A DNA stretch of 43,658 nucleotides from Candidatus Dojkabacteria bacterium UBA2177 (GTDB lineage Bacteria > Patescibacteriota > Dojkabacteria > SC72). This document shows positions 1 through 43,658 of the stretch, in pieces (position 1 is the first letter of the stretch; each line of letters opens with the position of its first letter). The stretch is taken from assembly GCA_002328805.1 (NCBI GenBank), contig DCVX01000032.1, positions 1 through 43,658 on the forward strand, written 5' to 3'. The notes beneath the pieces were generated by a model, which saw nothing but the letters and a program-made list of their open reading frames with translations, did no database searches and was not told where the DNA came from. The translations under genes and the position numbers were made by a program.

Positions 1-118
1 TACCCTTTAAATCTAACGCTTCCCCCTGATTACTTACACCCTCTTCCTGCATATTCTTAATGATAGAAATTATTTAAATAATAGATTAAATATATCTACA
101 TTGTAAAGTAAATCTTAA

Positions 119-1909
119 CTATTTAACAGTAACAGATTTTGCAAGATTCCTAGGCTTATCTATATTATTCCCCAGTAACACAGACAGAAAGTAAGAAATT
201 AATTGAAAAGGAATAACATTAGCTATACTTCCTAGTGTATTAATTTGAGGTGTAGAAATGTAATAGTCAAAAATCTCTAAACCAGAATATTCAGAAGCTC
301 CAATACCAATTGTTAATGCTCCCCTAGCCTTCACCTGCTCCATACCACTTATTAGATCCTTATTATCTTCCCTGTGCTCCTCAGAAGGTATTATCCCAAT
401 AACAGGAGTCCCCTTCTCTATTAAAGCAATTACACCGTGTTTTAACTCTCCAGCAGAGAAACCCTCCACATGCTTGTAGGATATCTCCTTTATTTTAAGA
501 GCCCCCTCGTAGGCTATAGAGGCATTCTCCCCCTTCCCTAATATGAAGAAGTGTTCTTTATCTACTAGGGTCTTACATATTTTATTTTTAATATAGCTAA
601 AAGATTTTTTAGTAAACATCTCATCCAAAGACCTTGAAAGCTTCTTTAATTTACTCTTTGCTGTCCTATGCTTACCTATTAAAGTCATAGAAAGAAGATA
701 ACCCCAAGCACACTGTGCAGTAAAAACCTTAGTAGATGCTACACATATCTCTGGCCCAGCATTAGTGTAATATTCATAATCCGACATCCTTGAAATAGTA
801 GTCCCATACATATTTACAATACTAGCTATCTTACAACCCTTCTTTTTGAGTACTTCCAAAGGTTCTATGGTATCTGCAGTCTCACCGCTTTGAGAGATTG
901 CAATAATTAAATCCTTCGAAGATATAACAGGAAGATAAGATTTAAACTCATAACTCTTAATCTCCATTGCATCAACATTTGCAATAGTTCTTAGGAAGAA
1001 AGCAATCTGTCCTGCAGCAAAACCTGCAGTCCCAGCACCCAAAAGATATACCTTCCTAGATCTCTTTATCTGTTTTACAAGAGGCTCTAGTTCTTTCTCA
1101 CTATAATCCGTAGCATAAAGAATAGTCTTTTGTTGCTCAACTATCTCTTTAAGCATAAAGTGAGGATACTTCCCCTTATCTATATCCTCATACTGATACT
1201 TCAAAGTCTTAACCTCTGGTTTCTTTCTCTTTCCGTCTTTTATGTTACTAATAACATGATCCTTCCCGTTTATCTCAACCATGTCATAGTCATCTAGCAC
1301 AACAATTTTTTTAGTATGTGGTGAAAAGGAAAGAGAATCTGAAGCAAGATATATTCCATCCTTTGCGACACCCAAAACTAAAGGAGAGCCATTCTTTATG
1401 GCATAAATCTTGTTACTTTTAGCATCTAGCAGAGCAACAGTATTCCTTCCCTCAAGTTTCTTAAAGGCACTTGTTAGCGCTTTCTTTAGAGAGATACCTT
1501 TCTTCAGTTCTTTCTCTATCATTTTTACAATAACCTCAGTATCTGTCTGAGACTTAAAGGTGCAACCCTCTTCTTTTAATTCCTTCTTAAGAGTGTCAAA
1601 GTTCTCTACCATTCCATTCTGAACCAAAGTGAAATCCTTGCTTGTAGATATATGTGGATGAGCGTTATTTTTCGTAACGCCTCCATGAGTTGCCCATCTG
1701 GTATGTCCTATACCCACATTACTTTTTGGAAGTTTCTTAAGTTTCGGGTTTTGTTGGACTAGACCAATATCTTTGTATTGGTGTATTTTATTTTTATCTA
1801 AAACCGCAATACCCCATGAGTCGTAACCCCTATACTCTAGTCTTTTTAAACCATTAAATACCAAATCGTTCGTGTTCTTGCTTCCTGAATAGCCGAATAT
1901 GCCACACAT
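119..1909 (-). CDS. glmS: Glutamine--fructose-6-phosphate aminotransferase (isomerizing)
   Basis: 596-aa ORF. It starts MCGIFGY (Ntn amidotransferase catalytic Cys2). It has tandem SIS-type sugar isomerase regions (GTAGFAAG, SQSGETADT) and the typical C-terminal ...KSVTVK. It is preceded by a glmS-ribozyme-like leader. Confidence 0.95.
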   Translation of the reverse strand: MCGIFGYSGSKNTNDLVFNGLKRLEYRGYDSWGIAVLDKNKIHQYKDIGLVQQNPKLKKLPKSNVGIGHTRWATHGGVTKNNAHPHISTSKDFTLVQNGMVENFDTLKKELKEEGCTFKSQTDTEVIVKMIEKELKKGISLKKALTSAFKKLEGRNTVALLDAKSNKIYAIKNGSPLVLGVAKDGIYLASDSLSFSPHTKKIVVLDDYDMVEINGKDHVISNIKDGKRKKPEVKTLKYQYEDIDKGKYPHFMLKEIVEQQKTILYATDYSEKELEPLVKQIKRSRKVYLLGAGTAGFAAGQIAFFLRTIANVDAMEIKSYEFKSYLPVISSKDLIIAISQSGETADTIEPLEVLKKKGCKIASIVNMYGTTISRMSDYEYYTNAGPEICVASTKVFTAQCAWGYLLSMTLIGKHRTAKSKLKKLSRSLDEMFTKKSFSYIKNKICKTLVDKEHFFILGKGENASIAYEGALKIKEISYKHVEGFSAGELKHGVIALIEKGTPVIGIIPSEEHREDNKDLISGMEQVKARGALTIGIGASEYSGLEIFDYYISTPQINTLGSIANVIPFQLISYFLSVLLGNNIDKPRNLAKSVTVK

Positions 1910-1919
1910 AATAGTGTTA

Positions 1920-2070
1920 GAAATCTAAGTTTAAATCTGTGAGGGATTGGTGGTTAAAATTTTGTTAGTTTGTTTATAACCTTTAGGCTAACAATATAGC
2001 CTAGGAGTATCCGCTGATATCTCGATGACTCCTGCCTCGTAGCAATGTCCTTAACATTGCCCAGCCGCTT
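1920..2070 (-). ncRNA. glmS ribozyme-like 5' leader (GlcN6P-responsive self-cleaving riboswitch); boundaries approximate
   Basis: The minus-strand reading of about 2070->1920 is AAGCGGCUGG-GCAAUGU-UAAGG-ACAUUGC-UACGAGGCAGGAGUCAUCGAGAUAUCAGCGGAUACUCCUAGGCUAUAUUGUUAGCCUAAAGGUUAUAAAC... This matches my recollection of the glmS ribozyme core: an A/GCG cleavage-site context, a P1 hairpin, ACGAGG, GGAG..AUCGA..GCGGAU.CUCC, a P3 hairpin GGCUA/UAGCC, then UAAAGG. GCUG near the 5' end can pair with CAGC before GCGGAU (P2-like). The element sits directly 5' of the glmS ATG at 1909. Confidence 0.72.
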
Positions 2071-2177
2071 TGATGTTAAATACCCTAGATATATATTACA
2101 GGTTTAAAACTGAAGGTCAAGGATTTATAAACTTAGTGTGTGCTGACTTTTATTTTTCTTGCTATTATATATTTACT

Positions 2178-2876
2178 ATGTTCAACATATTTAAAAATCT
2201 CTTTTCTACAGATTCCTCTACATCCTTTTACTCCTTTTACAAAAAGATGGTTAGTTGGAGAGAAAGTGGTGTTTACCCATTCCCATACAATCTCCCTTCC
2301 TCCATAACCTTCCCGAAAGAATTTTGGAAAGACGTATTAAGGATATATAAGGAGACAGACCGAGATGGCTTGGAGAGGGCTATAGCCCTTTTCTGGGCAG
2401 ATGGAGAGTTAGTTCTTACCTCTGTTGTTAAAGGAGACGACCAATCTGTGAGAAGTAGCCATGATGTAAGAGTCCACTATGTTGTTCATCCTACTAGACA
2501 GGGTTATCTTAGAAGAGAACTCATGATAGATGGTAAAGTTACAAAGAGAACAGATGTTTACTACAAAAAAGCTCCAAAGAAAGTAACTGTGGAATATCTA
2601 TTTAATATGCATACACACCCTGCACAAGAGTTTAATGGGAAGAAGTTATATGGTTTCTTCTCCCTACAAGACATTAAATCTCTAATACTCTCTCAAGCTG
2701 TAGTTACGGGTCTGGTAACAGATAAACTGTGGTTGTTAGTTAGAACAAGTGAGACACCTGCAAATGTTAAATTCGAGAACTTTACAGATGCAGATGTAAC
2801 TATAGAAAATCTTAAGGAGCAGTTTAAACTAGGAGTATATGAAGCAGAATTCAACAAAGAAGCAATTAAGAAATAA
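2178..2876 (+). CDS. Hypothetical protein with JAB/MPN (JAMM)-like metalloprotease motif
   Basis: The ORF-track start (TTG 2070) overlaps the ribozyme, so I prefer the ATG at 2178 (MFNIFKNL...). The sequence contains ...GLERAIALF... then NMHTHPAQEFNGKKLYGFFSLQD. This gives E...HxH...SxxD resembling the JAMM signature, but with a longer H-to-S spacing than the classical x7. Confidence 0.55.
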   Translation: MFNIFKNLFSTDSSTSFYSFYKKMVSWRESGVYPFPYNLPSSITFPKEFWKDVLRIYKETDRDGLERAIALFWADGELVLTSVVKGDDQSVRSSHDVRVHYVVHPTRQGYLRRELMIDGKVTKRTDVYYKKAPKKVTVEYLFNMHTHPAQEFNGKKLYGFFSLQDIKSLILSQAVVTGLVTDKLWLLVRTSETPANVKFENFTDADVTIENLKEQFKLGVYEAEFNKEAIKK

Positions 2877-3651
2877 TATCCTAAAAGACCTTAAAAAAGT
2901 TTCCTCTAAAGAGAGGGCTACTGGGTCACAGAGATTTTTCAAAACAGGTAAAGGAGAATATGGTCAGGGAGATGTTTTTGTTGGAATAAGAACTCCAGAG
3001 ATAAGGAAGATTTCTAAAAAGTATCTGGAATATTTGGATTTAGGAGACTTAGATTTCTTTCTTCATAATAAGACACATGAATACAGATTATTCGCCCTTA
3101 TAACTCTAACCTATATGTACCACAGAACAGGGAGAATAAAGGACTGTTCTAAGAAACAAGGGGAAAGAGAGGACATATTCAATTATTACCTAGAAAACAG
3201 GGAGTGGATCAACAATTGGGACTTAATAGATGTATCTGCACCTAAAATTGTAGGAGAGTTTCTTAAAGACAAGGGGAGAGGAGAAGGGAAAAGGAAAGAA
3301 AGAGATATTCTCTACAATCTTGTTAAGAGCGACAATCTTTGGGACCAAAGAATTGCAATTGTATCTACATATACATTTATTAAACAGGGAGATTTTGAAG
3401 ATATTTTGAAGTTTTCTAAGTTGCTTATTCATCACGAACATGACTTAATACATAAAGCTTTAGGCTGGATGTTAAGAGAGGTTGGGAAGAAGGACGAAAC
3501 TGTTTTAAAAACTTTTTTGGATAATTATGCAAATAAAATACCAAGAACAATGTTAAGGTATTCCATAGAAAGACTTGATGAAAGAGAGAAGAAAAAATAT
3601 TTAAATATGTCGATGGAAACAAAACATCTTGATTTCAGAAGAGATTTTTAG
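2839..3651 (+). CDS. DNA alkylation repair protein, AlkC/AlkD-like HEAT-repeat glycosylase family
   Basis: Family hallmarks are present: RFFKTGKGEYGQGDVFVGIRTPEIRKISKKY, NNWDLIDVSAP, LWDQRIAIVST, HKALGWMLREVGKKD, RTMLRYSIE. It overlaps the upstream ORF by 38 nt. Confidence 0.85.
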   Translation: MKQNSTKKQLRNNILKDLKKVSSKERATGSQRFFKTGKGEYGQGDVFVGIRTPEIRKISKKYLEYLDLGDLDFFLHNKTHEYRLFALITLTYMYHRTGRIKDCSKKQGEREDIFNYYLENREWINNWDLIDVSAPKIVGEFLKDKGRGEGKRKERDILYNLVKSDNLWDQRIAIVSTYTFIKQGDFEDILKFSKLLIHHEHDLIHKALGWMLREVGKKDETVLKTFLDNYANKIPRTMLRYSIERLDEREKKKYLNMSMETKHLDFRRDF

Positions 3652-3656
3652 AATTC

Positions 3657-3685
3657 TTGACATGTCTATCTGCTTTAGATAGATT
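3657..3685 (+). promoter_or_regulatory. Candidate sigma70-type promoter for pyrG (TTGACA-17 nt-TAGATT)
   Basis: TTGACA lies at 3657-3662, followed by a 17-nt spacer and TAGATT at 3680-3685, 29 nt before the pyrG ATG. The spacer and -10 region also form a 7-bp inverted repeat (TCTATCT 3665-3671 / AGATAGA 3677-3683). Confidence 0.4.
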
Positions 3686-3713
3686 GATTAATAACCTCAA
3701 ATACTACTAGTAC

Positions 3714-5378
3714 ATGTCAAAATTTATCTTTATCTCTGGTGGTGTAATTTCTGGAATTGGGAAGGGTGTTTCCGCTGCTTCAATAGGTTTTCTCCTCAAA
3801 GCTTGTGGTAGGAAAATCAGCATGATTAAGGCAGATCCTTATCTCAATATCGATGCGGGGACTATGAACCCTCTCGAGCATGGAGAGACCTTTGTTTTAG
3901 ATGACGGTTTTGAAACAGATATGGATATAGGGACATACGAGAGGTTTACGAATCAATCGTTTGGTAGATCCAATTCTATGACGCTAGGAGCTGTTTTAGA
4001 CAGAGTCATTAAGAAAGAGAGATCTCTTGAGTTTGATGGCAAATGGGTAAGTTTAGATCATCATATTCCAGAGAACATAGTGGAGTGGATAACAGAAGTT
4101 GCAAAAAAAGAAAAGTCAGATATCACCATTATTGAAATAGGAGGAACTGTCGGAGAAGTTGGTAATGGACTTATGCTTACTGCAAATAAATTCATGAAGC
4201 TCTCTAACCCTAAGGACGTTATACATGTACACGTAACATATCTTCCTATCCCTCCAATGTTGGGAGAGATGAAGACTAAACCAGCACAGTTATCTGTTCA
4301 GCAACTTAATAGTTATGGTATTCATCCAGACTTTATAATTGCAAGATCTGAACAACCTCTAGACCAAGAGAGGATTGATAAAATTAGCAAGTACTGTTTT
4401 ATCCCTTCCTCTCACGTGATATCGGCTCCAGACATAGATTGTATCTATGACATTCCACTAAACTTTGGGAAGGCCAATCTTGGGGAGGAGATTCTAGATG
4501 CCCTTAATATGGAGAGGGGAAAAACGCCACTCTATCCTAACTGGAAAAAGAAGGTTAAGAAAATAAAAAATCCTAAAAAGAAGTTAAACATTGGAATAAT
4601 AGGGAAATATTACAAAAGCGGGGATTTTGATCTAAAGGATTCATATGTTTCTGTTTTAGAAGCAATAAACCATGCTTCATGGGAGAATTCTGTAGAACCT
4701 ACAATCCATTGGATAGTTGCAGATGGCTTAGAGAAGGACAAGAAAAAACAGGAAGAAATATTAAAGATGGATGGTATTATTGTTCCTCAGGGTTGGGGTT
4801 CTAGGGGGTCTGAAGGAAAGATTAAAGCTGTCCAGATTGCTAGAGAGAATAAGATTCCCTACTTAGGTCTCTGTTATGGTATGCAGATGGCCACTATTGA
4901 ATATGCTAGAAATGTTCTAGGTCTAAAAGATGCTAATTCCCAAGAAGTTGATTCTAAATCTCAGAATCAGGTTATACATCTAATGAAGGAACAACAAGAG
5001 TTATTAAAGAACAAAGAATATGGAGGGACTATTCGTCTAGGAGCTTGGCCATGTAGGTTAGATAAGGATTCTGTTGTTTACGAACAATATAAAAAATATA
5101 AGAATAATCTTTATACAAAACTCCCTGTTGTTATGGAAAGGCACAGACATAGATATGAATTTAATAATGAATATAGGGAAATTTTTGAGAAATCAGATTT
5201 TAAGTTATGTGGTAAGAGTCCAGATGGTATGCTAATTGAAGCTATAGAACTTCCAAAGGAAGTGCATCCATTTTTTGTTGGAACGCAGTATCACCCAGAA
5301 TTAAAGAGTAGATTCTTAGAACCACATCCTTTATTTATGGGTTTTATAGAAGCAAGTTTGAATAAAAATAGTAACTAA
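3714..5378 (+). CDS. pyrG: CTP synthase
   Basis: The start MSKFIFISGGVISGIGKGVSAASIG is the canonical PyrG N-terminus. The C-terminal class I glutamine amidotransferase has GLCYGMQ (catalytic Cys) and a ...HRHRYEFN... / ...QYHPE region. Confidence 0.96.
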   Translation: MSKFIFISGGVISGIGKGVSAASIGFLLKACGRKISMIKADPYLNIDAGTMNPLEHGETFVLDDGFETDMDIGTYERFTNQSFGRSNSMTLGAVLDRVIKKERSLEFDGKWVSLDHHIPENIVEWITEVAKKEKSDITIIEIGGTVGEVGNGLMLTANKFMKLSNPKDVIHVHVTYLPIPPMLGEMKTKPAQLSVQQLNSYGIHPDFIIARSEQPLDQERIDKISKYCFIPSSHVISAPDIDCIYDIPLNFGKANLGEEILDALNMERGKTPLYPNWKKKVKKIKNPKKKLNIGIIGKYYKSGDFDLKDSYVSVLEAINHASWENSVEPTIHWIVADGLEKDKKKQEEILKMDGIIVPQGWGSRGSEGKIKAVQIARENKIPYLGLCYGMQMATIEYARNVLGLKDANSQEVDSKSQNQVIHLMKEQQELLKNKEYGGTIRLGAWPCRLDKDSVVYEQYKKYKNNLYTKLPVVMERHRHRYEFNNEYREIFEKSDFKLCGKSPDGMLIEAIELPKEVHPFFVGTQYHPELKSRFLEPHPLFMGFIEASLNKNSN

Positions 5379-5452
5379 GAAGGAGAGATTTCAAAAGAAC
5401 AATATTTTAAAGATGGATATCTCTATAATGTTCTCTGTTACTTGAGGGTTTT

Positions 5453-7561
5453 CTATTTAGCTACATAAAACTTAGCATCAACTACAACTGCTCTGTCTTC
5501 TGTTATCATCACAGGGTTTATATCCATACTAACAATCTCTGGATAAGATACAAGAAGTTTTTGTATAGACATAATTAGCTCTATAATCTTTTCTCTTGGT
5601 AGAGCTGGTTTTCCACGATACCCATCTATTATCTCAGAGATCTTTGTTTTAGAGAGAATAACATCTATCTTTTCTCTGTTCTCGGGAACAAGTATATGCC
5701 TTATATCTTTATAAACCTCCGTATATATTCCCCCCTGTCCTACTGCAAGAAGATGTCCAAAACCTCTTCCATCTTTTTCATAAATATCTACACCACCCTC
5801 TCTATTTGCACCAATAAAAAATTCCAACTTACCAGGAATCATTTCCTGAATTAGGATTTTAGGAGCTACATTCCCAGTTGTTTTAATCACAGTCTCTTTT
5901 AATTCTTGGTACTTCTCTTCAAATTCACCAATATTCCTAATGTCTAAATAAAGAGCTTTGAAGTCTGTTTTGTGTGCTAAATCTTCAGAAGTTGCCTTAA
6001 TAGCCACAGGAAAAATAGTAGAAGCAAAATCCCTACCCTGCTCTAGACTACTGACGACCTGTTGCCTAGGAATATCTATGCCAAATTCTTCAAGGATTTT
6101 AATTCCTAATTCATCTGGGATGACATTACTTTTATCTGGAATTATCTCTTTGTTTATCTCCTCTTTGTATTTGGTTTTTTTGAAGTAATCATCGGAATTC
6201 ACAATTTTTGTTAACTCTTTGTTCTCTTCAAATTCCACCAACTTAGAAATGAGCCTTATAGCCTCTTGGATATCTTTAAACCAAGGTGCATTTGCTTCTT
6301 CTAATATCCTTATTCCTGCTCTTATGTCTTTTCCTCCAAGGAAGCAGGAGAATATTGGTTTAGAAGTCTTCTTCATTAGTTCTGTAATTACATTTGCCGT
6401 TGCCTCTATTTCAGTAATAAGCTGTGGTGTTAGGATTACAAGAATACTGTCTACAGAAATTTCGTTCAGAAGTTCTGTAATGGTTCCTTGATATCTATCA
6501 CTTTTTGCATCTCCGAGAATGTCTACAGGATTTTTAATGTTTGCCTCTGGTGGAAGTATCTTAAGAAGCTTCTGTCTTGTTTTCTCCCCTATCTCTGGAA
6601 CTTCCATATCTTTTTTTTCTATCATATCTACAGCAATTACTCCTGGTCCCCCTGCATTAGACACAATTCCTATTCCTTTCCCTGTGGGGATTATATCTGA
6701 GTCTATTAACCGCATGAGTTTAAAGAGTTCATCTGAGTTCTCTGTGTATATCATATTGCCCTTCTTTATTGCTGCAATGGTTGTGTCAAAAGAGGATGCA
6801 AGAGAGCCTGTGTGGGAAGAGATTGCTTCTTGTGCTTTTTTAGAACTTCCTGGTGCGATTAGTAATATTGGTTTCTTTGCTTTCTGAGATAAGGTGACAA
6901 ATTCTTTTCCATCACTAAACCCTTCTAGGTAAAGAGCAATAGCTTTAATATTGTTATCTGCAACAAACTGTTCCATTAATTCATTCTCATGGATATCAGC
7001 TTTATTTCCTATGGATACAACATGAGAGAAACCCAATCCTTTCTCACATGCCATATCTAATATTGCTGTACAGAAAGCCCCAGATTGTGAGATGAATGCT
7101 ATCTTTCCATCTCCAGGGTTCTCTCTTGCAAATGTAAGGTTGATTTTAGCTTTATTGTTTATAAAGCCAAGACAATTAGGTCCTATTAAACGAATGCTCT
7201 CTCTTTTTAATTTTGTACTTATTCTTTCTTCTAATTCCGCTCCTTCAGGACCAACTTCGCCAAATCCAGCAGATATTATTACTACACTCTTTACTTTCTT
7301 TTCAACACATTGGTCAACGACATCCTCTACGAATTGATGAGGAATTGCTATACAAACCATATCTACATCTTCGGGAATAGATAGAACATTAGGATAAACT
7401 TTTCGACCTTGCAGTTCCTCATACTTAGGGTTAACAGGATATATTTTCCCATTGTATCCACCATTAATTAAGTTTTTGAGAATTACAGAACTTATCTTCT
7501 CTGAATCTTGGGAAACACCTACTATGGCTATGGATTTAGGTGAAAGTATTGATGACTCCAT
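5453..7561 (-). CDS. ADP-forming acetyl-CoA synthetase (acetate--CoA ligase, fused alpha/beta, NDP-forming acyl-CoA synthetase family)
   Basis: 702 aa. The N-terminal CoA-binding domain reads SPKSIAIVGVSQD...YPVNP...YPNVLSIPEDVDMVCIAIP. It has a succinyl-CoA-synthetase-like ligase domain (LIGPNCLGF, ISQSGA) and a C-terminal ATP-grasp domain. Its ATG lies 3 nt after the oxidoreductase beta gene stop. Confidence 0.88.
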   Translation of the reverse strand: MESSILSPKSIAIVGVSQDSEKISSVILKNLINGGYNGKIYPVNPKYEELQGRKVYPNVLSIPEDVDMVCIAIPHQFVEDVVDQCVEKKVKSVVIISAGFGEVGPEGAELEERISTKLKRESIRLIGPNCLGFINNKAKINLTFARENPGDGKIAFISQSGAFCTAILDMACEKGLGFSHVVSIGNKADIHENELMEQFVADNNIKAIALYLEGFSDGKEFVTLSQKAKKPILLIAPGSSKKAQEAISSHTGSLASSFDTTIAAIKKGNMIYTENSDELFKLMRLIDSDIIPTGKGIGIVSNAGGPGVIAVDMIEKKDMEVPEIGEKTRQKLLKILPPEANIKNPVDILGDAKSDRYQGTITELLNEISVDSILVILTPQLITEIEATANVITELMKKTSKPIFSCFLGGKDIRAGIRILEEANAPWFKDIQEAIRLISKLVEFEENKELTKIVNSDDYFKKTKYKEEINKEIIPDKSNVIPDELGIKILEEFGIDIPRQQVVSSLEQGRDFASTIFPVAIKATSEDLAHKTDFKALYLDIRNIGEFEEKYQELKETVIKTTGNVAPKILIQEMIPGKLEFFIGANREGGVDIYEKDGRGFGHLLAVGQGGIYTEVYKDIRHILVPENREKIDVILSKTKISEIIDGYRGKPALPREKIIELIMSIQKLLVSYPEIVSMDINPVMITEDRAVVVDAKFYVAK

Positions 7562-7564
7562 TTG

Positions 7565-8431
7565 TTATTCAAAATATTTTAAAAGTTTTTTAATATCGTG
7601 TGTTTTAACTTCATCAACAAGTTCGGTTATGGAATTCTTTCTACATTCTAATGAATCATAGAATGTGGGAAGGTTCTTGTTCTGATAGATTATACCAGTA
7701 TATAGGGGAGAATTGTTAGTTAACACACTTCTTGCACTTTCTATGGAATTGGCATTGTAATCCTCCACTTCTTTAATTTCCTTTATATTTGCTTTAGCCC
7801 ATTCTGGTGTGAACTCCCTATTATATGTTGGGCAAAGCTGTAGGATTTCTACAATACTACAGCCCTTGTTTTCTATTGCAGACTTGAAAATTTCTCCCAT
7901 TTGGAAGGGGTTGCCTGAATAAGCTCTGGCATAAAATGATGGGTCTAGATTTAATATAAATTCGGAAATGTTAATATTTCTTTCAGGAGTTCCATCAGGT
8001 AATCCATACATTGGTTTGTTTTTGGGAGTGCTTACAGTAGCTTGTCCGGTTGTAAGTGCAAAATTCGCATTGTTGTGGATTAAGATTGTTATATTGTAAT
8101 TAGATCTAATAGTATGAACTAAGTGATCCAATCCCTCATGAAAACATCCTCCATCCCCAATGTCTGCTATTGCTGTCATTCTTCTATTCGCAAGGTGTGC
8201 TCCAACTGCCAAAGGTATTGACCTCCCGTGTAATCCCTTAAAACCATATGAGTTTATTAAGTCTGCACCATTACCGTTACAACCGATGTCAAAAGAGACG
8301 AAAACTTCTGTAGGGGATATATCTAATTCAGATAGGGCCTTTTTCAAGGAAGCATGTATTGCAAAATTTCCACACCCTGGACACCAAGTTGGGATATTTG
8401 GCAAATTGTAGTCTGTTATTTTTACACCCAT
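7565..8431 (-). CDS. 2-oxoacid:ferredoxin oxidoreductase, beta (TPP-binding) subunit
   Basis: Motifs: WCPGCGNFAI, DIGCNGNG, GDGGCFHEG (TPP GDG motif). It abuts the alpha subunit gene with no gap. Confidence 0.9.
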   Translation of the reverse strand: MGVKITDYNLPNIPTWCPGCGNFAIHASLKKALSELDISPTEVFVSFDIGCNGNGADLINSYGFKGLHGRSIPLAVGAHLANRRMTAIADIGDGGCFHEGLDHLVHTIRSNYNITILIHNNANFALTTGQATVSTPKNKPMYGLPDGTPERNINISEFILNLDPSFYARAYSGNPFQMGEIFKSAIENKGCSIVEILQLCPTYNREFTPEWAKANIKEIKEVEDYNANSIESARSVLTNNSPLYTGIIYQNKNLPTFYDSLECRKNSITELVDEVKTHDIKKLLKYFE

Positions 8432-10159
8432 TTAATTTTTTAAGAAATCTAAAATATCTTCTACAAAGAATGGTCTCCCATCATACTTCAAAAGCCTCTC
8501 TTTAAATTCATACCCAATATTTTCTTTAATATAATTACCTAATTGTCCTGCCTGGTTATTTTCAACTAAGACTAGTCTCTTATTTGCAACTATTAACTCT
8601 TCCAGTTTCTCTGTTTTAAGAGGGGAGATATATTCATAATGTAGATAGCCTATCTTCCTAGAGTCTTTCTCTATTTCAATTGCATCTAAGACGGCATTTT
8701 TTACACTCCCCCATCCTACAAAGAACAAATTAGCATTTTTATCTCCATACAGAGTTGGTTCTGGTAATTCTTTTGCTAGAATTTCTAATTTTCTTAATCT
8801 TTTATTTGTCATTGCTATTGTTTCTTCTGAGTCTTCTGTGCTAGATCCGTCTTCTGAATGTTCATCACTATTTGCTAAGTAGGGTTTCTTCTCCTTGGAG
8901 GGAATCCATCTGGGAGATATGCCAGTATCTGTTATTTGGTATCTTTGTATATCATTTTCTACCTTATCTACTAATCCTCTTTCAATTCTCTCAACTCTAG
9001 GCATCTCTTTGAAATTGAAGATTGATTCAGAGATTTGCTTTTCCATCAGGAGTATGACTGGTAATTGATAAACTTCGGCAATATTAAGAGCCTTCTGGAT
9101 GAGTGTATAAGATGATTTAGCATCGCTTGTCGCTATAACTACCCTTGGAAATTCTCCATGGCTTGCTTTAAGTGCTACATTTAGATCTGATGCACCTGTC
9201 CAAGTTGGTAGTCCTGTTGCTGCGCCAGTTCTTTGGGATAATATAACAACAAGAGGTGTTTCAGACATCCCTGCACAGGAGATAGTTTCAGACATGAGGT
9301 CAAATCCTCCTCCTGAGGTAGCTACTAGTGCACGAGTCCCCATGTACATACTTCCCATTGCCATTTGGACTGCTGTAATTTCATTCTCTGCTTGTTTAAC
9401 TAAAATCCCAGTTTCTTGGGCGTTATCCCCTAGATATTTAAATATTGAGGTTGAGGGGGTCATCGGGTAGGCATAGTAAGCTCTAACACCGGCGGAAATT
9501 GCTCCTAAACCAATTGCCTGATTGCCAGTCATTACATAACTGTTGTTATTGTTAAACAACTCTTTTTTAGGAACATCTATTTTCTTGGCATATTCTGGTC
9601 TGAATGTAGCAGAATCATAGCCGGCTCTTATACACTTTTCTTCAGCTTCAAGATCAATATTTTTATTTTCAAAGTGTTTTAGTACAACATTTACTAATGT
9701 CTCCACTTCTAACTCTAGAATTCTCCACAGGAAGCCAAGCATAACAACATTGGACATAATCTTTGTCCCTCCAGCTTCAAGAGCTATGTTCTCAGAATCA
9801 AGAAATATTGAGGAAATGTTTTTCTTTTCTATATATAGTTTCTGCTCATCTGTAAGAGTAATATCTTTTTGGTCGTAGACAATAATTCCGTTCTCTTTAA
9901 CATCTTTTAAATATTCATTTAAAGAACTAGGTGTGAAAGCAAGGAGTATGTTGCAATATTTTGAAGAAGAATTAATTTCTTTGTTTGACAAGTCTACTTG
10001 GTAAGAAGCAACACCTCCTTTTATTAAGGATGGATACTCTCTGTAGGCAAAAACTCTCTGCCCATCTCTCTTGAGTGCTCTAACAAGTAAAACCCCTATT
10101 GTGTTTATTCCTTGTCCAGATGCCCCACCAAATTTTACAGAAACTCTCTGAGTCTGCAT
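8432..10159 (-). CDS. 2-oxoacid:ferredoxin oxidoreductase, fused gamma-alpha subunit
   Basis: The N-terminal gamma-type domain reads KFGGASGQGINTIG. It is followed by an alpha/pyrimidine-binding domain (GNQAIGLGAISAGVRAYYAYPMTPST, AENEITAVQMAMGSMYMGTRA). Substrate (pyruvate versus another 2-oxoacid) cannot be told from the sequence. Confidence 0.9.
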   Translation of the reverse strand: MQTQRVSVKFGGASGQGINTIGVLLVRALKRDGQRVFAYREYPSLIKGGVASYQVDLSNKEINSSSKYCNILLAFTPSSLNEYLKDVKENGIIVYDQKDITLTDEQKLYIEKKNISSIFLDSENIALEAGGTKIMSNVVMLGFLWRILELEVETLVNVVLKHFENKNIDLEAEEKCIRAGYDSATFRPEYAKKIDVPKKELFNNNNSYVMTGNQAIGLGAISAGVRAYYAYPMTPSTSIFKYLGDNAQETGILVKQAENEITAVQMAMGSMYMGTRALVATSGGGFDLMSETISCAGMSETPLVVILSQRTGAATGLPTWTGASDLNVALKASHGEFPRVVIATSDAKSSYTLIQKALNIAEVYQLPVILLMEKQISESIFNFKEMPRVERIERGLVDKVENDIQRYQITDTGISPRWIPSKEKKPYLANSDEHSEDGSSTEDSEETIAMTNKRLRKLEILAKELPEPTLYGDKNANLFFVGWGSVKNAVLDAIEIEKDSRKIGYLHYEYISPLKTEKLEELIVANKRLVLVENNQAGQLGNYIKENIGYEFKERLLKYDGRPFFVEDILDFLKN

Positions 10160-10231
10160 GTTGTTTTAATATACTTGATGTCGTTTAATATGTAAACTCT
10201 CAACCTGATTTGATTTGAAATTCTGGTTGTT

Positions 10232-11005
10232 TTAATCAAATAATGTACTACCCCCTGTTTCTAAAACTCTCTCAATGTTCCATCTGAGATCTTCCTTCTC
10301 TGTTATATTATTAAGCATCCATTCAAGATAACCTCTATCTTCTTTTGCAATATCTGCTAATAAATGGCCAGCATATTTTCCAAAATTAATATTTCTTATA
10401 TATGCAGGTTCTTTAGATATCTGGATCATGTTCTCGATACTAAGTTTACTGTTGCTTTGTATGTACTTAAAAAGATCTCTTAAAAAGTAAACATCACTTA
10501 GTGCATCATGTGCCGTGTTATGATCTAGGTCTTCCTTCTTGTAAAGACCAAGATAGTATCTTAAATATTGTAACGAATAGCTCTCTAAATCTCTCTTCTC
10601 TTCTGTAAACATGTTCCTAGCTAATTTGAAGGTACAAATGGTTCTGGGGATTTCAAGGCCCTTTCTTTCAAGAACCTCTTTGTCAAATTCCACATTGTGA
10701 GCTACCCAGATATATTCTTTTGCAAGATATTCTAAATATTCTTTTAAGTTTTTTCCTGCGAATTCTCTCTCTTTATAGTCCTCTGGGACTTTAGAATCTT
10801 CAAATGTGGGGTAATCTGCGAGAAATTCTGGCGTTAAGTGATGAATAGCCATTGCTGTATAGCTAACTTTTTGTATGGGATTGAAAAACATATTTAAGGT
10901 AGTTCCATCTTCCTTTAAAATCGCAAGTTGAATAATATCTTTGCTCTGGATGTCAGTTGTTTCTGTGTCGAAGTATAATATTTCTTCTTTCTTATCTTTT
11001 TGCAT
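10232..11005 (-). CDS. DEDDh-type 3'-5' exonuclease (DnaQ/ExoX-like) with C-terminal FGKY..G..L......YL.W tail domain
   Basis: Exo motifs are YFDTETTD (ExoI), VAHNVEFD (ExoII) and HDALSDVYF (ExoIII, His type). The C-terminal INFGKYAGHLLADIAKEDRGYLEWML resembles the small domain found on ExoX-like and DUF3820-type proteins. Confidence 0.8.
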   Translation of the reverse strand: MQKDKKEEILYFDTETTDIQSKDIIQLAILKEDGTTLNMFFNPIQKVSYTAMAIHHLTPEFLADYPTFEDSKVPEDYKEREFAGKNLKEYLEYLAKEYIWVAHNVEFDKEVLERKGLEIPRTICTFKLARNMFTEEKRDLESYSLQYLRYYLGLYKKEDLDHNTAHDALSDVYFLRDLFKYIQSNSKLSIENMIQISKEPAYIRNINFGKYAGHLLADIAKEDRGYLEWMLNNITEKEDLRWNIERVLETGGSTLFD

Positions 11006-11062
11006 ATTTTTTAGTATACCACTAATTAATTTTTTAATTTTAATAATGTTGTATAATTTGCC

Positions 11063-11827
11063 ATGATAATAACTAAGCCAAAAGAAGAAAAGATTTTAAG
11101 GGAAGTTGCAGGGATATCAGTAAAGATTTTATCCCAATTAAGAGATGAAATAAGAGAGGGTGTAACAGGTCTAGAGATAGATAGGCAGGCTGGTTTTTTA
11201 TGTAAGAAATATGGTGTAAAACCAGCATTTAAAAGAGTTAAGGGATATAACTATAATACCTGTATATCTGTAAATGATGTCGCTGTTCATGGAATTCCTA
11301 AGGATATTCCTTTTAAGAAAGGAGATCTGATTTCTATAGACTTTGGGATATATCACAAAAAAATCTATACAGATCACTGTTGGACTTGGAGTATTGGGGA
11401 GCCAAGTAAAGATAATGCCAAACTTCTTAAGGCTGGGAGGGAAGCTGTCGAGAATGCTGTCAAAAAAGCAGTAGTAGGAAACAGAGTTGGAGATTTGGGA
11501 TATGAAATGGAGAAGGGTGCAAATGAGAATGGTTATAACACTCTTAGAATGTTTGTAGGTCATGGAATAGGATATACATTGCATGATGAGCCAGAGATAT
11601 ACGCATACGGAGACAAGGGCACAGGGCAACCTCTTGAAGATGGTATGGTCATCTGTGTCGAATGTCAGGTTGTAGATGATATTTCTGATATAGAGATAGA
11701 TGAGGATGGGTGGTCTGCTAAGACAGTAAATGGTGGAAATAGTGTTATGTTTGAATATATGGTTATTGTAAGAGATAAAAAGCCTGAGATATTAACAAAT
11801 ACTCTAGATTGGGGTACAACTGTCTAG
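11063..11827 (+). CDS. map: Type I methionine aminopeptidase
   Basis: Metal-ligand context is present: VAVHGIP, DLISIDFG (D), TDHCWTW (D), FVGHGIG (H), ICVECQV (E), FEYMVIV (E). Confidence 0.93.
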   Translation: MIITKPKEEKILREVAGISVKILSQLRDEIREGVTGLEIDRQAGFLCKKYGVKPAFKRVKGYNYNTCISVNDVAVHGIPKDIPFKKGDLISIDFGIYHKKIYTDHCWTWSIGEPSKDNAKLLKAGREAVENAVKKAVVGNRVGDLGYEMEKGANENGYNTLRMFVGHGIGYTLHDEPEIYAYGDKGTGQPLEDGMVICVECQVVDDISDIEIDEDGWSAKTVNGGNSVMFEYMVIVRDKKPEILTNTLDWGTTV

Positions 11828-11840
11828 ATTCTTCCAAAAA

Positions 11841-11849
11841 TGGTATAAT
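11841..11849 (+). promoter_or_regulatory. Perfect extended -10 element TGGTATAAT
   Basis: A TGnTATAAT match lies 14 nt after the map stop and about 185 nt upstream of the next ATG (12035). I saw no good -35 element, which extended -10 promoters do not require. Confidence 0.4.
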
Positions 11850-12034
11850 ATACTATAGGTTTAATACCTGTTTATTCCTTTTTGTCTTGGAACATAAGGA
11901 ATAATCGCTCTTTAAAAAGGTCTATCTAGACATATCCTCTGGATTGATAACGGCACTAAGGTATTTATATATATTGCTATGTATATTTTTGTGTCGTTAT
12001 TAATCATGCCTACTAGGTAACAAAAGGAGATGCT

Positions 12035-12385
12035 ATGTTTAACAAAAAGTTTTTCTTATTCCTGTTTGTTCTTCCAGTTCTCTTGACATCTTGTTCCTCT
12101 GAGAATCCTGTTCCTTGGAACAAAATTGAGGTTCTCGAGGAAACAAACCCTGAATATTTGGGATCCTATCGCTTCAAAAGATGCTGGGGTAATTCCTATG
12201 ACAGAGTTTGTGAAGAAGAATATGGGGAGTGGAGTTCTGATCTAGAACTTTTCCTCGATCAAAACAGGAAAATCTGTTTTGGAGGCTTTGAAGAAGGTAA
12301 GGTGTATGCTCGGCCTGATTATGAATGGGTTGAAACAAAACACCAAGGTCGGAATTGCATTCAATTACAGAAGAAAGGAAAATAA
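12035..12385 (+). CDS. Small Cys-containing putative lipoprotein, unknown function
   Basis: The signal peptide plus lipobox read MFNKKFFLFLFVLPVLLTSC. A good SD (AAGGAG) sits 6-7 nt upstream. The gene is followed by a long hairpin and a T-run. I recognise no family. Confidence 0.6.
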   Translation: MFNKKFFLFLFVLPVLLTSCSSENPVPWNKIEVLEETNPEYLGSYRFKRCWGNSYDRVCEEEYGEWSSDLELFLDQNRKICFGGFEEGKVYARPDYEWVETKHQGRNCIQLQKKGK

Positions 12386-12403
12386 TGAAATGATAGATCT
12401 TTT

Positions 12404-12477
12404 GGGAGGGAACTCTGTGTAAATATATTAGCTTTATGCTAAACAACACAGATTCCCTCCTTAAAACCCCTTTTTTT
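12404..12477 (+). terminator. Rho-independent terminator-like long hairpin plus T-run
   Basis: GGGAGGGAACTCTGTGT (12404-12420) pairs with ACACAGATTCCCTCC (12446-12460), with one bulged C. It is followed by TTAAAACCCC and TTTTTTT (12471-12477). Confidence 0.55.
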
Positions 12478-12532
12478 GGATAATCCCCTTTATATGATAC
12501 AATAGCTTGTTAACTTGTTGCAGAGGAATATT

Positions 12533-13468
12533 ATGGAAAATATATACGATATTGCTATCATTGGTGCAGGACCAGCCGGTTTAAGTGCAAGTATCTATGC
12601 AGGTAGGTATAAGCTTAAAAATATTGTTTTTGGAAAGCAAATAGGTGGAACAATTGCAGATGCTCACAAGGTATGTAATTACCCTGGTGTAGAAGATATA
12701 ACAGGATTAGAGCTTGGGACAAGGATGTATGAACAAGCAAAGAAAAACGGTGCCAACATCTCCCCTGAAAGCGTTGTTAGCGTAGAAAGAGAAGGAGATT
12801 TCTTTAAATTGGAAACAGATAATAAAAAAGAGATTCTTGCAAAGACAATAATACTTGCTACAGGAACAAAAAGGAATAAATTAGCAGTTCCTGGAGAGGA
12901 TGAATATTTAGGAAAAGGTGTTTCTTATTGTGCAACCTGTGATGCTATGTTTTGTAAAGAGAAGGTCGTTGGTGTAGTCGGAGGGAGTAATGCTGCAACG
13001 ATGGCTGCGACAATGTTGGCAGATATTGCAAAACAAGTTTATATTATTTATAGAGGCAATGAGCTTAGAGGGGAACCTGCTTGGATAGATGATGTTAAAT
13101 CTAAAAAGAATGTAGAAATTATCCTAAATACTGTAGTGACTGCAATAGAAGGAGATGGAACTGTCGAGAGAGTGAAATTGAGCAAGGAGTTTAACGGTTC
13201 CCAGTATCTTAATGTTAGTGCTTTATTTATAGAGATAGGAACTGAACCAAATGCTGATTTACCAGTTAAATTGGGTGTAGAACTAGATGAAAAACAGTAT
13301 ATAATTGTTAAAGATGACCAATCTACAAGTATAGAAGGTATCTGGGCGGCTGGTGATGCAACTACTAATTCAAATAAACTTCAACAGGTGGTAACTGCCG
13401 TTGGAGAAGGTGCTGTAGCAGCTAATTCAATATATTACTATCTAAAGGAAGATTCTAGTAGACACTAA
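12533..13468 (+). CDS. trxB: Thioredoxin-disulfide reductase
   Basis: FAD motif DIAIIGAGPAGLSASIYAGR, redox-active CATCD, NAD(P)H motif VVGGSNAA, and C-terminal GIWAAGD. I prefer the ATG at 12533 (MENIYD) over the track's TTG at 12515. Confidence 0.92.
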   Translation: MENIYDIAIIGAGPAGLSASIYAGRYKLKNIVFGKQIGGTIADAHKVCNYPGVEDITGLELGTRMYEQAKKNGANISPESVVSVEREGDFFKLETDNKKEILAKTIILATGTKRNKLAVPGEDEYLGKGVSYCATCDAMFCKEKVVGVVGGSNAATMAATMLADIAKQVYIIYRGNELRGEPAWIDDVKSKKNVEIILNTVVTAIEGDGTVERVKLSKEFNGSQYLNVSALFIEIGTEPNADLPVKLGVELDEKQYIIVKDDQSTSIEGIWAAGDATTNSNKLQQVVTAVGEGAVAANSIYYYLKEDSSRH

Positions 13469-13479
13469 TTTGTTCTTCT

Positions 13480-14004
13480 CTACTCTCTTTTTGAATTCTC
13501 TGCTTGGGACTTTTTAAATTGGTACCATTCTTCTAGGTAGTTAGAACTGGACCATACCTTGTCCTTACCTACTCCATACTCTATTCTCCCACCATAACCT
13601 TCTATAATATCTGCCTCCCATTTAAGTCCACTCTTAGGATCATGTCTATTTTTCTCATCTCTATCTCCACCTTTAGTAAATACATCTGGTCTCACAATCT
13701 TTATTGCATCTGCACAGTGCCATGCATCAGGATCCTCATGGATAACAACATAATCTACTCCTTTAATAGCATCTGCTATCTCTGCTCTGTCTACTGCTGG
13801 CATAAAAGCTTTTCCTTTCTTGTTAGCTGCCCTAGTATCTCCATCTATTATTATTACTAAAACATCTCCAAACTTCTTAGATTCTAATATGCAAGATATA
13901 TGTCCAGGATGTGGTGGGTCAAAAAACATTGAAGTAGCAACTATCTTTTTTCCCTTAAGTTTCTCCTCTCTTATTTTTGCAAATTCTTCTAAAGAAACGA
14001 TCAT
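13480..14004 (-). CDS. Cytidylyltransferase-like nucleotidyltransferase (HxGH family; RfaE-II/TagD-like)
   Basis: FDPPHPGHISCI matches the (T/H)xGH nucleotidyltransferase signature. The size is about 170 aa. Substrate cannot be determined. Confidence 0.72.
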   Translation of the reverse strand: MIVSLEEFAKIREEKLKGKKIVATSMFFDPPHPGHISCILESKKFGDVLVIIIDGDTRAANKKGKAFMPAVDRAEIADAIKGVDYVVIHEDPDAWHCADAIKIVRPDVFTKGGDRDEKNRHDPKSGLKWEADIIEGYGGRIEYGVGKDKVWSSSNYLEEWYQFKKSQAENSKRE

Positions 14005-14171
14005 AAATTTTGAATTAATGAAATTATGTTAATAAGTTAATAAAAATATTACCATATATTTTATCTTGGAGATATATAGATGACCCTGTAGTCATTTTAA
14101 TAGACTTTTTGGTTTTGTAAGATCTTCCCTTGTTTAAGGTAATAACACCAAATTGGGTTTACTACAGGATA

Positions 14172-14200
14172 TTGACACATACAACCTGTTGCATTATGTT
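14172..14200 (+). promoter_or_regulatory. Candidate sigma70 promoter of the nrdR-nrdD-nrdG cassette (TTGACA-17 nt-TATGTT)
   Basis: TTGACA lies at 14172-14177, followed by a 17-nt spacer and TATGTT at 14195-14200. The NrdR-box-like palindrome starts 10 nt downstream. Confidence 0.45.
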
Positions 14201-14209
14201 ATTTACCAC

Positions 14210-14225
14210 ATACAATATATTGTGA
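14210..14225 (+). promoter_or_regulatory. NrdR-box-like operator
   Basis: ATACAATATATTGTGA contains the perfect 12-bp palindrome ACAATATATTGT (14212-14223). It matches 14 of 16 positions of the published NrdR-box consensus acaCwAtATaTwGtgt as I recall it. It lies between the candidate -10 and the nrdR ATG (14234). Confidence 0.6.
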
Positions 14226-14233
14226 TTGTTTTT

Positions 14234-14683
14234 ATGAAATGTCCATTTTGCTGTAGCGAAGAAACAAAAGTAGTAGATAAAAGAGATAATAAAGAGGATA
14301 GCTCTATAAGAAGAAGGCGGGAGTGCTTAAAATGCAGTAAGAGGTTTACTACCTATGAGAGGATAGAGAAGGCAGATTTGAGTATTGAGAAGAAAGACGG
14401 CTCTTTAGAGAGGTTTGATACTGAGAAAATTCTCAAAGGCATTAAGAAAGCTGTCGATCTTGACAAAATTCCAGAAGAGGAGATCGAAGACTTTGTAGAT
14501 GAGATTGAGAGGTATGTTTTTAATAAAGATGAGATTGTTAGGTCTGAAGAGATTGGTTTAATGGTTCTGGATTGGTTAAAAACAAAAGATTCTTTAGCTT
14601 ATATTAGGTTCGCATCTGTATATAAGGACTTTAAGAGTCTAGATGAAATTGTAAATGAAATAAAAGTTATACAAAAAATTTAA
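14234..14683 (+). CDS. nrdR: Transcriptional repressor NrdR (Zn-ribbon plus ATP-cone)
   Basis: MKCPFCCSEETKVVDKRDNKEDSSIRRRRECLKCSKRFTTYERIE is the canonical NrdR Zn ribbon, followed by an ATP-cone. The track's upstream extension (14153) covers the promoter and operator, so the ATG at 14234 is the likely start. Confidence 0.93.
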   Translation: MKCPFCCSEETKVVDKRDNKEDSSIRRRRECLKCSKRFTTYERIEKADLSIEKKDGSLERFDTEKILKGIKKAVDLDKIPEEEIEDFVDEIERYVFNKDEIVRSEEIGLMVLDWLKTKDSLAYIRFASVYKDFKSLDEIVNEIKVIQKI

Positions 14684-14700
14684 ATTATTAATATATAAAG

Positions 14701-17700
14701 ATGTCTGCCCAGAAAACTGCCAAGATGTTCAAAGTCAAGAAGAGAGATGGAAGAATAGTTGAATTCCAAAAAGAGAGATTAGCAACTGGAATATTCAAAG
14801 CTGCCGAAAGTGTTGGAGGTGAGGATAGGGAGAGAGCGAATGAGATTGCCGATGAAGTAGTTAGGAGATTAAAAGAGAAATATTCTGGTAAAGAATATGT
14901 TACCACAAAAAAAATTGCAGCTGTTACAACTCAAACCTTGATAGATATGGGTCATGGAAAGACTTCTGTAGCATTTGAATTGTTTGTAGACCTAAAGAAC
15001 CAAGTTAAGAATATCAAGTCACTTATAGATGCAGACACTCTTGTAAGCGGTTATATAGACAAGGTTGACTGGCAGGTTAATGAAAACAGTAATATGGCCT
15101 ATTCATGGCAAGGATTAAATCACTACATTTCCTCAACAGTCCAGGCCAACTACTGGTTACATAGTATATATCCCAAAGAGATTTCTAATGCGAATATAGA
15201 TAAGGATTTCCATATCCATGATTTAGGAATGTTAGCAACGTATTGTAATGGTTGGAGTTTAGAAGACTTACTTCTTAGGGGTTTTACTGGTGTAAAGGGT
15301 AAGATTTCTTGTGCTCCTCCAAAGCATTTTAGTACAGCATTGGGACAAGCTGTAAACTTTCTTTATACTCTTCAACATGAAGCTGCAGGTGCTCAAGCAT
15401 TTTCAAGTTTTGATACATATCTTGCACCCTTTATAAGATATGACAATCTTACTTACAAGCAAGTAAAGCAGAAAATGCAGGAATTCCTTTACAACATGAA
15501 TGTACCAACAAGAGTGGGGTGCCAGTGTGTGTCCGAAGACACTCAGATACTCACACCAAAAGGATGGGCAACGTACGAGGATATAAAAGAGGGTATTCTT
15601 ATAAAAACTTTTAATTTAGAAACAGGAGAAATAGAAAACCAAAAAGTCGAGTCTGTTTTTAAAGGTCAGTATAAAGGTGTTATGTACAATCTTAAAAATA
15701 GAATTCAGGATCAATTGATTTCTCCTGGGCATCGCGTAGTTAGAAAACTCTTCAATTCTGACAAATATATTTTAGAACCGATTGAGGAGGTTGCAAAATT
15801 AAAATCACCTATTGTAATTCCTATAGCAGGCGACAATACACTTAATGGTCATGTAGATCTATCAGATGAGCAGTTACGTTTAATGGCATGGATTATTAGT
15901 GAGGGTTCCATTGGGAAAAACGGGAAGCACAGGAGTTGTTATAGAGTTTCTATCTATCAGTCTAAACTAAAGAACAGAAAAAATTATGATGAAATTAAAA
16001 ATTTGTTAAATCATTTTGGTTTTAAATATTCAGAGACTGAAAAATCGGGACTAGGAGAACCTGTCGTAAGATTTAGAATAAATGCAGAAGGTTCAAAAAC
16101 TATTCACAAATGGTTTGGGAGTAAAGAAAATGTTAAGAGCATACCAAAAGATATTCTTAATTTAAATCTGGAAAAGTCTAGATTGTTTTTGAATACATAT
16201 ATCAAGGGCGATGGTCATGAAAGTTGTAAGATTTCTACAACTAGTTTAGAGATATTAAATGCCCTGCAAATTGTAGCTGTAAATGCTGGATATGGTTTTA
16301 CTGTTCTTACAAGAAAACCAACTTTAGGGAAAAAGAAAATATATGTTCTGCGATTAATTAAACATAAAAACACCTATATACAAGAGATTACAAAAGTTAA
16401 ATATGATGGAGTAATCTGGTGTCCACATACAAAAAATGAAACTATAATTGCAAAAAGAAATGGTAAGGTCTTTATTACAGGAAATACACCTTTTACAAAT
16501 ATAACTATGGATCTTGTTCCTAGTGGTCAATTAGCTGAACAGGGAGTAATTATTGGTGGGGAAATACAGAAAGAGAAATATAAAGATTTTGAAAAAGAAA
16601 TGGCTATGCTTAATAGAGCCTTCTGTGAAATTATGATGGAAGGAGATGCTCAAGGAAGACTATTCTCTTGGCCAATTCCTACATACAATATAACTAAAAA
16701 TTTTGATTGGAATAATCCTAAATACAAGCCTGTGTGGGAGATGACTGCAAAGTATGGTATTCCCTACTTCTCCAATTTCATGAATTCAGATATGAACCCA
16801 GATGATGCTAGGAGCATGTGCCTTCATCCCGAAGAAGAAATCGTTTACAAAGAAGGAGGAAATATAAAGAGAGGAAATATTGGTGATTTAGTAGAAAGTC
16901 ATAGAGGTGGAGAATATGATAAAGACGGTTGGGCAAAGATAAAAAAGAATGAAGGGTTAGAAGCATTGTCATTGGATTTAGAAAGTGGAAAAACAGAATG
17001 GGTTCCTATTATAAGATTTTTAAGGATTGAAGATGATGAACTTGTTAAATTGACCTTAGAGGATGGAAAAGAAATTAGGGTGTCTTCAAAGCATCTAATT
17101 CCTGTGTTAACCAAGGAGGGCTTTAAAAACAAAATGGCAAAAGATGTTGATAAAAATGACTACCTTCTTAACCTTAAACAAACAGATCAATTTAATACTA
17201 AGTATCAAAAAATTTCCAAAGATATAATTTTAGATGAGAGTGTAGCAAAGATTCTTGGCTATTTTGTTGCTGATGGTAATTATCTGAAAGAGAGTAGAAA
17301 AAACATGAAGCTGTGTGGAGAACCAAAAGGTTTACAGTTTACATTTAATTCAAAAACAAAGGAAAACTTAAAAGAGATTAAAAAGCTATTAAAAGATTGT
17401 TTTAATGTTTCTACTAAAGAAAAACAAGATCCTAGATACAACACCTACTACCTTTATGTCTATGATTCTATGATGGCACGAACATTAAAAGAAGCAGGGT
17501 TTGAAAAGTATGGAAGATTACCAAACATACTTTTTAATTCCCCAAAGACAGTCATAGAAGCTTTCTTGGATTACCACTTTAAGGGAGATGGTTATGAAAA
17601 AAGAGAAGAGGTTCATATAAATGATTTGGAACTAGCAAGAGACCTTACTCTTCTGTATTCCTTAATTGGAAAACCAGTAACATATAAAGAGAGAGGGAAT

Positions 17701-18939
17701 AGTCAAAGGATATATGTACAGCATCAAAAGAATGAGATTGCCAAGGATGGTAAATTAGCAGGACCAACAATAGCGAATCGTGTCCCAGGCTTTCTTGCTA
17801 AGTCTACATATCTGGTACCTGGTCTAAACAAGAGCAGAATGGTTGGTTTTGCTGCTTTAGAGAAATACAAAGCGCAAACTAAGGAAAGTAAATATATTCA
17901 AGATTCAGATTTTTACGTAGTTAGAGTTAAAGAAATATCTAAAAAGAAATTAGATAAAAAAATCTCTTTCTTTGACATTGAACTGGCTAAAAATCATCTC
18001 TTTGTCCATTCATTGGGAACTATTACCCATAATTGTTGCCGACTCAGAATCGACAACAGAGAACTTAAGAAAAGAGGTGGTGGCCTCTTTGGAGCCAATC
18101 CTCTTACAGGTAGTATTGGTGTTGTTACAATTAATCTTCCTCGTATAGGTTACTTGAGTAAAGATAAGGAAGAATATTTCAAGAGACTAGATGAACTTAT
18201 GGATTTGGCTAAGAAGAGTCTTGTTATTAAGAGAAAGTTTATTGAGAGATATATAAATGCTGGGTTATATCCATACTCACGCTTCTATTTAGACAATATC
18301 AAGAAGAGGTTTAAGGAATATTATAAGAACCACTTTAATACTATTGGAATACTTGGAATGAATGAGTCTATGATTAATTTCTTCAAAGACAAGGAGAAAG
18401 GAATTGCCTCAAAAGAAGGAAGAGAATTTGCCTTGGAGATTATGGATCATATGAGAGAAAGGTTAAAGGAGTATCAGAAAGAAACTAACAGTTTGTTTAA
18501 TTTAGAAGCTACCCCTGGAGAAAGTACTACTTATAAGTTTGCAAAAGCAGACAGAAAAAAGTTTGGTAAAGATATAATTACTGCTGCGGAAATTGGTGCA
18601 CAGAAATCTAAGACCCCATACTACACAAACAGTACTCATCTACCAGTTGGTTACACAGATGACATTTTTGAAGCTTTAGATTTGCAGGATGAATTCCAAA
18701 CTAAATATACAGGAGGAACAGTTGTACACCTCTTCCTCGGAGAGAAGATGCCAACTGGAGAATCTGTCAAAAACTTGGTAAGAAAGGTTTGTGAGAATTA
18801 TTCTCTACCCTACTTCTCCATAACTCCGACTTTCAGTGTCTGTCCCAATCATGGTTATATTTCTGGAGAGCATGAGTTTTGCCCATCATGTGACCAAGAA
18901 GCTGGCTATGAAGAAGGAATGCCTTTTTATGAGAAATAA
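14701..18939 (+). CDS. nrdD: Anaerobic (class III) ribonucleoside-triphosphate reductase large chain, precursor with two inteins; ORF lacks the glycyl-radical loop
   Basis: The N-terminal ATP-cone reads FKVKKRDGRIVEFQKERL. Extein motifs are NVPTRVGCQ/TPFTNITMD, RSM/CCRLRIDNRELKKRGGGLFGANPLTGSIGVVTINLPRIG and YYTNSTHLPV. The C-terminal Zn site is CPNH...CPSC. After removing inteins of 320 and 405 aa, 687 aa remain. Confidence 0.93.
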   Translation: MSAQKTAKMFKVKKRDGRIVEFQKERLATGIFKAAESVGGEDRERANEIADEVVRRLKEKYSGKEYVTTKKIAAVTTQTLIDMGHGKTSVAFELFVDLKNQVKNIKSLIDADTLVSGYIDKVDWQVNENSNMAYSWQGLNHYISSTVQANYWLHSIYPKEISNANIDKDFHIHDLGMLATYCNGWSLEDLLLRGFTGVKGKISCAPPKHFSTALGQAVNFLYTLQHEAAGAQAFSSFDTYLAPFIRYDNLTYKQVKQKMQEFLYNMNVPTRVGCQCVSEDTQILTPKGWATYEDIKEGILIKTFNLETGEIENQKVESVFKGQYKGVMYNLKNRIQDQLISPGHRVVRKLFNSDKYILEPIEEVAKLKSPIVIPIAGDNTLNGHVDLSDEQLRLMAWIISEGSIGKNGKHRSCYRVSIYQSKLKNRKNYDEIKNLLNHFGFKYSETEKSGLGEPVVRFRINAEGSKTIHKWFGSKENVKSIPKDILNLNLEKSRLFLNTYIKGDGHESCKISTTSLEILNALQIVAVNAGYGFTVLTRKPTLGKKKIYVLRLIKHKNTYIQEITKVKYDGVIWCPHTKNETIIAKRNGKVFITGNTPFTNITMDLVPSGQLAEQGVIIGGEIQKEKYKDFEKEMAMLNRAFCEIMMEGDAQGRLFSWPIPTYNITKNFDWNNPKYKPVWEMTAKYGIPYFSNFMNSDMNPDDARSMCLHPEEEIVYKEGGNIKRGNIGDLVESHRGGEYDKDGWAKIKKNEGLEALSLDLESGKTEWVPIIRFLRIEDDELVKLTLEDGKEIRVSSKHLIPVLTKEGFKNKMAKDVDKNDYLLNLKQTDQFNTKYQKISKDIILDESVAKILGYFVADGNYLKESRKNMKLCGEPKGLQFTFNSKTKENLKEIKKLLKDCFNVSTKEKQDPRYNTYYLYVYDSMMARTLKEAGFEKYGRLPNILFNSPKTVIEAFLDYHFKGDGYEKREEVHINDLELARDLTLLYSLIGKPVTYKERGNSQRIYVQHQKNEIAKDGKLAGPTIANRVPGFLAKSTYLVPGLNKSRMVGFAALEKYKAQTKESKYIQDSDFYVVRVKEISKKKLDKKISFFDIELAKNHLFVHSLGTITHNCCRLRIDNRELKKRGGGLFGANPLTGSIGVVTINLPRIGYLSKDKEEYFKRLDELMDLAKKSLVIKRKFIERYINAGLYPYSRFYLDNIKKRFKEYYKNHFNTIGILGMNESMINFFKDKEKGIASKEGREFALEIMDHMRERLKEYQKETNSLFNLEATPGESTTYKFAKADRKKFGKDIITAAEIGAQKSKTPYYTNSTHLPVGYTDDIFEALDLQDEFQTKYTGGTVVHLFLGEKMPTGESVKNLVRKVCENYSLPYFSITPTFSVCPNHGYISGEHEFCPSCDQEAGYEEGMPFYEK
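15526..16485 (+). mobile_element. Intein 1 in NrdD (320 aa) with LAGLIDADG homing-endonuclease domain
   Basis: It begins CVSEDTQILTPKGW (block A) and has ISPGHRV (block B). The LAGLIDADG motifs are LRLMAWIISEGS and LFLNTYIKGDGHE. The end is ...WCPHTKNETIIAKRNGKVFITGN followed by +1 Thr. Excision restores RVGCQ-TPFTNIT, the conserved NrdD sequence. Confidence 0.85.
16819..18033 (+). mobile_element. Intein 2 in NrdD (405 aa) with LAGLIDADG homing-endonuclease domain
   Basis: It begins CLHPEEEIVY and has block B VSSKHLIPV. The LAGLIDADG motifs are KILGYFVADGNY and AFLDYHFKGDGYE. The end is FFDIELAKNHLFVHSLGTITHN followed by +1 Cys. Excision restores DDARSM-CCRLRID. Confidence 0.9.
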
Positions 18940-18962
18940 TTAAATTTTTATATATTTAAACA

Positions 18963-19103
18963 ATGTCTAACAAAAAAGTTCCAAGACAAAGATGCGAGGT
19001 TTATTCTCGTGTAGTTGGTTATCTGAGTCCTGTTTCTCAATGGAATGTTGGGAAAAAAGCAGAATGGTCAGATAGGAAAACCTACTGTATAAGTGAGGGA
19101 TAG
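18963..19103 (+). CDS. 46-aa stand-alone glycyl-radical peptide of class III RNR (detached NrdD C-terminus)
   Basis: This ORF is absent from the ORF track because it is under 60 aa. My translation is MSNKKVPRQRCEVYSRVVGYLSPVSQWNVGKKAEWSDRKTYCISEG. SRVVGY...WN.GK..E..DR is the NrdD glycyl-radical signature. The ORF sits 23 nt after the nrdD stop in a different frame and ends 4 nt before the nrdG ATG. Confidence 0.7.
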   Translation: MSNKKVPRQRCEVYSRVVGYLSPVSQWNVGKKAEWSDRKTYCISEG

Positions 19104-19107
19104 GCAT

Positions 19108-19803
19108 ATGCTCAAGATTACTGGTTTAGAAAGGTCTTCCCTTTTGGATTATCCGGGGAAGATCTCCGCAATAATATTTACTCATGGTTGTAATCTAAGG
19201 TGTCCTTACTGTCACAATCCTGAGTTGGTTATAGAAGGATTTAACAAAAGTGAAAGTTTTAGTGAAGATGATGTTTTAACCTTTTTAGAATCTCGAAAAG
19301 GAAAACTAGATGCTTTAGTGATAACTGGAGGAGAGCCTTTAGTGCAGAGGGATCTGCTTCCGTTCATAAAGAAAGTTAAAGATATGGGTTTCTTGGTAAA
19401 GCTAGATACTAACGGAACATTCCCAGACAAGCTAAAGGATTTTATCGAGACTGGCCTTATAGATTATATTGCTATGGATGTTAAGTATCCCAAGGTTGGA
19501 TATGTTAAGAACTCTATGATTCCTGGTGTAGCTAGGAAGATAGAGAAATCTATTAAGATAATCATGGATTCAGAATTAGATTATGAATTTAGAACTACCT
19601 ATGTTAAACCATTACATTCCTTTGAATCGGCTGAAGAGATTGGGAAAATGATTAAAGGAGCGAAAAATTACTACATACAGAATTTTAGACCAGGTAAGAC
19701 TATAGAACCTACTTTGACTAAAGAAAACTCATTCACAACTAAAGAGCTGGGAGAAATTAAAAAGACCATAGAAAAGTATGTAGAGAATGTTCAAATTAGA
19801 TAG
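19108..19803 (+). CDS. nrdG: Anaerobic ribonucleotide reductase activating protein (radical SAM)
   Basis: The radical SAM cluster motif is GCNLRCPYCHNPE (CxxxCxxC), with the SAM motif ITGGEPL. The ATG at 19108 has GAGGGA about 8 nt upstream and is preferred over the track's GTG at 19093. Confidence 0.9.
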   Translation: MLKITGLERSSLLDYPGKISAIIFTHGCNLRCPYCHNPELVIEGFNKSESFSEDDVLTFLESRKGKLDALVITGGEPLVQRDLLPFIKKVKDMGFLVKLDTNGTFPDKLKDFIETGLIDYIAMDVKYPKVGYVKNSMIPGVARKIEKSIKIIMDSELDYEFRTTYVKPLHSFESAEEIGKMIKGAKNYYIQNFRPGKTIEPTLTKENSFTTKELGEIKKTIEKYVENVQIR

Positions 19804-20443
19804 GATTTTCTAGAACTTTTATAACCTTCCCATTAAACATAACATCTGTGTCTTTATCCAGAAAGATTGGCTGATTAAGAGGATTAGTAGATTCTGGGTA
19901 AAGAGTTATCATGCCATCTCCCTTCTTAAATCTTTTAACAGTTGCACTATTCTCTATAATAGCGACTACAACATCTCCATCTTTAATTTCTGCATTTTTC
20001 TGAACTATTAGGTAACTTCCCTCCTCTATATTTTTACCTTCTACCTCTGCCAGATCCATAGAGTCGCCTTTAACAATTAGGGCAAAAAGGTCATTCTTCT
20101 TTTTTACTAACTTAGGATCTATCTTAATATGACCTAAGTTTTCCTCCTCTGCACTAACAAGCGGAGTTCCCGCATTGGCATACCCCAAGATAGGTACTCC
20201 AATTAGGTAGTCGTATACTATCTCCTCATCATTATCTACGATATGTATACCCCTTGGGTCTCCCGTCCTAATGATATACCCCTTCTTCTCTAAAGCAATT
20301 AAGTGGTTAACAACTCCTCTTTTTGTAGATATTCCTAAAAACTCCTGTAACTCACCCAAAGATGGAGCTTGTCCATTTTCTAGGTAGCACTGTCTTATTA
20401 TTCTAAGTACTTTCTCTTGCTTCTTTGTAAGTATACCTCCCAT
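19796..20443 (-). CDS. lexA: LexA repressor (S24 self-cleaving)
   Basis: The N-terminal winged HTH reads LTKKQEKVLRIIRQCYLENGQAPSLGELQEFLGISTKRGVVNHLIALEKKGYI. The C-terminal peptidase S24 has VKGDSM (Ser) and TVKRF (Lys). Confidence 0.9.
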   Translation of the reverse strand: MGGILTKKQEKVLRIIRQCYLENGQAPSLGELQEFLGISTKRGVVNHLIALEKKGYIIRTGDPRGIHIVDNDEEIVYDYLIGVPILGYANAGTPLVSAEEENLGHIKIDPKLVKKKNDLFALIVKGDSMDLAEVEGKNIEEGSYLIVQKNAEIKDGDVVVAIIENSATVKRFKKGDGMITLYPESTNPLNQPIFLDKDTDVMFNGKVIKVLENPI

Positions 20444-20605
20444 CTTCTCTCTGTGATTTATAATTTAATAAGACAGTATACCCCTACGCTCAAAAGGTAT
20501 ACAAGTACCTATAGAGATAATTTGAAAAAAATCTCTCTTGCATAAAGTTATCTTTAATATTATACTGTAATTGTATATATTAATTTAAAATCTCTATTTA
20601 TTATT

Positions 20606-20956
20606 ATGGCAGAAGAAAAACAAGCTAAAAAAGTCTATACATTAGAGGAGATTAAATTCAATGAGGCGGGTAAGATTAAGGCTATTTTAGCCTGTTTCCC
20701 TTTGATTGGATTAATCCTTTTCTTTGTTGAAAAAGAAGACAAATTTGTGAGATATATGGCTGCTCAATTTGCGATTCTTGGTGTTGCTGAATTTGTTTTA
20801 AGCATAATTCCGGTTATAGGGTGGATATTATCTATGCCTGTTATGATATTAATATGGGTTGTAATAATTCTTGGTATGGTTAAAGCTTCCAAAGGTGAGA
20901 GATTTGATATCCCTATAGTTTCTCCATGGGCTTTGAAATTAATGGGTGCTTTCTAA
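20606..20956 (+). CDS. Small integral membrane protein, DUF4870-like
   Basis: 116 aa with 2-3 TM helices. The pattern ACFPLIGLILFFVEKEDKFVRYMAAQFAILG ... KGERFDIPIV resembles the DUF4870 family. The gene is followed by a strong terminator. Confidence 0.6.
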   Translation: MAEEKQAKKVYTLEEIKFNEAGKIKAILACFPLIGLILFFVEKEDKFVRYMAAQFAILGVAEFVLSIIPVIGWILSMPVMILIWVVIILGMVKASKGERFDIPIVSPWALKLMGAF

Positions 20957-20981
20957 TAAAGTCTTAAAAAGATTTTTAATG

Positions 20982-21007
20982 GGGGAGAGATATTCTCCCC
21001 TTTTTTT
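20982..21007 (+). terminator. Rho-independent terminator
   Basis: GGGGAGA (20982-20988), loop GATAT, TCTCCCC (20994-21000), followed by TTTTTTT (21001-21007). Confidence 0.78.
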
Positions 21008-21034
21008 AGATATTATGATAAAATTCATAAGCTT

Positions 21035-21108
21035 CGGGGAGTAGTTCAGATGGCTAGAACGCTGCGTTTGGGACGCAGAGGCCGCAGGTTCAAGTCCTGT
21101 CTCCCCGA
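21035..21108 (+). tRNA. tRNA-Pro (anticodon UGG)
   Basis: It folds by hand into a cloverleaf. The acceptor is CGGGGAG/CTCCCCG plus discriminator A. The anticodon stem is CTGCG/CGCAG with loop TTTGGGA (TGG at 21069-21071). The T-arm is GCAGG-TTCAAGT-CCTGT. No CCA is encoded. Confidence 0.92.
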
Positions 21109-21139
21109 TTCGTTTCATCAGTTAATCACGTGTGAAGTT

Positions 21140-24100
21140 TTAGTTCCCTCTTCTTATGCTCATTATTTTGTCGATGTCTAAATGTGGTTTGGCTTTCTCT
21201 CCTACTACAGTACTGGCAGATATCCTTTGTTCAGTATCACCTGGTATTGGCCAATTATATTCAAGGTTCCCTTCTCCAAGTGCTCTTAATCGCATTATCG
21301 GTTGTGCTCTTAGTGTAACTGTGTCACCCTTATGAATTTGATTTAGATCTGCCAAATTCTTAAAAAGCCTCATCGTTTTAACATTCCCTCTCTTATCCCT
21401 AACCATTAAATTACAATATTCGTCTCCATCATTCTTCACACCATTAGACCTACTCACAACCGTTAAATCTTCAAACTCAATCATTAACCCTGGCATATTA
21501 ACACCATATGGGTTAGTTTGCTTATACATGCTTGCAGCAATAGTGTCCGCAACATCAAAAGTGTTTACATACTCTCTGTAATCACCTAGATATCCCCATC
21601 CTTCCTCTTCTAAGCTCTGTGCTGTTCTCTCTATAACCTCTTCCACTTTAACAATTCCTGCGTCTGGATTCTCTATCTCATACTTTAAGAATATTGGGTC
21701 CAGAACCTCATGCAACTTCTCTTTTCCTCCCTTAACTTCCCACGTTCCTCCTGCAGCTTCTGGATGCCCACCATGTGCCAGTATTTTTATTCCTGGGATT
21801 TCGTTTATTGCCAACCCTAACTGAACCATATCTGCAGCAACGTTTCCCTTAGCTGGTAATCTGAAAGATACACTGTATCTTCCTGCAGTACCATTTGTTT
21901 CTGCTTTCTCCTCAACTATAACCATCGTTGGCTTTTCATACCTACCTGCAAGCTGACCCGCTATTAAACCTCTAAGACCCTTTGTGGGATCTACATACTT
22001 TCGTCCTTCAAGTTTAGTTATTATTATTGGTTTTTCCAATTCACCATGGTTATTATCTAAATCCTTAGCTATCTGTTCAAAAAGTTCCTCTCTTCTCTCG
22101 ATAGAAACCTCCTGAGCATAAACAAGTGTATGTCTATGTCTCCTTGTAGTCTCATTGTCACTTCTACGAATACAAAAATCTGCAGCTTCTGTCCAGAACT
22201 CCTTGGCTCTCTCAGACCTTTCCTCTTTCCCTCTTCTATACATAGCATTAACAAATGCAGAAACTCCATGGGTGAGTAATCTAGACAGATGCCAATTAAC
22301 AGACTTAATATGCGTCCCTCTTAGAGACGTCCTAATAAGTCGTAAGATTTCGGGCTGTATGCGTTTCAATTCACTCTTTTCTTGTCCAGTTGCTTCCCAA
22401 TAATCATCTGTGAATTTCTCTATTGCATTCATTCCGTTTCTTACAATTGCTCTGTTCTCTCTCCCCTTCCCTAAATCAACAGAGCCTCCGTCTCCTAGTG
22501 TTGCTGTAGCTTCTGTTAAATTAATAAATTCAAACCCATATGGACCATATTTAAAGAAGGAATCAACAGCTCTCATCTCCATAGGTGTAAGCCTCTTCCT
22601 CTTTTGTAATCTCTCTATTACTTCATTCCAAATTTTGTTTCCTTCATATCTAACCTTTGTTCTCTTATCTGGGACTTCTCCTGTTCTTGGGTTCTCTGGA
22701 ATACCACCATTTTCGTCATACCCTTGCTCAATTAGGTCGAACAGATGAATCTTTAAGTCTCTCAAGTTTAGAATCTTGTCAGGATTGTCGTCAGGGAGTA
22801 ATGCTCTTTGAACGATATCTGTTAAATTTATAGAGAAACTACCGTCTATTGCCTCAATCTCGGCAGTCCTATCTATTTCAGTAGATAATTTAAATAGTGT
22901 TGGTAAAATATATTCTTCCTTTTCATCTTTTGGCAAAAGGAAGAACGATTTGGGAAGTCTTTTTGCATAATCTAAGTAAAAGCGAAGTTCTCCTTTACTA
23001 AGAATATCACTCTCTGTAACTTCTTCTATTCTTCTTTTGTAAAGAGTGTCTATTTTGTCGATGGTCCGATTACTTACGGAATCTTTATCTAGAGAAAAAC
23101 TTTCTTCCTTTATATAGCTGAGAAAATCTTCCTTGTTGTTTATAACTAGCCCCCATTTTGCCTCTAGTTCTTTTAGTAGTGTGATGCTCTCCTCTTGGCT
23201 TAAACCGTTCTGTTTTATTCTAGTTACATAATGTCCAAGGGAGCTGACAGATTGGTTAATCCTGGAGGTTATCTTGTCCATCGGGGCCTTCTCCATCCAG
23301 AGTCCTTCTAAAGATAACTCTATATCCGTATCCTCGTCTAGCATTATATGTATCTCTGTTGGCAGAGGTAAATCCTCTGTGCTCTCCTTTGAACCTTTAG
23401 ATACAATTTGAGCAAGCTCTCTATATTTATTCTTGCGTGCTTCAGCATCAAGAGAATAAATTTCTGTTGCTTCTTCTCTGACAATCTCCTCATCTGTTAA
23501 TAGTTGGAGAAACCTTTTAATTACTTTCCCCGTCGTTACTGTGCCTACTATGTCTGATTCTGGGTAACAAGTATATTTTCTTTGTACCTTGTTAATCTCT
23601 TCGATATTGACCTCTCCCTTATCATTTGGTTTTAGGGCTAGTTTCATCTCCTCAATAAATTTCTCTTCGTAGCCATTGCGAACCCATTCGGGATTAACCA
23701 TTATTACATCCTCATTATCTCTGAAGTATTCAATAGCCTCTATTGAAGGTGTATGGTGATCACATACAATTATTTTCAAATCAGGGAATCCTTCTAGGAA
23801 GTAAACTAATGGAGCATAATCACTAAGTGATTTGTATTCAGGTTTTTTGTTGTTAGAATCATCGATATATGTCTTCCCAGTTGTAAACCTTGTTTCAAGG
23901 AGCTCTGTTAAGTCTAAATCTTTGTCATCCTTATGTTCGTTAATAAACCTTGTTAACTTTGTTTTAATTTGTCTCTGTACGTGCTTTGTCAAACTGCTAA
24001 AACCTTGTATCCCTTCTATGTTTTCTCTAAAGAATAGAAGGTCCTCTATAGATTGGACACCGTTCTTAATTAATGAAAAGGTTTTGGTATCTTGTTCACT

Positions 24101-26194
24101 AGAGCCTGTGTCGTTAATAATTATAAGATCACTCCCTTTAAGAGCAAGGTTTAATAAGTCTCTAGGCTGAACAGCATGGCCTTCTAGTCTAGTGTTAAAT
24201 TTCTGTTCTACATCATCTACACCTACGTGTTCCAGTATCCATCTCCAGTTTATTGATGCAAAGAAACCATCTTGGTCACAGTCTCCTATGGTTGCAATCT
24301 TATTATTGCTGACCACCGTTCTGTATACTATTTTTGCAGCCTTATCTACATTCTGCAACGCACTAGGAGGCTCTTCTGCATTTTCATTTGGGAACATTGC
24401 CTCTAACATTTCTTTTTTGTTCTCAACTCCTAAGGATTTATAATATTCATTAAGCATATTATTTGCTATTAGACCTTCTAAAACCTCCACATAACGAAGG
24501 TCTCCGTAAACCCTATCTGAGAGATATTTATTTTGCTCAAGTTGCTCTTCTGTAAAATCACTTCTTCTAGGAGGAGACCCTGTAGGAAAAATTCTTTCAA
24601 AGACAGGCTCCTGTAAGACATCTAGGAGCATTCTGATTTCGAGTCCCTTGTCGTCATATGGGTTTACTAAAACATCACTAATTAATTCTAGATCCAACCT
24701 GTATCTCCACGCAGGTCTAACATTTCTTATCTTTGTTGGAACTGCTATGTCAATTAGTATTTCATCATCTAGAGCATCCTGTAATGAAAGAATAGCTTTA
24801 TATTCTTCTTCATTCATGTCATGCAGATAAAGAGCCTTATGTCCTGATTCGAGTCTTTTTATAAGCATTAATATTGTTTGGAACTCTTCTTTACTTATAT
24901 GTTCTAAACCACTTCGAGGTGTTTTTCCTATTCTTCTGAGACTGTCTAATGATGTTTTAAGCCTATTAACTGCAGAATCTCTGTCGAGAAGTTCAACAAC
25001 TAGTTCGAGTTTTTCAATCGCGATGGATTCATCAAATGTTAAGACCTCTTTCGCTTCTGTATCTTCTTCATCTTTTTCTGCTCTTTCAAGAGTTCCTCGT
25101 GTTTTGCTCATCCTCTCTGCCAGTGAGACTAGGCTTTCTATATCTTCTTCTGAGAGAATATCTAAATGATTGTTCTGGTCTAGAAGGATTGTCTTGTTTA
25201 TTATTGCTCTGGCATCTATACAAATCTCTTTTCTCTTCTCTAGGATATACTTAGTAGAAAGGCTTGGAGATAATGGTATGGAACCTCTAAGAAGCTCTGC
25301 AGCTTGAGAGTTTATCTGGTAAGCAAAAAATGTTAGTTCTATCATTTTGTCTAGTGCTTCCTCATCTTCTGTTGCACCAAGTTCTTTCTCTGCTAACAAT
25401 ATTGACAATGCCTCTGCGGAATCATTTGCAACAAGAGAATGTTCAAACCAGTGCGAAGATATGGCCACAGGTCTCTGTGACAAACCTCCCTGCGAAGATG
25501 GAACGATATGCTGGTCATGTTTATTTATATAGGTAGGACCACTTGAGTTTATCTTTTCTACTCTTTGGTGATGAAGAATTAGATCATCTAGATCTATCTC
25601 TAATATGTCTGCATATTTCCGAGCAAGTTTTACATCTATCTCCTCAGAATCTAATTTGCCCTCTCCGACCCATTCTTCTTCTGTGATCCACTCTTCGTTT
25701 GTTGCAAGCTGTGTCCCCTTTGCAAGAAGACTAAGTGCTTCAATTATTGAACACCCTGAGGTAACAAGATATTTAACAACTTCCTGCTGTATCGCTTTCC
25801 TGTATCCTGGGCGATTAAGTCCCTCTTCTCTATTCTCTCTTTGTGATGAAGAAACAATGGTCTTTAAGACGACCTTTGGTTCAAAAAGGTCTCCTTTGTC
25901 TAGTGTTCTAGCTCTCTTCTTTTGAGATTCCTTAGATTCATACTCTGTAACTTCTTCTTGTCCAAATACATATCTTCCCTGTTCAGCTAATTCTTCTGTA
26001 GTTAATAGAATATCTGAGAATTTTCTTCCTGTGGAAGTTATCTTGTTATCAAAAATCTCATCCTTGAGAGTTCTAAGACGCATTTCCATTGTCGGATCTT
26101 CGAGAGTTGCTTCAAACCAATTCTCGTATCTTGGAGAGAATTCTGCCTTATCTATATTTACTTGACTCAAGTTTCTTTCTTCTTGCTTATTCAT
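21140..26194 (-). CDS. Giant RecJ-like DHH/DHHA1 phosphoesterase (putative ssDNA exonuclease) with very large insertions
   Basis: 1684 aa. RecJ motifs occur in the canonical order: IATIGDCDQDG (aa 633-643), DLIIINDTGSS (aa 689-699), IIVCDHHTP (aa 808-816) and ATLGDGGSVDLGKGRENRAIVRNGMNAI (aa 1231-1258). They continue with GLRGLIAGQLAGRYEKPTMVI (aa 1406-1426), GRYSVSFR, AHGGHPEAAGG (aa 1473-1483) and NPYGVNMPGLMIEF (aa 1561-1574), then an OB-like C-terminus. I cannot assign aa 1-630 or about 820-1230. Confidence 0.8.
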   Translation of the reverse strand: MNKQEERNLSQVNIDKAEFSPRYENWFEATLEDPTMEMRLRTLKDEIFDNKITSTGRKFSDILLTTEELAEQGRYVFGQEEVTEYESKESQKKRARTLDKGDLFEPKVVLKTIVSSSQRENREEGLNRPGYRKAIQQEVVKYLVTSGCSIIEALSLLAKGTQLATNEEWITEEEWVGEGKLDSEEIDVKLARKYADILEIDLDDLILHHQRVEKINSSGPTYINKHDQHIVPSSQGGLSQRPVAISSHWFEHSLVANDSAEALSILLAEKELGATEDEEALDKMIELTFFAYQINSQAAELLRGSIPLSPSLSTKYILEKRKEICIDARAIINKTILLDQNNHLDILSEEDIESLVSLAERMSKTRGTLERAEKDEEDTEAKEVLTFDESIAIEKLELVVELLDRDSAVNRLKTSLDSLRRIGKTPRSGLEHISKEEFQTILMLIKRLESGHKALYLHDMNEEEYKAILSLQDALDDEILIDIAVPTKIRNVRPAWRYRLDLELISDVLVNPYDDKGLEIRMLLDVLQEPVFERIFPTGSPPRRSDFTEEQLEQNKYLSDRVYGDLRYVEVLEGLIANNMLNEYYKSLGVENKKEMLEAMFPNENAEEPPSALQNVDKAAKIVYRTVVSNNKIATIGDCDQDGFFASINWRWILEHVGVDDVEQKFNTRLEGHAVQPRDLLNLALKGSDLIIINDTGSSEQDTKTFSLIKNGVQSIEDLLFFRENIEGIQGFSSLTKHVQRQIKTKLTRFINEHKDDKDLDLTELLETRFTTGKTYIDDSNNKKPEYKSLSDYAPLVYFLEGFPDLKIIVCDHHTPSIEAIEYFRDNEDVIMVNPEWVRNGYEEKFIEEMKLALKPNDKGEVNIEEINKVQRKYTCYPESDIVGTVTTGKVIKRFLQLLTDEEIVREEATEIYSLDAEARKNKYRELAQIVSKGSKESTEDLPLPTEIHIMLDEDTDIELSLEGLWMEKAPMDKITSRINQSVSSLGHYVTRIKQNGLSQEESITLLKELEAKWGLVINNKEDFLSYIKEESFSLDKDSVSNRTIDKIDTLYKRRIEEVTESDILSKGELRFYLDYAKRLPKSFFLLPKDEKEEYILPTLFKLSTEIDRTAEIEAIDGSFSINLTDIVQRALLPDDNPDKILNLRDLKIHLFDLIEQGYDENGGIPENPRTGEVPDKRTKVRYEGNKIWNEVIERLQKRKRLTPMEMRAVDSFFKYGPYGFEFINLTEATATLGDGGSVDLGKGRENRAIVRNGMNAIEKFTDDYWEATGQEKSELKRIQPEILRLIRTSLRGTHIKSVNWHLSRLLTHGVSAFVNAMYRRGKEERSERAKEFWTEAADFCIRRSDNETTRRHRHTLVYAQEVSIERREELFEQIAKDLDNNHGELEKPIIITKLEGRKYVDPTKGLRGLIAGQLAGRYEKPTMVIVEEKAETNGTAGRYSVSFRLPAKGNVAADMVQLGLAINEIPGIKILAHGGHPEAAGGTWEVKGGKEKLHEVLDPIFLKYEIENPDAGIVKVEEVIERTAQSLEEEGWGYLGDYREYVNTFDVADTIAASMYKQTNPYGVNMPGLMIEFEDLTVVSRSNGVKNDGDEYCNLMVRDKRGNVKTMRLFKNLADLNQIHKGDTVTLRAQPIMRLRALGEGNLEYNWPIPGDTEQRISASTVVGEKAKPHLDIDKIMSIRRGN

Positions 26195-26220
26195 GCCCCT
26201 TGTTTAAGCTAGTCGTATAT

Positions 26221-26246
26221 TAAAAAGAGGGTGCTTTTTGCACCCT
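26221..26246 (-). terminator. Intrinsic-terminator-like hairpin in the leader of the giant gene (function uncertain)
   Basis: The minus strand reads AGGGTGC-AAAAA-GCACCCT followed by CTTTTTA. The element ends 27 nt upstream of the ATG at 26194. Confidence 0.45.
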
Positions 26247-26532
26247 ACGGAATTCAAGACTTATTCAATTTTATGCAGGCTCTAATTTTTTCTAGCACTA
26301 TACTTCTTTTCTAATGTTATAAATTCTTCTACTGTAAACTACTCTAGGTCTGAATCCAGAATACTCGTTAAAAATTTATACTGTCAAGAAATTTAAAGAG
26401 TCTTATTCTACGGTTAATTTTTATGTATAAAATATCTCCAAAATTTTGAGAGCGGAAGTTACATTTGTAAAAAATTGCAAAGAAAGTAAAAAGGATTTAG
26501 AATGGTGATAATAAATTTATTCTTTTAATTTT

Positions 26533-27075
26533 ATGATTTATGCAATAATAGCCCTGGTTTTGATAGCAGCACTCTTGGTTGGGCTTTATAACCGTCTTGC
26601 AAAACAAAGAGTTATTGTCGACGAAGCTTCCTCAGATATTGAGACCTTCTTAAAGCAAAGATACGACATGATTCCTAATCTTGTTGAGATTGTAAAAGGT
26701 TATGCAAAGCACGAGAAGGAAACCTTCAGAGAGATAACGGAGATGAGAGCAAAAGCAATGTCTGCTGGTTCGCTATCTGAAAAGATGGAAATTGAGGGAG
26801 AACTTACAAAGGGATTATCTAAAATAATGGCTGTTGCTGAGAATTACCCAGAACTAAAGGCAAATACAAACTTCTTAGAGTTGCAGAGTAGCTTGAAAGA
26901 CCTTGAGGATAATATCCAGAAGTCCAGAAGGTTCTACAATGGTGCAGCAAGAGATTTCAATACTATGATTGCAGTATTTCCAAATAATCTTCTAGCAGGA
27001 GTTTTTGGATTCTCCAAGGTTGCCTTCTTTGAGGCAACAGAACAAGAGAAAGAGAATGTAAAAGTAAAATTCTAA
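26533..27075 (+). CDS. lemA: LemA family membrane protein
   Basis: It has an N-terminal TM helix and typical LemA sequence: YNRLAKQRVIVDEASSDIETFLKQRYDMIPNLVEIVKGYAKHEKETF ... RRFYNGAARDFN. Confidence 0.9.
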   Translation: MIYAIIALVLIAALLVGLYNRLAKQRVIVDEASSDIETFLKQRYDMIPNLVEIVKGYAKHEKETFREITEMRAKAMSAGSLSEKMEIEGELTKGLSKIMAVAENYPELKANTNFLELQSSLKDLEDNIQKSRRFYNGAARDFNTMIAVFPNNLLAGVFGFSKVAFFEATEQEKENVKVKF

Positions 27076-27090
27076 TTATTAGAAATTATT

Positions 27091-28824
27091 ATGACCATTA
27101 CTAGAAAGGTATTAAGATCTTTTTTTTTAGGCTTTCTCCTATTATCTAGCATCTTTGCTTTAGAGGTAAATGCTCAATCTGCACAGGAGGAGATAACTCT
27201 TTTTGAAACAGAGGTTGTCCTAGAGGAGAGTACAGACATCAATATTAGGGAGGAGATACATTATGTATTTCCTCAGCCAAAGCATGGGATTATTCGTGAG
27301 ATTCCAACGGATTATAAAGTACAAGCAGGACTTAGAAGACCTACAACTTTAGTTTTAAATGATATTTACTACTATAGTACTGATAATCCTAATATTAAAT
27401 TTGATTACTACAAAAGAAGTAGCAAGAATGGTTATGCAATATTTCAGATTGGAGACCCAGATATCACGGTTATTGGGGAGTATGTATATGTTATAGATTA
27501 CACATTAAAAAATGCCATTAACTATTTTGATGATTACGATGAACTTTATTTAAATATTACTGGTGATGGATGGGTTGTTCCAATTAAAAAAGCAACTGCT
27601 CGAGTAATAACGCCCGGAGAAATTACAGATCAGCTATGTTTTACCGGACCTGTAGGTTCTACAGAATCAAATTGTTCATTTGAGTCCAATTCTGAAAAAG
27701 AAGTCACCATTTCAACAGATTTCCAACTAAATTCTAGGGAGGGACTTACGGTTGTACTCAAGATGCCAAAAGGGACTTTAGAAGACACTACGGGAAGCCA
27801 GAGAACCGCTTTTCTGCTAAGTAATCTGGGAATACTACTTCCAATACCTGTGTTCTTTTTACTCTTAACAATTCTTAAGAAAAAGGGTAAGAATGAAAAA
27901 ATAACGATTATTCCCCACTATGAACCAATGGAGGGTCTGTATCCATTGCTAGCTGGTTATATATACCAAACAAAATTAGATACTAAACACATAACTGCGG
28001 AAATTATTCAGTTGGCAATTGATGGGTATATAACAATAAAGCAGGAAGGAAAGAGAAAGTATCTTCTTTTAAAAAATGAAACCTCCAAAAGTCCTTCTTA
28101 TTCAGAATCGACAACTTTGTATGAAGGATTGTTCAAAGAAGGAAATTCTGTCCAAACTAACAAGTTCTCTTCTAATTTCTATCTAACTGTAAGGACTATA
28201 ACATCACAGTTGGATAACAAGGTCTACAGTGATAAATATTTCTCTACAAAGAGAAGAAATCTAAAAAGAGCTCTCTCTGCTATTTGGATTATTGTTATGT
28301 TTTTGGGTTTTTACTCTTTTGCTCCCCTTTCTATAATAGCTGCAACTGGTTGGTCTATTGGTCTTCTGATCTCAGGCTTACTCTCTTTTATATTCTCGTT
28401 TAGAATAGATTTAAAAAGTGATAAGGGGAATAAGATATATTACGAAATGGAGGGATTAAAGATGTATATAGATACTGCTGAGAAGCATAGGATAGAGTTT
28501 CATAATAATCCTACAAAGTTTAGAGGTGTCTTTGAGAAATTACTCCCCTATGCCATCATATTTGGTCTGGAAAAGAAGTGGAGTGAAGAGTTTAAAGAGA
28601 TTTATCAGGAACCTCCTACTTGGTATCAAGGCAATATCTCTGCATTTAATTCCTACTTATTAGTCTCGTCTATTTCAGACATTAGTAGAAATGTAAAATC
28701 TAAATCAGTTCCTCCTAATAGTGCTGGTGGTGTTCGCTCAAGTCATGGAGGAAGTGGTGGAAGCGGGTTTGGTGGAGGTAGTAGTGGTGGTGGCTTTGGC
28801 GGTGGTGGTGGAAGTAGTTGGTAG
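27091..28824 (+). CDS. DUF2207-like membrane protein with Gly-rich C-terminal tail
   Basis: It has a signal peptide, a large extracytoplasmic domain, several TM helices and the tail GGSGGSGFGGGSSGGGFGGGGGSSW. It lies immediately downstream of lemA, the common LemA-DUF2207 pairing. Confidence 0.78.
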   Translation: MTITRKVLRSFFLGFLLLSSIFALEVNAQSAQEEITLFETEVVLEESTDINIREEIHYVFPQPKHGIIREIPTDYKVQAGLRRPTTLVLNDIYYYSTDNPNIKFDYYKRSSKNGYAIFQIGDPDITVIGEYVYVIDYTLKNAINYFDDYDELYLNITGDGWVVPIKKATARVITPGEITDQLCFTGPVGSTESNCSFESNSEKEVTISTDFQLNSREGLTVVLKMPKGTLEDTTGSQRTAFLLSNLGILLPIPVFFLLLTILKKKGKNEKITIIPHYEPMEGLYPLLAGYIYQTKLDTKHITAEIIQLAIDGYITIKQEGKRKYLLLKNETSKSPSYSESTTLYEGLFKEGNSVQTNKFSSNFYLTVRTITSQLDNKVYSDKYFSTKRRNLKRALSAIWIIVMFLGFYSFAPLSIIAATGWSIGLLISGLLSFIFSFRIDLKSDKGNKIYYEMEGLKMYIDTAEKHRIEFHNNPTKFRGVFEKLLPYAIIFGLEKKWSEEFKEIYQEPPTWYQGNISAFNSYLLVSSISDISRNVKSKSVPPNSAGGVRSSHGGSGGSGFGGGSSGGGFGGGGGSSW

Positions 28825-28910
28825 TAAAATTCACCCATTCTCTATCCAAACCTAAACACTCATACGTAATATATAACTACAGATGATTAGGAATCTATAT
28901 TAGAAATCAC

Positions 28911-29969
28911 TTACCACTTAATTGTATAACCCTTTTGAGTTGTCCTAAACCAAGAGTATATATAGTAAATATAGTACTTTATCTTGTCTAGAGCGTAATC
29001 CCTACTGTGCATATATGTAACCTTTTTACCTCCTAAACTTTCTTTAAAGGCTCCTACTCCTGACCAAGGATGCTTCTTCTCTTCATACCCTTCTGGGACA
29101 ACACCACCAAACAGATCAAATACTTTACATCCTAATTCTTTACCAAGCTTTAAGCATTCCCAATAAAGAAGATATGTAATATTAATATTCTTATCTCTAA
29201 AGTGTGTATCTGTAGCAGCCTGATAAAGATGCATATGCTCTCCATATACTGTGCATTGCCAGATACCAATAGGCTTATCCTTGTAATATCCCACAACCAT
29301 ATAACACATACCCCTTTTAACCTGCTCTTCTAACTCCTTAAGAAGCAGAGAGGTTGGTTTATCTGTATACCCCTTTAATTCTACAGTCTGTTCATGCAAC
29401 TCTTTAAATAGATCAAACTGAGAAGTATCATTGAATATTTTAACTGAGACCTCTTCTTTATTCTTAAGAAGCCGATTCAAAAGATTCCTCTTTGTCTTAT
29501 TCATATCTCTTCTTAAATCTTCCAAATCCTTTGTCAAATCTACCTGCTGAGAGATAAGAGCATCTACATTATGTATGGGAGCAAGTTTAAAAGAATTCTT
29601 ATTATAGAAAGTTTTTAATATTTGGTTTTCTTTATACAAAGGAGCAAACCTTAACATAAAACAACTATTTTCCTTTGCAATACCCTTACAAAAAGTCAGA
29701 ACCTCTCCCCACTCTTCTTCACTACCCTCTTTTAACATCGGAGAGTGTTTACATTCTAAAAAATTCCCAAAAAGTTTTGACTTCCCAATAAAGCAGTTAA
29801 TTATTCCTATGAATTGATCTTCTTTATATATTGCATATCTAAAAACTTCTGTGCCAATAGATTCTTCGTACCTGTACCTTGCACTACTGTTTAAGAATGA
29901 ATAGTTTGGAAGAGTTTGGACTAGATTATCCCAAGTATTATCGTCAGTTATTTCTTTGAAATTTAACAT
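28911..29969 (-). CDS. FemAB-family peptidoglycan interpeptide-bridge aminoacyltransferase-like protein
   Basis: 352 aa. The N-terminus reads ...SFLNSSARYRYEES.. and the C-terminal region reads HLYQAATD..., GVGAFKESLGG, consistent with the FemX/FemAB GNAT-like fold. This is a similarity judgement from memory. Confidence 0.7.
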   Translation of the reverse strand: MLNFKEITDDNTWDNLVQTLPNYSFLNSSARYRYEESIGTEVFRYAIYKEDQFIGIINCFIGKSKLFGNFLECKHSPMLKEGSEEEWGEVLTFCKGIAKENSCFMLRFAPLYKENQILKTFYNKNSFKLAPIHNVDALISQQVDLTKDLEDLRRDMNKTKRNLLNRLLKNKEEVSVKIFNDTSQFDLFKELHEQTVELKGYTDKPTSLLLKELEEQVKRGMCYMVVGYYKDKPIGIWQCTVYGEHMHLYQAATDTHFRDKNINITYLLYWECLKLGKELGCKVFDLFGGVVPEGYEEKKHPWSGVGAFKESLGGKKVTYMHSRDYALDKIKYYIYYIYSWFRTTQKGYTIKW

Positions 29970-29980
29970 AATATATCGTA

Positions 29981-31279
29981 TTAGATATTAAGAGGTTTTG
30001 CAAAATTATTAACTATTCCAACAATTTCTTTAGCATCTTCCTCGGTTACTTCAATATTTGTAGGAAGATTTAATATGTTTTTCCCGACTCTTTCTGCTAT
30101 TGGGCAAGAACCTTGTTTGTAGTCAACCTTTCCAAGCTCTTCCTCAGATAATGGGTGGACAGGAGAACTATACCAATTCCCAACTATAATCTCCCTCTCT
30201 AGAAGCTTCTGCTTCACCTCTGCCCTATTTTCTAGAAGTATGGGATATCTAAGAAGCAGGTCTCCTTCTGTTTTAAATACAAAATTCTCTTTCAAGTTTG
30301 TATCGTAAAACTCTGTTATCTTCTCTCTCTTTTGATTTATCTTAGAAACTTTTTTAAGCTGATTACTTAAAAGAACAGCTTGCACTTGAGAAAGCTTCTC
30401 TATTCCTGAGAATACTATTGTATCTGCCTTTGCCTGTTTTTTTATTAATCCTAAATTCCTAAAGAGGATAATTAAGACTCTCCCTATTGTAATATTTGTG
30501 CGAGGGATTATTTTTGTAAAGTAGTATTTTTTTATTAAAGACCAGAGTTTAATGTATCTTGCGTTATATAGAGATTCTTTTTTACTCGGTTTGCGTAGTT
30601 CTGAATAGTTCTCCCTGGCGATATCTAGAGCATCTTCGTCTAAAATAATACTTGCAGCTCCCTGTGTAGAGCTTATACTTTTGTCTTGGGAGAAACTAAA
30701 GAGTAACATATCACTGTATTTACCTAATGTAGAATATTTTCCTTTAAAATCAGAAGGGAAAATATGTGCAGAATCCTCGATGATTTTTATTTTCTCCTTT
30801 TCTGCCCTTTCCCTATTGGCTTTATCTACAAGATCTCTTACCTTCTTCATATCCACAATGTTTCCAAATGTGTGCTGAACGACTATTGCTCTAGTCTTAT
30901 TTGTTATCTTCCCTTTAAGAAGTGATATGTCCATATTGAAACTTTTAGGATCTATATCTACAAAAACAGGTTTTAGCTTGTTCCAAAGGATTGGTGCAAC
31001 AACAGCTACACAGGTAAAGGCTTGGACTATGACTTCATCCTCTTCATTTAATTCAAGAGATTTTAGGTAGAAATATATGGAATCTCTACCTCTATTAAAA
31101 AGAAAGATGTTTTCTTCTGTAATTTCTGCTAAATTTTCATTTTCCCTAAGATGCCTAAGAAGTTGTTCTCTTAAATTGCCAATAGATCCTTTTAAATTCT
31201 CTTGTCCCTTTAAAATTCTTTTAGCTAACTCTAAATCATCTCTCTCTGTGTTAGGTATAGAACCGATAAAAACAGACAT
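29981..31279 (-). CDS. DegT/DnrJ/EryC1/StrS-family PLP-dependent aminotransferase (sugar aminotransferase-like)
   Basis: Typical elements are EVIVQAFTCVAVVAPI, AIVVQHTFGN, DSAH, and FSFSQDKSISS (PLP Lys in the SF..K context). Confidence 0.8.
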   Translation of the reverse strand: MSVFIGSIPNTERDDLELAKRILKGQENLKGSIGNLREQLLRHLRENENLAEITEENIFLFNRGRDSIYFYLKSLELNEEDEVIVQAFTCVAVVAPILWNKLKPVFVDIDPKSFNMDISLLKGKITNKTRAIVVQHTFGNIVDMKKVRDLVDKANRERAEKEKIKIIEDSAHIFPSDFKGKYSTLGKYSDMLLFSFSQDKSISSTQGAASIILDEDALDIARENYSELRKPSKKESLYNARYIKLWSLIKKYYFTKIIPRTNITIGRVLIILFRNLGLIKKQAKADTIVFSGIEKLSQVQAVLLSNQLKKVSKINQKREKITEFYDTNLKENFVFKTEGDLLLRYPILLENRAEVKQKLLEREIIVGNWYSSPVHPLSEEELGKVDYKQGSCPIAERVGKNILNLPTNIEVTEEDAKEIVGIVNNFAKPLNI

Positions 31280-31312
31280 TTATTACTAATACTAAATTAT
31301 TTTAAGACACCC

Positions 31313-32023
31313 TTAGATGTTAATTAAGAAAAGACATGGGTTTTTCTCCAAAACCTTCCTTTCTCTCTTCCACTCTTTTATACTCTTGGTCACAATGTAT
31401 TCGTCCTCACCCATAACTTGTTGAGCTATACAAAGGAGAGTCTCTTCTTCGCATATATCTAAGATGTCTTCTAACATGTTCTGGTTTTTGTATGGAGTTT
31501 CCATAAACATCTGAGTCTGTTTAGTGTTCTGAGCAATCCTTTCTAAGGTTTTAATCTTTTTTCTCTTGCTCCCTCTCTCCTTTGGTAAGTAACCGTAAAA
31601 AGCGAAACTTTGACCATTAAGACCAGAGGCCATAAGTGCAAGGAAAACAGATGATGGACCGACAAGAGGGATACACTTAACACCTTTAGCTTGGGCAACT
31701 CTAACTAATCTATGTCCTGGATCTGCTATAGAAGGTGCTCCTGCATCTGATATTAAACCTAGATTTTTGCCTTGGAATAGGGGTTCTAATAGAGATTCTA
31801 GTTCATCATCTTTTGTATTCTTGTTTAATTCAAAGATATTTATGTCCTGTATCTGCTTCTTTAGAGAGATATCTTTAAGGAATGCTCTGGCAATCTTAGG
31901 TGTTTCAGAAATAAAATTTTCTAAGTTTTCAATATTCTCCAAGTCCTTAGCAAGCAATGTCTCTGACAATTTATAATTTGCGGAAATTGGTACTGGTATT
32001 AAATATAGTTTGCCTGTTTTCAT
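31313..32023 (-). CDS. Tetrapyrrole-methylase-fold SAM-dependent methyltransferase, RsmI-like
   Basis: LYLIPVPIS..., GLISDAGAPSIADPGHRLV, IPLVGPSSVFLALMASGL, and FAFYGYLP parallel RsmI (16S rRNA C1402 2'-O-methyltransferase) motifs. The start overlaps the mutL stop (TAATG). Confidence 0.72.
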   Translation of the reverse strand: MKTGKLYLIPVPISANYKLSETLLAKDLENIENLENFISETPKIARAFLKDISLKKQIQDINIFELNKNTKDDELESLLEPLFQGKNLGLISDAGAPSIADPGHRLVRVAQAKGVKCIPLVGPSSVFLALMASGLNGQSFAFYGYLPKERGSKRKKIKTLERIAQNTKQTQMFMETPYKNQNMLEDILDICEEETLLCIAQQVMGEDEYIVTKSIKEWKRERKVLEKNPCLFLINI

Positions 32024-33873
32024 TAGTATGTTCTTTCAAAATTATTATCTATCTCAGAAAGTGTTAACTTCCATATTGCTGGGCGACCATGAGGACAACT
32101 ATATGGGTTTTCACAATCAGAAAGCTCTTTAAATAAGTTTAGCATCTCTTCTCTACTTAATCTTTGTCCACTTCTTATGCTACCGTGACAAGATATAGTG
32201 GCTAAGAGATCATCTCTTCGTTTCTCTAAGTTCTTTCCTAGGTCTTCTATATTATCTTCTAGAGAAAATATTTCGTTAAACATCTCTTCAAAGTTAGATT
32301 CTGAAAAAGAGGTCGGTGCTGTTTTAAGCTTGAGTTTAGTCCCCTCAATTTCATAGATTATTCCAATGGTTTCAAAGAAATCATGAGCTTCCTCTAAGAA
32401 GATTGCCTCTTCTTTTTTAAGATCTATTTCTACTGGAACCAGATAATTTTGCAAGTCTAAACCGTTTTTACCTTCGGATAATTTTTCAAAGTTTATTCTT
32501 TCTGCTGCTGCGTGTTGGTCTATTACCCAAAGTCTCTCATCTGTAAATTCTACAACTACATATTTGTTAAATATTTGGAATATGTTTCTAATATTCATCT
32601 CATCTTCCCAAGAAATGTTTTCTTTCTGGTCATCGTCTTCTTTTATTTGTGAAGAAAGAATTTCTTTGGAGAACAATAGACTGTCTTTTACCGAAATGGA
32701 CTTGCCTGAGGAGTATAGATTGCTACTCTCGTATTCCTTCCTGCTTCCTTCTTCTATACTTTCTCTCTTGGAGGATGTTGTTGATGCTTTATTAAATCTC
32801 TCCCTTAATGAAGAAAAATCCCTTATTTTACCTTCATTACCACTTGGTATATCCCTAAAAGACAATTCCTTCTCTAGAGTATGTTTAACTGCATTCTCTA
32901 TGGCGGAGTAAACTCTGTAGGGGTTTTCAAAACGGACTTCTTCTTTTCTTGGGTGAACATTAACATCTACAAATTGTGGATCCATGTCTATCTTAATTAC
33001 AAAATCTACCTTCTGGCCATGTGGGATGTACCTAGAATACCCTTCGTGGATAGCTCTGTAGATTCCTTTGTCTGAAATAGCTCTGTCATTTACAAACATG
33101 TAACCTTTAGCTCTGGAACTCTTGTGGTTAGACGGATGGGCTACATACCCAGATATTTTTATACCCGCACCCTCATAATATACTTGAATGAAATTGGAGG
33201 TGTCTTCATTCATAACCTCTTTGACTCTTTCCTTTGTAATTTCTCCTTTCTTGGAGTTTTCTATAGCAGGTAGATCTAGGACAACTTTACTATCCTTTTC
33301 TAAAATAAAATGAATATTAGGATAAACAAGGTAGTAGTTATTCATTAATTCATAAATCTTCCTGTATTCTGTTTGAGATGTCTTTAAGTGCTTCTTTCGT
33401 GCAGGAATATTGTAAAAAAGATTCTCCACACGAACAGTTGTCCCTCTCTCCTTTGGAGTTTTCTTAACAGGAGATTTACCCTCCTCATTAAAATCTATTT
33501 CATTTGCAATTGTCTCTTCAACATACTTAGAAGACACCTTTACCCTTGCTACTGATGTAATTGTAGAGAGTGCTTCCCCTCTAAAACCCATGCTAAGGAG
33601 GGTGTTGAGATCTTCAATCTTCTCTATTTTAGAAGTGGTGTGAGCATCAAAGATTAGTGGAAGATCCTCCTTAGGGATACCATAGCCATTATCTGAAACC
33701 TCTATCATATCTATACCCCCATTCTTTACCCTTACTTCAATCCTGTCTGCCTGGGCATCTATGGCATTATCTACAAGTTCTTTAACTACCGAAGCTGGTC
33801 TTTCTACTACTTCTCCTGCCGCTATCTGGTTTACAACACTCTGTGGTAACTTGTGTAATTTTTTCTTTTTCAC
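32023..33873 (-). CDS. mutL: DNA mismatch repair protein MutL (endonuclease-type)
   Basis: The GHKL ATPase N-terminus reads LPQSVVNQIAAGEVVERPASVVKELVDNAIDA, with MGFRGEAL. The C-terminal endonuclease motif is DQHAAAERINFEKL, with CPHGRP. Confidence 0.93.
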   Translation of the reverse strand: MKKKKLHKLPQSVVNQIAAGEVVERPASVVKELVDNAIDAQADRIEVRVKNGGIDMIEVSDNGYGIPKEDLPLIFDAHTTSKIEKIEDLNTLLSMGFRGEALSTITSVARVKVSSKYVEETIANEIDFNEEGKSPVKKTPKERGTTVRVENLFYNIPARKKHLKTSQTEYRKIYELMNNYYLVYPNIHFILEKDSKVVLDLPAIENSKKGEITKERVKEVMNEDTSNFIQVYYEGAGIKISGYVAHPSNHKSSRAKGYMFVNDRAISDKGIYRAIHEGYSRYIPHGQKVDFVIKIDMDPQFVDVNVHPRKEEVRFENPYRVYSAIENAVKHTLEKELSFRDIPSGNEGKIRDFSSLRERFNKASTTSSKRESIEEGSRKEYESSNLYSSGKSISVKDSLLFSKEILSSQIKEDDDQKENISWEDEMNIRNIFQIFNKYVVVEFTDERLWVIDQHAAAERINFEKLSEGKNGLDLQNYLVPVEIDLKKEEAIFLEEAHDFFETIGIIYEIEGTKLKLKTAPTSFSESNFEEMFNEIFSLEDNIEDLGKNLEKRRDDLLATISCHGSIRSGQRLSREEMLNLFKELSDCENPYSCPHGRPAIWKLTLSEIDNNFERTY

Positions 33874-33914
33874 ACTATTATTCTAACACATCCATATATT
33901 TGCTAGAATACGTT

Positions 33915-35918
33915 GTGGATATTGTAAATAGAAATAAAAATAAAGAACAGAGTAATAATAAGTTTGACTTACAGAAACCTTACGAGAAGTCTCCAGACCA
34001 GAAGAAGGCGGTTGAGGAAATTGTTAAAGGTGTACAAGCTAATAAACAGAAACAAACCCTACTCGGGGTAACTGGCTCTGGAAAAACTTTTGTTATGGCA
34101 AATATTATAGACACCTTACAAAGGCCAACATTGGTTATTTCTCACAATAAGACATTAGCAGCGCAGTTGTATGAAGAATTTAAAGAGTTTTTTCCTAATA
34201 ATTCGGTAAAATATTTTGTCTCTTACTATGACTATTACCAGCCAGAGGCTTACATCCCTGCAAAAGACCTATACATTGAAAAGGAATCTCAAGTTAATAA
34301 AGAGATAGAGAATTTAAGATTTGGGGCTATGAATTCCGCAATAACTAGAAGGGATACAATTGTAGTTGCATCTGTATCTTGTATATATAATATTGGGAAT
34401 CCAGACAATTATGAAAACAGGAGTTTGTCTTTTTATGTGGGACAGGAAATAGAAATTTCTGAAATTGCAAGGGAGTTAGTATCCATGAGATACACAAGGG
34501 ATGCCCTAGATTTCACTACCGGAGTATTTAGAATTGCTGGAGATGTTATTGAAATATATCCTCCATACGAAGAGTTCTCTTTTAGAATAGAGATGTGGGG
34601 AAATAGGGTTGAGAATATTTCAAAGGTTCATCCATTATCTAAACAGAAGGTTTCTGAACCAAGTGAGATACTTGTTTTTCCAGCGACTTCGTTAATATAT
34701 TCTCATGATGTAATTAAAAATGCTGTAGAGAATATTAAGGAAGATCTAAAAAAGAGATTAGACTTTCTAAGAAATATTGGAAAGGATATAGAGGCCTACA
34801 GGTTGGAACAGAAAACAAATTATGACATAGAGATGTTAGAGCAGGTTGGTTATTGTAAGAGTATGGAGAACTACAGTATATATTTTGACGGTAGAAAACC
34901 CGGAGAACCACCCTACACTCTTTTGGATTATTTCCCAAAAGATTATCTTATGTTTATAGATGAGTCACACATTACCATTCCACAGATTGGAGGAATGTAT
35001 AACGGAGATAAGGCAAGGAAAGATAATTTAATTGAATATGGTTTTAGATTACCTACTGCAAGAGATAACAGGCCTCTTAATTTCAAAGAGTTCCAAGCTA
35101 GACAAGGAACCACCGTCTACTTCTCTGCCACTCCCTCAGAATGGGAGGTTAGAGATAGTAATAAGAATGTGGTGGAGCTTCTAACGAGGCCTACGGGTCT
35201 TCTAGACCCTACAGTAGAGGTTAGGAAGACAGATGGGCAGATAGATGATGTAATAGCTGAGATTAATGCTAACGTAAAAAAGGGTCAAAGAGTTCTAGTT
35301 ACTACTCTAACTAAGAGAATGGCAGAAGATTTAACATCTTTTCTTAAAGATTTGGATATTAAAGTCCAATATTTACATTCTGACATAGATACTGTTGAAC
35401 GAGTAGATATTCTAAGAGATCTTAGGCTTGGAGAATATGATGTATTAATTGGGATTAACCTTTTAAGAGAGGGTATTGACCTACCAGAGGTCTCTTTAGT
35501 AATAATTCTAGATGCTGACAAAGAAGGGTTCCTTAGATCTAAAACTAGTCTTGTGCAAACAATTGGTAGAGCTGCTCGACATGTTGAGGGAAGGGTTTTA
35601 ATGTACGCAGATAAGATTACGGAGAGTATGAAGTATGCAATAGATGAAACAGAAAGAAGAAGGAAGTACCAGATAGAATATAATAAGAAACACAATATAA
35701 CTCCTAAGAGTATTGAAAAAGAAATTCGTGGGAGACTTGTTGAAGATGATGGAGAAAAAGATGAAGTCGATCTTGATATTGAAAAATTGGATATTAAACA
35801 GAAGAAGATTCTTATTAAGGAGTTAGAACAAGATATGTTAATAGCTGCAGATAGGTTGGAATTTGAAAAGGCAGGGAAGATAAGGGATGAGATAAAGGAT
35901 ATAAAGGCTGGTTTGTAA
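33915..35918 (+). CDS. uvrB: Excinuclease ABC subunit B
   Basis: Motifs: KFDLQKPYEKSPDQKKAVEEIVKG, Walker A GVTGSGKTF, YYDYYQPEAY, DESH, and the C-terminal UVR motif EFEKAGKIRDEI. The track start (GTG 33843) overlaps the mutL start, so GTG 33915 (or TTG 33900) is more plausible. The start remains uncertain. Confidence 0.9.
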   Translation: MDIVNRNKNKEQSNNKFDLQKPYEKSPDQKKAVEEIVKGVQANKQKQTLLGVTGSGKTFVMANIIDTLQRPTLVISHNKTLAAQLYEEFKEFFPNNSVKYFVSYYDYYQPEAYIPAKDLYIEKESQVNKEIENLRFGAMNSAITRRDTIVVASVSCIYNIGNPDNYENRSLSFYVGQEIEISEIARELVSMRYTRDALDFTTGVFRIAGDVIEIYPPYEEFSFRIEMWGNRVENISKVHPLSKQKVSEPSEILVFPATSLIYSHDVIKNAVENIKEDLKKRLDFLRNIGKDIEAYRLEQKTNYDIEMLEQVGYCKSMENYSIYFDGRKPGEPPYTLLDYFPKDYLMFIDESHITIPQIGGMYNGDKARKDNLIEYGFRLPTARDNRPLNFKEFQARQGTTVYFSATPSEWEVRDSNKNVVELLTRPTGLLDPTVEVRKTDGQIDDVIAEINANVKKGQRVLVTTLTKRMAEDLTSFLKDLDIKVQYLHSDIDTVERVDILRDLRLGEYDVLIGINLLREGIDLPEVSLVIILDADKEGFLRSKTSLVQTIGRAARHVEGRVLMYADKITESMKYAIDETERRRKYQIEYNKKHNITPKSIEKEIRGRLVEDDGEKDEVDLDIEKLDIKQKKILIKELEQDMLIAADRLEFEKAGKIRDEIKDIKAGL

Positions 35919-35981
35919 CTATATTGGTGATAAAACCTAAAAATATGTTACTGTTATATATCTAATTAAATAAAAAGAAAA

Positions 35982-36218
35982 ATGAGAAGAGGTGTACTTG
36001 TTTTAAATAGCGATGAACTTATTGAATTAGGAAGAGTTGTTGATTTAGAAAAGATAAAGATCGCCTTAGAAAACATAAAAGAAGAGAATAGAATTCTTAC
36101 AAATGAAGATGAATTAGAAAATATACTAGATGAAATTGGTATGCCTGAGGATAATGTAATACTTAAAAGTGCTGTTTCTAAAATCTCTGATCTACTACAT
36201 TCTCTTCGGAATAGTTAA
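35982..36218 (+). CDS. Hypothetical acidic 78-aa protein
   Basis: It is an intergenic-sized ORF with no competing ORF. I recognise no motif. Confidence 0.4.
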   Translation: MRRGVLVLNSDELIELGRVVDLEKIKIALENIKEENRILTNEDELENILDEIGMPEDNVILKSAVSKISDLLHSLRNS

Positions 36219-36222
36219 GAGG

Positions 36223-36555
36223 TTATCTTCTACCGAGCTTTCTCTCTTGAGATGCTATCCAGTCATCTACCGCTTTATCAATACTCTCTCCCTTCTTAAG
36301 ACCTAATTCTGCTCTCACTTGGGACTCACTTCTTTTTCTTGCTCTTTTGACCTCATCTGGTTCTGGGAGCGTCTCTTTGTAATGAAGTTCATCACAAATT
36401 GTCTGCGTTGACCGTATTTCGCCTGTGGGAGTCTCACTAGCACCATCCATAGTGGTAGAGAGTACTCTAACAGCCTCTTCTCCCGAATAGCCTTCATCTA
36501 GAAGCTCTTGTATTTCACCTGGATCATATTTGGGAACATTGCTCTCTAAGGGCAT
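36223..36555 (-). CDS. Hypothetical 110-aa protein
   Basis: It lies co-directional with tRNA-Gln and 68 nt downstream of it. I recognise no motif. By eye the region looks less AT-rich than its surroundings. Confidence 0.45.
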   Translation of the reverse strand: MPLESNVPKYDPGEIQELLDEGYSGEEAVRVLSTTMDGASETPTGEIRSTQTICDELHYKETLPEPDEVKRARKRSESQVRAELGLKKGESIDKAVDDWIASQERKLGRR

Positions 36556-36623
36556 GGTATAAGCTCTGCAAATATTATTTTACTATTGTAATGCGAATTG
36601 AAATAAAAAGTAAAGCTCAAAAG

Positions 36624-36697
36624 TGGTTGCGGGACATGGACTCGAACCATGATCGACGGCTTCAAAGGCCGGTGTCCTACCATTAGACGATCCCGCA
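36624..36697 (-). tRNA. tRNA-Gln (anticodon UUG), CCA encoded
   Basis: The reverse complement is TGCGGGA-TC-GTCT-AATGGTA-GGAC-A-CCGGC-CTTTGAA-GCCGT-CGAT-CATGG-TTCGAGT-CCATG-TCCCGCA-A-CCA. This gives a full cloverleaf with T33, anticodon TTG and A37. Confidence 0.9.
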
Positions 36698-36765
36698 ATA
36701 CAAAGAAATTATACTATATGTCCGTATTAAATAAAAAGAAAATATAATGTAAGATATAATCACCT

Positions 36766-37896
36766 ATGCCCCTCTTTAAGAAAAAGCCAGAGAAAACTAA
36801 AAACAAAAGACAGAGAACAAAGGGAACCACCAATCCTACGGGGAAAGTGTATATGCCCCAAAATAAAACAAATTCCGTAAGAAGGAAAGGAAAGAAGAGA
36901 TTTACTCTTTTCAAAAAACGAAGTAACAAATCCAATGTTCAAAGAAGAAATAAAAAAAACATTTCTAAAATTCTTTTTTACACCTTCCTAGCTTTATTAT
37001 TTGTAGGATTACTCTACATTTCTATTATTTCCATAATAAGAATGAGAGATAATACTACAGACGAAAATATTCCAGTGGAATACGTAGTAGGTCTAGAAGG
37101 TATCCCTTCTTACCCTGGGTCTGAATTTATATTCAAAAATAACATTGATGAAATATCTGTTGCTAATTTCATCGCCTCCGGAAATTCTGCTTACCGCTTA
37201 CCACTTAGAACAACAACTACACAAGCATATAAATATTACCAGGAAGTTCTTCCAGAACTTGGTTGGGAGAATGTTCTTTCCGTAGAGGTTGGATCAGAAG
37301 AGATGAAAGAGGGAGAATACTGGGTCAAGGGTACAAGTGGGCTTAGAATTTATTCTAAGTTCAATGATTTATGGTATGAGACACTAACTCAAGAAGAGGC
37401 TGTTACAGGTCTTAGAGCAAAGGTTGTTGAAGAGGCTGAAAGAGAGTTGCTTTTAGCAAGCCAAGATTACCAAGAACTTCTCCCCGACTTTCCATGGATA
37501 TTAAAGGTTCCTAAAGAATATATTATCTCTTATAGCTCTTCTGCTTACAAAGATTACCGAACTGTTCAATTTAGAAAAATTGGAACATCAGAAAGTGTAA
37601 GTGTCGTCCCAATAGGACCAACTGGTGATATTCTAGATAATTATCTCCAGGAGTATACAGAGTTACTTGGTGCGAATGAAGAACAGAACTGGACCATAGC
37701 CAATACAATCCTTGCAGTAACTTCTTATGGTACAGCACTAAGGGGTACTATAACAAACGGGCCAGAAAATCATGATGTTGCAGTAGTATCCAATAGTTAC
37801 AATGGTGTTGTTTATGTTATGGATGCTAACACTCCCAAAGACCCCTTCTTAGACTACCTGTTTGAGAATATGGAACCTGCAAATGTCCAGAGATAG
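36766..37896 (+). CDS. Hypothetical single-pass membrane protein with extremely basic N-terminal tail
   Basis: The first ~68 residues are Lys/Arg-rich (MPLFKKKPEKTKNKRQRTKG...RRKGKKRFTLFKKRSNKSNVQRRNKKN). They are followed by the TM helix ILFYTFLALLFVGLLYISIISII and a ~280-aa external domain. I recognise no family. Confidence 0.62.
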   Translation: MPLFKKKPEKTKNKRQRTKGTTNPTGKVYMPQNKTNSVRRKGKKRFTLFKKRSNKSNVQRRNKKNISKILFYTFLALLFVGLLYISIISIIRMRDNTTDENIPVEYVVGLEGIPSYPGSEFIFKNNIDEISVANFIASGNSAYRLPLRTTTTQAYKYYQEVLPELGWENVLSVEVGSEEMKEGEYWVKGTSGLRIYSKFNDLWYETLTQEEAVTGLRAKVVEEAERELLLASQDYQELLPDFPWILKVPKEYIISYSSSAYKDYRTVQFRKIGTSESVSVVPIGPTGDILDNYLQEYTELLGANEEQNWTIANTILAVTSYGTALRGTITNGPENHDVAVVSNSYNGVVYVMDANTPKDPFLDYLFENMEPANVQR

Positions 37897-37917
37897 TATT
37901 TATTCACTTCAGTTTAC

Positions 37918-39444
37918 TCATTCCTTCGGATTGAAGTATTTATATATCTCTTCCGATACAGTTTTGTTGTTTATACTTTGGTTAATTTTATCAAGGTCTG
38001 CTTCCTTCAAAGTTCTTATATCTCCAAAATCCTTTAAAAGTTTTTTCATTCTTTTCTTCCCTACCCCTGGAATCTTCTCTAACTCTGTATTTTTAGCCTT
38101 TCTAATTCGACTTTTACGATGATGTAATATTGCAAACCTATGTGCCTCATCTCTAAGATCTATTAGTATAGACTTGTTTATAATATCTACCCGTTTTATC
38201 TTATTTTCTTTTCCATTAGAATCTGTAATTAACCAAAATTCATCTAACTGTCTTGCTCCCCTTCTCTTAAGTCTCTTTCCTTTAGAGATGCCTATCAATG
38301 TGGATTCGAAAGGTAAAATCCCTTTTAATCCTTTGTCTAAGACAGATAATTGGGCTTTTCCACCGTCTATGAGAATAATATCTGGGTTAGAGGAATACTT
38401 CATCTTATTTTTAGTGTCAAAACGCCTTTCTAAAACCCTCTCTAACATTGCTGGATCGTTTGACTTATCTATGTCCTCTATCTTAAAGATTCTGTACTGA
38501 TCTCTGCGTATCTCACCATTTTCAGCCACAACCATAGAACCATATGCTAATTCCCCTTGTATATTGGAAATGTCATAACACTCTATCCTGTTAAGTTTTT
38601 TAAGTCCTAATTCTCTTTTTAACTCTTCAAACTCTCTTCTTAAGACCTCTTTTCTTCTTTCTTTGTATGATTGTTCTGTATCATCAGGGAGGAAATCAAT
38701 CTTCTCTCCTAGGTATTTAAGGTCAGAAATTCTGTCTCTTAAGATAGCTGCTTTTTCAAAATTCTTCTCTTTAGAATATTCGTACATCTTTCTTTCCATC
38801 TCCTTTATCTGTCCTCTCTTTCTTCCATTTAAGAACTTTATTATTTCATTAATGTTCTTCCTGTAATCTTCCTCGGTTATGTGTCCTTGGTATGGACCTG
38901 GGCAGAGACCTAGGTGGAAATAGAGGCACTCTTTGCTGTTCTCCTTCTTGCAGGTACAGAATGGATAAAGCTTCCTTAGATAGGTAAATATCCTTTTTGT
39001 GGCCGAACTGCTAGGGTATGGTCCAAAAAGTCTCCCTCTTTTCATTTCTTTGTTGCTTATCTTTCTGACTATTTTAATCGTGGGAAACTTATCTTTAGTA
39101 GAAATGTATATCCATACATAAGACTTGTCGTCCTTCTTGTCACTATTGTAAAAAGGTTTGTATTTTTTAATTAAGGCTGATTCTAAAACAAGAGATTCTA
39201 TTTCATTGTTGGTTTCGGTAATAGATATGTCTTTGATATAGGGAATCATCTGCTTTATACGAGGACGATCATAGAGTGTACTTGAAAAATAAGAACTTAC
39301 CCTATTCCTAAGATTTGTTGCTTTTCCTATGTATAATATCTTCCCGTTTTCATCCAGAAACTTGTAAATCCCTGGTTTTTGTGGGAGAAGCTTGATTTTA
39401 GTTTCTAGGTTCTTAATACCTAGATTCTTAATATTTTTATTCAT
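37918..39444 (-). CDS. uvrC: Excinuclease ABC subunit C (short form)
   Basis: The GIY-YIG N-terminus reads PGIYKFLDENGKILYIGKATNLRNRVSSYF. The UVR motif is FEKAAILRDRISDL. It has an Endo-V-like domain and a C-terminal HhH (IPGVGKKRMKKLLKDFG). It lies 31 nt downstream of dnaE on the same strand and has a TGA stop. Confidence 0.9.
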   Translation of the reverse strand: MNKNIKNLGIKNLETKIKLLPQKPGIYKFLDENGKILYIGKATNLRNRVSSYFSSTLYDRPRIKQMIPYIKDISITETNNEIESLVLESALIKKYKPFYNSDKKDDKSYVWIYISTKDKFPTIKIVRKISNKEMKRGRLFGPYPSSSATKRIFTYLRKLYPFCTCKKENSKECLYFHLGLCPGPYQGHITEEDYRKNINEIIKFLNGRKRGQIKEMERKMYEYSKEKNFEKAAILRDRISDLKYLGEKIDFLPDDTEQSYKERRKEVLRREFEELKRELGLKKLNRIECYDISNIQGELAYGSMVVAENGEIRRDQYRIFKIEDIDKSNDPAMLERVLERRFDTKNKMKYSSNPDIILIDGGKAQLSVLDKGLKGILPFESTLIGISKGKRLKRRGARQLDEFWLITDSNGKENKIKRVDIINKSILIDLRDEAHRFAILHHRKSRIRKAKNTELEKIPGVGKKRMKKLLKDFGDIRTLKEADLDKINQSINNKTVSEEIYKYFNPKE

Positions 39445-39475
39445 ATATGGATTATATCAGTTGGGACAAGGTTCT

Positions 39476-42400
39476 TTAAAACTTCTTAAGCCATTTCTTA
39501 GTCTCTTGATCCATTGCTATCTTTTTTTTAATGATGACATTTTTGTTAGATATCCCATCATTAACAACAATCTTAACGGGAGTATCTCCATCTGATTCTT
39601 GAATATATTTTTTCAAAGCGGCTACCTCTTCCTCGGAGTGTAAGGGGGTTATCCGAAAGGTAACACCATCGAATTGAGAGGAGTATTTCTTTGTATCTAT
39701 ATATTTAGCTTTTTGAACAATAATACTCGCTTGACCATCTCGAATGTTTAATCTACCTGCTATAAGCATGGGTTTGTTTTCCACTAGTGTATCTTTAATC
39801 TCTTTATATACCCTTGGAAAAACAACGGCCTCTGTTTTTGCTGTTTTATCCTCAATTGTAAGAAAGACCATTACTTCTCCTTTTTTTGTGGTGATTTTTC
39901 TAACTTTTGTAACCATGACGCCCAGAACTAGTAAGTCATTATTTTTCTTAATTTCTAATGCCTCTATAAGTGGAACTACATTCTTTTGGTCAAAGAATTC
40001 TTGAAGATTATCTAAGGGATGGCTGGAAAAATATAGTCCGAGGAGTTCTTTCTCCCATTTAAGAATATCTGAAAGTTCAACCTTCGCATCCGTTGGGAGA
40101 GGAGTCTTTCCTATAATGTCATTCTGGGCATCATGTCCATTCATTGAGTTATTCATTGCAAATATATCTATTTGACCCATCTCTTCGGTTTTTTTGTTTG
40201 CTTTTATTTTATTATATACATCATCTAAGACTTGAAGTAAGGCACCTCTTGCTCCAAAGGAATCCATTGTTCCTGCCATTATTAGGTACTCTATAGCCTT
40301 CTTATTTATATTTTTAAAATTTCTATTAACAAAATCATCTAGATGTTTATATTGGCCATTCTTCTCTCTTTCATGGACAATACTTTGAACTATATCCTGA
40401 CCAAGGTTTTTAATACCTGCAAGGCCAAAACGAATACTTTTGTCTCCTTCAACCTTAAAGTAAAATCCACTCTTGTTTACATCTGGGGGGAGTACTTCTA
40501 TGCCGAGTCTTTCACATTCGCCTAAATCTAGAATTACTCTGTCGAATTTTTCCAAATCACCTTCTAACAACGCAGCCATATATTCCAGTGGGTAGTGTGA
40601 TTTCAGATAAGCTGTCCAATAAGCGATAGTTGCATAAGATGCACTATGTGCTTTGTTAAAACCATAATTAGCAAACTTAACTAATCTTTCCCAGATTTTT
40701 TCCATATCTTTCTTATCATGGCCAAGTTTTACACCCCCCTCGATAAAAACTGGTTTTTCTGCTTTCATTACATCTAACTTCTTTTTCCCCATTGCTCTTC
40801 TTAGGATATCTGCCGCACCGAGAGAGTAGCCTGCTGCAACTTGGGCGATTCTCATGACCTGCTCTTGGTAGGAGATAACTCCATTAGTTACTGAGAGAAT
40901 TGGTTCTAGGTCGTCTATTATGTAATCTGGCTCTTGTTTGCCATTTTTAACTTCCGCGTAGTCAGATATAAATTGCATAGGGCCAGGTCTGTATGCTGCA
41001 AGGATATAGGAGATATCTTCCATACTTTCTGGCTCTAGGAGTTTAATTGTTCTCTTCATCCCTTCGCTTTCTAGTTGGAATATGCCAACTGTATGACCAG
41101 ACCTAATTAGTTCAAAAGTTTTTTTATCATTGGTATCTATTGTTGCAAGATCTATCTTTTCTCCCTCTCTCTCTTCTATTTTTTTTAATGCAGATCCGAT
41201 GATGTTTAGGTTCCTGAGACCTAGGAAGTCGAACTTCATAATCCCTATGGCTTCTAGATCTGACATTTCGTACTGGCTCATACCGATACCTCCGCCATGT
41301 GCGTCTCTTTGAATGGGGACATACTCCACAACGGGCTCTGGTGTAATTATGATTCCACAAGCATGTGTTGAGACACCTCTGCACAAACCAGATACTCTAC
41401 GAACAACATCTGCCAGATATCTTGTTTTTTCTGATGAGTTTATTATCTGAGCAAACTCTGGGTTGTGTTCAAGCATATAGTCAATATCTTTAGCTTTGCC
41501 AAACACTATCTCCACCATCTTGGACAGTTCGTCTGCAACATCTAGTTCAACACCAATAACTCTTGCTACATCCCTAATAGCTTGTCTTGTTTGTAATTTA
41601 CTAAAGGTCCCTATCTGTTTTACATTTTCTATTCCGTATTTCTCAATTGTGTATTCTATAACCTCATCTCTTCGTTTATCTGCAATGTCTATATCAAAGT
41701 CTGGAGGACTAGGTCTTTCAGGATTAAGAAATCTTTCAAAATATAATTCCCACTTTATTGGTTCAATATCTGTAATATCTGTAGTATAGGCTACAACAGA
41801 ACCACAGCCTGAGCCACGCATACCAACAACAATATCATTGTCTTTACAGAACCTAATAATATCTCTAACAATTAGGAAATAGTCATCATAACCTTTGTCA
41901 TGAATTGTTTTTAATTCATAATCTATTCTATCCTTTAATTCCTTGTCCAACTTTCCATATCTTTTTTTAGCTCCCTCATATGATAGCTCTCTGAGATATT
42001 CTTGTGATGTCTTTCCTGCAGGGAGATCTTTGTAGGGATTCTCAATACGGTCAAAGGTTATGTCATACTCTTCGATACTATCTACAATCTTCTGAGTATT
42101 TTCAATAGCTTCAGGGATATCCTTAAATAGACTTTGCATCTCCTTCGGATTTTTTACATAAAATTCGTTTGTTGGCATCTTCCTTCTCTCTGGATCGTCA
42201 AGCGTATACCCATCACTAATACACCAAAGAATCTCTTGTATTTGGGCATCCTCCTTATCTAAGTAGTGACTATCACAAGTAGCAACTAAAGGAAGTTCTA
42301 ATTCATCAGCTATTTTAAGAAGCCCTTCATTAACAACCTCTTGTTCCCCCATACCATTTCTTTGTAGCTCTATGTAGAAATTGTCTTTAAACATCTCTTT

Positions 42401-42880
42401 ATATTTCTTCGCAGTTTCAAGAGCATCTTTAAAATTCCCTTTTAGAATGGGTTGACTTATTGGACCTGCCAAACATGCAGAGAGAGCAATTAAACCACCT
42501 GTGTACTTACTTAGAGTTTCAATATCTATTCTTGGTCTATAGTAAAAGCCCTCCATGTGGGAAATAGAAACTATTTTCATTAAATTCTTATACCCCTCTA
42601 AATTCTTGGCTAAAACAACTAGATGAAAATATTCATTATCTATACCGTGTTCTTTCTTATCCATACTCCTTGGTGCGATATATATCTCAGAACCAATTAT
42701 TGGCTTTAGACCTTCATCTTTCATAGCTTTCTGGAATTTATAGACACCATACATATTTCCATGGTCTGTTATTGCACAAGCGTTCATTTTCTCTGCTTTA
42801 AGTTTCTCAATTAACTCAGAAATCCGGATAGTCCCATCAAGCAAAGAATACTCTGTATGTAGGTGTAGATGCGTGAACAT
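39476..42880 (-). CDS. dnaE: DNA polymerase III alpha subunit
   Basis: The PHP domain start is MFTHLHLHTEYSLLDG, so I prefer the ATG at 42880 over the track's 42934. It also has DFDIDI, FDFLGLRNL, the HhH region, and an OB fold near the C-terminus. Confidence 0.94.
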   Translation of the reverse strand: MFTHLHLHTEYSLLDGTIRISELIEKLKAEKMNACAITDHGNMYGVYKFQKAMKDEGLKPIIGSEIYIAPRSMDKKEHGIDNEYFHLVVLAKNLEGYKNLMKIVSISHMEGFYYRPRIDIETLSKYTGGLIALSACLAGPISQPILKGNFKDALETAKKYKEMFKDNFYIELQRNGMGEQEVVNEGLLKIADELELPLVATCDSHYLDKEDAQIQEILWCISDGYTLDDPERRKMPTNEFYVKNPKEMQSLFKDIPEAIENTQKIVDSIEEYDITFDRIENPYKDLPAGKTSQEYLRELSYEGAKKRYGKLDKELKDRIDYELKTIHDKGYDDYFLIVRDIIRFCKDNDIVVGMRGSGCGSVVAYTTDITDIEPIKWELYFERFLNPERPSPPDFDIDIADKRRDEVIEYTIEKYGIENVKQIGTFSKLQTRQAIRDVARVIGVELDVADELSKMVEIVFGKAKDIDYMLEHNPEFAQIINSSEKTRYLADVVRRVSGLCRGVSTHACGIIITPEPVVEYVPIQRDAHGGGIGMSQYEMSDLEAIGIMKFDFLGLRNLNIIGSALKKIEEREGEKIDLATIDTNDKKTFELIRSGHTVGIFQLESEGMKRTIKLLEPESMEDISYILAAYRPGPMQFISDYAEVKNGKQEPDYIIDDLEPILSVTNGVISYQEQVMRIAQVAAGYSLGAADILRRAMGKKKLDVMKAEKPVFIEGGVKLGHDKKDMEKIWERLVKFANYGFNKAHSASYATIAYWTAYLKSHYPLEYMAALLEGDLEKFDRVILDLGECERLGIEVLPPDVNKSGFYFKVEGDKSIRFGLAGIKNLGQDIVQSIVHEREKNGQYKHLDDFVNRNFKNINKKAIEYLIMAGTMDSFGARGALLQVLDDVYNKIKANKKTEEMGQIDIFAMNNSMNGHDAQNDIIGKTPLPTDAKVELSDILKWEKELLGLYFSSHPLDNLQEFFDQKNVVPLIEALEIKKNNDLLVLGVMVTKVRKITTKKGEVMVFLTIEDKTAKTEAVVFPRVYKEIKDTLVENKPMLIAGRLNIRDGQASIIVQKAKYIDTKKYSSQFDGVTFRITPLHSEEEVAALKKYIQESDGDTPVKIVVNDGISNKNVIIKKKIAMDQETKKWLKKF

Positions 42881-42916
42881 AACAAATATTGCCCCAATTT
42901 GATATACTAAACCATT

Positions 42917-43636
42917 ATGCCAGAAACTGACCAAGAAAAGTCAAATCTTTCTCTAACAAGTAGAATTAAAGACTCCAATATTACTAGAGTCACAGGAGTT
43001 TTACTCCTTGTTTTGGCCTACTACTTCATCCTTTCTCCATATATAGAGACATTCTTAACAAAAGCCTTTGGTGGTGTGGCTAGAAATACTTCTAATGTGG
43101 AGGTTAACTCTCTCTCTCCAATATTTGACATACATGTTTATGCTGGTGAATATAATCTCTCTTCTATTAAAAATACCAATGAGCCTATTAGAAAAACTAG
43201 ATTCTTTACTCTTGATCCTAGGGTATTAGCTATGAACAAGTTTTTGAGTGATTACCACTCTCCTATGGCTCCATATGCGGAGGTCTTCATCATAGAGGCT
43301 GATAGATATGGTCTAGATTGGAGACTTGTAGCATCCATCTCTGGTGTGGAATCTGCTTTTGGAAATCTCTTGCCAAAAGGTTCTCATAACGCTTGGGGGT
43401 GGAGAGGAATAAATAGGAATGATGCTGGTTGGAGTATGTTTGAGGATTGGGAGGAGTCAATCACCCATGTTACAGAACGACTTGCCTTAGGATATGGCAC
43501 CGACTTAACTCCTTTTGACATCCAAGACACATATTGTCCTCCTTGTGGAGAAACAGGGCTGGATCTTTGGGCTCATGGTGTCACCCGCTTTATGAATGAG
43601 TTAGAATATTATGTAGATAATTTAGAAAACCTCTAA
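42917..43636 (+). CDS. Membrane-anchored hypothetical protein with MltB/SLT_2-like lytic transglycosylase motif
   Basis: It has an N-terminal TM helix (VTGVLLLVLAYYFILSPYI). YGLDWRLVASISGVESAFGN resembles the catalytic ..GxES.FG motif of MltB-type lytic transglycosylases. The functional call is weak. Confidence 0.5.
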   Translation: MPETDQEKSNLSLTSRIKDSNITRVTGVLLLVLAYYFILSPYIETFLTKAFGGVARNTSNVEVNSLSPIFDIHVYAGEYNLSSIKNTNEPIRKTRFFTLDPRVLAMNKFLSDYHSPMAPYAEVFIIEADRYGLDWRLVASISGVESAFGNLLPKGSHNAWGWRGINRNDAGWSMFEDWEESITHVTERLALGYGTDLTPFDIQDTYCPPCGETGLDLWAHGVTRFMNELEYYVDNLENL

Positions 43637-43658
43637 AAATGTTAAAACTAATAATAAG

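Follow-up and report, generated by a model that had tools for sequence, protein, structure and literature searches.

Within the window (the whole stretch of DNA analysed here, 43.6 kb), the gene for the catalytic chain of the anaerobic, class III ribonucleotide reductase (RNR) stops short of its glycyl-radical loop, and the loop is encoded by a separate 46-codon ORF between nrdD and the activase gene nrdG. The locus very probably specifies a two-subunit class III RNR, in which a small peptide, acting in trans, is charged by NrdG and docks into its core, with the reservations that neither biochemical nor proteomic data show the peptide to be produced, radicalised or bound and that, only 43.6 kb being visible, another RNR or a fused nrdD elsewhere is not excluded. 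Hundreds of bacteria, archaea and phages prove to share this conserved arrangement. A preliminary description of this DNA had called it undescribed for NrdD; our literature searches found no description, and a split class III RNR with a detached radical peptide has, as far as could be found, apparently not been described before.

Locus organization

The features of the locus are as follows.

14234-14683, + strand: nrdR, zinc-ribbon and ATP-cone repressor of RNR genes, directly 5' of nrdD
14701-18939, + strand: nrdD core ORF, a 1412-aa precursor with ATP-cone, class III RNR barrel, two inteins, zinc site and acidic tail, without the glycine-radical loop; stop TAA at 18937-18939
15526-16485, + strand: intein 1, 320 aa, CVSEDTQ...VFITGN/T, inserted after PTRVGCQ
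16819-18033, + strand: intein 2, 405 aa, LAGLIDADG type, CLHPEEE...GTITHN/C, inside SM/CCRL
18841-18891, + strand: zinc site CPNH-x9-CPSC, the final conserved element of the core, read from the sequence
18892-18939, + strand: acidic C-terminal tail DQEAGYEEGMPFYEK (15 aa, net charge -4) and the stop TAA
18940-18962, + strand: spacer, 23 nt, A/T-rich, with a TAA at 18957-18959 in the mini-ORF frame
18963-19103, + strand: mini-ORF, 46 aa, from ATG at 18963 to TAG at 19101-19103, in a frame different from that of nrdD
19017-19019, + strand: codon of the radical Gly19
19108-19803, + strand: nrdG, radical-SAM activase of the NrdG2 type (TIGR02495, Pfam Radical_SAM and Fer4_12)

The coordinates that the preliminary description had given for nrdD, the mini-ORF and nrdG are all correct to the base, and we could confirm from the letters that nrdD stops just past its C-terminal zinc site (CPNH...CPSC), that the mini-ORF frame is closed 5' by the TAA in the spacer, and that the mini-ORF ends 4 nt (gcat) before the ATG of nrdG at 19108. 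The identification of nrdR rests on the gene call and on Pfam PF22811/PF03477 on the identical contig L001, and nrdG matches TIGR02495 (NrdG2) with 199 bits against a cut-off of 131 bits.

Profile searches with the two ORFs located the break within the NrdD family, the core ending where the mini-ORF begins. The core ORF scored 945 bits against NCBIfam NF006126 (cut-off 548) and reached only to position 549 of 581 in TIGR02487 (NrdD; 477 bits, cut-off 326) and to 530 of 562 in Pfam PF13597 (NRDD; 573 bits), while the mini-ORF covered positions 548-580 of 581 in the former (E=3e-9) and 531-562 of 562 in the latter (37.7 bits against a cut-off of 26.2). Since these coverages are complementary, it takes both ORFs to make up a complete NrdD, neither being sufficient by itself. 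The earlier reading of the mini-ORF as the NrdD radical motif is borne out, the last 32 profile positions being matched in both Pfam and NCBIfam, and on sequence comparison the match to the end of NrdD is far beyond chance. In structural terms the "glycyl radical domain" of NrdD comprises the zinc site, the Gly loop and the C-terminal tail. The suggestion that this domain as a whole had been detached holds for the Gly loop and the tail but not for the zinc ribbon, which remains on the core.

The core precursor is interrupted by two inteins, and after their splicing 687 aa would be left. At the site of intein 1, an intein-free allele (P0121, 687 aa, 96% identity) reads PTRVGCQ/APFTN, and the NrdD of strain L004 has 1092 aa, which is 1412 minus 320. 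Intein 2, recognized by Pfam Intein_splicing and LAGLIDADG_3 and by the NCBIfam intein N- and C-terminal models, sits in the catalytic cysteine finger loop, where SMCCRL is restored once it is removed. The hallmarks of the core are all present (NxN-type flap region, CCRL finger loop, zinc site and ATP-cone), and the zinc site aligns to the CxxC...CxxC sites of the P. copri and T. maritima NrdDs (8P23, 4COI).

The mini-ORF peptide

The peptide consists of a basic leader, MSNKKVPRQR (net +4), a radical loop, CEVYSRVVG19Y, and a surface tail, SPVSQWNVGKKAEWSDRKTY. The RVxGY radical motif is absent from the barrel polypeptide and found only in the 46-aa ORF, and no further glycyl-radical motif occurs in the 43.6-kb window; with its motif on a separate ORF, the enzyme has to be filed as a variant rather than a canonical member of the class III RNRs. 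A homologue search with the peptide returned 262 matches, the best 120 of which are all stand-alone proteins of 41-80 aa. In the peptide alignment 13 columns are invariant, the ATG and the basic leader are kept as coding sequence, and pN/pS is 0.06-0.33 with synonymous sites saturated. Judged by these alignments, the mini-ORF is inherited and under strong purifying selection. The Cys of CEVYSRVVGY, a conceivable zinc ligand, is conserved, but it is Val or Asp in T. maritima and Thr, Ala or Ser in some phage copies.

Distribution among relatives

The 80 best species-level genomes yielded 55 split and 22 fused loci. Carriers of the split form (at least 55 species-level genomes) belong to the Patescibacteria, DPANN, Thermoplasmatota archaea, Synergistota and Halanaerobiales, the latter including cultured isolates. 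A contiguous nrdD in close relatives, which would have spoken against a real split, was sought and not found: all of the nearest 120 core homologues (74-96% identity) lack the loop, and farther out, among the nearest NrdD cluster representatives at 50% identity, 68 of the 130 classifiable ones lack it and 62 are fused. The adjacent core is always co-located with the peptide and nrdG.

Spacing and order vary widely. Gaps run from -4 to 346 nt where the order is core-peptide-nrdG and from 708 to 868 nt where it is core-nrdG-peptide; a third order, peptide-core, occurs in L133, and all three frame relations between core and peptide are represented. In Halarsenatibacter silvermanii and Halanaerobium isolates a truncated core is followed by nrdG and then by the peptide, which is preceded by a strong Shine-Dalgarno motif. 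Because spacing, frame and gene order differ across so many lineages, the two parts are made as separate chains, and the same variability agrees with the earlier statement that no single indel can fuse them. As for the stop, the gap and the ATG, whose conservation had been put forward as a check, the split and the peptide ATG are kept, but the 23-nt gap is not (-4 to 868 nt).

The charges at the break follow a pattern. Core tails are net negative in 50 of the 55 split loci (mean -3.5) and peptide leaders carry a mean charge of +2.4, tail and leader together amounting to about 20 extra residues at the break; short-linker fused NrdDs have no acidic tail. According to a neighbour-joining tree, the split state has been kept across very large, old clades and apparently arose, or was reverted, on several occasions; detachment of the loop happened either repeatedly or anciently. 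The MAFFT alignments A2 and A3, in which peptides or Gly loops were misplaced, were left out.

Structural model

AlphaFold2, given core and peptide as one covalently concatenated chain, returned a model with a mean pLDDT of 88.3 (60.8 in a first run with alignment A4, of shallow N-terminal depth). The Gly-loop region reached a pLDDT of 81-89, and the junction residues 681-690 dropped to 56. Such a low value is as expected for a flexible break point, though a concatenated chain is no test of non-covalent assembly. Against class III RNR structures in the PDB the model gave a TM of up to 0.75, and the break maps onto the short linker that joins the zinc site to the Gly loop in NrdDs of known structure.

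Proposed mechanism and the origin of the split

In the two-subunit enzyme that we propose, the large gene would supply the catalytic barrel through to the zinc ribbon, and the stable-radical glycine would reside on the separately translated 46-residue protein. By inference, NrdG, a radical SAM enzyme, would take the hydrogen from Gly19 while the peptide is free or once it has docked; the Gly loop would enter the barrel beside the Cys finger loop (SMCCRL); the WNxGKxxEWxDR segment of the peptide would lie at the surface, where the fused NrdDs of known structure have it; and the basic leader and the acidic tail may help to hold the pieces near the zinc ribbon.

What such a detachment is good for can only be suggested. 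Perhaps it turns the part that oxygen damages into a consumable that is cheap and can be exchanged: where O2 cuts at the radical glycine, the cell would remake a 46-aa peptide and not a 1412-aa, twice-splicing precursor, and phages with orphan copies might exploit the same exchangeability. This is speculation by inference alone, quite possible but short of probable. Equally tentative is the fuller picture of a two-component radical system, in which a diffusible 5-kDa radical cofactor protein, charged by NrdG, would plug into a loop-less core, be sacrificed on contact with oxygen and be replaced, and in which phage, bacterial and archaeal orphans (loops of ~45 aa, or ~110-aa proteins of zinc ribbon plus loop) would recharge, repair or take over the RNR of the cell; we can see it as conceivable without calling it likely.

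A live alternative, which we think rather doubtful, is that a stop or frameshift fell neutrally into a long flexible linker and that the fragments reassemble as a permanently associated, ordinary NrdD, with no role in exchange, repair or regulation. It agrees with the two-subunit reading on the identity of the locus and disputes only why the split exists. On genomic data alone, neutral fission within a long linker could not be told apart from a benefit from exchange; fused relatives with the same type of long linker do exist (L038, L048 and L075), the junction is flexible and modelled with low confidence, and other RNRs are split without known benefit, such as NrdJa/NrdJb (as cited in PMC9669993) and the NrdA-a/b of phage Aeh1 (PMC3653736). 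The retention of the split across very large, old clades, together with its apparent repeated gain or loss in the neighbour-joining tree, nevertheless speaks against mere neutrality, as do the complementary charges gained by tails and leaders and the existence of orphan copies far from cores, which are hard to explain without action in trans.

Orphan copies

Phages often have orphan copies of the peptide with no core or activase nearby, for instance in the order terminase-peptide-portal or beside tail and adaptor genes; some cellular genomes likewise have orphan peptides far from any core, and stand-alone proteins of ~110 aa, made of a zinc ribbon and a Gly loop, also exist away from any core, for example in Desulfobacterota and ANMV-1. 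A search of a cultured-phage collection for the orphan peptide gave three weak matches only. Without use of the peptide in trans the phage orphans would be hard to explain, an inference from gene context that lacks biochemical or proteomic data and leaves the partners unidentified. The orphan copies of phages and Desulfobacterota might fit a GrcA-like substitution for a parent enzyme with its own loop, their partners again being unidentified.

Such orphans, and the fact that the genome beyond the window is not visible, leave some room for the view that the peptide is a spare part or regulator of another, full-length NrdD encoded elsewhere, the adjacent core being inactive or otherwise employed. 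We consider this improbable, given that the adjacent core keeps all its catalytic hallmarks at 74-96% identity across relatives and never lacks the company of the peptide and nrdG, and that no second RNR was found within the 43.6-kb window.

Translation of the mini-ORF

A further possibility would be a ribosomal frameshift, or a hop across the 23-nt gap as in T4 gene 60, that yields one fused NrdD chain. A possible AAA take-off codon (18934-36) lies directly before the stop and in-frame AAA codons (18972-77) stand early in the mini-ORF, but among the relatives the gap varies between -4 and 868 nt, each of the three frame relations occurs, either nrdG or nothing stands between the parts, and the order may be reversed; many of their peptides have a strong Shine-Dalgarno motif of their own, and the conserved ATG and basic leader behave as coding sequence. 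The conserved gap, frame and signals that define programmed bypass or frameshifting, of the T4 gene 60 or prfB type, are therefore lacking, and Rfam found nothing at the split site, reporting only two tRNAs and one glmS ribozyme in the whole window. Recoding is thus highly unlikely and, as far as comparative sequence data can decide, effectively refuted.

The mini-ORF has no Shine-Dalgarno motif in the 23-nt spacer; most genes of this genome also lack one and have A/U-rich leaders. The spacer motif TTTAAATTATTA, seemingly conserved in Dojka- and Saccharibacteria, was weighed as a possible signal for recoding or at the RNA level and rejected. The leader of nrdD itself has the same TTTAAATTATTA-like sequence, and because the motif precedes nrdD too and most leaders are A/U-rich without Shine-Dalgarno, it is probably the ordinary start-region composition of the lineage. 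As for an internal promoter or a leaderless start of the mini-ORF, one sigma-70-like match lies at 18929-18956, but it carries no weight, since promoter-like sites in the region are no commoner than in shuffled sequences (23, with 24.4 expected). A split mediated by an intron or intein was likewise rejected: the spacer has only 23 nt, neither Rfam nor the intein-motif checks show such an element at the break, and no intein motifs were detected in the core tail or the peptide leader, the two inteins being located elsewhere.

Independent assemblies and strain variation

At least 23 contigs, drawn from six or more independent metagenomes, carry the identical peptide behind an identical 23-nt gap, and among them is the strain with one intein. 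In this second strain we counted nine nucleotide differences in 18880-19110, of which seven fall inside the mini-ORF and are synonymous without exception (among them an AGT->TCT serine switch), the 23-nt spacer being unchanged. A split essential gene in metagenome-derived sequence commonly signals error, but identity across so many contigs, samples and assemblers, purely synonymous mini-ORF changes, conservation of the split in isolate genomes and the strong purifying selection noted above (pN/pS 0.06-0.33) allow an assembly or sequencing artefact, or a decaying pseudogene, to be set aside almost entirely. Independent assemblies, synonymous strain variation and wide conservation thus agree with the original proposal that nrdD is truly split.

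Relation to known systems

By definition, a glycyl radical enzyme is a single chain with its own radical glycine, at which oxygen cuts it. To our knowledge, GrcA/YfiD, which serves pyruvate formate-lyase (PFL), is the only known remedy for this cleavage. GrcA/YfiD of E. coli and Y06I of phage T4 resemble the present peptide in being small stand-alone radical-Gly-loop proteins that act in trans on a large catalytic chain, presumably after charging by the cognate radical-SAM activase, as we propose here. The resemblance ends there: GrcA shares homology with the C-terminal end of PFL (Pfam Gly_radical), has a mass of ~14 kDa and an N-terminal half that is disordered, and serves as a reserve for an intact PFL with its own loop, whereas the peptide is an NrdD homologue of 5 kDa whose partner core is loop-less, which makes it an obligate subunit and not a spare. 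A Pfam scan at E<=0.1 found no match to PF01228 (Gly_radical), PF13597 (NRDD) being the sole significant match. Of the features that define the GrcA/YfiD family (IPR011140), the stand-alone loop protein is present, and PFL-type homology and coexistence with a loop-bearing parent are not. The comparison with GrcA/YfiD drawn in the preliminary description is therefore apt as a way of working and fails as a family assignment. A phage-encoded version of the autonomous glycyl radical cofactor is known (PMC8683613; PMC13450708), and a review of June 2026 knows spare-part proteins for formate-lyases only.

With the canonical NrdD/NrdG systems (T4, E. coli, T. maritima, P. copri and S. thermophilus) the present enzyme shares the fold, ATP-cone, Cys finger loop, zinc site, RVVGY and an NrdG2-type activase; in all solved or described canonical NrdDs, however, the Gly loop follows on the same chain ~3-10 residues past the zinc site, where the chain is broken here. 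RNR genes in pieces are known: the class II catalytic subunit of Pseudomonas aeruginosa comes from separate ORFs, NrdJa/NrdJb (PMC9669993), that of Aeromonas phage Aeh1 is made as NrdA-a/NrdA-b (PMC3653736), and fragmented phage nrdD genes have been reported (PMC12880540); in each case the pieces have to associate. These splits concern other classes or other sites, usually involve introns, inteins or homing endonucleases, and are lineage-restricted, and none frees the radical loop as a conserved mini-protein. Class I RNRs (R1/R2) likewise keep the stable radical on a polypeptide apart from the catalytic barrel, but R2 is a di-metal, ferritin-like protein without homology to the peptide, whose tyrosyl or metal radical works by long-range transfer, in contrast to the present radical residue, which would lie inside the active-site barrel.

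Biological implications

Annotation pipelines either give the two pieces alike the name "anaerobic ribonucleoside-triphosphate reductase" or overlook the peptide, and in consequence the RNR inventories of these phyla and phages are misread. The anaerobic RNR has its radical loop on a separate mini-protein across much of the Patescibacteria, as well as in DPANN archaea, Synergistota and cultured Halanaerobiales, and phages have the loop by itself. An exchangeable radical subunit, if true, would be the first for any glycyl radical enzyme beyond pyruvate formate-lyase, and would constitute a new class of phage auxiliary gene. Both the access of the activase to the glycine and the exchange of the radical subunit are testable in cultivable organisms or with recombinant parts, and the matter bears on how oxygen-sensitive symbionts with tiny genomes keep making DNA precursors.

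Organization of the split nrdD locus

The nrdD gene of this Dojkabacteria strain ends without its glycine-radical (Gly) loop, which is encoded instead by a mini-ORF lying between nrdD and the activase gene nrdG.

Features of the nrdD-nrdG region (positions in the window)
14701-18939, + strand: nrdD ORF, 1412 aa, stop TAA at 18937-18939
15526-16485, + strand: intein 1, 320 aa (residues 276-595)
16819-18033, + strand: intein 2, 405 aa, LAGLIDADG type (residues 707-1111)
18841-18891, + strand: zinc site CPNH-x9-CPSC, C-terminal part of the nrdD ORF
Between the zinc site and TAA 18937-18939, + strand: nrdD C-terminal tail, 15 residues, DQEAGYEEGMPFYEK
Between nrdD and the mini-ORF: A/T-rich spacer, 23 nt
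18963-19103, + strand: mini-ORF, ATG start, in a frame different from that of nrdD, product (46 aa) MSNKKVPRQRCEVYSRVVGYLSPVSQWNVGKKAEWSDRKTYCISEG
From 19108, + strand: nrdG, starting 4 nt past the mini-ORF stop

A stop codon, TAA 18957-18959, closes the mini-ORF frame on its upstream side, and the window sequence bears out exactly where the preliminary description had placed the nrdD stop, the spacer, the mini-ORF and nrdG. The profile searches it had proposed for both ORFs gave complementary coverage: with NCBIfam TIGR02487 the nrdD ORF reaches position 549 and the mini-ORF spans 548-580 of 581, and with Pfam PF13597 the nrdD ORF reaches 530 and the mini-ORF spans 531-562 of 562 (37.7 bits, cut-off 26.2 bits), which shows that the two are complementary halves of one NrdD. 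A search of the window for further glycyl-radical motifs found none besides that of the mini-ORF. The nrdG product is an NrdG2-type activase (TIGR02495, 199 bits).

Excision of both inteins, the second of which is inserted in the catalytic cysteine finger loop (between SM and CCRL), leaves a 687-aa core, and both junctions were confirmed by a natural intein-free allele (P0121, 96% identity). Alleles with 0, 1 and 2 inteins (687, 1092 and 1412 aa) coexist in the same population.

No Shine-Dalgarno motif precedes the mini-ORF, and most of the 22 window genes examined also lack one; a TTTAAATTATTA-like motif, found in nrdD's own leader and in the core-peptide spacers of related Dojkabacteria and Saccharibacteria (loci L017-L091), looks like the normal A/U-rich start context of the lineage. 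Promoter-like and terminator-like matches in the region occurred at chance level only, and an Rfam search gave no match at the split site.

As to the neighbourhood, a LexA repressor gene (19796-20443, - strand) runs towards nrdG, and the ends of these two genes share 8 nt; a 1684-aa ORF (21140-26194, - strand) with no Pfam hit on record is conserved beside the nrd-lexA cluster on sister contigs. The DNA repair and replication genes mutL, uvrB, uvrC and dnaE lie further along (31-43 kb), and the window also carries a glmS ribozyme (1942-2080, - strand), upstream of a 596-aa ORF at 119-1909, and two tRNA genes (21035-21108, + strand; 36627-36697, - strand).

An assembly artefact is ruled out by the presence of the exact 46-aa protein on at least 23 contigs from at least six independent metagenomes and assemblers, in each of which the distance from nrdD stop to mini-ORF start is identical and nrdG comes next. 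Decay into a pseudogene is ruled out by the strain differences together with a mini-ORF pN/pS of 0.06-0.33, synonymous sites being close to saturation (34 core codons against 17 more distant loci): a second strain without intein 1 (L004, L006, L008) differs from the window at nine nucleotides within 18880-19110, seven of them inside the mini-ORF and all seven synonymous, including a two-base serine codon switch (AGT to TCT), with the spacer unchanged.

Distribution of the split form

A single locus gives little idea of how widespread the split form is. The peptide search returned 262 homologous proteins, the best 120 of which are all stand-alone (41-80 aa) and share the invariant block C-E-x-Y-S-R-V-V-G...P...W-N..K..E, and their source names include Patescibacteria, Halanaerobiales and Bacillota. 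A contiguous nrdD in close relatives, which the preliminary description had named as a refutation, was not met, since the closest 120 core homologues (74-96% identity; named Dojkabacteria/WS6) are loop-less without exception. When genomes, one per species, were scanned for CEVYSRVVG, at least 600 matched, and among the best 80 of these 55 were split and 22 fused. Two gene orders predominate. In Dojkabacteria, Saccharibacteria, Parcubacteria-type groups, DPANN archaea and Thermoplasmatota the order is core-peptide-nrdG, with gaps of -4 to 346 nt; in Halanaerobiales and Synergistota it is core-nrdG-peptide, with 708-868 nt from core to peptide. The latter includes isolate genomes of Halarsenatibacter silvermanii and Halanaerobium, where nrdD (690 and 680 aa) stops past the zinc site and a strong Shine-Dalgarno motif precedes the peptide gene. 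All three frame relations of core and peptide occur, with overlaps including ATGA and TAATG. The third order, peptide-core, was found on a phage-like contig (L133, 3241-6422); its peptide gene has a Shine-Dalgarno motif and is followed immediately by an nrdD core that contains an intein but no loop, and a DNA-polymerase-like gene adjoins.

An exhaustive search over 1.84 billion cluster representatives gave 130 classifiable nearest NrdD clusters, of which 62 are fused and 68 stop short of a Gly loop. Because split forms fall into a few large clades of a rough neighbour-joining tree, with fused forms interspersed, the tree implies that the split is an old state reached through roughly two to four transitions; lacking support values, it is indicative only. 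Other loop-less cores (P0367, P0371, P0375, P0380, P0480 and others) carry CP[YF]xHT in place of the second CxxC and end in a conserved, helical-looking tail (...EELE[RK][FY]G...LLKLPKEAY).

Taken with profile complementarity and the independent contigs, conservation across lineages supports the split as genuine, as had been proposed from the window alone: two separately encoded chains make up one NrdD, conserved and co-located with its activase.

Break point and predicted structure

The solved NrdD structures and the fused relatives within the subfamily have the Gly loop only 3-8 residues past the second CxxC (e.g., CPKCTIKQPCEVYSRVVGY). Split forms carry about 20 extra residues at the break, made up of an acidic core tail (net negative in 50 of 55 split loci, mean -3.5) and a basic peptide leader (net positive in 48 of 55, mean +2.4); the linkers of fused forms are neutral. 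The main rival to a benefit from detaching the loop is neutral fission within a long linker. Long linkers of a similar character occur in a few fused forms (L038, L048, L075), which look like either an unsplit ancestor or a re-fusion.

AlphaFold2, given core and peptide concatenated as one chain with a diverse alignment, returned a model with mean pLDDT 88.3 and pTM 0.82, in which pLDDT is 81-89 over the Gly loop and tail (residues 691-730) and drops to 56 at the junction (residues 681-690). It superposes on the NrdDs of S. thermophilus, P. copri, T. maritima and T4 (target-normalised TM up to 0.75). By this pLDDT pattern and superposition, the connector at which the chain is broken is flexible, and the peptide is predicted to take up the position of the canonical radical loop; since the chains were concatenated, the model does not address non-covalent binding.

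Many peptides (P0015, P0018, P0030, L018, L021, L022, L047 and others) and some fused relatives have Cys-rich C-terminal tails (CGC, CPTC, CxC, CxxC), which recall the redox-shuttle tails seen in class I/II RNRs; the window peptide has C42 (19086-19103). A thioredoxin-reductase-like gene lies close to the nrd genes (12515-13468).

Relation to known systems and proposed mechanism

The closest functional analogues of the peptide are GrcA/YfiD and phage T4 Y06I, which serve pyruvate formate-lyase (PFL). The preliminary description's comparison with GrcA/YfiD holds at that functional level but not as family membership: the peptide is homologous to Pfam NRDD rather than Gly_radical, and the neighbouring core is not the intact parent enzyme that membership needs, the nearest 120 cores being loop-less too. 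In the known split RNRs, NrdJa/NrdJb (via PMC9669993) and Aeh1 NrdA-a/b (PMC3653736), and in phage nrdD genes broken by introns, inteins or homing endonucleases (PMC3653736, PMC12880540), the radical loop is not detached. Spare-part proteins were established only for PFL, with other glycyl radical enzymes left open, in both a 2021 YfiD paper (PMC8683613) and a June 2026 review (PMC13450708). The family-wide RNR analyses consulted do not mention a detached-loop arrangement, and NCBIfam and Pfam hold no dedicated family for the peptide. Consistent with the earlier belief that it was undescribed for NrdD, no description was found in the searchable full-text literature, although such absence is not proof; it is a variant of a known enzyme class that we have not found described.

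We consider it highly probable that this is a class III RNR with a detached, trans-acting glycyl-radical subunit. By analogy with glycyl radical enzymes in general, NrdG with SAM would take the pro-S hydrogen of Gly19, and the Gly loop would lie inside the barrel, next to the Cys finger loop, and produce the thiyl radical needed to reduce nucleotides; docking may be aided by the charged tail and leader. The radical domain of fused enzymes has to swing out to reach the activase. Its mobility in P. copri NrdD is tied to regulation by the ATP-cone (PMC11226230). A peptide on its own would make an easy target for the activase. Oxygen cuts glycyl radical enzymes at the glycine that bears the radical, and with a detached loop such damage would cost only 46 residues and spare the core, which in this strain would be costly by comparison, since its 1412-aa precursor has to splice twice. 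That the peptide is consumable, a damaged copy being cheaply lost and swapped for a fresh one, remains a hypothesis, possible rather than probable.

Orphan copies in phages and cells

In IMG/VR, 335 contigs encode a relative. On about 61 of the best 80 it is a short ORF (40-113 aa), and the 6 kb around it contain neither an NrdD core nor nrdG; a fused nrdD is present on only about six. These contigs (L015/L016 and L097-L176; e.g., L015 5001-5180) include a group of eight loci in which the gene sits between the large terminase and portal genes; other copies adjoin tail-fibre, head-tail adaptor or HNH genes, and some contigs have two. The core was sought on one fully covered 17.7-kb phage contig and was absent. 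An acidic N-terminal extension (MTELxNGDLxLDNG...) is found in many phage copies, and in some copies Cys is replaced by Thr.

Cellular orphans occur as well. In one Falkowbacteria genome the peptide gene lies inside the mraZ-rsmH-ftsL cell-division cluster, flanked by rsmH (mraW) and an ftsL/DivIC-like gene (L025 3986-4147), with no NrdD core or nrdG in the 4 kb around. Desulfobacterota orphans of about 108 aa, adjoining rpsA or asmA, join a zinc ribbon (CHDC...CxxC) to the Gly loop (PF13597 positions 511-562).

Zinc-ribbon and Gly-loop orphans
L057, about 3780-4108
L061, 3752-4114
L063
L087, 3782-4105

The same architecture is found in a 144-aa protein, annotated simply nrdD, of the published archaeal (ANME-1) virus ANMV-1 (KP703175.1, L177 2686-3120). 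These proteins of about 108-144 aa hold a complete radical domain and are candidates for a GrcA-like NrdD spare. Orphan copies can only work in trans, and the split class III RNR has an unexpected phage dimension.

Follow-up and report, generated by a model that had tools for sequence, protein, structure and literature searches.

A Giant RecJ-Like Protein of Candidatus Dojkabacteria with a Complete Predicted Nuclease Core and About 1,000 Additional Residues

The window, by which we mean the whole 43.7-kb stretch of DNA that was analyzed, contains on the minus strand at 21140..26194 (stop codon included) an open reading frame for a giant RecJ-like protein of 1684 aa and 193 kDa. The frame is single and unbroken from ATG to stop, as had been stated in the initial annotation, which gave no strand; a plus-strand reading of 21140-26194 was rejected because it is full of stops. 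The protein is about three times the usual size of RecJ. Its extra residues, about 1,000-1,100 when summed over the whole protein, are found in four places, namely the N-terminal region, which holds more than half of them, and three inserts, A, B, and C. The setting of the gene is one of chromosomal DNA maintenance, with LexA, MutL, UvrB, UvrC, DnaE, and an ExoX-like nuclease encoded in the same window. No second recJ of normal size was found within the 43.7 kb, and a search for anti-phage defence returned 0 PADLOC families at E ≤ 1. The neighboring nrdD gene carries an intein with a LAGLIDADG domain.

Upstream of giant recJ lies a sigma-70-like promoter (TTGACA-N18-TATTCT, 26358..26387, minus strand), and its hexamers were unchanged across five loci whose protein identity goes as low as 61%. 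The 5' leader of about 165 nt includes a conserved terminator-like hairpin with a T-run (26228..26246, minus strand) about 30 nt before the ATG, which is kept in L006 with a different stem sequence. The leader RNA matched no Rfam family at E ≤ 1, and its overall fold was no more stable than shuffles. SOS control was considered and rejected. The palindrome AGGTA-N6-TACCT upstream of lexA (window positions 20495-20510) has no copy upstream of giant recJ and is not enriched in the window, and no LexA-type operator was found upstream of giant recJ.

The homologs, with 28-100% identity, came from Candidatus Dojkabacteria (WS6, CPR) within the Patescibacteria. Nineteen were full length, 22 members were aligned, and the sequences fell into about 20 clusters; a further search with the family profile gave no new members. 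The N-terminal region and inserts A, B, and C were present in every one of the 22 aligned members, down to 28% identity. Judging from the sequences recovered, the architecture is restricted to this one lineage, Dojkabacteria. Twelve GTDB species genomes contained the gene, and NrdDG, LexA, LemA, and DUF2207 were its common neighbors. An identical 1682-aa homolog was found on three independent assemblies (JGI, ENA, and Logan), which excludes the chimeric misassembly that the initial annotation had named as a possible objection. We found no earlier description of giant RecJ in the literature on RecJ in Dojkabacteria, Patescibacteria, the candidate phyla radiation, or WS6, on RecJ insertions or extensions, and on recombination in Dojkabacteria.

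The proposed likeness to RecJ, with the motifs in canonical order and sound catalytic residues, was confirmed on proper alignment by hhalign, the 22-member alignment, and a spliced-core profile. Motifs I-VII were all located and aligned in the 22 members: GDCDQDG (aa 637-643), INDTG (693-697), DHH (812-814), GDGGSV...ENR (1234-1248), the motif V equivalent AFVNAMYRRG (matched by eye to PRLNAAGRL), RYSVSFR (1439-1445), and GGHPEAAG (1475-1482), together with NPYG (1561-1564). Their order and most of their spacings agree with those of Escherichia coli RecJ (56 vs. 57 aa between motifs I and II). The distance from DHH to GGH is 664 aa, so that the description of DHH and DHHA1 motifs separated by over 1000 aa was loose. 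The NCBIfam model TIGR00644 (recJ) matched the whole protein at E 6e-19 with 67.7 bits, far under the equivalog cut-off of 396.9; when the inserts were spliced out, the score rose to 97.1 bits and the match was contiguous over profile positions 3-234. PHROG 2484, "RecJ-like ssDNA exonuclease," matched at E 1.5e-25. In the hhalign comparison with E. coli RecJ (probability 93.6%), the homology begins at about aa 579, equivalent to E. coli residue 24, and the RecJ-specific N-terminal part (E. coli residues 24-77) is present. At E ≤ 0.0014, the spliced-core profile retrieved from the PDB only bacterial RecJ structures (8y30, 1ir6, 5f54, and 2zxo), in four collinear stretches, and TM1595 phosphodiesterase was a marginal match (E 0.5). 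Against PDB sequences, neither the whole protein nor the whole-family profile nor the C-terminal 484 aa gave a significant match. When single segments were aligned by hhalign to the single E. coli RecJ sequence, the N-terminal DHH part alone was significant; the segments with motif III, the linker, and DHHA1/OB stayed at probabilities of 10% or less, too low to count. Both Pfam domains of the 1684-aa member score under their gathering scores. The protein differs from the RecJ class in its score below the equivalog cut-off, in a DHH domain that is split by three inserts instead of contiguous, and in its length (1684 aa vs. about 550-760 aa). These sequence comparisons make it a bacterial RecJ-type DHH/DHHA1 protein, though a very divergent one, with predicted nuclease activity.

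The core could be followed piece by piece along the minus strand. It starts with the RecJ N-terminal region and the first DHH part (aa 579-712, 24059..24460), which correspond to E. coli RecJ 24-142 and TIGR00644 positions 3-126, are covered by the matches to 8y30, 1ir6, 5f54, and 2zxo, and carry the invariant motifs I (D638, D640, and D642) and II (D695) as well as Arg669 and His673. The DHH strand with motif III (D812, H813, and H814) and an NPEW element (aa 806-837, 23684..23779) was placed by alignment and spacing. The canonical DHH helix (aa 877-900, 23495..23566), YPESDIVGTVTTGKVIKRF versus FPSKSLAGVGVAFYLML in E. coli, was placed by hhalign, the spliced-profile match, and spacing. The end of the DHH domain and the linker (aa 1216-1390, 22025..22549), with motif IV (D1235...ENR) and the motif V equivalent (N1316 and R1320), are the most conserved part of the protein. 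This stretch is mostly canonical RecJ, about 40 aa longer, and forms the second stretch of the 8y30 alignment. The fourth "extra" segment of the initial annotation, about 145 aa before DHHA1, proved to be mostly canonical motif V and linker (174 vs. 134 aa in E. coli RecJ). The DHHA1 domain (aa 1391-1510, 21665..22024) contains motifs VI (S1443 and R1445) and VII (GGH 1475-1477); Pfam DHHA1 matched all 16 members that were scanned (best E 1.4e-7), and TIGR00644 positions 339-405 align here. The C-terminal tail (aa 1511-1684, 21143..21664), which begins with the NPYG element, is probably the RecJ OB fold: Pfam RecJ_OB matched weakly in 2 of 16 members (E 0.004), and a weak match of 25 residues places NPYG...LEFEDL collinearly on the PFG region of 8y30, a RecJ chain.

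Considering the active site, the two-metal ligands of Deinococcus radiodurans RecJ are D79, D81, D83, D135, H159, and D223 (PMC4846377). Their equivalents in giant RecJ, D638, D640, D642, D695, H813, and D1235, were invariant in the 22 members. The 5'-phosphate pocket of the D. radiodurans enzyme is made of R109, R280, S371, and R373 (PMC4846377); R669, S1443, and R1445, the equivalents of R109, S371, and R373, were also invariant in the 22 members, down to 28% identity. R1320 is assigned to R280 by its spacing from a conserved Asn alone and is less certain than the other pocket residues. Tyr80 and Tyr114 of D. radiodurans RecJ stack on either side of the +1 nucleotide, and a ribose clashes with Tyr114 (PMC4846377). 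At these two positions giant RecJ has Cys639 and His673, which do not vary in the family. As the stacking residues for the +1 nucleotide are replaced, the substrate preference may differ. The intact core predicts a nuclease, which would act like canonical RecJ: two metal ions would drive hydrolysis where the DHH and DHHA1 domains meet, and a pocket would hold the 5' phosphate.

The N-terminal extension (aa 1-578, 24461..26194, minus strand) is acidic, all-helical, and family-restricted. Its acidic and helical character had been recognized correctly, but its length is about 555-578 aa and not 630 (50-75 aa shorter), because RecJ homology begins at about aa 579 in the hhalign comparison. The net charge is -39 and the pI 4.8, and the AF2 model is all-helical with a pLDDT of 62. 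HMMER against 1.84 billion representative proteins gave seven representatives matching this region, all of them giant RecJ-like proteins or fragments, and no homolog outside the giant RecJ family. There was no PDB sequence match; Foldseek also found no PDB fold match, a weak negative given the poor model. Thirty-six residues of the region were invariant in the 22 members, including His229, His248, and His252 (22 of 22), N216, G237, Q240, P242, and several Arg, and the conserved segments are those that AF2 cannot place on their own. An internal duplication relating this region to insert C was rejected (hhalign probability 1.6%). Stand-alone N-terminal-region proteins were rejected as well, since they are frameshift fragments on a poor assembly: the contig of the 315-aa match P0021 has many genes broken into pieces, giant recJ among them.

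The three inserts, all encoded on the minus strand, split the DHH domain. Insert A (about aa 713-805, 23780..24058) lies between motifs II and III and was delimited by spacing. It is where the initial annotation had seen an insertion of about 110 aa, its size being about 94 aa over E. coli RecJ (117 vs. 23 aa). It was found in all members with 88-145 aa, and Pfam scans gave no family match. Insert B (about aa 838-876, 23567..23683), between NPEW and the helix after motif III (48 vs. 13 aa in E. coli), amounts to about 35-40 aa, is conserved in all members, and lengthens the TIGR00644 match when removed. Insert C (aa 901-1215, 22550..23494), delimited by the AF2 model and spacing, comprises about 306-315 aa just before the motif IV strand. 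The gap of about 415 aa reported between DHH and motif IV was indeed present (about 421 vs. 74 aa in E. coli), only about 347 of these residues being extra. The AF2 model of insert C (pLDDT 85.3, pTM 0.67) is mostly helical with three beta-hairpins, and on this model the insert is an autonomous domain of no known fold. Foldseek gave no convincing fold match (best E values of 0.66 against PDB and 0.81 against BFVD), and a PDB profile search found nothing. Within insert C, a sub-module of 133 aa (aa 931-1063, 23006..23404), a beta-hairpin and four helices, is optional, being absent from a subclade of 1512-1572-aa members.

Strong purifying selection acts on the N-terminal region and on inserts A and C, with dN/dS of 0.046, 0.057, and 0.090, respectively, compared with 0.02-0.03 for the core. 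The suggestion that the extra mass is functional was thus supported in the sense that it is conserved (dN/dS 0.05-0.09, and an architecture kept down to 28% identity). The extra segments had also been called unrecognizable, and they remained so in Pfam, NCBIfam, PHROGs, PADLOC, PDB sequences, Foldseek (PDB and BFVD), and HMMER on 1.84e9 representatives. Inserts A and C would join just before the strands of motifs III and IV, at the parallel-sheet edge that lies across from the metal site, and so may have been addable without breaking catalysis, while insert B would be on the catalytic side of the DHH domain. This geometry is argued from published DHH topology rather than from a full-length model.

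Giant RecJ was then compared with known systems. It shares with bacterial RecJ (E. coli, 577 aa; Thermus thermophilus, 1ir6 and 2zxo; D. radiodurans, 5f54) the motif order, metal ligands, phosphate pocket, RecJ-specific N-terminal part, linker with the motif V equivalent, DHHA1, and the PYG element that starts the probable OB tail. It differs in its threefold size, its N-terminal region of about 578 aa, a DHH domain split by three inserts, and Cys and His where bacterial RecJ has Tyr/Phe80 and Tyr114. The extra C-terminal domain of the D. radiodurans and T. thermophilus enzymes binds SSB-Ct and HerA (PMC4846377, PMC4663267) and provides a precedent for a lineage-specific, partner-docking accessory domain on RecJ. 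However, that domain is small and C-terminal, whereas the additions of giant RecJ are N-terminal and internal, about 1,000 aa, and unrelated; only about 35 aa over E. coli follow the PYG element, and a C-terminal domain of the Deinococcus-Thermus type is absent. The DHH domain of archaeal RecJ is interrupted by a CID domain that gates the nuclease, and in Cdc45 one more insert follows motif III (PMC5716160). In Pyrococcus furiosus RecJ, the CID controls nuclease activity and is the means by which a partner stimulates the enzyme (PMC5716160); we regard this CID as the best functional analogy for insert C. Archaeal RecJ/GAN and Cdc45 resemble giant RecJ in a DHH domain interrupted by an autonomous alpha/beta domain. 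In contrast, giant RecJ has a bacterial-type core with a probable OB tail, three inserts, and a large N-terminal region, and unlike in Cdc45, its catalytic residues are intact. No sequence or fold similarity was found between insert C and CID, and Foldseek on the PDB, which holds these structures, returned no GAN, RecJ, or Cdc45 chain. For the archaeal model NF053576 (RecJ_archaeal), whose cut-off is 360, the score was 33.9 bits, lower than that of the bacterial model. Phosphoesterases of the NrnA/GdpP/Pde type have the DHH and DHHA1 catalytic motifs in common with giant RecJ and lack the RecJ N-terminal region, the long motif V linker, and the OB tail, all of which giant RecJ has (the OB tail probably).

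We favor, with a probability of about 0.6, the reading that giant RecJ is a lineage-specific giant form of the Dojkabacteria chromosomal RecJ, a 5'-to-3' ssDNA exonuclease, with a complete core onto which about 1,000 residues were grafted. The extra modules would be permanent parts of the enzyme that control the access of DNA, as gates or otherwise, provide docking sites for partner proteins or duplex DNA, or do both, so that one polypeptide would have functions that separate proteins supply in other bacteria. Such a gating, scaffold, or docking role is suggested by analogy with the accessory domains above. The name RecJ would be misleading if the protein were a DHH/DHHA1 phosphoesterase with another substrate, such as RNA, nanoRNA, pAp (NrnA-like), or both DNA and RNA (archaeal RecJ-like). 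The invariant Cys639/His673, the score far under the equivalog cut-off, and weak matches to archaeal RecJ models (E 1.5e-8) point in that direction, but the top matches in NCBIfam, PHROGs, and PDB were all bacterial RecJ, the 5'-phosphate pocket is conserved, and the RecJ-specific N-terminal part and the PYG element after DHHA1, with which the probable OB tail starts, are features that NrnA and GdpP types do not have. We therefore consider another substrate unlikely. The inserts and acidic region also recall Cdc45 (PMC5716160), and the protein might be a non-catalytic scaffold that has lost nuclease activity and has a structural function within a complex for replication or repair. Cdc45, however, has lost three metal ligands and the pocket residues (PMC4846377), while the six ligands and the pocket residues of giant RecJ are invariant over 22 members, which makes a scaffold of this kind very improbable.

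Other explanations concern the extra segments themselves. A bifunctional enzyme, with a second catalytic or metal site in the N-terminal region, with or without insert C, for example one that separates strands or carries out a further nuclease or hydrolase reaction, would agree with the three invariant histidines and the other invariant residues named above, with an N-terminal dN/dS of 0.046, a constraint like that of many enzymes, and with the conserved segments that AF2 cannot place alone. Nevertheless, these low-confidence segments are explained equally well as interfaces with the RecJ core, and the region is all-helical, has no recognizable nucleotide-binding motif, and resembles no enzyme family in sequence or fold, so that we consider a second site rather doubtful. 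That the mature protein lacks the extra segments, these being inteins, mobile insertions, or an artifact of assembly or fusion, might be suspected from the LAGLIDADG intein in nrdD. But no Hint, intein, or homing-endonuclease Pfam signal was found in 16 members at E ≤ 10 by the same scan method that detects the intein in NrdD, the inserts occupy the same sites in all members under purifying selection, the identical homolog occurs in three independent assemblies, and the short "N-terminal-only" proteins are frameshift fragments. This explanation is extremely improbable. A bolder and still unlikely form of our reading is that the extra residues include undescribed folds, in insert C at least and probably in the N-terminal parts with His229, His248, and His252. 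RecJ would then be a self-contained DNA-end-processing machine, to which the additions bring built-in regulation, a second site for catalysis or metal binding, or the ability to handle duplexes or separate strands, and which would make up for partners missing from the reduced Dojkabacteria genomes.

To our knowledge, the RecF recombination pathway has no 5' exonuclease other than RecJ. This enzyme is normally compact, about 600 aa, and dependent on partners such as SSB and RecQ. The tripling of RecJ within one lineage, with the catalytic site intact and the added modules under strong purifying selection, means that large new domains can be accommodated within the catalytic fold of a core repair enzyme. 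Giant RecJ would be an independent bacterial parallel to the route of archaeal RecJ, in which CID was gained and Cdc45 followed. The about 20 clusters provide a defined set of sequences for the discovery of new folds and new modes of nuclease regulation. Moreover, the expense of 5 kb on one repair nuclease in otherwise minimal CPR genomes suggests that the modules replace missing partners, which would bear on how recombination works in uncultured Dojkabacteria and the CPR.

The gene for the giant RecJ was found to be a single uninterrupted ORF of 1684 codons from ATG to stop (window 21140..26194, minus strand); a plus-strand reading of this interval was rejected because of its many stops. The predicted protein has a mass of 193 kDa and a pI of 5.05. 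The window, with a low GC content of 35.5%, is part of a bacterial chromosome and carries ordinary genes for housekeeping and DNA maintenance, including glmS with its ribozyme, CTP synthase and pyruvate:ferredoxin oxidoreductase, the ribonucleotide-reduction genes NrdR, NrdD and NrdG, the DNA-maintenance genes LexA, MutL, UvrB, UvrC, DnaE and an ExoX-like nuclease, and two tRNAs. No second recJ was found within the 43.7-kb window. Immediately upstream of glmS (119-1909, minus) is its ribozyme (1942-2080, minus; Rfam RF00234, 61.9 bits), the usual arrangement, which is seen here in the genome of a CPR bacterium. No Pfam match at E <= 0.001 was found for five ORFs of 110-376 aa (2070-2876, 12035-12385, 36223-36555, 36766-37896, and 42917-43636).

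The whole protein matched NCBIfam TIGR00644 recJ (E 6e-19, 67.7 bits) and PHROG 2484 'RecJ-like ssDNA exonuclease' (E 1.5e-25), while Pfam DHH and DHHA1 were both weak, under gathering scores. With a profile of 14 homologues, aa 579-700 aligned to residues 24-142 of E. coli RecJ (probability 93.6%). When the suspected inserts were removed in silico, leaving a spliced core of aa 575-705, 800-840, 874-905, and 1210-1684, the TIGR00644 score rose from 67.7 to 97.1 bits and the best stretch was contiguous over TIGR00644 positions 3-234, which run from the N-terminus of RecJ up to and including motif IV; such a gain should be seen if a canonical DHH domain is broken up by foreign segments. The top PDB matches of a spliced-core profile built from eight family members were the bacterial RecJ structures 8y30, 1ir6, 5f54, and 2zxo (E 2e-4 to 1.4e-3), and the 8y30 alignment took in motifs I-III and motif IV, then the GGH motif and the PFG element with which the OB region begins, in four collinear stretches. 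Residue roles were taken from D. radiodurans RecJ structures (PMC4846377). The metal ligands D79, D81, D83, D135, H159, and D223 correspond to D638, D640, D642, D695, H813, and D1235, and the 5'-phosphate pocket residues R109, S371, and R373 to R669, S1443, and R1445; R280 was assigned to R1320 by spacing only. The catalytic residues reported in the initial annotation held up on alignment, where all of these positions were invariant in 22 family members at identities down to 28%. The giant RecJ is very probably a nuclease of the RecJ family whose active site is intact. This identity is not new, since the protein already bears the label of DHH-superfamily exonuclease from database pipelines.

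The extra sequence was placed by comparing the motif spacing of E. coli RecJ with that of the giant RecJ. The distances were, respectively, 57 and 56 residues from motif I to II (extra about 0), 23 and 117 from motif II to III (+94, insert A), 17 and 23 from motif III to NPxW (+6), 13 and 48 from NPxW to the next helix (+35, insert B), 44 and 350 from that helix to motif IV (+306, insert C), 57 and 82 from motif IV to V (+25), and 77 and 92 from motif V to DHHA1 (+15), with +3, +6, +24, and +35 in successive intervals from DHHA1 onward. Before motif I there are 637 residues versus 78 in E. coli RecJ, and about 55 of the 637 are the normal RecJ N-terminal region, beginning at aa 579. Therefore, the genuine additions (about 1,000 aa in total) are the N-terminal region (aa 1-~578) and inserts A (~713-805), B (~838-876), and C (~901-1215). 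The ~145 aa before DHHA1, also counted as extra in the initial annotation, proved to be mostly canonical linker, and conservation within the protein is highest in this linker (mean column identity 0.92, aa 1281-1320).

This architecture was common to 19 protein clusters, including 17 full-length ones (1660-1712 aa, 48-100% identity); one was named Candidatus Dojkabacteria, and several carried the JGI annotation 'single-stranded DNA-specific DHH superfamily exonuclease'. The gene occurred in 12 GTDB species genomes with Dojkabacteria or generic CPR labels, except one 'Methanobacteriota' bin (JAMNZA010000075.1), in which the giant recJ-like gene was 44% identical and the GC (33.5%) was like that of Dojkabacteria loci; this 'Methanobacteriota archaeon' contig is probably a mis-binned CPR contig. 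The distant members P0022 (1834 aa) and L012 (1757 aa), at 28-29% identity, retained every module, and a subclade of 1512-1572-aa members was without exactly aa 931-1063 of insert C. An identical 1682-aa homologue with the same neighbours was found on JGI, ENA, and Logan contigs. Against the closest genome, where dS was ~1.2 and near saturation, dN/dS was 0.046 for the N-terminal region, 0.057 for insert A, 0.090 for insert C, and 0.02-0.03 for core segments. Because the architecture is conserved, the 1682-aa homologue recurs unchanged across assemblies, and dN/dS is low, misassembly, pseudogene, and recent gene fusion are excluded.

Gene order around the giant recJ was kept in the 748-kb Dojkabacteria contig L008, where the giant recJ alone was inverted (window 21140-26194, L008 5995-10713) relative to conserved neighbours, NrdD/NrdG/LexA/DUF4870 on one side and LemA/DUF2207/FemAB/DegT on the other. 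At its 3' end lies tRNA-Pro (21034-21109) in the window and a 325-aa ORF on that side in L008. The 1412-aa NrdD of the window (14701-18939, plus) contains an intein with a LAGLIDADG homing-endonuclease domain (aa ~725-1111), and the 877-aa NrdD of L008 (21..2654) is without it. In locus L017 (JAXGKM010000019.1), the recJ-like gene was called as six consecutive fragments (315, 426, 368, 99, 182, and 75 aa); NrdD, LexA, and MutL were truncated too, and the assembly looks frameshift-ridden, the source of the spurious short 'families' in protein databases. A 315-aa 'stand-alone' N-terminal protein was rejected, its assembly having the gene and its neighbours shattered by frameshifts.

Pfam scans of 16 members at E <= 10 gave only DHH (14/16), DHHA1 (16/16), and RecJ_OB (2/16); the extra segments were as unrecognisable as initially described, and PADLOC defence models did not match the giant RecJ. 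In a full HMMER search of 1.84 billion representative proteins, the N-terminal region had seven matches, all of them giant RecJ-like proteins or their fragments. Its AF2 model was all-helical (mean pLDDT 62), with a confident helical block at aa ~314-500; aa 73-130, 213-248, 499-509, and 538-583 had pLDDT < 50 despite strong conservation, and we read these modelled segments as putative interfaces with the rest of the protein. A PDB profile search found nothing for this region, and Foldseek gave no match, a weak negative because the model is poor. Insert C was modelled confidently (pLDDT 85.3, pTM 0.67), with three small beta-hairpins and 13 helices of at least 4 residues; a hairpin and four helices make up its optional part, aa 931-1063. 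Neither Foldseek, whose best hits had E 0.66 in PDB (TM 0.16) and E 0.81 in BFVD, nor a profile search of PDB found a match for insert C. A relationship between the N-terminal region and insert C was ruled out.

A sigma-70-like promoter, TTGACA-N18-TATTCT (26387..26358, minus), precedes a leader of ~165 nt, and ~30 nt before the ATG this leader closes with a hairpin resembling a terminator, GGGTGC-AAAAA-GCACCC followed by a T-run (26246..26228, minus). Both were conserved at five loci, and at locus L006 the stem sequence differed with pairing retained. The hairpin may be an attenuator; the leader had no Rfam match. A perfect palindrome, AGGTA-N6-TACCT (20495-20510), upstream of lexA (19796-20443, minus) in its promoter region is a candidate LexA operator of this lineage. 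The window held no second good copy, and matches with up to 2 mismatches were not enriched there versus shuffles.

DHH proteins have five parallel strands with metal ligands at the C-terminal ends, and strand 4 ends in DHH (PMC4846377). The two inserts A and C would enter directly ahead of the strands ending in motif III and motif IV. They would thus lie at the N-terminal edge of the sheet, on the side facing away from the active site, and such a position would explain how ~400 aa are tolerated within the catalytic domain. Insert B follows motif III and would lie on the catalytic side, where contact with the DNA path is possible. The closest parallel in function is the archaeal CID, an alpha/beta domain inside the DHH domain, which reduces affinity for the substrate until GINS acts on it, and Cdc45 has a further insert after motif III (PMC5716160); structurally, insert C is no homologue of CID (Foldseek against PDB). 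Based on insert geometry and this analogy, we propose a catalytically normal RecJ whose added modules would, with a probability of about 0.35, gate the access of DNA and/or serve as docking sites for partners or duplex DNA. The most serious rival is a substrate specificity changed relative to RecJ. In D. radiodurans RecJ, stacking on the +1 nucleotide is by Tyr80 and by Tyr114, the latter also selecting against ribose (PMC4846377), whereas the giant RecJ has Cys639 and His673; these replacements may matter and favour such a change. The N-terminal region has 36 residues invariant in 22/22 members, and the His cluster among them (His229, His248, and His252) makes a second active site there possible. 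A Cdc45-like inactive scaffold is unlikely, as the active site is intact, and conservation from genome to genome and between assemblies makes an intein or assembly artefact unlikely as well; the method that detects the intein in neighbouring NrdD gave no intein signal in 16 members.

No earlier description of this architecture was found in the literature. The giant RecJ belongs to a known family and is predicted to be catalytically orthodox, and its size is unprecedented; about 1,000 aa are lineage-restricted and constrained, with at least one confidently predicted domain of no known fold. It is surprising for students of RecJ or CPR bacteria, but it is confined to one lineage, and the function of its modules is proposed by analogy.
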